From the NCBI GenBank assembly GCA_903813345.2, contig CAIIXF020000001.1:11408001-11472000 (forward strand): a stretch of DNA of 64,000 nt. The letters are read 5' to 3'. The position numbers and the translations under genes are program-made. The notes under the pieces were generated by a model. It ran no database searches. It had not been told where the DNA came from and worked only from the letters and a program-made list of their open reading frames with translations. Within the stretch, counting starts at the first letter, position 1, and each line of letters starts with the position of its first letter. This stretch comes from Owenia fusiformis. Taxonomy: Eukaryota. This document shows positions 1 to 64,000 of the stretch, in pieces.

Positions 1-3000
1 CATTGTGATATTCTTGTTAACAGATGGAAGGACAAAGAGTCTAGATGTTCAAGACAACACCTACCAAATGACCTAAATCACAGTCCGTCTTTCTGTCTCT
101 ACAATGAATGAATTAATCACATATAATAAATGTATATTGCTTTCCCTGGATGACCTGATCTAAGTCAGCATTAAAAGCAATTTCTATTCTGAGAAAATAA
201 TCTATTACTGATGAAATAGAATTTCAGCTTGGAGCATTTCTTTCGAGCCCACTCATCAATCTCAATGTTGTCTCAATATACAGAGTAGCATCTTATCTAT
301 ATTAATGATGTGATTTATCATATAAAGTGCATGTATACACATGTATTTAACCATGAACAGAAACGTGCTTCACCAAATGTAAATATTTGTTAATATAGAT
401 TGCCGTTAATGTAACTTTTTCACTATCTTTAAAATGATATATCATCTTGACTGCACATATGCCTAGTTGAAGGTAAAGCAAAGTGTTTGATCTGTATCTA
501 ATGACCTAAGAAATCAATTATACACCCATTCATGTGTTTATAGGCATTTAAGTGTTTAATGTGTACTAAATTGATTGATTATAGATGAGATTGACTCAAA
601 TCACAACATTGTAATGATGACAATAGATGTGGGCGACATGATATAGAATGAACTGGATTAAGAGGCCACTAACCTGTAATCTTTTTCAAACAATAGAGTA
701 CAAATGTTGAGGCTATACATATTTTAAGGACATAACATGATTAACACTATCTGATATTAAGAGTATAGTAAGTACATGAGACAGGAGAACAATTACTTCC
801 TATGTTATACTTTGTCTGATATTCTTAGTTTGATTGTTGTTTGACATTTCCTGCCTTGTTTATACTAAAAACTGATGAACTTGCTTGTCATGGATACTAA
901 TTAGATGTTTTGATCAAAAATATTCCTGATTAAATAAACATAAACATCACATTATTGATGGTTTACAATGCTCATTGCCCAGCCATTAAATATTGTTGCA
1001 AAATATATATTTATAGAATCTATGAGGATACAGAAATAAAAAGGAGTTAATAAATAAAAAAAAATTACGAAGCAAGAATAAAACTAAATAAATCTTACCC
1101 TGGTCATTGTATGAGTGGAGTATACAATAAATCCGTATAAAATACAATGAAATCCAAAGCTGAAGTGTAATCCGAAGCATTTCCTGATTGAGCAAATAAT
1201 ACTTGAGCAGATTTTTTATAAAATATTAATATGATTCTATCTACAGTAGGCTGTAATAGCTTTTGTCTTTAAATGTGATTCTCTATTACCCGCAGGTCCA
1301 ATATATACTGTTGATCAAAGCAGTTCACCTAATTTGAAGTGATAATCAATAGAATGTATTCCCATACGTAGGTCACCTTAACTGGCCTACCCACATCAAA
1401 CATTGCCTGAAGCCAGCCTTCACTACTTATTACTGACCTAGATATAAGGTCTCATCAGGCTAGTATACTCCAGATATCTACCCCTTATCAGTTATACTTT
1501 TTACTACATCTGCTATTCTGCTTGGCCTCAGAGGCTGCCAAGGTGTAAATACTGCTCCAGACTGTAGTAGCATTCAGCATGATCATATCATTATTTAACT
1601 CCATAAGACATAACATCTGCTATCCTTGACAGTAAAGAACATATAATAGCCGACTATTATTGCAAGCTGTTTAAGAAGGTGCTATGTGATAATAATGCAT
1701 GTATTACTGAACATGTTTCAACTGCAAGTAAAATATAATTGGTAAATCCTACACAGAATATAGAACCGACCAATCGTATTGAGCAGATACAATGAGGATT
1801 AATATTGCATCTTCTATGTAGTGATAATCAAGCTAAGGTAAAATAATACTTTCCATTAAATGCAGAAGTCAATCTGTATTGTACAGTATGAAGAACAAAA
1901 GTATGTAAAATGACTGCTCAAAGAGCAACTGTAATGGTTCAAAGACAGATGAAATTCAAAATTAAAGAGAAGAAACGTGATAACAGAACTGATGTTATAT
2001 GATACAGTATCCTTCAGCTTCATCTTTTTCAATATATCAAAAACCAAGACAATTTTATTCTCAACTGATTCAATTTGTGCAACGATAACTCCAGAATTAG
2101 CAGTGTCTATACGATAAACATCCACCTTCTTTTGAGTCCCTTTGTCTAAAGGCTTTCTAAGACAATCACCTCCCTTTACAGGAGGAAACTGAAAGATTAC
2201 ACACCAAGATGTATCAATGGTTAATAATACTGTCCTGGTATATTAATTTTTTGTTCCTTAGGAGAAAGGAAAAACTCACATATCCTAGAGGGTCTTTCCT
2301 TAACCCAATCCAATATTTCAGTAAACACTACTTTTACATTCAGAATGTGTGTATACTGAGTCACTAGAGATTGGGAGTCCAATTTCATTAATGCTCAAAT
2401 AAGACATTCAGTGTTAAGATGATAAAATACCAGAAACACTTTCCTACTTAGTAATCAACTCCCAGATCGGTTAACGGCCTCGAATGTCTTAGCATTTAAC
2501 TAGTTGTATTTTACATTGTATAATGTCAGTATGCATCAGTTACTTCTTCATGGTGCTCTGAATCCTAATTTATGGTTAATTCTTAAAAATGTCTAACACA
2601 TCCTTTAAATGGTAATGAGGAATGATGAGTATTTTGACAAGACAGAAGTGCCAAATGCCAAGTCACCTGGCCACTCATAATTGTTACCAGCTTGAGAGGG
2701 TCTACAAGAAATTTGAACTAGAGTGAACAGACAAAGAAGACCACAAGTAGCATAAACAAAGAGATTCTGATGTTAATTATAAACACACATATGTGAGCAA
2801 TATGATCTCGAAGATCATATAAATAGAAAACTAGATAAGATGCTACCAGTTTACATAATATTGCAAGGAAGAACTGATGCAAGGATCACAACTCGGTGGA
2901 ACATAGAGACATAGGCTTGACTCAAAAGTTCAAGGTTACAAGTATATATAAACTCATTGCTATATCAATGAACTGACATGTGATGTATATTCAGTTAATA

Positions 3001-6000
3001 ACTTGATAAACATAATTAAGTCAGTCAGTCAACTTTTCAATCTAAGGCTTCTAACTGTGATTTTAATAGCAGTATTACTGAATAATGGTACTACTAACAC
3101 AAGTTCAATGACATTTAATAGATCATATAACTATGTCATCGTGACCTTTTTAATTTCTTATGCATCTTTGATAAATGATATATATAATACATATACATAT
3201 AATACAAGTGATTTGGAAAATGAAAAGTGGTTGAAAGAAGCATGTTTTTGAAATGTTGCCTGTAAAAGGGATCAGCTGTGTCTCATATATTTATTCCAGT
3301 GATTAACTAACAAAACATATTTGAGGAAGTCCAACTTTTATGACAGTCATTGTCGATGATAAAAGAGTACATCATGTATGTGACAACATATTGGGATCAT
3401 CCAGTACAAGTTAAAGCATTATTTCAAGTAACGATCACTAATGTTTATGAACTGCTCATGAAACAAAAATATAGCTAATGTCTAATAGATGATGTCATTT
3501 TCGCCATCTTCGCAGTGATGTTATGCCAATCCTCTCTTTGCACATATGACCTATTTCAATTTCAAATATTTGAAAGAAAACAATTTTGTAATATCCACAA
3601 AATGAAAAATTAAGAGCCAAACCAATCATCTTATATTGACTTGACACAACAAATTTTCTTATGGTATAGATATACCTAAAAGACATGTAACATGTACTGA
3701 CAGTGTGTTTTGATTCAAGATATTTAATTCGTACCTAGCAACACATCTTAGGTTGAAGCAGCTTGACACAGACAGACAGACATCAAGCAAAAATAAAGAT
3801 AAAGATTATCCTGTCAAACATCCTAGGAGTTAACCTCTAACAGTCAAGATGCTATATCACTGATAGTTAACTTAAACAACATCTAACTTAGACCTTTCAT
3901 AGAGAAATATGCGAAATGCAGGCTTGAACTATCACTTCCTTTAAAACAAGGAAAGAGGGGGTGGGGTGATATACAAAGCCACTAAAAATGATCCCATTTT
4001 CCTGAAATGTAGGGAACTGTATCCTCAGGAGCAGTGAGAACTGAGTTTGATGAAATAAAAATTACAAACACAATGAAGATATATAGGAAGTACCTAAGCC
4101 GGATCAGTGAAAACATTCATCTGGATTTATTGCTCAGAATAATGCCAAATTGACTAGATAAAAGCACACAAATTGATGATAGAACCTGATTCAAATCCCA
4201 TCTTTAATCAGTCTACGAGAAAATTATAGTGTATAGTATTGTTAGTGTTTTACACTAACTACGATCCAAAAAAAATATCGAGGTAAATCAGTATCCATTA
4301 ACTTGTGAAATTAAATGGAATAGGAGGTGTTCCAAATATAGTAAACATGCAATGTTTGATTAATCGCATTTCACTTAAATCAATACAATAAACTCAATTT
4401 ACTTTGATTTTCAATTTTAAGGTAACTAGGCTATCAGGGTTCCATATTTATGTCTATTGATTCCAAATACCTTTGTATACTGGTAAGGTCACTTTAGTTT
4501 CAGCAAGGACGTCACTTAACATTAACAAGTACATGATTCATAATTTACGATGTATTGAACTTATTTTGTGTTTTATCAATACTTGACAAAACATTATGAT
4601 GTCAAATATAAACTAGATATTTCCAGTTAAACTTTAATTATGATGAAATATATCAAGATCTTTCTCGACTATATGTACTTGATAGATCAATTACAGGTAC
4701 ATATTTTCTTTATAAAAAACTTACCTTTAAAGGGAAATGATTCCATGTTTTTCTTTGTTCTGTAAAGGACTAAAGATATACTGCCATATCCTCCTAACCC
4801 TCTTATCCTGACAACACGTGGGTTAGGGTTATATATTAACTTTCTTTGTTTACATCAAATGCTTACTCTCACCACATGGTTATGTACATATTTGTGAAAA
4901 CAAAGGAAACCTTCAAGTACTGTTAAAAGGAAGCCACAAAATTGATTCAAACAATTGGAGATTCAAAAATTATCAAAGTTTCAAAAAACATATCCTGGTT
5001 AAAAAATAGTGGTTTTAATTGCTAGTACATTGAAACATTTCAACCTTAATCATAAATATATTGATTTATGCATATGAAATATGACATATGTTTAGCGTGT
5101 GAACACATTGATTTGACCAACCGTTTTACTTGAAACAAAGGAATAACTAATTATTATAAAATTCTTTTCAAAATGACTCATCAATATCATATAAAACCAC
5201 AAAAACGAACCTATAGAAAAAATAATGAAATCAATGTTTTAACGTGGCTTATATTATAGGAAATTAAATTCAAACAAAGAGTCTGAACAAGTTCTATATT
5301 ACCCCTATAACATTTGGTGTGTAATTATCAGACATATTAGAAATAATTGATTAGTGATATTTATTATGCATGTCACAAGGCCATGGAACATATGATATTG
5401 CCATGCCTAACACAGCTGTTTCTCCTTTGTCCACATAACCATGATAACAATAGAAATAGTACACATGTGCATGATGAAAGTAATAATTATATTTTTTGAA
5501 CTTAATTCCAAGTAATAACTCTCTGGTAGGAGACAGAATGAAACATATCTAGAAAAGTTTGAGTGTTGTGATCTGACCTTATTCCTAGTACAAGTTAATA
5601 ATATAGCATAGATAACCTTGTTTCTGATGATTTACTTGATGGATGTCATTGTCAGGATGTATACTAGGGATCTCAATTAAATCATACATTTTCAAAATGA
5701 TTTTTTTTAACTGAAGAATTTGAATGTTTTGGTCTGAGCCTCCCCCTTAAAAAAGGTTAATAAATTGATATATGTATAATAAATATTCAGTTTTATTCTT
5801 GGAAGGTACTTGGTACTGATTTTGGTCCATTTCAATATATAAAAACCAAATGAAGGTGATTTAAAAAGCAAAGCACTAATAAGCATAATTTAATGGCTAT
5901 ATCCCCATCCTTAATATAACATTACTTGTATTTGTTTATTTTGAAACTTTATCTTTAACATTGGCTATATGGAATAATATATTGTGATGAGATGTAAGCT

Positions 6001-7147
6001 CTAAACAATTCTCAGGGACTCAATTCTATTACCTTCTACAACCCTTATTCTTGTACCTCACAGGCTTACCTCAAATTCAGAGGCTATTGTGGTCTCAATA
6101 GACAAACGCTCCTTAATTTACATGAAAGACCAGAGGCAACTTGGTCAGTACAATGATATATTTTGATATACTCTTAGAACAATTTTTGAGGAATCTACTA
6201 CTGTGTCCCGAACAAGTAAATATTTTAGTCTCACAAACCTATAAGTGTCTTGTCACTAATCAACCAAATAAAGGATATATAAAATTATGTATATATGTAC
6301 TTACCTTGCATATGTTACAAAATATCTCAAATTGCTACATGATTATCTCAATACATATTCATACTGTGTCTCTTTTTTCCTCTTCCTATACAACTAATAA
6401 TCTGATAATCAACAATATATCCCTTTGCTCTGATCTATTTCACAATTTTGTTTTTTGTACTTTCTATGACTCTTATCGACTTCCTGTAGTTATATTCTGT
6501 TGACTATATACTCCTTGGTTCAAGTATTTGTTTAAATGTACATGTGATTCAACCTTACAGGGTTGAAGTGTACTTACTGACTTCGACTTGACTTTTTGTA
6601 AACAAAAATTTATAACATTTATAATTGCCTTAATAAATAACACAGATACTTACGTAAGGAAAACAACAAATACCTGGTGATAAAAACTATCTGAATAAGG
6701 ATGTGAATTGCATAAACCATAGATAATGGGAAATGCAGAACTCTCAGATCCATGCCATTTTTCTTTGTTTGTAGAGGTTCTTGAACACAAAGATGTCTGC
6801 TGGTTTTCGTGAAAACTAAATGTTATAGAGTTCTAATTTCAAAGAGAAATATGTATTTATATCATAAACATATTTAAAATGAGAAAGCAGTAGAAAGAAG
6901 GGTAAATAAATCATTATCTTACTCATGGTCTTTGTCTTGAATCATTTCATTGATCGAATTTTTTTCAATTATGTTCCACTTTTGATATCTAAATACTCAC
7001 CCTATAAGTTATTGATGGTTCACACATGACGATCACCGTTTCCCTCTAAGCCTCGCCATAATTTATGTAAAATATCTAAAATATCTGTGAAGAGGAAGTA
7101 TAGTTTTACACTCTTTCTTTGACCGAGATAAAATACCTTCTACCATA

Positions 7148-7182
7148 ACAATATGGCGGGTTCCTTTAATGATCACGTGACC
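7148..7182 (-). promoter_or_regulatory. Candidate promoter/TSS of an unidentified leftward transcript
   Basis: E-box/CLEAR-like TCACGTGAC (7173-7181), YY1-like ATATGGCGG (7151-7159), followed on the minus strand by a GT donor at 7136. Confidence 0.35.
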
Positions 7183-7796
7183 TGTACTCGTATACACTGA
7201 ACGAAATAATTATTTATTACCGGGAAATTTAAATTGACATGCCATTGTGATCTAAGAGACTAAGATTCAAGGAAAACAACACAAAAAGCCTTAAATGTAT
7301 ACATGCATTGATACATTGTGTATCAGAAACATATACAAACAAATATTTTATGATAAGCCAGATAAACAATTTCATTTAAGTAGATCAACAACTTATTCAG
7401 ATAAAGAGGTGTTATAAAGTGACGATAAATAAATCTGGTCCAAAGTCTCACAAGTCCTACTTATCAAATCACTCACATACCTATACTTTCCTTCTATTAG
7501 TAAATAGTTAACACACATCTTCAAAAATGTAATCTTTAAATATCCTCTGAGACATATTGATTTATATTTTTAATGCTAGGTTGATCAAAATTCAGTTCTG
7601 TTCTGCCATTACTCCCACCATGGACTTTAAGATCCGCGCTCCAACTCATTTCTGTTTGACTTGCAGAAAAAATTAATTAAGTATTGTACTAAGTAGGCCC
7701 AAAGACATTCAATTTTCTATCTGGCTCTGGTAAGTTTTAGCTATAGAAAAACAAGTACTTAAAAAAGAACATTAGCTGTCATATTTGCTCCTTTAA

Positions 7797-9035
7797 CCCT
7801 AATGTCAAATTGAACCTGGGGTGGATCCAGGAAATTTTGAAAATCTAAGGTCCATTTTCTTGATAATTTGGCGTAAAATTAAAAAATAAGGCCAAATATA
7901 TAGGGCCCCTAAAAAATGTTGGGCCCAAAAATTGTCTTACAACTGGGGACCCAAGCGGTAAAAGGAGGGACTCTGTCAAACAGAATGATGTACAAACAGA
8001 AGGGCAAATTTGTTTTGTTTTGTATGGAACAAGTGCAGTATGAGAGTCACAATTCTTGATTTTCAAACATCTGGAAGGTTTTAAATTCAAAGGATAGGTA
8101 TCGATATGGTGAACTGAATTCAACAATGTTTTTCTCTTAAACCAATTCTTGAAAACATTTTGTAAAAAAACACGGTCCTTTATGTAATGTTGACTGACTG
8201 ACAACAATTTAAAGCTAACATTTTTTTATATATATTTTTTATAACTGTTTTTGTTAACATTTTTTTGTTTTTTAGTGCAATTGTTTTTTGTTCCTTTCTA
8301 CCAATTCTTGACAATGAAATGAAATGTCTTTCCGAACCTTGTTGAAACAAAATAGCATATACAACATTTTCTTTCATTATTATAGTTATACAAAGGAAAT
8401 TTGGGTTGATTTAACAAAAAATATGCAAAAACTTAAAACAAAACCCCCCAAAATAGATAAAAATTAAGGAGATAAACCTTTTATTTCATCAACAAGATGC
8501 TTTTTTAAAATCAATCATTCTTTTGTTCCAATGAGGTGTAGATAGATGTTTCATTTCATTCCGAACATATGATGCCAAGAACAAAAGAAGTGTCTGATGT
8601 GTTTTCTAAAACAATATAGAAAAAAGGATATATATACAATTCAAATTATAATGTTACCATCCAAAAGATGGCCATTTAATTGACTGGTTTAAGAGAAATG
8701 CATGTTCAAAAAGTTCACCATATCGATACCACTCCTTTATGGTGTTTTGTATATAGTTGGACTCTCCTGTTGTAGCTGATCTTGAAAAAAATTGTGAATT
8801 TGAAGCAAGTTGAAAAATACCTTTTTGACCTTTTTTTACCTTGAGAAGGTCATTGGAGGTCGAATCTGAAATCTAAACTCATATTTGAACTTCTGAGAAC
8901 TTGTAGATGACTTTGAAAAAATTGAAGTCAGTCTAAACAGTATTTGTGAAGTTATTGGAAGTGGAAGAATTAGTTACATGACATACACAGGTGGTGGTGA
9001 AATAACAAATTGCATTTGCATCCAACCACATTGGG
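7797..9035. mobile_element. Degenerate piggyBac-like non-autonomous DNA element
   Basis: TTAA|CCCTAATGT ... ACATTGGG|TTAA termini; internal perfect 19-bp inverted pair GGTATCGATATGGTGAACT (~8097) / AGTTCACCATATCGATACC (~8712). Confidence 0.45.
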
Positions 9036-11425
9036 TTAATATTTTTAATTTATGATGATAATAAACTGACAAAATCAATAGTCTTAGGATACAAATCTTT
9101 TCTAAAAATAACGAAACTTAATTTTTTTAAATCATCACCTCATTAGCAGTATGACTATGACAAGTTCTAAAATTGAAAAATCTTCTAGCACAATTTTTAA
9201 AAAAAGACAATAAATTATTTTTTGCTTGGACATTTTTTCAGCGTTCAATAATTACTGAAAAGAAGGTTTATGCACAACTCATTGATTGCTATGTGTAAGT
9301 TATATATCATTATGAATTAGCCCATTAATAGCCCATTAAGGTAGTTGTTTACTGTCTATAGATGGCTCCAGGTATAGCAGTGATGATTTGACGAGTGTTC
9401 AGCTTAAGGACATTAAATTTCTTTAATCATTAAGCTTTTCATGACCTATTAATATTATTAAAGATCAGCAATTTTAATTCAGAGAAATCCTAAATATTAC
9501 TTCACCTATTGGGTCAAAAGTTTTTTCTTTCTAATGTATGCTTTTTCAAATAAACACCAGACCTACAACTCTGGTACTGAATTACTTTTTTTTTAACTAT
9601 ATTTTCATCTGTATTGCATATCTATCTCATGCATCATGCACATAGGGATAATAAGCCATATGTTTATGCAGGTCAAATGGTAAGTGTTGAATGGTTGTCA
9701 AGGTGACGATTCATGATGCAGACTGACACAAACAGAAGTGACAACTTGACCCTTGCAAAAGTTTCTTTGAAAATACATTCTTTTAAGGTACAGTATTTCA
9801 TATATTTAAGTGATATTGTATAAAATATTTTTTTGCAATGTGTGAAATGAATTTAAGCCAGAGACTCGATGCATTGTGGCTGATTCATTCCACTCTGGTG
9901 TTGTTTCCTGAACTTAAAACTCGATGCTACACATCTTGTGCAAAGTTTGAAACAACACCTTAAAATAGTGATCCGTCCACGATGCTTAGAGTCCAGGGTT
10001 TAAATCCTTCAAAGTTTGAACTTTGACTATCAATGCACAGTACATGTAATAATATTCTATATTTTTATAGATCTTTTATTTTTCTTTATGAAAATATTTC
10101 TTTAAAACATGTGGACATGATGAAAGTGCATAGCAATGTTTTTCCAAATAGTATATGTAGACTTTCATGAAGCCAGTATACACAGTAAATATTTCACATG
10201 AGCTCCTTCATCAGGCATTTTGATTCATGATCCTTCTTGGACTACTTCTCTTCAAGACACAGTCAGGGCGCACTAGAATACACTATTAAGGTCTAAAATC
10301 CAAAAATTTCCAGGGAGCATGCCCCCGGACCCACTAGTTTTGTTACACTACATTACAGAATTGTTGTACTCTAAAAACCCTGAGTGAAATTTGAAATGAA
10401 TACCCTGTCAATGTACCAGATATCATGACATTGACCCCAAATGTCCTCAGGGTTTTCTCAACATAATGACATTAGCAATCACCATGATCAATGGAATCAT
10501 TCAATCAAAGAAGTAAACATTTCCAATTTTCCAATAACATATCTCAAGTATCATTATCACAATCAGGCATGCAATATTTGAATAATGAATATAAAGCAAG
10601 GTCTGAATGTTTTTATTGGATGCACTAGATGACTTGGAGTTGAAGTACTCACTACTGAATTCAAGACATAGGCTCATTTTTGTCCGCATATCGGAAAATA
10701 TATCCTTCAAAAATTCCTCTGAATGATTATAAACACTGGCTTCAAAATGATGGAGAAAAAAGTTATAAAGTATTTAGTAAAGTACTGTATGAAGTCTTTC
10801 TCAAAAATATTTTGTATCATATCATATGTAAGTATCATTTGGTATAAAATGGAATTCAGAAAAACTGATTCACCTGTTCATTATTGATCTTATTACATGA
10901 ATTAATTAATGAATAAAAACTCCTGTATCTGGAGTATATTGGACATTTCAAAGCATGAGAGCATGCGCTAGTCCATACACATTATGCACAAGGGTAGAGC
11001 CTGAGTACATTATCAGAATGGGTTAGTACATGCATGAATGCTTTTAAATCCAATAAAAAAAATTATACAGGGTTCCATGTTGCAATTTAAATACACTATC
11101 ACTCTTTTATAAAAAAAATGACAATGTCCAATTTTTTTATGAAACCATAATGCACTGTGAGGATGTTACTCTTTTACCAATAATGTCACTGCTCAGTTCA
11201 TTATGAAACCACAATGCACTATAAAATGATATTTCTGCTCAGTTGACCATATACATGTACCTTCATTTATGTCCTTCAATTAATACACTGAAATACTCTA
11301 AGATGATTGGCCGAGAGACATATAATGACTACAAGCAATGCACTGTCTGACTGTGTATAAGTGTCTCCAATCTTCAGTATTCATATTCCTGAGTTTTAAT
11401 GCTTATTGGTACGTAAGGATCTCCT

Positions 11426-11679
11426 TCATTTCTTCTTAGTCTTTGCTATTTTTGCTTTTACAGCAGCATCATCAGCTCTCGTTTGTTTATCCTTTTTTGT
11501 TTTTGTATTTTTGCTTCCTTTTGTCTTTCCACCTGAATTACCTGAATTGTCTGTAGATTCAGGCGCGCTTGTGTTATTTGCGTCATTGTTAGTGTTGAAA
11601 TGAGTATTAAACTGGGACATCAGTTTTTCTTGCTTTTCTTCTACAAACTCTCGTCTGTTCCATAGTAAGATGTTGAAAC
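11426..11679 (-). CDS. DDB2: DDB2 terminal coding exon with basic low-complexity tail
   Basis: tttcag|GT; (G)FNILLWNRR matches the DDB2 C-terminal GYHILIW strand; phase fits the preceding exon; TGA at 11426-11428. Confidence 0.88.
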
Positions 11680-14600
11680 CTGAAATTATATTATTTGCAT
11701 AATTAAACAATATTATATAACTGTTATATGATACTATATTACTGAAAACTAGAAAATGACACCAAATATTTTAATTCCTTCATTCACAAAACCAACAATG
11801 TGAACAATGTGGTATACATGAAGGTTTACCTTATGAGAACTTCTCATAGCTTTTATCATTTTTTGTCATATTTTGGTGGTCATTTTTGATTTAGTTGCAA
11901 AAGTAGGTCAAATTACAAAAGTACATCATATTACAAATATGTCATAGATAAATAATACTCTAATACATCCCAAATAATACAATATGCGGATAACTCAGAA
12001 TAAGCACACCATGAAGGACATCCATTAAAACAATTTGCAAAATCTAGAGCCGAAAGCTGAAAGTCGCTTTACAATGTCAATACAAAGTCTGTGTAAAGAC
12101 TCTTTGGACACCCAGTATATATTATCACACCTATGACATCATAATCAGATACACTAAAATCCAAGTATTCTAAATAATCAACAGTAGTGGTTTAATCCAA
12201 AATGTATATAACAACATCATAGTACAGGGGACCAACTCAAACCTCAATTGTAACCTTTGCTACCTTACAGAGTTCATTCAAGCATCGTAGCACCACTTTT
12301 AAATTAGTCATTTTGACATAACCTTTAGGAAACTCATGGGAGGTAGGGACTTGGGCTTACGGCTAGGCTCGAAATTTTACTTACTTAGGCAAAAGTAATT
12401 TGACATGTTCCAAGTTGTCAGAGTCCTTGATGTCTAAATATGAAACTTGTCACTACTTCCTGATAGTAGACAGAGCTGTGGAACACATAATGAAGTTATT
12501 TTTTCTTTCTGATAGAATTTTTTTAAAAAGAATAGTGAGGTTAAAATTCTGACCAAGGTAATTGCTTTGGTTGCATTCAATATCGCTGCCTAAATTCAAC
12601 GATGAATGTTTAGATACAATAGGGGTATTGATTATTCTATTAGTATAGGCATTAAGTTAAAAATCTGGGTATTAATTTGGCTACAAACTGACAAAATATT
12701 AATGTTTTGGCTTATAAATTATCTGTGTATTAATAAGTGTGACTAGAGTAAGAATACATATACTATAGTATTTTGGTCTGTTTTGGTTAAATATAGCACA
12801 TCAGATGGTAAAAGGATTACAGTGGTACAGGAAAATACATTACATTCTAAACCAACTCAAACCAACGACACAAACATTCACAATCAAACCAACAAGCTGA
12901 TCTTCTCAAACAACAAAATCAACGACAGAATATACAGCACAACCTGAGAGCAAGATGAACCAGGAATTCAAGCATAATAATGGACCCTGGAACACAGATA
13001 CTTGTGCCACTTTGATACTTCCATGAGCAATGTTTAAGAAGTCTTCTGGATTATCATTTGATATAGGTACTGTATACAAAACACCCAGTTCATTTGTGTT
13101 AAAATATTAAAATTTTATATATATATATATATTATATCTTTTTTTGTACTGTAATTAAAGGTATGGAATATGATAAATTATTATTTCATATATGAAGATT
13201 ATGAATTGTCACTGAAAACATTTTTGTTAAATCCGAATCAATTTTTCTGTGTGTTGATCAATCAAACCTGAAGATTAAGGAGGCTATTAAGCAATAAAGG
13301 ACAAAAGTGAAATTTATTTGGAATATATATAATATTATACGCTCATATTCTAGATGCAAAACTTTGTAGATTCAACATGTCAGAAAAACATCAAATTACA
13401 AGAGGCCATACATTTTATTAACATGTTATCAAAAATATACAAATGTTTTACATCTTGAAACATGAATATATTTTTCAATAACATATATTGCACTGCAGTA
13501 TTTAATTGCTTATGTTTTAGGTTTGATTGACGCAAATGATGCATTTCATTAATTTACATTATCATATCTTCATTAATGTATATTATCAAATCTTCATTAT
13601 TAATTTACATTACCATACACATTTCCTCCTACATATGTTATTATCTTAATGCAGTTGGTCCTTTGATTGCTCATTTTTTTGGTTTTATGACGCAGAGAAT
13701 GATCTTCGTTAATTTATACTGTACACCTACACTTCCTCAAAAAATCAAAATAAGCTGTTTTTCATGAAATATACCATTATATATTTGGCTATGTCTGCCA
13801 TGTTCAGATAACTTCAGTACTCCACATGTGGTTGTATTGTATGTATTTAATATTATCAGGGTTGAAATATATGAAAATCATTCTAATTTGTAACACCCTC
13901 CCAAGGGACAAGCAAGTATACCCAATAAGGAGCATACAGGGCATAAATATCAAAATTAATATGCCAGAAGGGTCGGCCTCTCCAATTTGCATTCTCCAAA
14001 CATACTTAACTCTTCTTAATTCTCCTAAGAAGGAAGGAACTTAGTGGATGATGTCTGGAGTCCTGTGTTTGGAGGATGTCCAATTTGTATGATATCTCTC
14101 CCCACAGGAATATAAATACTCCCCCCCCCTTTTCCAAATCTTAGAAGTATTACCAGAGTTGGGGTGTACTAGTATTAAGAGGGGACATCTTATCTCATGT
14201 TTAATTCATTAAACACATATTATGATTTTGCAGGAAATAGCCAGGCTAAGTTTATAGTACTATGACACCACTAAAGAAAAGACAATTATTTACATTAATG
14301 CTATATACACAGACAAATATTTAGATAAGTAATCTTTAATGTCATGACAACAGTTAATATAAAGGCGTAAAAGTGAACATAAATAACATTCTCATAACAA
14401 GTGAATATAATATTCTATATTTGGCTTTACCCATCTCAATTCAACAAGGAGGGGTACAAAATATCATAGAACTCAATCAATTTATTGCATATACATGGTG
14501 ACCCAAAAAATGCAACCCCCATTATTTTTCTTATTAGAAGGTTGATTGCTTTGAAATTTGGCACACAATGACTTCATTCAATGTGGGATCCTCAGGCAAA

Positions 14601-17600
14601 GTTTTAATAATCAGTCTTAGTTTGATAGAGTTATGGTCGTTCCAAAATATGCTCCAACATTGAATGAAGTCTTTCAGAGCAATTAAGCTTCATTTAAAGA
14701 AAATATTGAAGAAAATGGAGGGTTGCATTTTAAAAGTTGATAAACAATTGTCGAAACCATATGTTCTTTAACATGTAGATTTCAAATATGACATCACTTT
14801 GTCAATGACTGAATTTTGAATATTTAATGACGCAAATCACAATTATTTCTACTCACAACTAGTATATAATGATAGTAAAAATAAATGAAAATGACTCATT
14901 TAAACACATCATGTAATATTATTTTGACTTATACGTAAGCAAAACAATAAATTTTGTAATCGTGACCAATTTTATAATATCATCAGAAATTACAATACAT
15001 AGAAACCTTTCAGTGCCAACAGCAGTCAGATGTCTGTACCTAACAATAACATTTTTGCAAATGAAATAATTCAATTCGCAAAATGCAGTTATTTATACGA
15101 GGGGTGATCAATAAGTAATGGACGCTTTTTTACACAGATACTTTTTATACATAAATACTCTAACTATAATGATGTCAATGTAAAATAAGGACTGGTGATC
15201 AATGTCACTACCTTTTGATGAATTAACTGTTATTTTACTTGATTCAGATTAATGAAACTGGAAGTTTTGAAGTCCTAAGTGCAAGGGCAGGTAAAGCATT
15301 CCTAGGTTTAAGAAGACTGCTTACAGGAAAGGTAAATATGGCAAAAATATGTTAAATGGTAAGTATAAAAATGCAAAAGTGCAAAATGCAAAAGTGCAAA
15401 TTTTTTCCATGTTTTAAACAAGTTAAAGCACTTGACTTATGGTTTAAATGAGCATTCCATGTTAGCATTTTCTCAAAATGGTATCTATTATCATCATACA
15501 TCTAAGTATCTTATATAATATTCCTGTATAATATCATAACCCTATGGTATCTTATGTTTTAACCATGTGGTATCTTATATCATGATATTGTGGTATCTTA
15601 TATTTTATCCCTGTGGTATCATGACATGTGGTATCTTATATTTTATCCCTGTGGTATCATGACATGTGGTATCTTATATTTTAACCTTGTGGTATCTTAT
15701 TTCATGACACTGTGGTATCTTATATTCTAACCATGTGGTATTTTATATCATGATAATGTGGTATCTTATATTTCTATCCTGTGGTATCATGACATGTGGT
15801 ATCTTATATTCTAACCCTGTGGTATCTTATTTCATGACACTGTGGTATCTTATATTTTATCCCTGTGGTATCATGACATGTGGTATCTTATATTTCTATC
15901 CTGTGGTAGGAAATCTTAATACCCTGTGGTAGGAGAAGATGGAGCCAAGGAGGAAGATGTGATTAAGGCTGAAGGAGAGCAGAAAGATATTGGTGCATAT
16001 GATGTTGTCGAGGAAATGCCTGAGATGTTATGCTTTTCATATGGGAATGCTGTTGAAAAGGACATTGGTATGAACATTGTTTGTATAAAGTAAAAGGAAT
16101 ACTCTTAGAAAACATATTCTTACACATCAATTTCTAATTTTTCCAGTTTCCTATGAGAGTTTTAACACCAAACTGGATTAGAAATAATTCAGTTCAAAAG
16201 TGGAGGTTATTCTTTAATCATTTTGAGTTTTCAAGTTCCCTCCACATAAACAACTTTTAATTCTAGGAAAATTTAGCAAAGAAGACCTTGCTAGATGTGT
16301 CCTATCGAACACCTGCTTTGACTTCATTCAGAGTGCTTGTTGTGCAGCAGAGTGAAAATTTAATGAACATATACTTCTGTGGCGGATTTACCAATCATGA
16401 ACTTTGTTGCTATGAAATGTCTAAGTTGTGCTGTTAACATGCTGTCTATGCAAATAAGGTACAGTAATATGTTTACAGGTTGATTTCAATGAAATGCACA
16501 TCTGCTTTATTGATAACTTGAATTCAATTTTGAATATGAATATGAACAGGTCAAATAATAACTTTATTTGCTTTGACGCAACAGATTATTATTAATGACC
16601 ATTTTCAAGACTTTAACCATTATGGCTTTAACTACAGATAACTTTGTCCAGCTTTTTCTAAGATTTTCCCAGAATACATGGTCTATATGATAAATTCTAC
16701 ATACATTGTGTGAAAATCAATAACGCAGATGCGAGTAAGTAGTTACCAGTTTCACCACCAGGTGGCTCATTCGGGCCAGATAACATGGCGGGTATAGGAG
16801 AAAGTTCCCTTCAACTTAACTTTAATTTCTTTCAGTGGTTCAATTTTCATATAACCCTTATGTATCTAATAGTTATGCAAATTAAAATATGTCCAGCAAA
16901 ATAAAATGTTATCTGTCCAATACAAGAAAAGATATTTCACATTTGGTGCTTTTGTAACATGGGGTCTATAGGGAATCAACCCGAGCTAGAAATCACATTT
17001 TCAAAAATCTTGAATTTTCAAAGTTGATTAACAATTTTCGGAATCATATTTCTAGCTGTTTTTTTTCATGTAGATTACAAATATGACATCACTTTGTCTG
17101 AATTTTGAATATTCAATGATGTAAAACAAGTTTATATCTACTCGCACCTAGTCTATTAGAAACAGTGATCTCCCCAGCATTTAAGTGTGTAGGCGCAACA
17201 CTCATCTAAAAATCTATTTGCACCCAATTGAAAAAAAATGAGAAAAATGAAAAATCAAGGCATATATTGGCCAATTTTGATCTGAATTGTGAAAATGAAA
17301 ATTTTGGAACCACTAAGGAAAAAATCCTAAGGAGGAGGCTGAGAAATGCAACATACATGTATATACACATATTTCTATTCATTTTTTTTTCTTGTTAATT
17401 GTGTCTGGTTTCTATGTATTTGTTTTGGTTGCTATCCATTTATAATATTATTATAAATATAACATATATAATATCAAAACAAATTTTGTAACAACCATTA
17501 ACAAAAATAATAAGTTTTTCTATTCATTATCTTTTACTGATTATTGTTTCTGATTTCTATGTGTTTGTTTTGGTTGCCACACTGACTAATATAATAACAT

Positions 17601-20600
17601 TTATATAATTTCAAACCATGAACATGATTTTCAACAGATGAAACAGCAAGGATTGGAACATCTAACAAGACATTAACAGGCAAAATGTCACCACCTGTCA
17701 TTTATTACAGACACCAAACACTAAACACCAGATGCTGAACAATGACCACCAAACACCAAACAACGACCACAAAAAGGTTGTGGTGGTGACATGAAAACTA
17801 AAACAAATTCTGTGCACATGATGAGGTGTTTGAATAAATATACAGGGTGTCCCGAAAGTATGGGCCCCCCTAGGCAGACATATACCAGTGTGGTCATAGT
17901 ATGTGTCATATATCATTTTAAAGCCTATCCAAAGTTACATTGATTCGCCAAGTATCATGGTTCAACTCTCAAATGTGAAAAAATTACAGGCATTTCAAAA
18001 TTTAGTGTTTGGTCAAAATTAAGTTCAATTTTACACCAAAACACTAGTCAATGTGTCCTCCCGGGCCATCTTAATAGCAGCAATTATTTTCAGGTCGGAT
18101 GGATATTGAGTGGGAAAAAGAGAACGGTGAGGGTAGATACTCTAAGGAAACTCTTCTAAAGTTCCTTAACAGGTTTTAAGAGGGTTATAAAATTCCACAC
18201 CCCTATTTCAAGGGCCTTTAAGGTCATATATGAAAATAATTGCTGCTGTGAACATGGCCAAGGGGGGACTCATTGACTAGTGATGTGGTGTAAAATTGAA
18301 CTTTATTTTGACAAAACACTAACTTTTAAAATGACTGTAACTTTTTCCCATTTGGGAGTTAAACCATGATACTTGGCAAATCAATGTAACTTTGGATAAG
18401 CTTTAAAATGATATATGACACATACTAGGAGGACACTGGAATATGTCTGCCTAGGGGGGGCCCCATACTTTCGAGACACCCTGTACATAATTCTGGCCAT
18501 AAAGTTTTCTCGAGAAAATGTTCAGAGGAGGGAAATTAGTGCAACAGATTTCGGATAGCCATATGTTGGATTTTGGCTATTCTCTGAGGATTTAAACGAA
18601 AAGCATGGGGTTGTGGGAAGATACTTAATGGAAAATACTCCAGGAGGTCAGGTTACTTAGTCAAGGGAGCCAAGCATATATTATCATCAATATTTTCATA
18701 GATCTCAGTCATCAGACACCAATCAAAAACAAGACATTAACATGTCACCACCTGTCATTTGTTACAGACACCAAATCCTGACCACCACGTGCTAAATGCC
18801 AAACACCAACCCCTGAACACTATCCACTAAAAAGTTGGAGACTTAAACAATACCTCTGTTGGTGACATAAAAATCATATTGTGAATAATATGGCAGACAG
18901 TGAATGAAACACAAACATTTTACTCACCCATTCCGCATGCCAAACTGTCTCCTTGATGGTTAAACTTTGTCAACTAAAAATAACAATATGACGACAATAT
19001 AGCACAGTAATACAGCATGAATACAGGTTTATTTTTCTTTAATCAGGCCAGGCAGCTTAACCCGACCCCCCCCCCCCTCCTGGCCTCAAATTCTCTCAAA
19101 ATCATACAATTTTCACAAATTCAGAGCAGTTTTTAAGTGATTTTGGGCCATAGTTGTCAAATGTGAACCCTCCTGGAACCCCCTTGGCAAAAGCTGGCTC
19201 TAGGACTGTCAATGAATTTATTTTCATAACCAATGATTGGAATTTGGAATAAACAACAATGTTGAAATGTGGCACACAACGATGTGATATATGTTTGAAC
19301 ATCATTAAGAATATTGCAATAATGTAAAATATTAAAAGAAGTATCTCAGATATTGTAGTGGAAAAAATGTTAATTGATTATTATGTTGGTCAGTTGATTT
19401 GTTGTATCCTAGAAAATCTCCAGTTAAAATGTTTCATGCAACATGTGGAATAATTGGCAATAGTATGACATACGAGTAATTCCATTCATATTGTACTTAC
19501 AGAAATAATACCAGGTGCTCCTGGGTCATGCAATTGGCATTTAACATCTCCTGTATCAGCATCAAATACATCGATGGTACGCTTCTCACCCTGTGTATAA
19601 CCTGGGAACTTGGGGTCAGGGTAGCGACCAACAATAATAAGGTCTTCTAGTGGATGCCACTGAGCCTAAAACAACAATATACAACCATGATATACAAGGA
19701 TCACTTTGGTAAAAATATGTCTCAGAATTTGGAAATTGAAATGTACATGATTGTATAAATCTGTGACAAAGAATAATCTGTTGCATGCATTATAAATGTA
19801 ATTTTATCTTGCCAAATTAACTTACATACATGTTTACTGTATCTCTTCTTTGCCAGTTCTCTCGAAATGTGAACCAAATTCAAAATCTCTAAAATCTCAA
19901 ATTCTCTAAAATCTCACAATAACTATATTTAATACCTTAATTGGGGTGATATGTCTAAATGCCCTGTGAGGGTGGCTAATGGTTGTTCCAAGGGTCCAAC
20001 TAGGACCCCCATACACTCGGAGCTCATCATGTTGATCCGTACACAAAAGCCTCTTGCCATCTGTAGGACTAAAGTATGCTAAAAGAATAAGCAAAGTTAC
20101 CTTTATAGGTGTGATATGCTGGAAGCCTCTATGAGGGTGTTGTATATTGGTTTCTAGGTGCCACTCAGGGGATCTGTATACTCTAATGTCACTGTACTGG
20201 TCTGTAGTTAGTAACCTTGTACCATCAGATACACTGAAATATGCTGTCATAAACAAAATACTTAATGATCACCTGTAAACTGGATCTAATTTCACATCAG
20301 GGCACTTCTAAATCTATATCAAATCATCAATTTACTTTTGTAAAAGAACGCTTTTCGCAGCTCAATTTCAATCATTTTTTGAAAAAGGCAGGTCTTCACA
20401 AAATGGTTACTTGAAATAGCACACAAGAACATACCGATCAGCCTCAAGACAAATGATCACCTCAACTCATCACTGTATTGGGATGACCTGTTCTCAAACT
20501 ATTTGATGGGATACACTTACCAGAATTGACTCCCTTGCTGTGAGGAAGAACTTTGAGTACTGATGACCTATCTTTCACCATTCTGAGGTCCCACAGCTGA

Positions 20601-23528
20601 ACAGTTTGGTCCATAGAGGCAGTACATAGCAACCAGTCCTCTCTTGGGCTGAACTCTACATGGGTTACCTTGTTCTTATGAAGTCTTGACTGCCAGATCT
20701 TCAATAGGATAATGCGAGATATTAATGTTCATATTGTGCAATTCACAGTATCAGACTTAATAGAAGATAGAACTGGAAACTACCCTTGAATCAATGGTCA
20801 CTGAACCTCTAAAAATGCATTTCAAAACCACTGGATATAGCCTGAGGTACACAAGTACAAAAGGTATCTTTGCAGAAATGGTCATGCTTATAAATTAAAA
20901 ATTCTGTATCATTATGTGACCTTAGACGGAATGTGTTTAACTGGTGAAATCATTTATTTAGAGATATACTGTACTCCAACTAATATTTGACACTATTATA
21001 TTTCGCGTTTTTGGCATTTTGAAATTTCGCGGCGATCATATTTCGCTAATTTACAGTTTTTTAAAATTTCGTGGGTATTAATCTCCACGGATTTGTCATA
21101 CAGGATCACTCTTTCGACTTTGATATCAGCCATGGTAGTCCTTCACCCATTGATTTTGGCTTCTTATAAAGCCTTTTCGTTAGAATGTTCGTTTTAATAC
21201 AGTAATAACGATCTCTCTTTTAATTTCTCTTTTACAAAACTCAAAATGTCACGTTTTTACCTATTATCACCCAGCACTGGACGAAAATATTGTCAACATT
21301 GAAATCTCTGGGAATTTCCTTGGAATTATGCAACTATCAAATTTCAAATATAGTACCGCGTGACAATTACCGGGAGTACAGTAATTGATTTACCTTTTTG
21401 CCCTGAGTATTCATAAGAGTGACATTCCCTTTGTTATCGCCAGCAGATAGCACCTTCCTCTGTGAGTTTACATCCACTCCACAGAACCAATGGCTGCAAC
21501 ACAGAAACAATACAAAAAGATTATTACTTCGCTAACTTACATCAGTATTCCAGATTAGAGACCAGCATGTTAATGTCTAAATTATATCATAGACCAGTTG
21601 CATTACTATTTCCAAATAGGCGTACCTCATCAAATGAATAGATAATTGATAGTTTAACCTCATATGAAAAGTAAATAAAAAATGACATAATTTAAAAGCG
21701 CTAAAGCAGCCAAGCGCCGTTGAACTCACTCAAGGTCCATGGTATCAAGGAACACTTTGTTTTGTACACCCTCAAAATCATGTAGCTCTATCTTCCCATC
21801 TATGGATGCTGTCAGCAAGCACTTTGGGTCATCAGGCCAGAACTTCATGGCTTGAATAGATCCCCCTGGACCTTTCTAGAATGTACCATAGAAGAATTTT
21901 TGAATTTTGTGATTACTGGCTCAGATGGACAACATTTGAAAAAATTACTAATGTTTTAGCAATGGTATATATACAAATTATTAATGTTTTAGCAATGGTA
22001 TATATACAAGGCATTAACATGCAAAATGTCCCACCGTATGCCACCTACCGAATACCATCCACAAAAAAGTTGGAGACTACACTATGACATAAAAATGAAA
22101 ATCATTTTTATTTGTGAGCATATTAAGACTTTTTGTACTGTATACTAGCTACTGTATACTAACTAGAGGTGTCACGGTCCAAAAGAATTTGATTCAGTAT
22201 GGAACGGTACAAATGGTCTCGGGACACCATACTTTCGGGACGGGGCAGGACATTAAAGAAAAATTATGCAATGTCTGATGATGGCAGTTTCAATTTTTCG
22301 ACATCATATTCAGAATTAAAATCGAATGTAAAGCATCTGCGATGTGATCGGCATTTCACATAATCAGCACGGTGTACTATCACCAATTCGTTTACCTTGT
22401 GATATCAGAGTCCCAAAAAACTTCCAAACTGCCGACTTTTTCGGCTAGGATGCCGGCTCAATTTTTCAATTTCTTTTCTACATCCAGCATATTAAACCTT
22501 TCTGTCCCATGTCCCGAACCGAAGCATCTGGTCCCAAATTCAGTCTAATATCGGGAAACCGTGACATCTCTAATACTAACCCCTTGAACAAATGTGTCCT
22601 GGTTGAGTTCATTGACATTCCATAGTATAATGTCACCACCTTTGGACCCTACAGCCAGCATGCTAGGATTGTTCGGGTGCCACTCTAGAGCAGTCACACG
22701 CCTGTCAAAAGGACTAGCTGTCCGATACAACTGCATGTCAGTCACGAGTTGAACTATGGAAGATTTTGCACTCTGGAATGAGAAGAAGGTAACTGAACAG
22801 TGAGAATGATTTCAGAAAAAGTGCAAGATCTCTCTAGACATGTTTGCTTTTGGTTTTGATGAAGAAAGTATATTTACCAGTTAACTGTTTTAAGCCAGAG
22901 CCTGACTTTTGGTTAGTATTCTTTGCAATTTGTTTTATATTGATATTGATAAGTCTACATGATTCTAAACTCAATGTCAAAAATATAAAGGAGTGCACCA
23001 ATTATTAACAGGTATCATGCTTCTTGAGTCGATAACGACTTTCCACATGACATTCTTTTATGATGCAGCTGTATGATCAGATAAACAAAATACCTTTTTT
23101 AAATTGTTGAATTTTCCACCATGACCCATTCTGTTTGCGAATAAGTGCTGTATCACACTGTTGCAGCTTGCCTGGTATCTGGGGCTTGGTGTCGAGCATG
23201 TGAACTGGTAGGTTGACTTTCTGGGATGCAAGGAACATGGAAACACAAGGTTGGATCCATGAGTGTTAATATCTAATGGTGACAGCGTACTGCCAGTGCT
23301 AGTAGATGCATCTGTGTCTGCATGCGATGGTTTTGTTACACATGATGTATTGTCATTTGTGATTGTCAAATTAGAGTTTTGATCCTTAGCTATTTGCCGT
23401 TTTCTCTTAGGTGGAGCTGAGGCCTTTAAAGAAGGGCTTTCTACATCTACATTTCTTTTTCGCCTGCTCGCACGGGTAGGTACTGATGGAACTGGAGTAT
23501 TTTTGTCAGATGTTTTGCCTTTGGCCAT
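11426..23528 (-). CDS. DDB2: DNA damage-binding protein 2 (DDB2/XPE), complete spliced CDS ~552 aa
   Basis: Exons 23528-23094, 22772-22581, 21875-21730, 21493-21394, 20698-20521, [20243-20101 or 20078-19936], 19665-19501, 18973-18928, 11679-11426. All GT-AG, frame-consistent (1659 nt). Motifs [26 protein letters not shown] (DWD box), [32 protein letters not shown] match DDB2. Confidence 0.96.
15540..15930. repeat. Composite minisatellite, core TGTGGTATC, ~15-23 bp units
   Basis: Repeated tgtggtatcttatattttatccc / tgtggtatcatgaca units. Confidence 0.92.
17665..17800 (+). repeat. Short dispersed repeat family (6 copies), possibly HINE/Helentron-associated
   Basis: CAAG(G/A)CATTAACATGCAAAATGTCACC end, ATGTCACCACC/GGTGGTGACAT sub-terminal IR; other copies ~18728-18875, ~22005-22097 (+) and ~40316-40452, ~46708-46874, ~51565-51708 (-). 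Confidence 0.75.
17843..18483. mobile_element. Tc1/mariner-type MITE with long TIRs
   Basis: TA|CAGGGTGTCCCGAAAGTATGGG ... CCCATACTTTCGAGACACCCTG|TA; inverted similarity extends ~250 bp. Confidence 0.9.
18928..18973 (-). CDS. DDB2: DDB2 exon, 46 nt
   Basis: ttttag|TTG...G|gtgagt; [15 protein letters not shown](G). Confidence 0.93.
19044..19208. mobile_element. Degenerate CAGGCC-family MITE
   Basis: CAGGCC...GGCTCTAGGACTG termini, flanks TTAAT/TCAAT; related to 48238-48408. Confidence 0.55.
19501..19665 (-). CDS. DDB2: DDB2 exon, 165 nt
   Basis: ttttag|GCT...TCT|gtaagt; [39 protein letters not shown]... Confidence 0.95.
19936..20078 (-). CDS. DDB2: DDB2 alternative exon B, 143 nt (variant FRH hairpin)
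   Basis: tcttttag|CA...AAG|gtatta; [48 protein letters not shown]; same length and phase as exon A. Confidence 0.88.
20101..20243 (-). CDS. DDB2: DDB2 alternative exon A, 143 nt (canonical FQH hairpin)
   Basis: atgacag|CA...AAG|gtaact; [48 protein letters not shown]. Confidence 0.93.
20521..20698 (-). CDS. DDB2: DDB2 exon, 178 nt (DWD/WDxR box)
   Basis: attgaag|ATC...G|gtaagt; [39 protein letters not shown]... Confidence 0.94.
20969..21381. mobile_element. MITE with TA TSD in DDB2 intron
   Basis: TA|CTGTACTCC ... GGAGTACAG|TA; internal TTTCGC repeats. Confidence 0.7.
21394..21493 (-). CDS. DDB2: DDB2 exon, 100 nt
   Basis: ttgcag|C...AAG|gtaaat; [33 protein letters not shown]. Confidence 0.94.
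21730..21875 (-). CDS. DDB2: DDB2 exon, 146 nt
   Basis: ttctag|AAA...GA|gtgagt; [36 protein letters not shown]... Confidence 0.94.
22164..22572. mobile_element. hAT-like MITE with 8-bp TSD ATACTAAC
   Basis: TIRs TAGAGGTGTCACGG / CCGTGACATCTCTA; ATACTAAC at 22156-22163 and 22573-22580. Confidence 0.9.
22581..22772 (-). CDS. DDB2: DDB2 exon, 192 nt
   Basis: ttccag|AGT...GGG|gttagt; [52 protein letters not shown]... Confidence 0.95.
23094..23528 (-). CDS. DDB2: DDB2 first identified coding exon (disordered N-terminus plus DDB1-binding helix)
   Basis: ATG at 23528 (MAKGKTS...); basic clusters [23 protein letters not shown] resembles the DDB2 H-box; donor AAG|gtattt. Acceptor ttttcag at 23572-23573 implies an upstream exon, so an N-terminal extension cannot be excluded. 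Confidence 0.8.
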
Positions 23529-24197
23529 TTCGATTAAGCTGTAGGTATTGAGTTGATTCTGCAAGCCTGTTCTGAAAATAATAAAGTAATCATTTCATTA
23601 TCATGATCAAGGTCTATTGAATTTTGGATTCTATTTTTCTGATTTATTCAAAGCTGTAATACACGATCATAGTGACTTATTTTCAAAATTTAAATAGTTT
23701 ATCCCACAGTTGGCTAATTTGTTCATACATGCAAATTCCCAATTGGGCTTTCTTGTGTTTAACTGCGCAAAGAATTTGATGCATAGTCTCTTATTCAATG
23801 GATAGACTCATTCTCAAAATTCATTTCGTTCGTTGCGTACCTTCACTACCTAAGGCACAGGAGGCACGGATTGCACTGGACAAAAGGCTCGGAGATTGGG
23901 ATAGACTCTCATTTGCATCACAAGCTAAAGAGATGGACAAGTGTCATCTCAGCGAGAATTTTGCATGACAAAAACAGCGACCATTTTGGGTCATTTTCAC
24001 TGATGTCAGCCTTTTTAAAATCCATCTTTTAAGATGTTAAGACCTCTTGTCTTTTTTTTAATTTAATTTCTTATAATTTCGAGTGATGGGATACTATAAG
24101 ACTCTAGTAATACAGCTGTGCAAGTTCAAGTCACCAAAATAAATAAAACTTTATTGTTTTGAATTCCTGTTTCCAATCCTGGTACTGGTAGTTTATC

Positions 24198-24614
24198 CCG
24201 AGCGCAATCTTTTGCCTGTATGATTACAACTTGGGAGAATAATCTACGCCCCTTACACTAAAGATACCTACATAATGTACTTCAATAGATTCCTTGGTAT
24301 TTTAGCATTCTTTTCATGTAGTTGAATCCACAATTGTGTGGGTATATCAGCAGAACGGGAACATTTTTCTTTTACATCAAGAGAGATTCCATCACTTTTA
24401 AAGATGGCGGTTGGATTTAAAAGGGGATTCCCTGTTTGACTGGCCCGGAAGTATCCCGGAAGTACCAATAAATTGTGGATTCAACTACACGGAAAGAATG
24501 CTAAAATACCAAGGAATCTACATGTATTGAAGTACATTGCGTAGGTATCTTTAATGTAAGGGGCGTAGATAATTCTCCCAAGTTGTAATCATACAGGCAA
24601 AAGATTGCGCTCGG
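24198..24614. mobile_element. Palindromic MITE, ~140-bp inverted arms
   Basis: CCGAGCGCAATCTTTTGCCTGTATGATTACAACTTGGGAGAAT... and its reverse complement ending 24614. Confidence 0.88.
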
Positions 24615-24823
24615 TCCAGGACTATAGTCCTGGCATGGGATAACTGTAAGTAAGTACGTTTCGAAAGAAATGTTGACTGAAGTCAATGTTTGAGATATTC
24701 TATAGCGGTAAACACTATATATAAAGACTATACAGTGAAATACAAGAAAAGCAACTGATTAATCAACAAGATTCATATTTAAAACATGGGCTTTCAATCT
24801 GCTTCCAAGAGAAAGCCCATGAT

Positions 24824-25346
24824 CACCCCGGAATAGCCTGACTACGGTAAAGTCAGATACCGTTGTCACAAATGGCGGACATAACCGTCGCTTCAATTAG
24901 ATTTTCATGAATTGTATGTTTAATAGAGCACCTAGACTAAATTCCTTTAAGAACAACAATCAATCAAAGTGTCTTAATACTCATTGTACAGTTAATAATG
25001 TTCTACCATCGAAATAAAGTATTTAATTTAACCGATCAAAATGAAATACGGGACAACGGACACTGTAATTACCATATGCCGTTGTCTTTCTAAATTACTC
25101 AAATTCAGATTCCGTTGTCATTGACGATATCGAAGACGCTTTATTGTGGCGATTCACGACACAATTTGATCGAAAATGCGATTTCATATAATACATTATG
25201 ACAAGAGCTTATAAGCATGCAAAGAATTAGCGACGATAAAATCCCATGAAATGAGGACCAAGTGATTAAACAGTTGAAGCGACGGCTATGTCCGCCATTT
25301 GTGACAACGGTATCTGACTTTACCGTAGTCAGGCTATTCCGGTGTG
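24824..25346. mobile_element. CAC...GTG non-autonomous DNA transposon, ~75-bp TIRs, AT flanks (CMC/EnSpm-like)
   Basis: AT|CACCCCGGAATAGCCTGACTACGGTAAAGTCAGATACCG... / ...CGGTATCTGACTTTACCGTAGTCAGGCTATTCCGGTGTG|AT. Confidence 0.88.
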
Positions 25347-25934
25347 ATGTTTAGACAGGTGATTAGATCCTTAGACTTTAGCTTTTAAAAACCCCGCGAA
25401 AATTATTGTCAACAACTTACTAAAACCAAAATAAAAACAAATCGGTACTTCAAATACCTGTCTTTCAGCGTTCAAATACTTGAAAAATACTTTGGAAAAT
25501 AAATTATGCCATTCAATTCGTTCTAAAGGTTCTACTAAATCTCAAATATAACTTTGGAGTAAAGGAGATAAAAATCGTGAAATAATATTTCCGTTATCGC
25601 CCACTTATATAACGGGAGCATAAAGTAAATATATTCTTAATCGCTGTATCTTATCATCTTATTAACAAATTGTTAACATGTATATCGTAAATATAGGAAT
25701 TAATATAAAATGTGTAGACATCAAACACAGAGACATCATTATCCTTTATTGAAAATACAATAACACACACTCATTATAGTTGCTGGGCGATAATAGGTGA
25801 ATATCTGTGTGATTCCATGTCTTATATATTTCAATATATTCCATTGTAAATGTACTGTTTTAAAAGTCGAAGACAGCATTATATATAAAAGAAAAGTTAG
25901 TAGAACAGTTCGAGATTTAATATTGATTAAGTAG

Positions 25935-28900
25935 GTGGTAGTTCTTGGTTTTATTGACCTCTTTTTCTGTGATCATGGAAACCACTTACCTTCAACAGAG
26001 TCATACACACAGTTGATGCAACTGCGACGTTTCCATAAGATTGTTGGCTCTCGTGGAATCCTTCACAAGAAATCTTCCACACCACTGCTCTTCCTATGTC
26101 TTATTCTAAGTGGTGACATCCACCCAAACCCAGGTCCTGTTAAATTTCCCTGCGGTATGTGCCACAAAGCAGTTGCCAAGAATCATCGCGCCCTTGAATG
26201 CGATGAATGTGGCACATGGGTACACATCAAATGTGGCAATGTTTCCCCTGCTGAGTACAATGTTTTTCTTGACGCGGGCAGTTTCACCTGGATCTGTCCT
26301 GGATGTGCCCTACCTAATTTTTCCAACAGCTTCTTCAATGACTCCACTCTTTCTCATTCCTCGGTAACAAACTCCTTCAGCGCTCTCTCTGATCTTGACA
26401 ATTCGTCATCATCATCTGATTCTACCGAATCAGAACCACCGAGGCTGACTGCACGAAAGAGGCGAAACCAGGTTCGCCTCATGTCTATCAACTTCCGCAG
26501 TCTAATTAGTCATGAGAAGCAACTACACCTTCAACAACTAATTGAAACTCACAAGCCAGATGTCATCATAGGCTGTGAGACTCACCTGGACAACACCATC
26601 GACAGCAAATGGATATTTGGTCAAGACTACCTTAGCCCACCTCCACACAGGAAAGACCGAAAGAAAGGTGCTGGCGGTGTCCTTATCGCAGTCAAAAGTG
26701 ACTTCATATCAGTCGAATATGAAGCGACAGCTGATTGCGAAATCATATGGTCCAAAGCATCTCTATCAAATGGGGACATACTGTTTGGATCCTTCTATCG
26801 TCAACCAAACAACGATACTGGTGCTTTGGACTCGCTCCAAACATCCCTCGATAAACTTTATGCTAATGGTAATACACATATGAAAAACATCTTCCTATGT
26901 GGTGACTTCAACTTACCAGACATCGATTGGGAGAAAGGAACTATAAGGCCTAATTCTCAATATTCTAATGATCTTAATGAGAAGATGATTACAATAACTG
27001 ATGATCATGGCCTAACCCAACTAGTCAAGGAACCAACTAGACAAAATAACATCCTTGACTTAGTATTCACTACATGCCCAAACCTCGCAGAAAGAATCTC
27101 GGTGGTTCCGGGCATGAGTGATCACGAGGCAGTCCTATGTGATATAAACCTAAAAATGAAAATTCAGAAAAAGAAGCCTCGTAAGGTCCACATATACAAG
27201 CGGGCAGAATGGACTGGACTTAAAGAGACTCTACGATCTAAGTTCAGCGAATTCAAAGAGAACTGTGAAAGTAGATCAGTTGAAGACAACTGGTCCTCCT
27301 TCAAATCTACATTAATATCGTCAATCAATGAGCATATTCCAAGTAAAACTCTAAGCGGGAAATTCAAAGTACCCTGGATTACCACCAGGATACTGAGAAT
27401 GATCCGACAGAAACAAAGACGATATAATGTTGCCAAACGTTCAAATGAACCTCATCATTGGCATAAATACAAATCACTACGGAAATTAATCCATAGTGAA
27501 ATTCGTAAAGAACATCAGCGCTACATCAACGATCTGCTTGACATTGATGAAAGCGAAATCATAAATGAGAATGTTCAGCACAAAGGCATTACCAAACGCT
27601 TCTGGAGCTACATAAAGTCTAAACGCAAAGATGCATCAGGTATCAGCGTGCTGCGTAACAAAGATGGCGACGAAATAACAGACGCCGCCCAGAAAGCAAA
27701 CATCCTCAATGACCAATACAATTCTGTATTCACAGATGAGGATGCCACTCTACCGACAATGGTACCTAGTCAAATTCCTGAAATGCCAAATATCAAAATT
27801 TCGACAAAAGGAATTCACAAATTGCTAACTGGCCTAAATCCATCAAAAGCCACTGGACCCGATCTTATTCCGACTAGGGTCCTGAAGGAATGCAGTGACA
27901 GCATATCACCATTCCTTCAAATAATTTTTCAACAGTCTATCGATGAAGGCTTAGTGCCTATGGACTGGAAACATGCCAATGTTACTGCTATCTACAAAAA
28001 GGGACGAAGAGATGAGGCTGTGAATTACAGGCCTGTATCTCTGACGTCAGTACCATGTAAAATAATGGAACATATTATATTCCATCATGTTATGGCCCAC
28101 TTTGACCTCTATGAAATTCTAGTAAAATTCCAACATGGATTCAGGTCAAAACACTCATGTGAAACACAACTTGTCAATACAATAGAGAATATAGCTCGGG
28201 CCCTCGACAACAATAAACAAACAGACATGTTGGTATTAGACTTTTCCAAAGCGTTTGACACGGTGGCTCACGAACGCCTCTTGCTCAAACTCGACTATTA
28301 TGGAATTCGCAATAATAACTTGAACTGGTTCAGATCCTGGCTTGTGGGAAGATCACAACAGGTAGTGCTCGATGGTGAATCAAGTTCAAAAACTCCAGTA
28401 AAATCAGGAGTTCCTCAAGGAACAGTTCTTGGACCACTCTGTTTCCTTGTTTATATCAATGATATGGGCAATAACCTATCATCCTCAGCCAGTCTTAAGC
28501 TTTTTGCCGACGACAGCCTTTTATTCATGACAGTCGAAAGCAAGCAAGATGCATTAACACTACAGGAGAATCTTGATAAACTGGTCTCCTGGGCATCAAC
28601 ATGGCAAATGAAATTCCATCCATCAAAATGCTATGTGCTAAATATTCACAAAGGTAAATCCCCTATCATGCACAATTACACCATGCTAGGGGAAAACCTT
28701 AAGTCGGTAACACACATCCCATACCTAGGAATTGACATCACAAATAACTTACGCTGGACTACACATATTCAAACTATTGTATCCAAAGCCAATAAGGTGC
28801 TTGGATTTCTCAGGCGCAACCTCCATCAATGCCCTGAAAAAGTGAAGGCTCAGGCATATAAGTCACTAGTCCGGCCTAATTTAGAGTATGCCAGCTCGGC

Positions 28901-29324
28901 ATGGGATCCGTACCGACAAAAAGATATTGATATGTTGGAACAGGTACAGAGAAGAGCAGCCAGGTTTGTAACCAAATGTCACTCAAGGGAACCAGGCTGC
29001 GTCACCAAAGCTCTTCAAGACCTACAGTGGGAGCCACTGAAGGAGCGTCGAGAGGCTGCTAGAGTTTTCCTTTTCTACAAAGGAAAGCAGAACCTAGCAG
29101 CCATCGACGTGCCTCCATACTTCCGCCAACAGATCAATACCAACACTAGGTTGTATCATCCTTCTAAGTTCATACAACCATCAACTAGAACGGATGCATA
29201 CAAATTTAGCTATTTCCCTAGGACAATAACTAAATGGAACACTCTACCTGGTGACATCTTAGACTGTGATAGTCTAAGTAGTTTTAAATCATCATACTAT
29301 GCCTATGTCAATAACTGCAATTAA
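25935..29324 (+). CDS. LINE polyprotein: 2A-like motif, PHD finger, APE endonuclease, reverse transcriptase
   Basis: GDIHPNPGP; C-x2-C...C-x2-C...H-x2-C...C-x2-C PHD finger; APE motifs GCETHL, GDFNLP, SDHEAV; RT motifs QHGFR, LDFSKAFD, GVPQG, LFADD, YLGI; first in-frame ATG at 26016. Confidence 0.95.
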   Translation: MVVLGFIDLFFCDHGNHLPSTESYTQLMQLRRFHKIVGSRGILHKKSSTPLLFLCLILSGDIHPNPGPVKFPCGMCHKAVAKNHRALECDECGTWVHIKCGNVSPAEYNVFLDAGSFTWICPGCALPNFSNSFFNDSTLSHSSVTNSFSALSDLDNSSSSSDSTESEPPRLTARKRRNQVRLMSINFRSLISHEKQLHLQQLIETHKPDVIIGCETHLDNTIDSKWIFGQDYLSPPPHRKDRKKGAGGVLIAVKSDFISVEYEATADCEIIWSKASLSNGDILFGSFYRQPNNDTGALDSLQTSLDKLYANGNTHMKNIFLCGDFNLPDIDWEKGTIRPNSQYSNDLNEKMITITDDHGLTQLVKEPTRQNNILDLVFTTCPNLAERISVVPGMSDHEAVLCDINLKMKIQKKKPRKVHIYKRAEWTGLKETLRSKFSEFKENCESRSVEDNWSSFKSTLISSINEHIPSKTLSGKFKVPWITTRILRMIRQKQRRYNVAKRSNEPHHWHKYKSLRKLIHSEIRKEHQRYINDLLDIDESEIINENVQHKGITKRFWSYIKSKRKDASGISVLRNKDGDEITDAAQKANILNDQYNSVFTDEDATLPTMVPSQIPEMPNIKISTKGIHKLLTGLNPSKATGPDLIPTRVLKECSDSISPFLQIIFQQSIDEGLVPMDWKHANVTAIYKKGRRDEAVNYRPVSLTSVPCKIMEHIIFHHVMAHFDLYEILVKFQHGFRSKHSCETQLVNTIENIARALDNNKQTDMLVLDFSKAFDTVAHERLLLKLDYYGIRNNNLNWFRSWLVGRSQQVVLDGESSSKTPVKSGVPQGTVLGPLCFLVYINDMGNNLSSSASLKLFADDSLLFMTVESKQDALTLQENLDKLVSWASTWQMKFHPSKCYVLNIHKGKSPIMHNYTMLGENLKSVTHIPYLGIDITNNLRWTTHIQTIVSKANKVLGFLRRNLHQCPEKVKAQAYKSLVRPNLEYASSAWDPYRQKDIDMLEQVQRRAARFVTKCHSREPGCVTKALQDLQWEPLKERREAARVFLFYKGKQNLAAIDVPPYFRQQINTNTRLYHPSKFIQPSTRTDAYKFSYFPRTITKWNTLPGDILDCDSLSSFKSSYYAYVNNCN

Positions 29325-29596
29325 ATAGGTGTGTTTTTAATATAGATCTATGTTTTAATGTAAAGGGTCCCCAGTGCACAGCAACAAGCCTGCACTACTG
29401 GTAAAGAGGGGTGATGTCAACGCGGTTAGCCTGACAGTCTCCCCAGGTAAAATGAGTTGTAAACCATAGATCTATTTTTAAATGTTAAGGTTTTAAATTA
29501 TATTCTATTCAAATTCTATCACTGTTAAATTATATATCTGCTTTATATGGGCTTATTAGCCTTTTGCGGATTATTGACATAGACATAGACATAGAC
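25935..29596 (+). mobile_element. Non-LTR retrotransposon (CR1/L2-group-like LINE), intact ORF, (GACATA)n 3' tail; 5' boundary uncertain
   Basis: Single 1129-codon open frame; 3' UTR ends in GACATA x3 + GAC (29576-29596); no TSD recognised. Confidence 0.93.
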
Positions 29597-30462
29597 TCTT
29601 TCATCCAAATTCTTTTCAATTTTCATCAAGCTAAAAAATAGAAAAGTCAAGTAAAAGAAATAAAAATAAACTAAAGATCTATGAGATGGATCAAAATTGA
29701 ATCCATAGTCTGTAGGTCCATAGTCTATAGTTGACTCCTAGTCTCTTAAACCTTTGTCTAAGGATGAATATGCACTGTTTGTTTATACTCAAATGTTCGA
29801 GGTGCTTTTGGAAGTAGGAATTTCGGGAGATGCACCTGTAGGGTCTTATTTATAAATCTTATTTATAAATCTGATGTAGAAGGTGATGTAAGTCAAAATT
29901 CCAATAGTCCAACTCATCAGAGCCGGGGCATCTTCATCTAGAGTTTCGGAAGACAGGTCTAAGTACATGTAAGCTTAGACCCCAAGGAAGATTGGAAGTG
30001 CAAGCCAGAGTTCCAACTCAATAATTTTTAATCTCCAAGTGATGCGATATTGCCAATCATGCCTGTATATTTCTACGGCTTCAGGTAGAAAGAATGATAT
30101 TTTCCAACAAAGCTGGCGTCATTATTGTTTAACATTTACATGGCTAAAAATTCACAATCAGCATTCAAAATTTAAATAAGTGGCCACTAATTAAGCCACC
30201 AATGACCTCAATTACTTCTTGTGTGTTTTGAATTTTTTGTTTGGTAATAAGACCAAAACTTGTGATTCAAATTTTGAAGTGAGAAATACCGACTCCAGAA
30301 CTGATGCTAGATTTGTTGGAGGGTATCAGTGTATGAATCACATTCAACCTAGATATGAAATCGCTTGTACGTGTAAAGACCCACCCGATTGTCATATTTT
30401 ATAAAACGAAATTACATTTCAGGAACCTAAACTATTGGCAGGTGCTCAGCTGTACACTGACT

Positions 30463-30586
30463 ATGGACATTGAATCGTCAGATGATGAGGTGCCAGATTT
30501 GGTACCTGCAAGTACAGTTGTTGAAGAAGAAGGAGAGATCCCAAATAGCAAGAAAGTACCTGTTACCATCATAACTGGTTTCCTTG
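30463..30586 (+). CDS. ZNG1: ZNG1/CBWD coding exon 1
   Basis: [15 protein letters not shown]...[11 protein letters not shown](G); donor G|gtgagt. Confidence 0.92.
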
Positions 30587-33500
30587 GTGAGTATTGATGT
30601 TACTGATTGTAACAAATAGATGAAAAAACATTTATTTCACTTGGATATTTTAACCTTTTACTACCAAGACGTTGATACTAGCTTTAATTGAATATTTTAA
30701 CATTGCAGAAAATGTTTAACTAATAGGATATCAAGTATCTATTTGTAAATTGTATGAATTCCTTCCTGCAGATCTCATTATTGCCTTTGGCTTTGTACAT
30801 GTATTCCTCTATCCCATATTTATCCAGGGATTGTTTGAAGGTCTCCCAGGGCTCACTCTATGAGTCTGAACACTTGTGAATATTAAATTCCACTCATAAT
30901 AATACTTTGACTGCTAAAGGAGTTTTCCTTACTTCTAAGCAATGATACTTCAGTTGCAATGTTATGTTCCTATATCTAGCGGAATAAAATCAACTGGTCT
31001 TTATCAAAATTAACCTGGCAATTACCAATGGATCAGCCCTTAGCTCAAACTCTGGTCAAGAAATCAATGTACAGATGTAGTAGTAATATTATTATATACA
31101 TGTACATGTTCATGTACTCATCTGTTTACAGGAGCTGGGAAAACAACACTGCTGAACTACATTCTGACAGAACAGCATGGCAAGAAAATTGCAGTCATTC
31201 TTAATGAATTTGGAGAAGGTATCTATTTTGATCACATTTGCTTTTCCTGGCAAAAAGCTTGACCCCATCACTTCAATGACCACACAACCAGCAATCAACA
31301 ATATTCTATCAATGGTGTGATAAAAATGCACCATCTTAAAATATTTATTTTATATTTATATTTCATCATCTCAATCCTGCTTCACCCCTGGAAATGAGTC
31401 AGAGTTTTCAGTACAAGTATCATTTTTAAAAGCTCAAAGGGAAACATTTGAAAAAACCTATACCCTATAAACCATATTTTGTCAATTAAGTGACAAAATG
31501 CTTAGCTTGTTAAGAGGTTTTTTGTGTGTTTTGCTGATATTTTGATATATTACAAATTGTAGGCACATCTATGGAGAAATCTATGTCTGTTGGGCAAGAG
31601 GGGGAACTGTTTGAGGAATGGCTTGAGTTGAGGAATGGCTGCCTATGCTGCTCTGTTAAGTAAGTAACCTTCAATAAAACCTCAATTTTGAGGAATCAAT
31701 GTGAGTGCTACTATAGAAAACAGGTCAAATTTTAGATAGATAAGATGTCACAACTGTAATTTATGTTTGAATTGAGTTACTAGTATTTTTTTATCAAAAC
31801 GCATGTGTCATTCATTTTTGTCCCATTGATGAATTGTCAGTGCAAGAAAAATGAATTAATAACTACTTTTAATAAGTGAAACCTGTCAGTTATAGTTCTT
31901 GGTTTTTAGGGACAATGGGGTTCAAGCTATTGAGAACCTGATGAAAAAGAAAGGAAAGTTTGACTACATTCTTTTAGAAACCACAGGCTTGGCAGATCCA
32001 GGTAAGTGTTATACTTTATCTCATTGTGTAACGGATGGCTTGTAATTAAATGCCTCAGTCACATTTGATCTACAGCAACCATATGGCAGCTGTAGCTTAC
32101 CAAAATCGAGAGAAATATGCAGCATAAAATATAGGGATAAGCAGTATGATGCAGATTTTCTTATCGATTTTGTGGAGCTACAACTGCCATTGAGCAAATG
32201 TGGCTGAGGTTTTAGTACCCTATCCAAAAGTTTGATTGTCTGTTTAAAAGAGAGCTTCATGTACACTCTGAGTTGGAGATGATCCATTAATTAGATTTAA
32301 CCAATCAGAATACTGAGAATACAGGTCATAAAAGTCTATATCATATGATCAATATAAAAAAGGTAATTCATAAGATGCTCCAAACAATAGGTAAAACTAC
32401 ATGTTTATGTGGCCAAAAGGATAAGGTATATGGTCTATATTGCGGTCTCATATTTTCGTAATGTCAAATAAACTCATTACTTTGCTCCTAATTTCTGGCC
32501 CTATCAAGATAAACTAATATATCAGGGATCTCTGATAGACCCCTCGCCCTCCCCTTCCTTAAAGGCTAACAGCTGTAACTCTCATACTAAACAGCCCTAA
32601 AAGTGTTTTCTTTCATAATGATTTGTAACTTATACAACCAATCTTTTTGACATTAACCTTCTTACTATAATTACTGAAGCTTCAAAATCTGAACTTGTCA
32701 TATTGCTTGCTAGACAAGGATATTTTTTCAAGCTTTGATAAACATTGTGACATTGGTACTTGAATTTTGGTGAGAGGTTAGTATTAGACACTTTCGTTTC
32801 ATGTTGGATTATGATTTGGGATAGGTGTTTGTATTCCTTATGACTAGTGTACTTTTCTGTTGGTACTTGCTGTTGTTTACCAAAGTCTGGTTATGGTGCA
32901 AGTAATTGGTTAACATAAATGAAAAACATTTTGGGTTTACTTTTTGCAGCCCTTTAATATGCATTGAAAGGCTTGATAATATAAATAAGTTTATTTTCTA
33001 TTTTAAGGACCGATTGCATCCATGTTCTGGATTGATGAAGAACTATGCAGTGACCTTTTCTTAGATGGTAAGTTTTCTGCACTTCTGAATTTCTGCTCGA
33101 CACAAGAAAATTTGTCATAAGGAGGTGGCGCCATCTATACTGTGGATGCATGCAATAACAAGCTGAATATCATTGATTATTTTGACTACAAAAGATGGCA
33201 GCTGTGATCATTCGCCTTATTTACTAGAGCTTATTATATTGGCCACCTGTCTTCATATTCTCAACGGGCTGCTGGCTGAAGTGGGAGGATTTTTTGCATT
33301 CAAATGTTCTAGTCTGCTCACACCTGTTTTGTATTTTGTAACTCCAGCTTAATAATAATCTGTATTTCTTTTCATTTCTATAGCCCACATATTGTATATC
33401 TTGGCAACACATTTTGGAATCTGCTTTGGAATATTGGTACTTGAATGATGAGAGAGGGGGTATTAGAGACTGCTTCTTTTCACATTGGATTATAATTTGG

Positions 33501-36500
33501 GATAGTTGGGGTTTGTTTCTTTATGACTGGTGTACACTTAGATGTTTTCCTTTCTTGCTAACCAATATTTGGTATTTTCTAATTGGCACTTGCACATACA
33601 TATTTTTCTTTACTACTACCAAGACCATAGGCCCCGGGAACATGTATAAAATAGCGAGTCGATTCTGTATTACTACTTCTTCTTTTAGGTGGTTATCCCC
33701 AACCAGAATCTTACTGCATTAAGGTCCGATTCGCGAATTTTAAGCTTTGCCAGCTTACCAATTATCACTCAAAAGTAGGATCGATACTTCGTTCAACTTT
33801 TGTGTGTATTAATAAATTTTTATACTGTCTATCTCTAGCTTTAAATCACCTGTTAATTCGAAATCATTCCCTTTCGAATTTTGTCCAGACCCGCAGCCAT
33901 CTTGTTTTTGTCATAGCTGGTTGGGGTGTCACTCCGGTAAATACAACTTGCGGTGTTTTTAATACTTTAAAAACGAAGCCATGCCAACTTCTATGGTGTG
34001 TATAGTAGGTTTAAATGTATGCATTGTGGCCATTTGAGGTATGTATGTAAAGCTGAGGCTAAGTACTTTCAATTTTTTCAATATTTTTCAGTGATTTACA
34101 GGAGTGACACCTTGGTTTAAGCATAATGACAAAGTTAAGTAACGTTATATCAAACTACATTTTTACTATAATTAAGCTTTTCGTGTATTCAGTCAATACT
34201 GAAATTATTTACCTTTAATATATATTTATCAAACAGTTCCAATCTGTAACACATGAGTATAATTATAACTTGAAGTTAGTGATTATTTTATCTGTTTTTA
34301 TTCAACTTCCGGCAGGGTCCCCTCAGATTTCGAAGCACAGATTTTGCTAACCGATGCTCGAAATAATGCAATGAAATAGGGTGCAAGTTCGCATATCTGT
34401 GATGATTCATACCGTAAGTTACTATTTAGTAGTTTATCTTACTTTAGAATCATATAAAACCCAATGAAAAGCGATAATCTTTGCACAATTAACCATCGAA
34501 AGTTGGCATATTCATAATTGCTGGTTGGGGATAACCACCTAAAAGAAGTATAATACAGATGTCGACTCGCTATTTTATACATGTTCCCGGGGCCTATGAC
34601 CAAGACCAATAAGTTTTATTGAGTCTTTTTACATTTGTATGGATCTTTCATGGGTTGTGTGTGAGGAATTAGATTATGGGTAGCTTTCAGTCAACAAAAA
34701 ATATAATTGGAAAGCACAAGGACCAGTGCCCAGATAACAAAGAAATAATATAAATAATCCAACTTATATCCTTGTAATTAGTTCATAATTCAGTACATTC
34801 TTTGTAGAATCATACTACAACTATGCAAAACATCTCTCATCGAAAATTGCTTATCCAAAAAGCCCATTAATCTCTTATAAGCAGATTCAAGTAGCACATC
34901 ATTAGAACAAGGATATAAATTCTTTATTTAACCAAACCAAACAAACTGATGGTAATTTGTGAACCTATCCCTTCTCTTACAAACTCAATATTTCAGGCTT
35001 CTTTTGATTTATTTTAAAGGTTAAAATTATCATGTGGTAAAAAGTTGCACATTATGTCATTGGATAATGTTTAATATGTAATTCATATAAAGAGTAAAAA
35101 TTGCATTTCATGCACATTTCTTTAAATTGCTCAAGTTATCTCATTCAAATGTTTTTGTATGCTCTACAGATGTACAGTTAAATTAAATCACATACAACTA
35201 CAAAGACATACTTTTACAATAAAAAACAAACGAGTCAATAAACACAAGATTAAAGGCTGATATTTATCATAAAACAGAAAATGGCTAGGAGACTTTGTCT
35301 CAGTTTTCTTGTGTTTATTTTGACAGCTGTAAAGTTTGCATTAGGAATCTGTAATGTTTACAACAGACTGACACTTTCTCTAGGAGAATGTGACCAATAT
35401 GCTTCTGTTTTCAACACATTGGTTTAAATTGTCACTGGAGATCCTCTATACATATCTGTGTTGATACCTCTAATTGTAATGAAAACTGTCATTGTTATAT
35501 AATCTAAAGTGTGCATTGTGGAGCTGCATGTATATAGTTCAGGGAATTTGGGAAATTTTGTCCCATAGATGAAATTTCCCCTGCCCCGAAATTCCCCAGT
35601 CATACTTTTTACATTTACCCATCATATCTTTATAATTAGATAGTGAACACTATATGTTTTAGCAATTATTTAAATTATTTCTTTGCTGAACAGGGAATTG
35701 AAAGCTACATACCTTTGTCAAACAGTTCGTAACTGATCAACTGAGAGATCTTCTTGCTAAGATTTTGTCTTAGATACATTATGTTTGTGCTAGGCCCCTG
35801 GGTGCAGTTTGCTTAGATGTGAAACTGGAAGTGACTTATACTTCAATTTATTTCTAAGTAGAATAAACAGCTCCTGGTGTAGGACTTGATATAGATCTCT
35901 CTAAGCCCAACAATCAAACAGTTCAACACTTTCATTTCAAAAGTAAGATTCTGGCATTTATTTTCATTGATAACAAATCTAGCAAATTGCTTATCTGCAA
36001 ACGTTGTGAAAGAAAGTAAACTGATATGCTAATAAAATAACACCAGCCAATTTGTAGCTCTCTATCATTTATTTAACTCCAAACTTAAATAAACTTTCCT
36101 CATGGAACATATGTGTTTTACCAAACCAGGGAGCAAGTTTCACTTAGAAAAATATACCATTGAAATTCCAATCTGAAACTTTTTGAAAGTGTTTGATAAT
36201 AAGATTAAGCAAGATTCTAAAGAATGAAACTATTGGTCAAGTTAGCGTCTCTTTTTTAAGAAACAAAAAAGATCAATACTTGTAAGACTTGGTAGTTATC
36301 GAGGGCATCAAGCCCTTTACAGCAGAGACACCTATATGTAGTAGCCAAGCCATGCAATGTGCAGCGCCATTTGTAGCTCATTCAAATATTCATCCATCCC
36401 ATCTTGAGATTCTTAAACTTATTTATTATTTTTTCAGGTATAGTCACAGTAGTTGATGCCAAATACTGTCTGCAGGTATGTAAGAACAATATTTGACTGT

Positions 36501-39500
36501 ATTCTAAGAAAAAACATGAAAATATTTATTAATTTATTTTCATTTTGTTGCATTTTGAAAATCTAAAAGCCATGCATAATGCAATTAATTAACATAATTG
36601 TAAAAAAAGATAAATATTTATTTACAATAGTATATTATGTTGAATTATATTTATTTCCATTTTAAATACAAACACACTAGCAGTAATGTATTTACTATTT
36701 ATGTGCTCTGATTACACATTATGATGTTCCTTGTTAAAAAACCTATTTCATATTTTCTAGCACTTAGAAAAAACAACAGAGCCAGGATCAATCAATGAAG
36801 CTGTCAAGTAAGTGCCCGATTTCCAAACATTTCAAAACTTTTTGGTGCGCATAGTTTTCTCTGGAAGCTCTACACATTTTGCAAAAAGTTCAAGTTACTT
36901 TAGTCAACATTTTGCAATGTAACACACAATGACAGCTATTTCTGTTGATCATATTGAGTCATCCTATAATTCCTATTGTATATTATATGCGTTACACTTC
37001 TTCATGATATATTTGCAAGTCAACCAACATTTGCAATTTGACCTAATTTTCAACATGATCCATTTCCAAAATGACCACCAAAATATGACAAAATAGAAAG
37101 TCAAAAATAAGTTTTTGAAAATTATACTTTCACGCATACCAAATTGTTGGTAATATGTGAATGAAGGAATATGCATTAATTTTCAACATGATAGAGGGTA
37201 GGTTAGTGATATTGTAAATTGTGAAATGATAAATGTTAAACCCTTCGCTTATGCTTAATCATCATCATCTAAAATTATTGGCTCAAAGTTTCTTCAAGTC
37301 AGTGAGGAATCTTTTGATAGCACATGTCAACCTTCCATAAAACATGGCCATTGTTCACATCTCATTATTGCACAAACTTTAAAACAATTATTTTAATTTT
37401 TTTCCTCTGCAGTATTATTTGAGTGACAAAACCAAACTGAAATATTGATAACATCTAGCTTTAAGTTCACCTAATCAGTTACGCATGATTCACGCCACTT
37501 CTTAATGGTTTAGCTACCATAACCCTATTGATGCTGCATTTACTGTCTATCCCCACATGAAAACAGAACTCAGTCTTTTTACCTACAGAGGGTAAACATA
37601 TACAGTTTCTTCTCGCGTAATTTAGGATGTTTTGTTATTTTGAACGACTCTTCTATTTTATCCTACCCCTAGTGTGTCAATCTTGTACACCCACGTTGAG
37701 GTTTTGTGTGGGATCTTAACACATGGGATTAAATGATACGAACCAGTAAATACTCACGACTGGTGATTCATTGTCATATGTATTTCTAATTTTGTTAAAA
37801 AATTGTCTTGACACCATGTCATCCCTTGGCTTGTTTCTTGATGGTTATCATAATCATCAAAATTGAATTCTATAATTTGAACAATAATGAGTCCTAGCAC
37901 AGGAAATTGTATGTTTTGTAGCTGTTAGTGTTCTATCCTAATTACATTGGCACATGGGAACTGTTGTCTTTTAACGGCCTTTAACTACCCCATCTTGTTT
38001 GTCTTTCCTCGGCCTAAAGTAGTTAATAGTGGGTGGTTATTGGTGAAACATACTCCAACACTTTCTAATTGAAATATTGTGTTGCCAACAAGAAATATTT
38101 GCTTTGAAGCAACCTGAGAGAAGTAGACACAGTTTGGTTTCAAAGAGAGGCCATCCGTCTGCTCTTTCAAATTGAAAAAGAGGCTGGATATTCTGTGTTC
38201 TTTTTAAACCATTGTTTTCAAATTAATTGGGTACTTTAACTGTCCTTTGAGATGTTTGCTCAATGTATCCTCAGGAAAGTAAAAATGCAGAGGAGCAAAT
38301 TTGTGGCCTGAAGTTTGTTCTTTACTTTTGATCATTGGATCCTCCTCAGCAAATCATCACAATTATCACTTTACCATGACAGAATATGTAAGTCATCGGA
38401 AGACAGGCCTCATAACAAATACAGAAGAGCACATAATTATGTGAAACAATGATAAATAATGATTTATCTAATTTACTTGATCAGAATTTATTATGCAAAT
38501 AAAAAATAGTAACCTCTGAAAAATAAACATCACATCCTCATTTTTCTAAGAGGTCTCTGAGAGGTTCAAAAATGTGATCAGTACCACATCAATACATCTC
38601 TTTGAATATGATAGTTAAATTCAGTTAAAATTGAATTCAAGCAATTTAAAAAAAACTTTTAGTCCTCCTAGTGGTATAAGTACCATTACTATCATCTGAC
38701 AGTTATGAGGCAGGGCCAAAGTATTTGCCAGTGTAGTGTGTTTCTACATGTGGAGGGATAAATAGGATAAAGATGAGAGAGTTAATATGTAACAATTGAC
38801 AAAACAGACCACACACAAAGTCAACATCTTACAACTAATTGCCCGAGTCAATTCGTTTTCACAAATCCCCCATTTGTTGAAAAAACTGCATTTACTTCAG
38901 TGCACATTATTTTAGTTTAAATGAAATTGAAGTTTAATCCTAGGTTGCTCAGCAGTTTCACCATCATTTTACATAACAATAGGAGAGTTAAAAGTCAAAT
39001 ATTTAGTTTTTATTTTCTCAGGCAAATATCAAATATCTATCGAGAAAGATTACAAAAAAGTCCAGAATAGATACTAACTGTTTGAAATGGTGTTGGTTTG
39101 CCATTCATTTGTCTACCCGATACTTAATGCTCCAAGCGAAGGGCGCAAACAAATATGTTGTCGGTTGGTAGAAAAACAAAATTATAGACAGGTAGCTTAG
39201 GCACGAGACTAAATTAACTAATTCTACACTATTGATATGTTAGGCAGGATGGGTGGGCTATGCTCCACTGCCATGAGTACACATCACCCATAGAGTCACA
39301 GCCTAGTGTCGTCTGCCTATCCCCAAGCAGACGGATTTTATTAAATTACCCAAAATCCTTTGCATCACCAAAATGGATGAAACTGCTAAATCAGAAATCA
39401 TATAAAATAACCTCTTTTTACAATGTATTTTCTAATCTTATTTGATTCTGAAGCTGAAATTAAGTCTTGAATCCGCAGTTGGTAGAGTTTGAATACTGTT

Positions 39501-42500
39501 GAAGTTGCTCTGTGTAATTCCATCCATGTGTGTACACACCTTTACCCAAGGCACCATCTTCTAATTAGCTGTAAAATAATTAAACCAAGTATACAAAAAC
39601 ACGAGCCAGAACTAATCAAGTCTGCTATACCTACTTAGTATCTGGAAAAGATACACTTCTAAAATAGGAAGTTAAGTGCAAGTCAATTCCTTCTCTGGCT
39701 TAATCTGTTGTCTTTTCATTTGGGGCCCCTGTTTAATCATTCAAGGCCCCTGTTTAATCATATGAGACCCCTGTTTTATTACTTGTCCTCCTGTGCTAAC
39801 AGAGTAAGGGAATTTTTTATAAGTTGCAAAGTATTAAATTGATGAAATTATCACCTAAAAAAAAGTTCACTCAAGGTGTTCATTTGATTGTATTATATAC
39901 TATCACAAAATGAACTTTTAAAAAAGTCAAAAATAAAATGTTTACGTAGGACCTCCTTGTGATTTCAGGCAGGTCGCCCTAGCTGATGTGATTATAGTGA
40001 ACAAGTTAGACATTGTGACAGTTGAAGAGAAGGAGACCCTTATACATGCAGTCAGGTAATAATTACCTTACTTTATGGATATAGAAATATTACTTACTTA
40101 GAAATCTAAAAATGAAATAAAATATATTTCTGTATTTCAATTAAATGATACTAATTATGATGCCACAATGGTAAATTATTACAGTCCATCCTCAAGATTA
40201 AAAACTGATAATCTTGAAATGAATTTGTTCACTGTAAAAAAATAAGATGTGCTCTGAAAATAATTCACGAGTTCAGGATCTGTCCTTGATCAATGTTCTA
40301 ATCTTCTTGTGCTTTTTTGTCTCGTCATCACCACAAGTGGGGACATATTGTTGTGGATGGTGTTCGGCGTGATGATATTTGGCAGTTGTGGTTGGTGTTT
40401 GACATCTGTAACAATTGGCAGGTGGTGACATTTTGCATGTTAATGCCTTGTTATATAAATCTTATTACAGTGGGATCAACAGTGCTAGTGCAATCATTGA
40501 AACCACAAAATCAAGGTGGGTAGATATTACTTAAATCACAGGCTGGTATCGAAATATTTGTCTGCTGTGACGGAGCATGCTATTTTTCATAAAAACATTA
40601 AGAATACTTCACGATTATTTTTGAACTCATATGTTTCGTTATACCATACAAAATTACCTACTCCATGCAATGGATATATCATTTGCGTGTAACTTTCACT
40701 TCTGTTTGAAGTCCAATTACGCTGGGAAGAAAAGCTATTGAAAATGGCGCCGGAGTATCATACTTCAAAATGTACCATTTCTTGTTTAACTTTCTAATGG
40801 CACGATATAGTGACACGATAATATTTACATATGGTTTCAGCATAACTATGAAGGTATAAATGAGATGTTGATGTATTTGGTCTTTTTAATTCTTTTATAA
40901 AAAATAATGTTAATTTTTTGGTCCGCTGTGACGGAGCAGTTGCAAATGTGAACTGTGAAAATGCTCCGTCACAGCGGACAAAAAATATTGATATTTTTTT
41001 TATAAAAAAATTAAAAAGACCCAATGCATTAATATCTCATTAATACATTCAGAGTTATGCTGAAAACATATGTTAATATTATCGTGTCACTATATCATGC
41101 CATTAAAAAGTTAAAAAATAAATGGTACATTTTAGAGTTTGATACTCTGGCGCCGTTTTCAATAGATTTTACTCATAGCGTTATTGGACTTCAAACAGAA
41201 GTGAAGGTTACACGCAAATGATATATCCATTGCATGGAGTAAGTAATTATCTTTGATATAACGAAACATATGAGTTAAAAAATAAATCGTGAAGCATTCT
41301 TAGTGTTTTTATGAAAAAATAGCATGCTCCGTCACAGCGGACAAATTTTTCGATACCAGCCTGTGTAAATACAATAATTTAAATGAATAAATTTCAAAAG
41401 AAATATGTCTAATCAATAATTTACTTAAGGTTAGTTAGAATTAAGGTTAAGAATCCATAGCCATATGAATTAATAACAGCTTTTTACATTATTGCATTAT
41501 TTGGGCAAAAATTGAACTAGATATAGGGGCCATTGGTTACTTTGATATTTTTTAACTTGTAATAGATTCTTCAGATGTTTTCCATATTACTTTATAAATG
41601 AATGAATCACATCATAATTATCACATTATTGCAAAAATATTGATTTAAACATACTGGCTATTCATACCCCTCTAATAATCATACCTAGTTAGTCACCTAA
41701 AACACCCCACATACCACCATGACCCCTACAGTGGTTGACATGTTTTATATTATGTATTTCAGAGTGGACTTAGGTGCAATACTTGACTTGAATGCTTATA
41801 CTGGAGACAGGTGAGAAATATGTGATATGATATGTAATATGTAATTGAGTACAGTAAAACCTGTCTCAGTGAAAGACTGTCTCTAGTGAACACCTGTATC
41901 TAGTGGACACCTTTTCCCTCCGCACATACTCCACTGACTTCTGTATAAATTATCCTTCTTGTAATGAACACCTACCAGGGCTGAAAGGTTTTCTTTGCAA
42001 AAAATGCTCAATATATACAGGTTTTATTGTACTTTGTAGTGTAGCTGTATGAAAGTTGACAAAATATTAGTGTGAATCGCTGATGTTCATATCAGGAAAG
42101 GTGTTTGTAAAGTAACTTTAATATTGAGTTGAGTTGTTCTGAAATTTACATTGTATGTCCAAATCTGAAAATGGTTACAATGAGTTACAAAGCAGGTCTG
42201 ATTGCTTGGTTACAAGGCGGTTTGACCATGAAGTCCGTCACGAAGGATTTTTGAGTTGTAACACAGGAACAAAATCCTTTGTTTTGAAGTGTTTTTTCAA
42301 AATGCTTTGTAACAGGTACAGATGAAAACAAAAACCACAAATTGTTCATGTTTATTCTCCCGGCGTCCTTTCTTCTCATTTACATGTGCGTTGACCACCA
42401 TGGCACATTTGTATGGGCCGCCGGCAGGAAATAAGCAACTACCTGATGTAGGTCTTTTGTCACAGTGACACGATTCACAGTTAGATCTCAGTCGTCAGAA

Positions 42501-45500
42501 GTTGTCACTGGAAAATTCATGAACTACCAGCCAAGAAAGTTTCATGCTGGACTAACATTATCATAATACTCATTAAGAATTTATTTTACTTGAAATCACA
42601 TACATACACATTTATGATTTCATTCCTACTGAGACAGGAAATTGAGTTATCCGTTAACTTTGGTTGCTGTGGTAATTGGTCAGGTTGTTTTTTGCATTGA
42701 TAGACAATCTGTGTGTGTCATTTCAGTGTGTGCCAATTCAAGTTCATGTTAAAAAAATGATGGGACATAAAAAGCAAGAAATGAATTAAAGGCCAATGAC
42801 TCTGAACTATATTGACATGCTAGAAAATGAGGTAGTTGAGATTTTGGAGAGAAATGTCATGGATAAGGCAAGGACAATCCATACATAGGAAGTGATTGAG
42901 CCACTTCTGAGTCTGGTTGAGTACACAATCACTGGAACATCTGCCATCAAATAATATACAGTGTAGTTTTTTTGGTGGTCACTTTTGCAAACATTTTTTA
43001 CTTAAAGCATTGAAAATTTAAATCTTCTAATAGTTCTGTCCATTCTTTTAATTTTATTTATTTATCAAAACAATTCTTAAGAAATTTGAGGTCAAAGGTT
43101 GGCTCCTGCATGATAAGAATCTTCACTTTCAAGCTCAACTGAAGTTCTTTGTTCAGTGATATCATATTCTGTCAACTGTTAACATGTTTTGTCCAATGAG
43201 ATATCACAAGTGCACTCAGCCGCAGTAGTGTTTAACCACTTGTAGTGCTATATCCCTCACAACAGAAAACAAACATGAGTGTTGGCAACTTTCTTATTTT
43301 GGTACATACACGTATGTTGAAGACAGGAATCAAAATATTATGTAAACACATGTTAAATACAATAAAACCTGTCATAGTGAACACCTCTCTTTAGTGAACA
43401 CCTGTGTTTAGTGAACACCACTTCAAGACACATTTACATTTCCTCATGTACAAAATCCCCTCTCTGTAGTGAACACCCACCAGTGAACACTTTTTGTGGC
43501 TTCATAGGTGTTCACTATATACAGATTTTACTGTATATGTTATTTGATAATTATTTCGATACAGTTTTGTAAATGAATTTTGATTTGATTGCTGATTGCA
43601 TGCAATGGGATTAGGACTCATATAGATGGCAGGGCAGATCACTATTGTGCTGTTTTTCACTTCAGTCACATTGGTTTATATGTAAACATTGCTCTAATAA
43701 AATTTCAAATATGCAAATTAATACTACATTTTCTCTCTTCATAATTCTGTACTTGCATGTTTGAATGTTCAGAATCAAGTTTCTATTGTGTTTTTTTTAA
43801 TTAAGATTTTCACTGAGACATAGTTCAGATAAATAAAAATTGATCATGATTTGAATGTGATTAAATTATACATCAAAACTACAATAGAATTAATTTCATT
43901 GGAAAAATATAGAGATAATTCTAAAAGTAATTTGTCAGTATGTAAGCAAATGTGAGAATTTTCTACGATGTGCAATGAAAAATCAAAACAAAGCAATTCA
44001 CAATATTACAAATGAAAATGGATGTTGATGACATTAGTTCAACCTGACTCATGTAATGTTCCTATGAGGTTGCAGTTGGCAAGGCAAGTTGGCGGAAAAA
44101 CTGAACTAGCTATCATAAATGATCAAAATTGATAACACAGAAAATATGAAACTGACAAGGTGGTCCAGTTAGTGAATTTAGTATTTAAAATTGAAAGTAA
44201 TAATGTTTAAGCCATGATATGAAAAAGTGTAGAAATGAGCAATTAGTGAGCAGATCTCTTCTAGAAATTTATATATTGCAAGAAATTTTCAAATTCAGTT
44301 AAGAATAATTCGAAACACCTGATTAAGGACACATCAAAAGTAGTATGAGTAATCTCAATAGTAATATATTCACTCAATTTACTGCACTCTATCCTGTTAG
44401 TAAGAAGTAGTATTTTATGATTCATTTGATGTGATAGTGTTCCAATATGTTGCTCTTTGCAGTGTTATTGTTGCGACAAGCGAATTGAGACAAAATGGAG
44501 GATCAGACAAGGTGGGCGATCAACTTTAGTTGACCCGAGGTCATGTTACCATTCACTTTCACCACATGTATCCACCGCACTGTGGTCACGACTTTCATTA
44601 TATCATCAATATTGTGAAGATTTATAAAGGAACAGTCCCAAAATACCCCATATCCCCCCTCTCTACCCCACTCCTTTGGAACAATGAATAGACATAGAAA
44701 AAGACACGAAAACACAGAATCACCATTTATTTTTTATTATCTAATATATTTTGTTTACTTTGTATTTTGTTTACTTATTTGTATTTTTTAAAAACTACAG
44801 GGCAGATATCTAAGGACAAGGGAGGTCTGGGAGAAGATCCATGGACCTAAATGATGATAACTGTTACCATATTTTACAGCATTCAAATTAGAGAAGGGCG
44901 TGTGTTTTGCTCACTTTGTGTAATTTGACATGTTAATTTAATTCACACATGTAGATTAAATTATATTTGTTGATATATCAATCACAATTAATAAGATTCA
45001 AAAATTATAAAGTGAATTAACATAATCTGGTGAAACAGCATTCAAACAATGGTACAATTCATAGTTTTAAGTATTTAATGAATTTACACAATTTGTAATG
45101 AAATATACATAAGTACATATAAGCAGTTTTTAGTGAAAATATTGATAAATGTTTGTACTTGGACAAGGAGGCTGCATTTGTCCAACTCAGCATGTGAAGG
45201 CTTTTCCAAAACTGACTAAATGTTCAACTGTTTAGGCCTTTTATTAAAGCGGTATGATACCCCTAATTATTAAAACAAGCCGTCATAACATGGGAAATAT
45301 TTTTGAAAACCGTATGAAGTAACTTAACTTGTAATAGTTCACCACAGCTCAACCACTAAAATTGAAAGTTACGATCCCATCAAACAGAGTCTGAGTTCGG
45401 GTTGTAAAAAGTATCCTTTTTGCGATCTAGTCATTTGTACATATCATTAAAAGGCATTATTTTTGTCCTAAATATTCCTAAAATAAATGTTTAATGATTA

Positions 45501-48500
45501 TCTGTAGCTTTCACCATTATTATTGAAACAAATCATTGTTCTGAAAATATCAGATTTTGAAAAAATTCCTCACAAATGTAAAATGCAATCTATGTGGTGG
45601 TCATAGTTACTAATGTTTATTTATACTTATTTGGCAAAAATAACATTGAATTTCATTAAATAATGAGATTTCCTCATTTTGCAATTTTTGCCATTAAACA
45701 CTTTAAATAACATGTTGTAATGTTTTTGCGTCACTCATTCATGTCATGATGTAATACAACGCTATATAACATATTATTATGCAGATGGTATATGAAGACA
45801 GGCAGTTCAAACACATTCATTTCGTAAATTTGTGTAATGATTGTAATGAATGAATGTTCAACAAAGTTGATAATTTAATTTCATCATCTTGAAAGTTCCT
45901 GCTGTACTCATTGAGGGGAATTAGTAGGAATATGCCTATTACTTTTGTATCTAAAAGTTTGATATTTATTTTTCAGTGTGTTGAATGGTACTGTAGATGA
46001 GAGACGGAATAGATTTGTAGATACAGGGACACACAATGTAGACAAGGTAATACATAAAAACAATGCACATGGATGTATGTACAAGTATGTAACAATGAGT
46101 TTATTCAATCTCAATATATTTGTATTGATGGAGTATAAGATGCATCACATCTGTAATTATTGTCCCCCATTTTCCAAAGTGGAAAAAATTATGTCTGCAA
46201 ATTCAAGGAATATGAGCTTAAATAGGGTTTCATATACATGTACCATGCTATTTCTTGGTATTTTAGAACAATGGTGCTCTTGGCAGATACCCAGGTCAAT
46301 TTAACACTCAATAAAAGTTGTCACCTGCAGTATCTTTTAATACCTGTATGCAATATTAACACATAAAGTGACCTCCTTTTGAAATAGTTAAATAACTTGG
46401 AATAATTATATTGCATGATGTTGTACTGAAGAATTAAATGATCGCTTGATTTGTATAATTGTCTGAATTAAAGGGTACATTAAGTGATGTTAAATTGTGA
46501 AGAATATATTCCATTGACACCTTTGTTTTATTTCTGGACACTTGTGTCCTTTTTTGAAAAAATCAAATCACTCAGAATGATTTTTATTTACCACACTTTA
46601 ATTAAAGGATTAGTGTATCTGTGAACTGTAGGTATACTGATTATCAGATCAAATGCAGTATACATACAGCTTTATTACATTGCTTGAAATTCAACGTGTC
46701 ATATTATTATGTCACCAACAAAAGTGGGGACATTTTTATGGTGTCCAACTTTTTTGGGGATTATCTTTTGTGTCCAGTGGTCGGTGTTCAGCCTGAGGTG
46801 TTGGGCAGTCAGTGATCAACATTCAGCTTCTGTAATAAATAGCAGGTGGTGATATTCTCCATGTTAATGCATTGTACGAAATCTGTCATAGTGAATTGGT
46901 AAAATTGCTCAATTTAAGGTACCAATGGACTATTAACAACCTCAGATTTAAAAATATACATGTCATCTGATCGAACATTTGGGAATGTGCAGATTCTTAA
47001 AACATACAGTAAGGGACATCCTTATTGAGGAAATTAATGAGTAACCTTTATAAGGTGTCTGGGTTACCCCTTATATCTCTGATTCTGCCTTCTACAAGGA
47101 TCTCAATATCAGCCATTTAACTTATCTATCTATTGTCAATGTTTGTTGAACTTATAATAACTATTTACCCTGGCTTATTGTAATATATACCTTAAGTCTG
47201 AGCACCTGTACTTGTTAATTAATATGATAATCACCATAGTAACAGTTCCCCTTTCAAACGTTAATTATTAAAACCTTAAGAGTTGCAGCAGATTTTATGC
47301 TTATATAGTGATGCTGTATAAATTATTTAACAAATAAACAATTGGATACAATATTATGTAAAAATCTATATTCACTGGGGAAATTATATTTTTGACTTCT
47401 CAGAAATGAAATGGTATATTTATCCCATAATGGAAGGATATGCACCTTTAGAATACTGGGAGACGCTGAACACTTCAGATTGAGTCGATACATCTAGCAC
47501 GTTTAATAAAAGTGGTGCATTGAAGTGCTTTAGATAATTTAGATTATAATAGATATAGATACTTCATAGATTATATCTAATAGAAATAAAAGCATAAGAG
47601 AACAAATCAAAGGTTCTGTTTATCTGAACATATTAAGTTTGTCAACGTGAACTCTCTTTGATAAATCAGAGAACAGAATTTTGTCTCGGGCTCCAATATA
47701 ATCATTATGAAGGGAAATATTTCAGATCACAATTCCTGGGTTTCAATGGAGTAAAACAATCCACAGGGAGCATTGGTCAACATGGTTGCAAAGTAATAAA
47801 ATAACGTTCATTGAAGCAAGTTATTTTTTTAAGTGCAACCACTTTCAAGCCACAATTGGCCGTTCATGAGCGATAATACCTCGATAAAATCATGAACATT
47901 TTAATCTATTGCCTTTCATGATGTCACAATGCACAAGTCATCAAAAATAATTGATTTTCATGAACCTCTGGTACAAGTGATCCCAGGTTAGATTCCAGTT
48001 ATAGGATAATGTCTGCATTGTACTATTACAAACTCACTTGGTTGAGTGGTCCTGAATTCAGGCTGTGATGTTAGTATGTCTGTATCGGTCCCTAATAAAT
48101 CACATAGGCCCCTTCCAAGGATGAGTCTTCTACCTTACCTTCCAGTGTCAGTCCAATTATGAAACTTACTCAATGAGTGGCAAACAAAATGCTTTTCAAA
48201 TATTCCAAGAAAAGGCTTCATATTACTATACCAGGGTCAGGCCCGTAGCCAGGGGGGTTAAAAAAATTGGCCAAAAATTCTAGTTGAAAGCCCATGACCA
48301 TTCTAAGCACTTTTTCGATTTGGCCATATTTGGGCCTTTGTCAAAAGTGAACCCTCCTGGAATTTTTCAAAAAGTGAACCTCCTTGGCAAATCCTGGCTT
48401 CAGGCCTGAGGGTTTTTCTACATTGCAAATCTATAAGGTGTTTCTCTAATAGTAAATTCCACCAGTTAATAATCTCTTTTATCTTCCATTCAAACTGGCC

Positions 48501-48686
48501 CAATCGATGTTCCCTGAAGAATGAATGATTATGCCAAATTTTTATTTTCAGAAAATGTCAACTGTAACATTGGAAATCTCAGGGGAGTTGGATCCTAAAA
48601 AACTTGATGTCTTCTTCCAAAATCTTCTCTGGGAAAAAGTCTATGAAGATAGTAAGGGCAGCTTGATGTTGATTCTAAGGATGAAG
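30463..48686 (+). CDS. ZNG1: Zinc-regulated GTPase metalloprotein activator 1 (ZNG1/CBWD, COG0523), 12 coding exons, 3' part not found in window
   Basis: Exons 30463-30586, 31132-31218, 31563-31659, 31910-32001, 33008-33067, 36438-36475, 36761-36807, 39969-40055, 40471-40515, 41763-41810, 45977-46046, 48552-48686 (930 nt, in frame). Motifs GFLGAGKTT (Walker A), NEFG, GCLCC (CxCC), [12 protein letters not shown] (G4), LLWE...LRMK (CobW_C). Confidence 0.95.
31132..31218 (+). CDS. ZNG1: ZNG1/CBWD coding exon 2
   Basis: ttacag|; [28 protein letters not shown]; |gtatct. Confidence 0.95.
31563..31659 (+). CDS. ZNG1: ZNG1/CBWD coding exon 3 (CxCC Zn site)
   Basis: ttgtag|; ...[15 protein letters not shown]; |gtaagt. 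Confidence 0.95.
31910..32001 (+). CDS. ZNG1: ZNG1/CBWD coding exon 4
   Basis: ttttag|; [30 protein letters not shown]; |gtaagt. Confidence 0.95.
33008..33067 (+). CDS. ZNG1: ZNG1/CBWD coding exon 5
   Basis: tttaag|; [19 protein letters not shown]; |gtaagt. Confidence 0.93.
33626..34598. mobile_element. Non-autonomous DNA transposon, CATAGG termini, 8-bp TSD (P-element-like)
   Basis: ACCAAGAC|CATAGGCCCCGGGAACATGTATAAAATAGCGAGTCGA ... TCGACTCGCTATTTTATACATGTTCCCGGGGCCTATG|ACCAAGAC; ~80-bp TIRs. Confidence 0.92.
36438..36475 (+). CDS. ZNG1: ZNG1/CBWD coding exon 6
   Basis: tttcag|; [12 protein letters not shown]; |gtatgt. Confidence 0.93.
36761..36807 (+). CDS. ZNG1: ZNG1/CBWD coding exon 7
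   Basis: ttctag|; [15 protein letters not shown]; |gtaagt. Confidence 0.92.
39969..40055 (+). CDS. ZNG1: ZNG1/CBWD coding exon 8
   Basis: tttcag|; [16 protein letters not shown]...; |gtaata. Confidence 0.93.
40471..40515 (+). CDS. ZNG1: ZNG1/CBWD coding exon 9
   Basis: ttacag|; [14 protein letters not shown](R); |gtgggt. Confidence 0.9.
40537..41365. mobile_element. 829-bp foldback DNA transposon, CACAG termini, 5-bp TSD TAAAT (Transib-like)
   Basis: TAAAT|CACAGGCTGGTATCGAAA ... TTTCGATACCAGCCTGTG|TAAAT; nearly the whole length is an inverted repeat. Confidence 0.92.
41763..41810 (+). CDS. ZNG1: ZNG1/CBWD coding exon 10
   Basis: tttcag|; [15 protein letters not shown]; |gtgaga. Confidence 0.9.
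41852..42029. mobile_element. Tc1/pogo-type MITE family with GTGAACACC repeats, copy 1
   Basis: TA|CAGTAAAACCTGT ... ACAGGTTTTATTG|TA. Confidence 0.8.
43360..43533. mobile_element. Same MITE family, copy 2
   Basis: TA|CAATAAAACCTGT ... ACAGATTTTACTG|TA; AGTGAACACC repeats. Confidence 0.8.
45977..46046 (+). CDS. ZNG1: ZNG1/CBWD coding exon 11 (linker)
   Basis: tttcag|; [23 protein letters not shown]; |gtaata; phases fit neighbours, weak sequence conservation. Confidence 0.78.
48238..48408. mobile_element. CAGGCC-family MITE with 5-bp TSD AGGGT
   Basis: AGGGT|CAGGCCCGTAGCCAGG ... CCTGGCTTCAGGCCTG|AGGGT; degenerate relatives near 49079-49210 and 53317-53485. Confidence 0.8.
48552..48686 (+). 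CDS. ZNG1: ZNG1/CBWD coding exon 12 (CobW_C start)
   Basis: tttcag|; [29 protein letters not shown]...ILRMK; |gtgagt. Confidence 0.93.
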
Positions 48687-51600
48687 GTGAGTGTATATTG
48701 CGTATATTGCACATCTATTCACAAGAGATTACATATTTATCTATTGGATGTGTCAAAAGGATATCATGTACCATCCTCCGATCACAGGGCTTCAAAATCC
48801 AGAATACTTCTTTCTTTTTACCCCCTGCAATAAGCAGTTAGTATTTCCCCCATTTAGAACTTGCAATCTGATTCGCTGTTGCAACATTGCGACAGCAATC
48901 ATGTATAAGTCATCGGCGCATAATTAGATCACATGATTCAGTTTTATTGGGCGCTTTCAAATTGGCTATAGCAGGGGGAAAGAAGGAGGGACGGATTCTG
49001 GACACCTGCTTAGGAGGATGATCATGGACCAGTAAGGTTATTCTGGCTCCAGGACTTTGGGCAGGTGCTAATAGCACTCAGGCCTGTAGCATGTAACCCC
49101 CTCCCTCACCCTTGTCAAAAATTCTTTCAAAATCACGCAATTTTACACCATTCTGAGCACTTTTTCAGTGATTTTGGGAGAAAATTGTCAAATGTGAGCC
49201 CCCCTGGGCATGGCACTGTGTATTTGAGCTATTGTCCCAATCCACGCATTTGACTATATTGCTGGAAATCAAGTTATTCATAAATGATCAATGATCAAAA
49301 ATATTTTTTCTTCACGTGACCCTGAATGAAGCTTCACATTAGATGAGAAATTGTTTTCCACATCCTGATGTGATATCAAACAATATTTTGCCATATATAA
49401 CCACTTCAATCATTCAAACAATATATACAAGTGACCAAATCTTTTGGCAAAAAATGGGTCCCCCAAATTTTTTCTGTTATAAAAAAGTATCAACTCATAA
49501 TTGTGTTTCTGGATCATACTTTCACGTGACAATTATTGAAATTGATCGAAAATAAAGCTATAAATTGGCAAAAAACTGGTATAATCTAATTGAACAGTGA
49601 AAGCAAATATTTAAAAGGCTTAAAGTGTTCACATCCTGGGTCCAGATATCCAAAAATCAATCAACCAAGGGGTAATCTTCGGAGGCTAATATTAAGATAT
49701 TCACTTAATGTATGGATAACAGTGATGCTTATTTCAAGGGGAGAAACTCCATTAATGACCACACAAAGTCAACCCAAACCCACTGTTTGTAAACAACTAA
49801 TTATAATCCATCTCCTGGCTGATACTCAATGCATCTTAGGATTTTAAGTAGTGGTTCAAGTCTACTAGTCAAGAAAACTAGAATCGATTCGATCATGAAA
49901 ATGAGCCAGGAGTTGATGAAAAAAGTGTATTTTTGTCTTTATTTCTGCAAAAATTATTGAAGAAAATTGCAAGAATTCACTTCCAAAATAGTCTGTGTTG
50001 ATGCTTTAATTAACACAAAGATGTAGGTCAGATCTTATTGTTGCTATATTCTTTAAATACAAAGCTCTATTTCAACAATTAGCATTATTTACATATTTAT
50101 TTTTATTTATTCACAAACATTTTTATTTTCCTCTTCAAATGTCTAAAATTTGTTGTAATAAGGCTTGCTATAGCGTCTTAAAAGGGACTAGCAAGTCATG
50201 ATTATGGACACTGGAGATTAATTGAGACCCTCAATGTATTACTAATGCGACTGAACAACTATTTTCTGCACTTCTCTAAATGGGTAATATTTTTCAAAAT
50301 TCTATGTAGATAATAACATGTAATGGTAGAATTCATAGTCCAGAATCAAATTATTTTCGTTGAAAAAGCTAATAATTTTTTTAATTTGATGTAGATAATT
50401 ATATGTTATGGTAGAATTCATAGTCCAAAATCAAACTATTTTGTTCAAATTTTGTTGTGGAACTACCTTAAACTTTGATTTTAAGAGACATGCTATTCTG
50501 TTGTATTATTAGAAACGCAATTCATATTTTGTAACTGTACTATAATAATGATGATACCATTTTCATACCCAATATAATTACCCCCATGCCCATATTTTGC
50601 CCATAGGTTTTGTTTGATTAGCTATGTTAATCACATTACAATTCTCTGATTATGTAAGAAAAAAATTGAAACCCCTTTGATGAAAATATGATGGCAGTGT
50701 TATTAAGATAGGGATTGATCATGGGTTAAAATAATTGTTGTCATTTGTTTGTAAATGAGCAAATTTTATCGATACGCATTCACGATTGAAAGGATGCATT
50801 TTATGCTCAAAAAAGCAAAAAACATATGCATGGGTACAGCATGAAAGTTATATGGGTAATATGAATTCACTCGTGTGATCCCAGAGTATGTTAAAAAAGA
50901 TAAACTCATAATGGGTTCATGCTATGATGTCCATCTACATCTTAATCATAAAGTATCCAAAATAATTATGCAATTCATATTTGCTATCCTGTGGAGAAAG
51001 TTGAAAGTAAAAGTCGTCATAGTCAAAAATACATTATTGTAAGTGATTATGTTTGTTGATGTGTGGCCCATATAACTGTGATTGTAAATTATAACTGATG
51101 TGGCCAAAATCACAATTTATAATTTTTTTAACATTTTTGTATTAATTAGGTCCCTAAAAGGACGAATATTTCTTTGCATTCATATATATGCAAACAGAGG
51201 TTTTATTCGATCCTGAGCTGCACTTGAGGAAATTCTATTGTTAATTTGTCTGCATACAGTGAAGCGAATGATATAAGTCACTAAAAGTGTTTTCTGAATG
51301 ATTTACTTTGACCTATGGTCAGTATTAGTGAAGTTATAACTGTGCTATCAAGATGTGTGGTCCATTGGAAAATGCAACATGTGAAGATGCGTCATGAATT
51401 GGACCAGTCATTTTGACCTGGCACTTTACAGATGTTTGACCGTGAGACCTCGAATTCTTTAATAACATTTTAAGCCTTTTTGATGGAAAATTGGAAAAAT
51501 GGAAGGCTAGAAAATGCCACATAGCAGCCAAGACAAACAAAAAACAATTCAAATCAAATCCAATGTTTATGTCACCACCAGAATTGGTGACATATAGTTA

Positions 51601-52920
51601 AAGAATACTTTTTTTGTGAATGGCAGTTGGCAATCGGTGGTTGATGTTCGGCATTCTGGTGTCTATAACATATGTAACAAATGGCAGGTGGTGGTATTTT
51701 GCATGTTATTATGAAGAGTCTAATGGAAAGATAATTTTTACTTTGAGCACATCTCATGAAGGTGCAGTGCAGGCTACCCTCCCCCTCCAAAGCTGTGCAG
51801 GGTCCAATACTGCTTACAAGTACACTCTCTAATTAGTATTACTAATGTTTGGTGCTATGAGCTTGACATGTTTTGTTTTTCCATTCTTGACTTGTATCAT
51901 GCATTCTTTCTCATTCAATGTTTGTTACAATAAGAAAATGTAATAACGCCCTTTTTGTTGTTCTTTTTTATGCCTTTTGTATTTGCATTTAGTGCTCACT
52001 GGTGCAGAATTTATTAACCCTTAATTTACATATCAAAACTTTCATGATTTATTATGCAAAATAGAGAAATATAGACGAAAGAATAAGAAATACATTCTTC
52101 ATGCAAATAAACATTGTAATCTGAATTGTATGAAAGTGCTATGAGTCCTTTATTGGAATTTGAGAATAATACTTTACAAGCAAGCTAGCTCAGAGGGTAA
52201 TCGGTTAACCTCTAAACAACACAATAGTCAGCGTATATAATCACCTATTTCTATGACTGGAGTGTAATTTGTATAATTGCAAATATTTAGCTGTAATCCT
52301 TTGGGTTATTACCTTCAGTAACCCATCAATAGGCAGCTTAACATAAACAATAGTAGCACCTCTTACAAATCATTTCTCGATTTTCTCTCTGGTTTATGGA
52401 GTTTGCTTTCACATGATACATCAGTATATATACTATTTTATATTTTAATTCCTCATTTTCGATTCTACAACTTTTGGATTTTTGCAATAAGTACAACCCG
52501 ATGCGCTTTCACTTTGTTTATAATTGTAGAAATTATATGAATGAAATATATTCTACAAGGGTTGTTCTACAATAGAAAACATCTAAAGCCTGCAAACAAT
52601 GAGACAAAACTTGATGAAAAGATCATGTGATTATTTAATTCAAAACATCTGTATATATTATGTTAGAGTCCTGTATGTGTTGATACAAGAAGTAGACACC
52701 CACTCCTTCATTGACATTTCTAGGAATAAAAGGATGTAAATTAATGAAGAAAAGTTTCCAATATTGAATCTGGAATTAATTTATTGAATCACATTAATGT
52801 TTAGCAAATATTGTGAACTGATAATTAAAGAATAATTATGAAAAGCTTATGATTAAATTTTATTCGCTTTTTGTTGCACGTTTTATCCAAAGAAATAGTA
52901 ATTTGAATTTATATAATGTA

Positions 52921-53128
52921 CAGTAAAACTCGACTGATTCAGATATGATTTTGAATAAGCAGGTGTCTACTTATTGAACACCCCTCTCTAGTGAACACCA
53001 GTCTCTAGTGGACACCCTTCCTCCGCACATACTCTACTGACTTAATTACCCTCTCTGTAGTGAATACCTACCAACACTGAATGTTTTTTCTCGGCAAAAA
53101 ATGTTAAGTATATACACAGGTTTTACTG
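52921..53128. mobile_element. Same MITE family, copy 3 (fragment follows at ~53215-53310)
   Basis: TA|CAGTAAAACT ... AGGTTTTACTG|TA; shares ctccgcacatact core with copy 1. Confidence 0.75.
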
Positions 53129-56100
53129 TATGTATAAGGGTTGTTCAAAAAGTAAGGCTTTTTACAATGGAGGGTGAAATGGAACAGAATACAACATAGT
53201 GAATATGTCAGTTAAGCCTGTGAATGCCTCTCTGACTCTAGTGAACACCTGTGCCTAGTACCTGTACCTAGTGAACACTCCTGTATATTATTGCCTCTCT
53301 GTAGTGAACACAGATTAGGCCCGTAGTCAGCTTTTGTTGAGGGAGGGTTTACTTTTCAAAGAATTCCTGGGGAGGTTCACAATTGACAACTTTGACCCCA
53401 AATCACTGGAAAAGTGGTCGGCATTGTGAAAAACTGCATGATTTTAAAATAATGTTTGCCCCAACCCCCTCCCTGGCTTTAGGCATCCATTTTGAAAATA
53501 GTTGCCATATATAAGTCTACTGCATGACAAGACTTTTGACATGGTTTACTATATGCCCGTTGCTTTGCTGCATTTGGATTCATACAATCAACAGAGTTGT
53601 CAACTTGTGTGAATCAGTGACCCAATCAATTAACATTATTGCAGAATTATATCCTTCTCTCCTGCCCCCTGTTGTCATTACACATTAATCTATAGTATTG
53701 AGGCAAAATGAATTTAAGTATTTAGCCGGGGTATTTAGTAGAAGAGATAACAAGAATTAACCTGTAATCCCTACAGGTGATGGTTCCTGTAATACTTTAA
53801 TGAATTATAGATAACCTATTGTGGATAAAACTAATCATTCAATAACTCTAATCATCTAATTGTCGTATCCATGGTGTTTACTATTCACAGGAAAACATTT
53901 TCAAAAGAATATATTAAGTATCTACTTTGTATTCTTGTTCCGGTTTCAGTTTAAGTGGCGATTTAATTGCTGGTCATCCCATGGGCTAATGCTGCCAAAA
54001 ATTCCTAGAATTAAACCCAATGTGTTTTGTTTTTCAAGCTAAGCAATTTGTTTATGATTAATTCCTCTATTTAGAAATTGTTATCTGTAGATAAGTAAAC
54101 ATAAGACTGTGATAAGAGGATGAGATGTACATGGTGAGATTTACATGGTATAAAAATCAGATTGATTTTTTGTATTTGAATGTTACCCCATACAAAGTAA
54201 ATGGATATTTATGGTCATACTTAGGCTGAGCTGAATAAGTGGTATTAGTTACTTAGCATTAGTGACATATAAAAATATTATCATTGATCTGGACTTGTCT
54301 TGTTAAGCGGATTTTCTTAAGATGCTATCAGAGGATAGCTCGCACATACTTGTTTGTTATGGGTGAAATGTGGTTTTGTGGCATAAACTGAAAGAACAAA
54401 CCAATTACAACAGGGGACAAATCATCCACTGTGTTTCACTGGTGGATGGTATTTTATTTTGTATCGGTTTTAAGACTTTGAGTATTTGTCCAACCCCTCA
54501 CATTGGAACCTAGGAGTTGAGAGAATAAATATTATTGCTTAGCTGTCTCTGATGTTTGTTGACTCTGGACCAAGTTCCTGTCTTTTGAAATTGTGCACGG
54601 ACCAGATGTCATAGTAACTCATTGGTAACTAGCAACAACTAAGACAACACTTGGTGAGAAACCATGAAAAATTTTGCATCGTGTTGGATCCTTAAAACAA
54701 TAGACTGTGAGAATTTTGTCAATACTAAACATCATGAACTTCAACCACACTTTTCGGCTAATTATTTTCTCAGCTTCAAGATTAAAGTAAGATCAAATAT
54801 GTTGATTTTGGCCTTTTCTAAAATCAAAATAGCATTCATAAAGCAAGTTTCATTGTTTCAGCGAGAATTATGCAATTCTGGTAAGGAATGTTGATAGTTT
54901 GTTCATAGTCCTTCTGATGAATTCACCATGTATAGAATAGCATTATTCCTTTATGGTTGCACTATCGAAGTATCTGACCCATGGATTGGAGAGTATTTGC
55001 TTGCTCCAAGTGGTTGGTATTAAAGCCATATCAATTGTCTTGCTCCTGGATATTTTTCTCTTGGATTAAACTGTGTTTGTTGTTGTATGAGACTTTCTAG
55101 TCTGTTATAAATAGTCTCTACATCTGTTAGCCACATTGCAGTCATTTGTCAAGGAAACAATAGTGTACCCATTAGTAACCTTGTAGCATGCTAAATTTCC
55201 AAGTCAGGAACTGTAAAAGGGGGTTTTAGACTTGTGCATGATTTTATCCAGAATGGCATCGAAACAGCCAAAATCTTTGCTATTTCTAATGAAAATGGGC
55301 ATGCACTTTCAATAAATTGCTGCAAAGTGGTTGAATGACATCAGACCAGACAAAGGGGCTTCTAAGCCGTTGAGTGTTTGCCGGACTAAAGGGGATGCAT
55401 CCCTTCGGACCCACCCATAATTTCCTTTTCAATGCTGGTACAATTGATGAGGCACTGAAGCCTCAAATGTTAGATTGAATGATTTAATTTGAAAAGCAAT
55501 GATTTGAAAAACATTTATTCGTGGATTTTATATCTCTTGGGTCATATGATTCCATGTTTTTCTAAGAACTTCACTATTTCCTTATTCATTAAAGGATGCT
55601 GCATTTGATGTCACTTCAAGAGGACGTTCTAGGACCAAAAATGCTTTTAAAAGTTTTATTGAAAATCAGCTTTTGTCCCATAAAATTGGCAATTTGTAGA
55701 GGTATTGGAATAATGAAAATGTCAGACACACAGTTTGTAGTAAATATATTGTGGTTTCCCTAATTATGATCAGAGGTTGAAGAAGCTTTATTCAATCAAA
55801 GACCATCGAAAAGGGATGGCTCTCTTCCAATTTGTGGTTATTTTCTTATTTTGTCGTTTGGTTGTCAAAACTTTCATTTGTTAGTTTAATATGACGATAT
55901 GTCTGTATATAGCAATTACCTTTTTTTAGACTTATGTATATATAAGTTATGTGAGTTCACCCACTCACTGATAGAGAGCCTGGCCATAACAATGTATCAG
56001 GGGTTTTGTTTGTCAGATTTGTATTTCTTTTAGGGAGTACAAACTACAAACAGAGTATTTAGCAATCAAGTTGAAAAATGTTGATGTGTTTTTGTTTGCT

Positions 56101-57782
56101 GATGTTATCTGGGATTCAGTGTAATACAATATATTGGCCTGGTGGCTGAAATAATCTCCACATACTTTTCTTCCTTCTCATTGCAAATAGGGAGGCTCAC
56201 AGATGTTTTAAGGATTGACATTTTGCAAATAATCCCAGTACAAGACGTGTTTTGGAAACATTTTATGTTTGATATTTTAATCGGATTCTATTTATTTACA
56301 GCATATTAAACTGAAATTAATTCTTTTTGATTTGATATACAAAATAACATTTTCTTCAAGTTGAATGGCCTAGGAGTCAAAGAATATTAAGTTCTAGCAC
56401 TACTTATAGATGTCACTTGATTCAAATATGCCATAGAAACTTCAAACCTCTTGAAGTCTAAGACGAGAAATCATTTATGCCTCTCATTAAACCAGCCACT
56501 GTATTTGTAATATTTACCTTTAAGATTAAGAATCTGTTCTATAATTGTCATTTCACTATTTAACCGCCATATTGTTCTCTAATATTTTATATTTTCAATC
56601 CCATAAGTTCTTCCTCGGGCTTGAAAACTGAAGTACACTAACTTTTAGAGGAGTTGTACTGTTTCTAAAATTCAATCTAGATAATTAGGAGATTGGATAT
56701 TTTGTTAGTTTATAAAATGTTTTGTATAAACGGAAGCCTAGCTTTTGGCTAAAGAGTCAACAATATTTGAGTGATGAATGGGTGAAATAATATTTGTAAA
56801 GTACCATCTGCAGGACAATTTCTACTCTCAGCAAATTGTAACAGTAGTTTTAAACACTAAATGAGCTCTCTTATATATTGTGAAAAATAGAATGTGTATG
56901 AAAAAGCTCGAGGTCGCAATTTGTTGAGACATATCCCAAAGCACATCATCTGGATAAAATTCACTAAAATATTAAAGTTTGCATTTTTTATGAAAGTGGA
57001 AACCTTTCAAAATATAATAATTATTCATCTTTTCATAAGTAACACTTTTTTTATTTATTTGCTTTTGGATAAATGCAACAAACATGATTTTTGAGAACTA
57101 ATACTTACTGCACATTTGGCCATTGTTGTTGTCAACCAAAGTAGTTTACCATTCTTTCTGTATAGTGCAGTTTAATTATATATATGAATGGGAGTATAAA
57201 GAGAATAAACATAGACTTTGTATAAAAATATAAGTATAGACTATAGCATTTCATCTGAGACATATTTTAAACAACTAACTTTTTGTAATAATGTATATAT
57301 CCTATATAATATCAGCAGATTTTGAAAAAAATATAGTGACAGTTTTAAAACTAAAAAACACTGTTTTATTCAGTGGTTTTATTGCTAATGTTTTTAAATT
57401 ATAGTTATGGTCTCAGTTTTTCTCATTTTTCTTAAGAATGGTTTTTCATTTTTTATCTACAAATGAAAAATAGAAAAAAGGTTAATAATATATAAAAATA
57501 CATATGTTTTGTGATTTGTGTATACCTAATCATTTGGTGGTTTGGTGGTTGATAGATAAAATTTAAATGGGATTGGAATATTTTTGCGCTAGGTCAGTTT
57601 TTGAAAATTCTATGCAATTTTAAAAGAAAATTAATTATTGGTTTATGTTATATCTCTTTCAGTGATAATAAATACAAAAAATCGAGCTAATGGGTGCATT
57701 AAGATTTTCTTAATTTATTTCAGTTTCTAATTCTTTAAGTACACGAATATTATTCAGAATGACCTGTTCGCCTACATGTATA

Positions 57783-57998
57783 CCATCAATAGACTACGAG
57801 ACAGACCTTCTTTTCTATAGATACTAAAGTTTGAAAAAAATTCCTCACTTTTGTATACAAATTAATAATCTCAGTTTAACAATTCTATGAGATGCATGCA
57901 TTTCATAGAGTTTGGAACTTGTCCTGCTGTTCACCAGGTGAGCTTTTTTCGAGCTTTGATTTTTGCAGAAAAGAAAGTTTGTATCAGTCTATTGATGG
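57783..57998. mobile_element. Small MITE-like element
   Basis: 13-bp terminal inverted repeat CCATCAATAGACT / AGTCTATTGATGG. Confidence 0.5.
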
Positions 57999-59575
57999 CA
58001 CCAGTTACATGTTGCTCAGATTTTTATTAAAAATTTAGGGGTATTTTAGGGTCGAGTTAGGGTTGAGATATTAAAAAAATATTTTGACATTCTATTTTGA
58101 TCAAAAATTACAGTAAATATTTGTAGGCCCTCCAGCTCTGTGTCTGTTATGTTTATAATTACATCTGATTCTTTATTCTATTATGGTCTGTAATAGAAGA
58201 ATGAAAATGAAAAAAATGAGACATGGCCGGTATTGGTGTTATAAAATGATGATGTGTTAAGATTTTATCTTGCTACTTGTATTTAGGTGTGAACCCATTG
58301 TATCAACTGCCCATTCAATTATTACCAGCACATTTTGATTGCATATAGTTATCCATTTATTGGTATCCCATGGCAATATGGCATCAGTATGGATGACACA
58401 AATGTTTTGAATATGAAATAAGCTCGATTTGCTGAGAATGCAAATTTGATTTGGAATTTGACAGAGAAAATTATTTTCTAACGCACAGAATTTGCGCTCT
58501 TATGTATTCCAAGCACTGTATAAATGTCTTGGTTGTATTTTCATTTGTTCAATCTAGTTGCCTGAAATTAGAATGTGAAGCAGGTCTTCACTGGATCCAC
58601 TGTGTGCTTGATTAAATTGCCTGTTGTGTTATTTACAGACCGATTTAGAATACCAATGTGAAATCATACTTATCTTGAATTCAGTCGCAAATGTTAGTCA
58701 CGTATTTGAAAAATTCTTCTAAACTAACATGCTATTGTGGTGAATGCGGCACTTTAATGTCGCAACATATCATTTATATATTCCCCTTAATAGCCACTTT
58801 TTACAAAATAGAATGTTACTCTGCTAATTTTAGTCAACCACAAAAGCGTTTTCAACTTAAAATTATACATTTACTTTATCGATTGTTGTCTGAAAAAGGA
58901 ATTTCACAAATGCTTTTCTCTTTCTAATCTATACATATTCTATACATGTGTGTTTTTTTTTAAATTGCTATTATATTTTATGAATTAAAATTATCAATCA
59001 GAATTAGGTTTGTGGCCCATTGGTGGCAAAGTGGTATTTTTCGTGATTTTCACAAACAGCTTGCTTCCTCAAAGAAGTGCCAGTTAGTATTCAACGCATA
59101 GCTCACTTCCTGAACGCAGCAGTCCAAAGTATCTATTTGGCTTCTGTTTTCCATAATGCATCAACACAGACAATGAACACACAAACATTTTTGTTGGTGA
59201 AAATTGCCATTCAAAATGATGATTGTCTAGAATGAATTGCATTTAGTGGCAGACATTAGGGATTCTATGGCTTGACTTGCCTTCATTAATTAGCTGTAGA
59301 TGTGCGACCTTTATGCTATGGGTAATCCTGCCACCCTTGGGTGTTATCAATGTAGCATTAATACAATGGTACTTTAATACTTCCATAAATATTAATCAAA
59401 TCAGTCAAAGCTAGGGTACAATTAATTTACTTATTAGCCAGTGTGGTTATCATTAAATGTACCACTTAAGAAAGAAATGTTAGTAATTTGGGTAATTAAC
59501 AAAATGCTTTGCATTACACAATTTTCAGCAGTACTAGAAGTTGGTTATGTACTGAATCTGGGAGGCATGTAAGAC

Positions 59576-60030
59576 AAGAGAATGGTAGAGAAAGGGGGAG
59601 TCATGTTTCACTGTTTTATGCTATTTTAAGAAATTATGAATCAACTTTTGAATTATTTTATTTTCATAAGTATGGGTGGTAGTATTTTTCTACAGTATAA
59701 TAAGAATGTGACTACTTGTTATGTGTGGGGGATAAAGGGAGGTTAGACGACAGAAGAGAATGGTAGAGAAAGGGGGAGTCATGTTTCACTGTTTTATGCT
59801 ATTTTAAGAAATTATGAATCAACTTTTGAATTATTTTATTTTCATAAGTATGGGTGGTAGTATTTTTCTACAGTATAATAAGAATGTGACTACTTGTTAT
59901 GTGTGGGGGATAAAGGGAGGTTAGACGACAGACCGGTAGAGAAAAGAGGGATCGTATTTCACCGTTTTATGCTATTTAAAAAAAATTCTGAATCAACTTT
60001 TGAATTATTTTATTTTCATAACTCTGGGTG
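59576..60030. repeat. 178-bp tandem repeat, ~2.5 copies
   Basis: AAGAGAATGGTAGAGAAAGGGGGAGTCATG... at 59576 and 59754 (near identical), diverged partial third copy from ~59935. Confidence 0.93.
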
Positions 60031-61140
60031 GTTTCTTTTGTAAAAAATCTATTTTAATCTTTAATCGCTTTTAGTTGCCTATGAAACCTAAAGCTAAAAG
60101 GAAACCTGTGTATGAATGTTTGTGGGGCTGTGATTGCTCGCAGCAATAATATTATTACCACTAGATTCCGCAATTAAAACTGATCAAATATGCCATCCTA
60201 ATGAACGAGACATTTTCGATAAACGTAACTCACCTTGGAATATATCAAAAACCATCTTAAGGTATATATTGAACTTGAACCAGTTATGTGTGATGTTGGG
60301 AGTATCCTGTGTAGTTGTGATCTAACCCCCAAAGTATAACATGTTTCTCACATAATTGGGAGGGTAATATTGCTTTGGGCTTTGCACTATACAAAATGTA
60401 CAACTGGGGGTACTAACAGGGTCAAACATTTTAACGCCACTCAGGGAATAAAAATTGTACAAAAAGGAGTCATCATGACATCAGAATGGTTTCCGGAGGT
60501 AGGGCATTTTTATTGGTCGTTACTTGAAGTAAGTGTGTGTAAACAAGACTGTTCATGTTGCTTGATGTTGAACAAACACTTTGATAAGCCTGGAGCGATT
60601 CCTCTGTGAGACTTGGTATCTAAATTCATATTGATTGTTTCTGACACTTCAATAGATACATTCTGCTGATCCTGACATAACATTGAAGTATTCTTTGTCC
60701 TTTCAGGCAATCTGACACTTAACGAATGATGTGTCAAATTTCATGTTCAGTTTAAAATATTCAGATTTATGAAAACATTTCATCTATCCAGATGCAATGG
60801 TCCCTATTTGTGAAGTTCTAGGTCGGTATTTTTGGTGGAATTGCTGCAAAAGCTGTGGCTGGGATACTCAATTGTATGGGTGATCACTGCAGGGTGTCAG
60901 GCCTGTTATCACTGAGGAATGTGAGATCCATAAATGCCCAACTGAAACTACTTTAGACTAGGGATTTAGAGGAGAAACAATTATTGAGGAACATTTTGTT
61001 TGCCTTCCTGTGAATATTTCATGTGATTTTCTCTATATAAATGGCAGTCAATATAACTCTTTCATAGTCAAATGGTCAATTGCACTTAAATCTGTAGAAA
61101 AACTGAATTCATTCTAAAATATGGCTTTTTATGAACATAT

Positions 61141-61649
61141 TGTGACGGAGTGATTTTCATGTTGTATTTTATAATTAATATCTTATACTTTTACTTTGTT
61201 TTTACTTTGTAAATTAATTAATGGAAACATGATACAAAAAGCATTTAGATAAACAACAGGTCCTGTAGTACACCTGGGATATCTCTGGTCAGTTTCTCAC
61301 ATTAAATATGCAATCATTACAATTGTTCAGAGCATCTTCAGACTTACAAATGTTTCTTTAATTTACATTTAATTTACATTTCTATATCTTGGATTCTAAT
61401 TAGGATTTGAAGCAGTCTTCCTATTGTTAAACTTTTTACATAACAGATTTGAAGTGATCATGTGATGTCTGGTTTTGAAGAATATACTATATGCCATGTG
61501 AGATTTGGGTCACTTTTCGGCCTAGACTTCAAAAAGACATAACTAGATTTAGCAGTAGATTAGAAGTGAAAACAAGTGAAATAAATAAAAGATAGAAATT
61601 AAAACATCACACTATTGTGTAGAATTAATATAAAGAGAGCCCGGTCATA
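61141..61649 (+). repeat. 5' LTR of Gypsy element (~509 bp)
   Basis: Begins TGTGACGG, ends CCGGTCATA (imperfect inverted termini), AATAAA near 61580, PBS follows 3 nt later; 3' LTR not in window so boundaries unconfirmed. Confidence 0.7.
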
Positions 61650-61652
61650 TTT

Positions 61653-61665
61653 TGGTGGAGCTGCC
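61653..61665 (+). promoter_or_regulatory. Primer-binding site, tRNA-Ala-like
   Basis: TGGTGGAGCTGCC is near-complementary to the eukaryotic tRNA-Ala 3' end (...GGCAUCUCCACCA), just after the LTR and before the gag ATG. Confidence 0.65.
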
Positions 61666-61680
61666 TGAGGTTTAACAACA

Positions 61681-62605
61681 ATGGATTTATCAATATTGGA
61701 CAAATTCCATGGAAAATCAGAAGAAAACGTTATTATTTGGTTAAACACTATTGACACATTCGCAAATTTAAAGAACTGGAACCAACAAAGAAAATGTAGT
61801 TTAATCCCACTTTTAGTCAAAGGAGAAGCAGCAAAATACTTTGAACAATTAGAGGAAAATACAAAGAACGACTGGGAGGAATTGACGGAAGCACTTAAAG
61901 AAAGGTTCCCACCCAAACAATCGGAAAGATGGGAGTTGTTGGATAAATTGGACACTCTCAAACAAAATGATATGTCTGTGGATGAATTCCACAACAAGCT
62001 CATGTATTATACCAGCAGACTAAAAAAGGATGCTGAGGATGTTAAAGAACTCTTTGTCCAAGGATTGAATACATCTACAAAGAACTTTGTAAGGCTCAAA
62101 GAACCTGAAAATTTAGAACAAGCTGTTAAGTTCGCAAGGATTCATAGCAACATGCCCCAAGATTCAGCGCCAGAGATGTTAGCAGCCTCGATTAAAATTC
62201 TCACGGATAAAGTCGATAAGCTATCCGTTGCTGCAGTCACAGTCGATGCCATGGGTCAACGCTATGCCAACAATAACCAGTTTCCAGTGCAACAAAGTGC
62301 CCAAAGACAGCAGAACCAGTATCAACCGCAGAATCAGTACCAACCGCAAAAGCAGTATCAACCGCAGAATCCGTTTCAACAACAGAACCAATTTCCTGGG
62401 AATCAACAGTTTACGCAACAACAGAAACGGTATCCCCAACATGACCAACAATTTATGCAGCAAAATTCATCAAGCAGAAACCAGTGTGAGAGGTGCGGTA
62501 AGTCAAACCACCTTTCATTAAATTGTTATGCTAGGTTTAAGCAGTGCTTTCAGTGTGGTCGCGGGGGGGCATTATTCATATATGTGTCGAAACGTTGCTA
62601 AATGA
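61681..62605 (+). CDS. gag: Gypsy gag (capsid-like region, Q-rich repeats, two zinc knuckles; +1 G in the second)
   Basis: ORF 61681-62601 with CERCGKSNHLSLNC; the second knuckle CFQCGRGGHYSYMC is restored by removing one G from G7 (62563-62569), ending at TGA 62603-62605. Confidence 0.88.
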
Positions 62606-64000
62606 GGACTCGCGCCTGTTCCTCATAGGGATGGGCACCTTGAAACTAAAGTTGACAATCAAAAGTTTAAACAAGTGAAAAGTGATAGTGGCAAGGTGGC
62701 CATCCCTGCAGTTCAATCAGTCAAGGTTAATTTGCAAAGATCAGTTTCAAACATAATTATTCATACAAACATAGTTGACAATAATATCAAAGCCTTGGTA
62801 GATACTGGTGCAGAACAATCCTGTATGAGATTAGCACTCTATGAAAAATTGAACTTGCACAAGAATTGTCCTATCAGTCCAACTAATATTGAGTTATATG
62901 GGGCTGGGGGAGAAACTCACAAGCTAGAAGTACTGGGTGTGGCAAATGTTCCTCTAAAATTTGAAGAATTTGAGTACGTTCAACCAATGCATATCCTCAA
63001 AAGTGCAAATCATGATGTAATTTTAGGTGAGGACTTCTTCTCACAAAGTCAAGCACTCATAGACTTCACACAAAAAGTTGTCATTTTACAAAGGGGAGAT
63101 CCTATTAAACATAGTACATATACTACTAATGAACCAAGACTAACAGCATGTGTAAATAATGTAGCTACTGGTAGTGAAGTACAAACATCAGGTATCAATC
63201 TAGAGAAATGTAAATTACCAGAAGGGGAAAAGGCAGAATTGATAACTTTCATTGATAAAAATAAAGATGTCTTTTCTCAAAACATGAATGAGCTAGGCTG
63301 TGCAAATAGTACATATGAGCATGTTATAAGAACAAAATCAGATAAGCCAGTCCAGCAAAGATTCTATAGGTATTCTCAAGAACAGAAAAATGAAATTGAC
63401 AAACAATGTGACCAAATGTTAGAATATGGCATAATTGAACATTCTGTGTCAGAATATGCTAGCCCTGTTGTGTTAGTGAAAAAGAAGTCAAATGAGTACA
63501 GGTTAGCAATAGACTACAGAAGGCTCAATAAAAACACAGAAGCAATTCATTACCCTCTTCCACAATTAAATGACATTATAGATTGCATAGCGCATTCAAA
63601 AGCAACAATATTTTCAGTTTTGGACATGCATAGTGGGTTTTGGCAATTACCTCTTAGTGAAACCTCAAAGCATAAAACAGCATTTGTAACCCACAAGGGC
63701 AAATTTCAGTTCAACAGAATGCCTTTTGGCCTCAAAAATGCACCAATGTCATTTCAGAGGGTCATGAATGATGTTTTGAAAGGTCTTACATGGGACTTTG
63801 TGTTGGTTTACTGTGATGACATAATTGTTTTCAGTAAAGACATGAAAGAGCATTTAAACCATTTAGACCAGGTATTCACAAGACTTAGAAAAGCAAATTT
63901 GAAGCTTAAACCCTCAAAATGTAAACTAGCACTGGAAAAGGTTGTTTATTTGGGTTTTGTCTTCACCAAAGAAGGTATAACAGTAGACAATGAAAAGATC
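62606..64000 (+). CDS. pol: Gypsy pol (aspartic protease + reverse transcriptase), open to window end
   Basis: Manual translation is stop-free for 465 codons; ALVDTGA, ILGEDF, SPVVLVKK, IDYRRLN, LDMHSGFWQ, MPFGLKNAP, YCDD, YLG. Confidence 0.95.

Follow-up and report, generated by a model that had tools for sequence, protein, structure and literature searches.

To our knowledge, UV-DDB has been treated in every organism studied as a single sensor, carrying an invariant Phe-Gln-His wedge. Choice between duplicated exons is known from other genes, exons 2 and 3 of alpha-tropomyosin being mutually exclusive, tandem-duplicated and equipped with closely spaced splice signals. For exons 4a and 4b of OGDH, a short intervening intron has been described, with exclusivity enforced by distant branch points (PMC7969005). 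The wedge residues Gln372 and His373 of DDB2 are reported to insert and to contact the complementary AA (PMC4264169). In vertebrate DDB2 (PDB 4A08, 3EI1, 6R8Y and 9J8W), which belongs to the same family as the protein described here, the wedge loop HPHRxFQHxTPIK is presumed to come from a single equivalent exon. When compared as proteins, the DDB2 of Owenia fusiformis differs from the vertebrate one in that the wedge exon is doubled and alternatively chosen; one copy, hereafter exon A, keeps F-Q-H, and the other, exon B, has Arg at the position of Gln335.

The Owenia DDB2 gene was identified on the minus strand of the window, the whole 64,000-nucleotide stretch of DNA analysed in this study, by tblastn search with the protein CAH1773007.1, by exon translation and by RNA junctions. 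Its spliced exons give the exact translation of residues 1-453 of CAH1773007.1 (P0003), and the organization is as follows (read counts are for the three RNA-seq runs in order).

11426 to 23528, minus strand: DDB2 coding region, with nine exon positions, the sixth being either A or B
23094 to 23528, minus strand: exon 1, ATG at 23528; junction 22772-23094 with 17, 14 and 11 reads
22581 to 22772, minus strand: exon 2, bounded by junctions 22772-23094 and 21875-22581
21730 to 21875, minus strand: exon 3, single copy; homologue of the block in which equal-length bivalve, nemertean and hemichordate DDB2 isoforms differ
21394 to 21493, minus strand: exon 4, bounded by junctions 21493-21730 and 20698-21394
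20521 to 20698, minus strand: exon 5, constitutive, upstream of the pair; phase 1 end, donor CTG-GTAAGT
20101 to 20243, minus strand: alternative exon A, 143 nt, encoding the greater part of a WD40 blade together with the wedge loop
20116 to 20124, minus strand: FQH codons TTC CAG CAT of exon A, aligned to human F334-Q335-H336
20079 to 20100, minus strand: spacer of 22 nt between A and B, GTAACTTTGCTTATTCTTTTAG, from the sequence
19936 to 20078, minus strand: alternative exon B, 143 nt, encoding the same blade as A with its own wedge loop
19951 to 19959, minus strand: FRH codons TTT AGA CAT of exon B, from the sequence
19501 to 19665, minus strand: exon 7, constitutive, downstream of the pair; its acceptor is common to A and B
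18928 to 18973, minus strand: exon 8, 46 nt; junction 18973-19501 with 28, 22 and 21 reads, the end being set by exact translation
11426 to 11679, minus strand: last coding exon, stop codon included

The original prediction of two tandem DDB2 exons of 143 nt, each with its own splice sites and with identical phases, was borne out by the sequence. The acceptor AG lies at 20245-20244 before A and at 20080-20079 before B, the donors are AAG-GTAACT for A and AAG-GTATTA for B, and exon 5 ends with TCTG at 20521, hence the phase 1 entry into both exons, each of which leaves in phase 0. By BLASTP the two peptides are identical at 30 of 47 residues (E 4e-23) and differ at the remaining 17, the identity of 31/48 given earlier being this value plus the common split Ala codon; at the nucleotide level 84 of 143 bases are identical. 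The wedge triplets likewise read as predicted, FQH in A and FRH in B, and the middle codon differs at all three bases (CAG in A, AGA in B). A resemblance of this degree is far beyond chance and identifies A and B, as judged from their sequences, as homologous tandem-duplicated exons of DDB2.

Neither exon A nor exon B contains a stop codon or an indel, and synonymous differences between the two are found in 20 of the 30 conserved codons. Nei-Gojobori analysis gave a pS above 1, indicating saturation, together with a dN of 0.30. As a measure of conservation, we collected 163 distinct wedge-exon peptides from species other than Owenia, in which 19 columns are conserved at 90% or more, and each Owenia copy keeps at least 18 of these 19 residues. 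Because synonymous sites are saturated while dN stays at 0.30 and the conserved columns are kept, both exons are, on this sequence evidence, under constraint, as had been proposed from the same pattern. The saturated synonymous sites also fit an old duplication. A tree of peptides (41 rows, 47 columns) was tried as a means of dating the duplication and abandoned: it was unresolved, and a clade of A plus B was neither supported nor rejected (p-AU 0.47). The 120 listed proteins, out of 435 matches, included no named annelid besides Owenia. A search of longer proteins with exon B, which needs shared words of 5 residues, gave a single candidate, the protein of Owenia itself, and speaks weakly for a lack of B-like exons elsewhere.

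In order to follow the use of the two exons, we employed stranded RNA-seq data from three runs, all belonging to one study. The junction 20101-19665, joining A to exon 7, was covered on the gene's strand by 16, 19 and 14 reads, and the junction 19936-19665, joining B to exon 7, by 17, 18 and 7 reads, so that, of the 91 reads entering exon 7, A accounts for 49 and B for 42; five constitutive junctions of the same gene carry 11-33 reads. The upstream junctions 20521-20243 and 20521-20078 were not among the 15 junctions listed, to which 101 more belong, and the link of exon 5 to A or B rests on the public proteins, in which exon 5 is joined directly either to A or to B and neither protein has both, and on the depth of the intron bin 20310-20480, which is 0 in all three runs. 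Relative to exon 5, the depth of A is 0.55-0.69 and that of B is 0.24-0.44. The summed depth of A and B (28.8, 44.1 and 27.9) is close to the depths of exon 5 (30.0, 39.1 and 34.7) and exon 7 (36.3, 40.8 and 25.6), in agreement with the prediction of mutually exclusive use. One further sequencing run (X1), which had been guessed to be RNA, proved to be DNA-like, with contigs that span introns (for instance 20227-20995), and was uninformative on splicing.

These counts bear directly on the possibility that one of the two exons is real and the other a decaying or noise exon, or a source of unstable mRNA. The cluster representative in the protein search carries B, and the search with exon A gave no match from Owenia, which might be taken in its favour; the missing match is due, however, to clustering at 90% identity. 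Junction reads of 49 for A against 42 for B already contradict it, and so do the two open frames with intact splice sites, the synonymous saturation and the retention of highly conserved residues in each copy, so that we consider a noise exon very improbable. That B is never spliced in had been named as the outcome that would overturn the two-isoform proposal, and the finding is the reverse: B accounts for 42 of the 91 junction reads and is the exon carried by the public reference protein. The share of A was 0.48, 0.51 and 0.67 in the three runs, and the change between runs of this one study was not significant (Fisher p 0.22). A ratio of A to B near 1:1 that does not differ significantly between runs gives no sign of regulation, and the term 'switchable', used in the original prediction, finds no support here.

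The spacer is free of stop codons and in frame, lying within an open frame of 120 amino acids (19906-20268), and A, spacer and B might accordingly be read as a single exon of 308 nt that adds 55 residues, or about one blade. Seven stop-free codons are unremarkable, however, and the donor of A at 20101 is joined straight to 19665, past B, at about half of the junctions. If A and B formed one exon the depth of each would be about 1 relative to exon 5, rather than the 0.24-0.69 observed; the spacer has a consensus donor followed by a pyrimidine tract and AG; and neither of the two public proteins (CAH1773006.1 and CAH1773007.1) has both exons. We regard the single long exon as extremely improbable. 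Instead, we are highly confident of the splicing arrangement itself, in which each mRNA holds either A or B and the two kinds occur at roughly equal levels, and it is very likely that the locus as a whole represents a true mutually exclusive DDB2 exon pair of about equal use that yields two full-length proteins with possibly different DNA contacts.

A tandem duplication of one DDB2 exon would have given rise to the pair, and its exclusivity most likely follows from its anatomy. The 22 nt between A and B would be too short for removal as an intron. They hold the donor of A, a pyrimidine tract, the AG of B and the sole branch-like TAAC motif, whose A, at 20097, lies 19 nt ahead of B; the donor GTAAC of A thus appears to overlap the only branch-site-like motif ahead of B, and by this overlap commitment to the donor of A would block the acceptor of B, and vice versa. 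Since 143 nt do not amount to a whole number of codons, skipping both exons, or including both as separate exons, would shift the frame. The alpha-tropomyosin and OGDH pairs are alike in consisting of neighbouring homologous exons that agree in length and phase, used one per mRNA, with the donor of the first too near the branch or acceptor region of the second. The Owenia pair differs in its extreme spacing of 22 nt, which makes it a very compact case of exclusive splicing, and in a donor GTAAC that itself carries the sole TAAC motif, a mechanism that we infer from the sequence. Competing RNA pairing was considered as a selector and rejected: the only perfect complement of 11 nt, between exon A (20139-20149) and a site just upstream of exon 7 (19675-19685), is within chance, the one 11-mer complement observed comparing with a shuffle mean of 0.385 and being equalled in 26.5% of dinucleotide shuffles. 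Short inverted pairs in the region 19450-20750 number 9.

Both isoforms exist as public proteins, CAH1773006.1 (P0020) with exon A and CAH1773007.1 with exon B, and, the N-terminal ends apart, they differ solely in this exon. The gene models of the Owenia genome project are described as drawing on RNA-seq evidence through STAR, StringTie, Trinity, Mikado and PASA. The statement that no such system was known thus holds in part. We found no description of alternative wedge or pocket exons of DDB2 in the literature, as judged on listings and abstracts, and such events may figure in supplementary exon catalogues, but both isoforms were already annotated publicly; the two-isoform system is unannounced rather than unseen.

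With regard to the protein, searches of PDB with the peptide of exon A or exon B returned DDB2 chains only (E about 1e-11 for A and 1e-11 to 1e-9 for B), and so did the full-length isoform A, CAH1773006.1 (E 8e-117 to 2.5e-114). In the AF2 model of CAH1773007.1, in keeping with the N-terminal helices and seven-bladed WD40 propeller of DDB2, helices at 116-156 are followed by strands, and the models of the A and B isoforms have the same strand pattern; block means of pLDDT are 90-97 over the blocks covering exon A (residues 367-413 of CAH1773006.1) and 87-96 over those covering exon B (residues 352-398 of CAH1773007.1). Because their alignments draw on one common set of orthologues, these models cannot discriminate between the isoforms. 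Foldseek search with the model of isoform B gave zebrafish DDB2 (4a08_B; E 7e-45, TMt 0.94), and the next WD40 protein other than DDB2 stood at E about 1e-18. The gene is predicted to produce two full-length DDB2 proteins that differ in a single WD40 blade and in the loop pushed into damaged DNA, and both are probably working UV-DDB sensors.

At the wedge, isoform A has the canonical Phe-Gln-His and isoform B has Phe-Arg-His. Exon A equals the consensus of the 163 peptides at all 19 of the columns with at least 90% conservation and exon B at 18, its sole departure being the change of the wedge Gln to Arg, which justifies the focus placed on the wedge from the beginning. Gln occupies this column in 95% of the 163 peptides and Arg in 2%; in a redundant set that includes isoforms, FQH is found in 206 of 231 DDB2-like proteins. 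Both Owenia copies also carry a small residue, Gly or Ala, at a position taken by Gln, Phe or His in other DDB2 proteins, a feature present in 0 of the 163 peptides.

The two proteins might nevertheless be equivalent in damage recognition, the pair being exclusive and each copy being kept for supplying about half of the mRNA, with the change of Gln to Arg and the 16 other changes either neutral or affecting stability, modification or the hand-over to XPC. Such equivalence agrees with an A to B ratio near 1:1 in all three runs without significant shift, with the location of 15 of the 17 differences in variable columns and with the like predicted folds of A and B. It agrees also with the wedge of other species: the listed DDB2 records of the spider Uloborus diversus (3 isoforms) and of the scallops Pecten maximus and Argopecten irradians all carry FRH, which could mean that Gln and Arg are nearly interchangeable, while in Elysia chlorotica the wedge is FRY. 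By these sequences, Arg is tolerated at the wedge position in natural DDB2. In the listed proteins of Uloborus, Pecten and Argopecten, however, FRH occurs alone, whereas in Owenia it stands alongside FQH in one gene. Against equivalence are the conservation of Gln in 95% of the 163 peptides, the fact that B departs from highly conserved columns at this residue only, the direct contact of the wedge Gln position with the orphan bases reported in PMC12606344, and the isoform pairs of other invertebrates described below. We rate equivalence as a serious possibility, somewhat less than probable.

A functional difference between the isoforms, such as the different lesion or orphan-base specificity originally proposed, would act through the orphan-base residue, where the change of Gln to Arg may alter the contacts with DNA in affinity, residence time or opposite-base preference; we put this forward as plausible, though short of probable. 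One gene that expresses two versions of the wedge at comparable levels constitutes a natural experiment on the residue at the wedge tip, and the Owenia pair maps to a testable mutant, human DDB2 Q335R, in addition to the comparison of the native isoforms.

Pairs of DDB2 isoforms were also found in three other phyla, where the varying block is another one. RefSeq predicts isoform pairs of equal length in Mya arenaria, Crassostrea virginica, Ostrea edulis, Mizuhopecten yessoensis and Ptychodera flava, and a pair of 584 and 585 residues was found in the nemertean Lineus longissimus. The swapped blocks are homologous and about 47-50 residues long, and the pairs of the bivalves and the hemichordate differ at 23-24 positions. 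These pairs, known as predicted isoforms, belong to the same family and represent the same kind of event as in Owenia, again on the DNA-damage-binding face, but the block corresponds to Owenia exon 3, and the wedge exon is identical in both isoforms there. By alignment count, the oyster block extends from one residue before the equivalent of human G154 to the equivalent of I200, and thus includes lesion-contacting positions, the contacts to CPD in human DDB2 given in PMC12606344 being G154, A155, G156, I200, N201 and W203; the two oyster isoforms have A or S at A155 and H or Y at I200.

The recurrence of such pairs suggests that the damage-binding surface of DDB2 is a repeated target of diversification. 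A wider reading, which we offer only tentatively and hold to be rather doubtful, is that the damage-recognition face of DDB2 is modular and splice-selectable in marine invertebrates, so that one gene would supply two UV-DDB sensors tuned to lesion or context. Under this modular arrangement, Owenia would swap the wedge that meets the orphan bases, while bivalves, the nemertean and the hemichordate would swap a block lying, as mapped in oyster, on the lesion pocket; as one example, a wedge with Arg might show a preference for orphan bases that differ from the AA facing a TT dimer. A link between the isoform pairs and the UV exposure of transparent planktonic larvae is speculation. Six alternative blocks were used in a tblastn search for another exon 3 in Owenia, and they matched only 21875-21735. 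With regard to the lesion-pocket residues, this single exon 3 reads GKGPGGS...DTMDLDHWFC and, as compared with the consensus GIGAGG...WYC, keeps the Gly pair and the Trp.

A duplicated, alternatively chosen exon that swaps the DDB2 wedge, the FQH hairpin inserted into damaged DNA, is real in Owenia fusiformis. The gene and the two exons lie in the window as follows.

23528-11426, minus strand: DDB2 gene, nine exon positions (tblastn and exact translation)
20243-20101, minus strand: exon A, 143 nt, AG before and GT after
20124-20116, minus strand: FQH codons of exon A
20078-19936, minus strand: exon B, 143 nt, AG before and GT after
19959-19951, minus strand: FRH codons of exon B

Exon 5, the constitutive exon upstream, ends at 20521 in phase 1, and exon 7, the constitutive exon downstream, starts at 19665; A and B are separated by 22 nt. 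After rechecking the coordinates, splice sites, identity and FQH/FRH codons, all the figures given for the two exons in the original prediction were found to hold. Each exon is translated into 47 whole codons without stops, and the two peptides are identical at 30 of the 47 residues (BLASTP, E 4e-23), while 84 of the 143 bases are alike and different codons are used at 20 of the 30 conserved residues (Nei-Gojobori pS >1, dN 0.30). In the PDB search, both peptides matched DDB2 chains only, the FQH of A being aligned with human F334-Q335-H336; the full-length A isoform matched solved DDB2 at E 8e-117, and the AlphaFold model of isoform B fitted zebrafish DDB2 (4a08_B) with TMt 0.94.

For the use of both exons in mRNA, three raw stranded RNA-seq runs (X15-X17) from one study, carrying the same species label, were mapped to 18600-23700; a fourth run, X1, first guessed to be RNA, behaved as DNA.

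RNA-seq support for the DDB2 exons (values in the order X15, X16, X17)
Junction reads, A donor 20101 to 19665: 16, 19, 14
Junction reads, B donor 19936 to 19665: 17, 18, 7
Junction reads, range over five constitutive junctions: 17-28, 14-33, 11-32
Depth of exon A: 16.4, 27.0, 19.7
Depth of exon B: 12.4, 17.1, 8.2
Depth of exon 5: 30.0, 39.1, 34.7
Depth of exon 7: 36.3, 40.8, 25.6
Depth of intron bin 20310-20480: zero, zero, zero

The reads joined to 19665 summed to 49 of 91 for A and 42 of 91 for B, both counts referring to the downstream side, since the joints 20521 to A and 20521 to B were not among the 15 of 116 listed. As judged from the per-exon depths, A plus B is close to one constitutive exon (exon 5 or exon 7), which is what mutual exclusivity predicts and misfits the inclusion of both. 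These junction reads and depths bear out the splicing originally proposed, in which one of two duplicated exons is chosen to set the wedge. The share of A was 0.48-0.67 over X15-X17, without significant variation between the runs (Fisher p 0.22). Regulated switching between the exons, like a distinct lesion or orphan-base specificity of the two isoforms, is a hypothesis. At window position 20152, the third base of codon 30 in exon A, G was found in all RNA reads (21/21, 30/30 and 24/24) and also in the DNA-like contigs, against T in the window, the reference allele being absent from these runs; the variant changes GAA to GAC on the coding strand (Glu to Asp) in a column that is variable among orthologues. 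Very high RNA and contig depth was observed at intronic 18742-18775 and 22006-22079, with many 'go back' joints between the two and many loose ends; these are taken to be a dispersed repeat family, covered by reads from elsewhere in the genome and lying outside the DDB2 mRNA.

The 22-nt spacer between A and B reads GTAACTTTGCTTATTCTTTTAG and holds the A donor, a pyrimidine tract and the AG of B. Before B there is a single branch-like TAAC, which falls within the A donor, its A being at 20097 and thus 19 nt upstream of B; of two other branch consensus matches, CTTAT is just 10 nt from B, and CTCAT, 54 nt upstream, belongs to exon A. Animal spliceosomes are not known to remove introns as short as 22 nt. 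Since 143 mod 3 is 2, splicing of A to B or skipping of both would change the frame. Exclusivity thus probably arises from the 22-nt spacing, the branch-like TAAC inside the A donor and the frame change otherwise incurred. Retention of the spacer (A, spacer and B together) would keep the frame, the open frame extending over 19906-20268, but as a major product it is contradicted by the junction from A to 19665 and by the half-level depths of A and B. Competing RNA pairing is not supported: exon B would be looped out by a lone perfect 11-nt complement between 20139-20149 in exon A and 19675-19685 in the pyrimidine/branch region that precedes exon 7, and this complement stayed within the expectation from shuffling.

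Both isoforms are already in the public annotation, exon A in the partial record CAH1773006.1 (P0020) and exon B in CAH1773007.1 (P0003), giving independent support for the use of both exons; according to the methods of the genome paper, RNA-seq evidence underlies the Owenia gene models, which were produced with STAR, StringTie, Trinity, Mikado and PASA. A protein search with exon B gave one match, the 552-residue Owenia record P0003, named DNA damage-binding protein 2 in UniProt, which contains B without A, while the search with exon A gave no Owenia match because P0020 and P0003 share one 90% cluster. Since it is the FRH exon that is found in both the cluster representative and the UniProt entry, database users see the non-canonical wedge only. 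In CAH1773006.1, the record filed as partial, the N-terminus is extended by read-through over 15 residues ahead of the start Met. The original remark that no description of such a system is known stands in part: a targeted literature search at the level of listings and abstracts found no published account of alternative DDB2 wedge exons, yet both proteins were already on record. The pair is best read as tandem exons of the mutually exclusive kind, here in the part of a nucleotide excision repair sensor that reads the damage.

In the models, the A/B stretch (P0020 367-413, P0003 352-398) accounts for the wedge loop and for four strands of a single blade, and the ten-residue blocks covering it have a mean pLDDT of 90-97 in A and 87-96 in B; because both alignments share the same orthologues, the models speak for fold compatibility and not for an isoform difference. 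Against 163 distinct non-Owenia peptides, A agrees with the consensus at all 19 columns conserved at 90% or more, and B at 18, departing at column 41, where the wedge Gln stands (Q 95%, R 2%). Also notable in B is the replacement of Thr by Cys at column 12 (T 84%), and the remaining 15 differences fall in variable columns. F334, Q335 and H336 are described as binding two orphan bases (PMC12606344), and Gln372 and His373 as entering the duplex, contacting the complementary AA nucleotides and replacing the flipped-out lesion (PMC4264169); the FQH hairpin is referred to as conserved (PMC3938054, PMC8629891, PMC7555853). Column 39 is Gly or Ala in A and B and neither in any of the 163 other peptides, a hint from sequence that the exon was duplicated within the Owenia lineage or that the copies have exchanged sequence; the peptide tree does not decide the age of the A/B duplication.

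The wedge was then tallied over 231 DDB2-like proteins, a redundant set including isoforms, with a composition dependent on the search.

Wedge tripeptides among 231 DDB2-like proteins
FQH: 206
FRH: 6 (Owenia B, three Uloborus diversus isoforms, Argopecten irradians, Pecten maximus)
YQH: 6
FRY: 1 (Elysia chlorotica)
Other: 12

Arg at the wedge-tip position is rare but recurrent, and a second Pecten maximus record outside the tally is also FRH. FRH is the sole form among the listed DDB2 records of the spider Uloborus diversus and the scallops Pecten maximus and Argopecten irradians; in their scallop relatives Mizuhopecten and Ylistrum the wedge is FQH. Judged from such records, FRH is shown to be able to serve in a DDB2, and its presence in other species equally allows near-interchangeability of Q and R. 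Patella vulgata has an additional DDB2-like protein on the same chromosome record (87.4 Mb; P0211, P0311); at 368 aa it is the shorter of the two, with F-E-D in place of F-Q-H (HPHRFFEDVTPIK), and this pair could be diversification via gene duplication instead of exon duplication.

At the level of RefSeq protein records, four bivalves, a nemertean and a hemichordate have DDB2 isoforms that match or nearly match in length and differ within another block. In Mya arenaria, Crassostrea virginica, Ostrea edulis, Mizuhopecten yessoensis and Ptychodera flava, the isoforms differ at 23-24 residues within one block of about 47-50 residues, and the differences between X1 and X2 of Lineus longissimus (585 and 584 residues) lie in the same block. 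The block is homologous to Owenia exon 3 (21730-21875), for which tblastn found a single copy in Owenia and no second one. By counting on the alignment to human DDB2, with the numbering cross-checked on the PDB alignment of exon A, the oyster block starts one residue ahead of the G154 equivalent and ends at that of I200, with A or S at the A155 equivalent and H or Y at the I200 equivalent; G154, A155, G156, I200, N201 and W203 are described as contacting CPD (PMC12606344). In the block tree, oyster and scallop sequences of one isoform type group in a supported clade (98/94) apart from the other type, indicating that the pair is older than the oyster-scallop split.

Adjoining the DDB2 gene, a 1129-residue open frame (25935-29324, plus strand) lies in a block of higher G+C and, as read by eye, its translation resembles a non-LTR retrotransposon endonuclease and reverse transcriptase.
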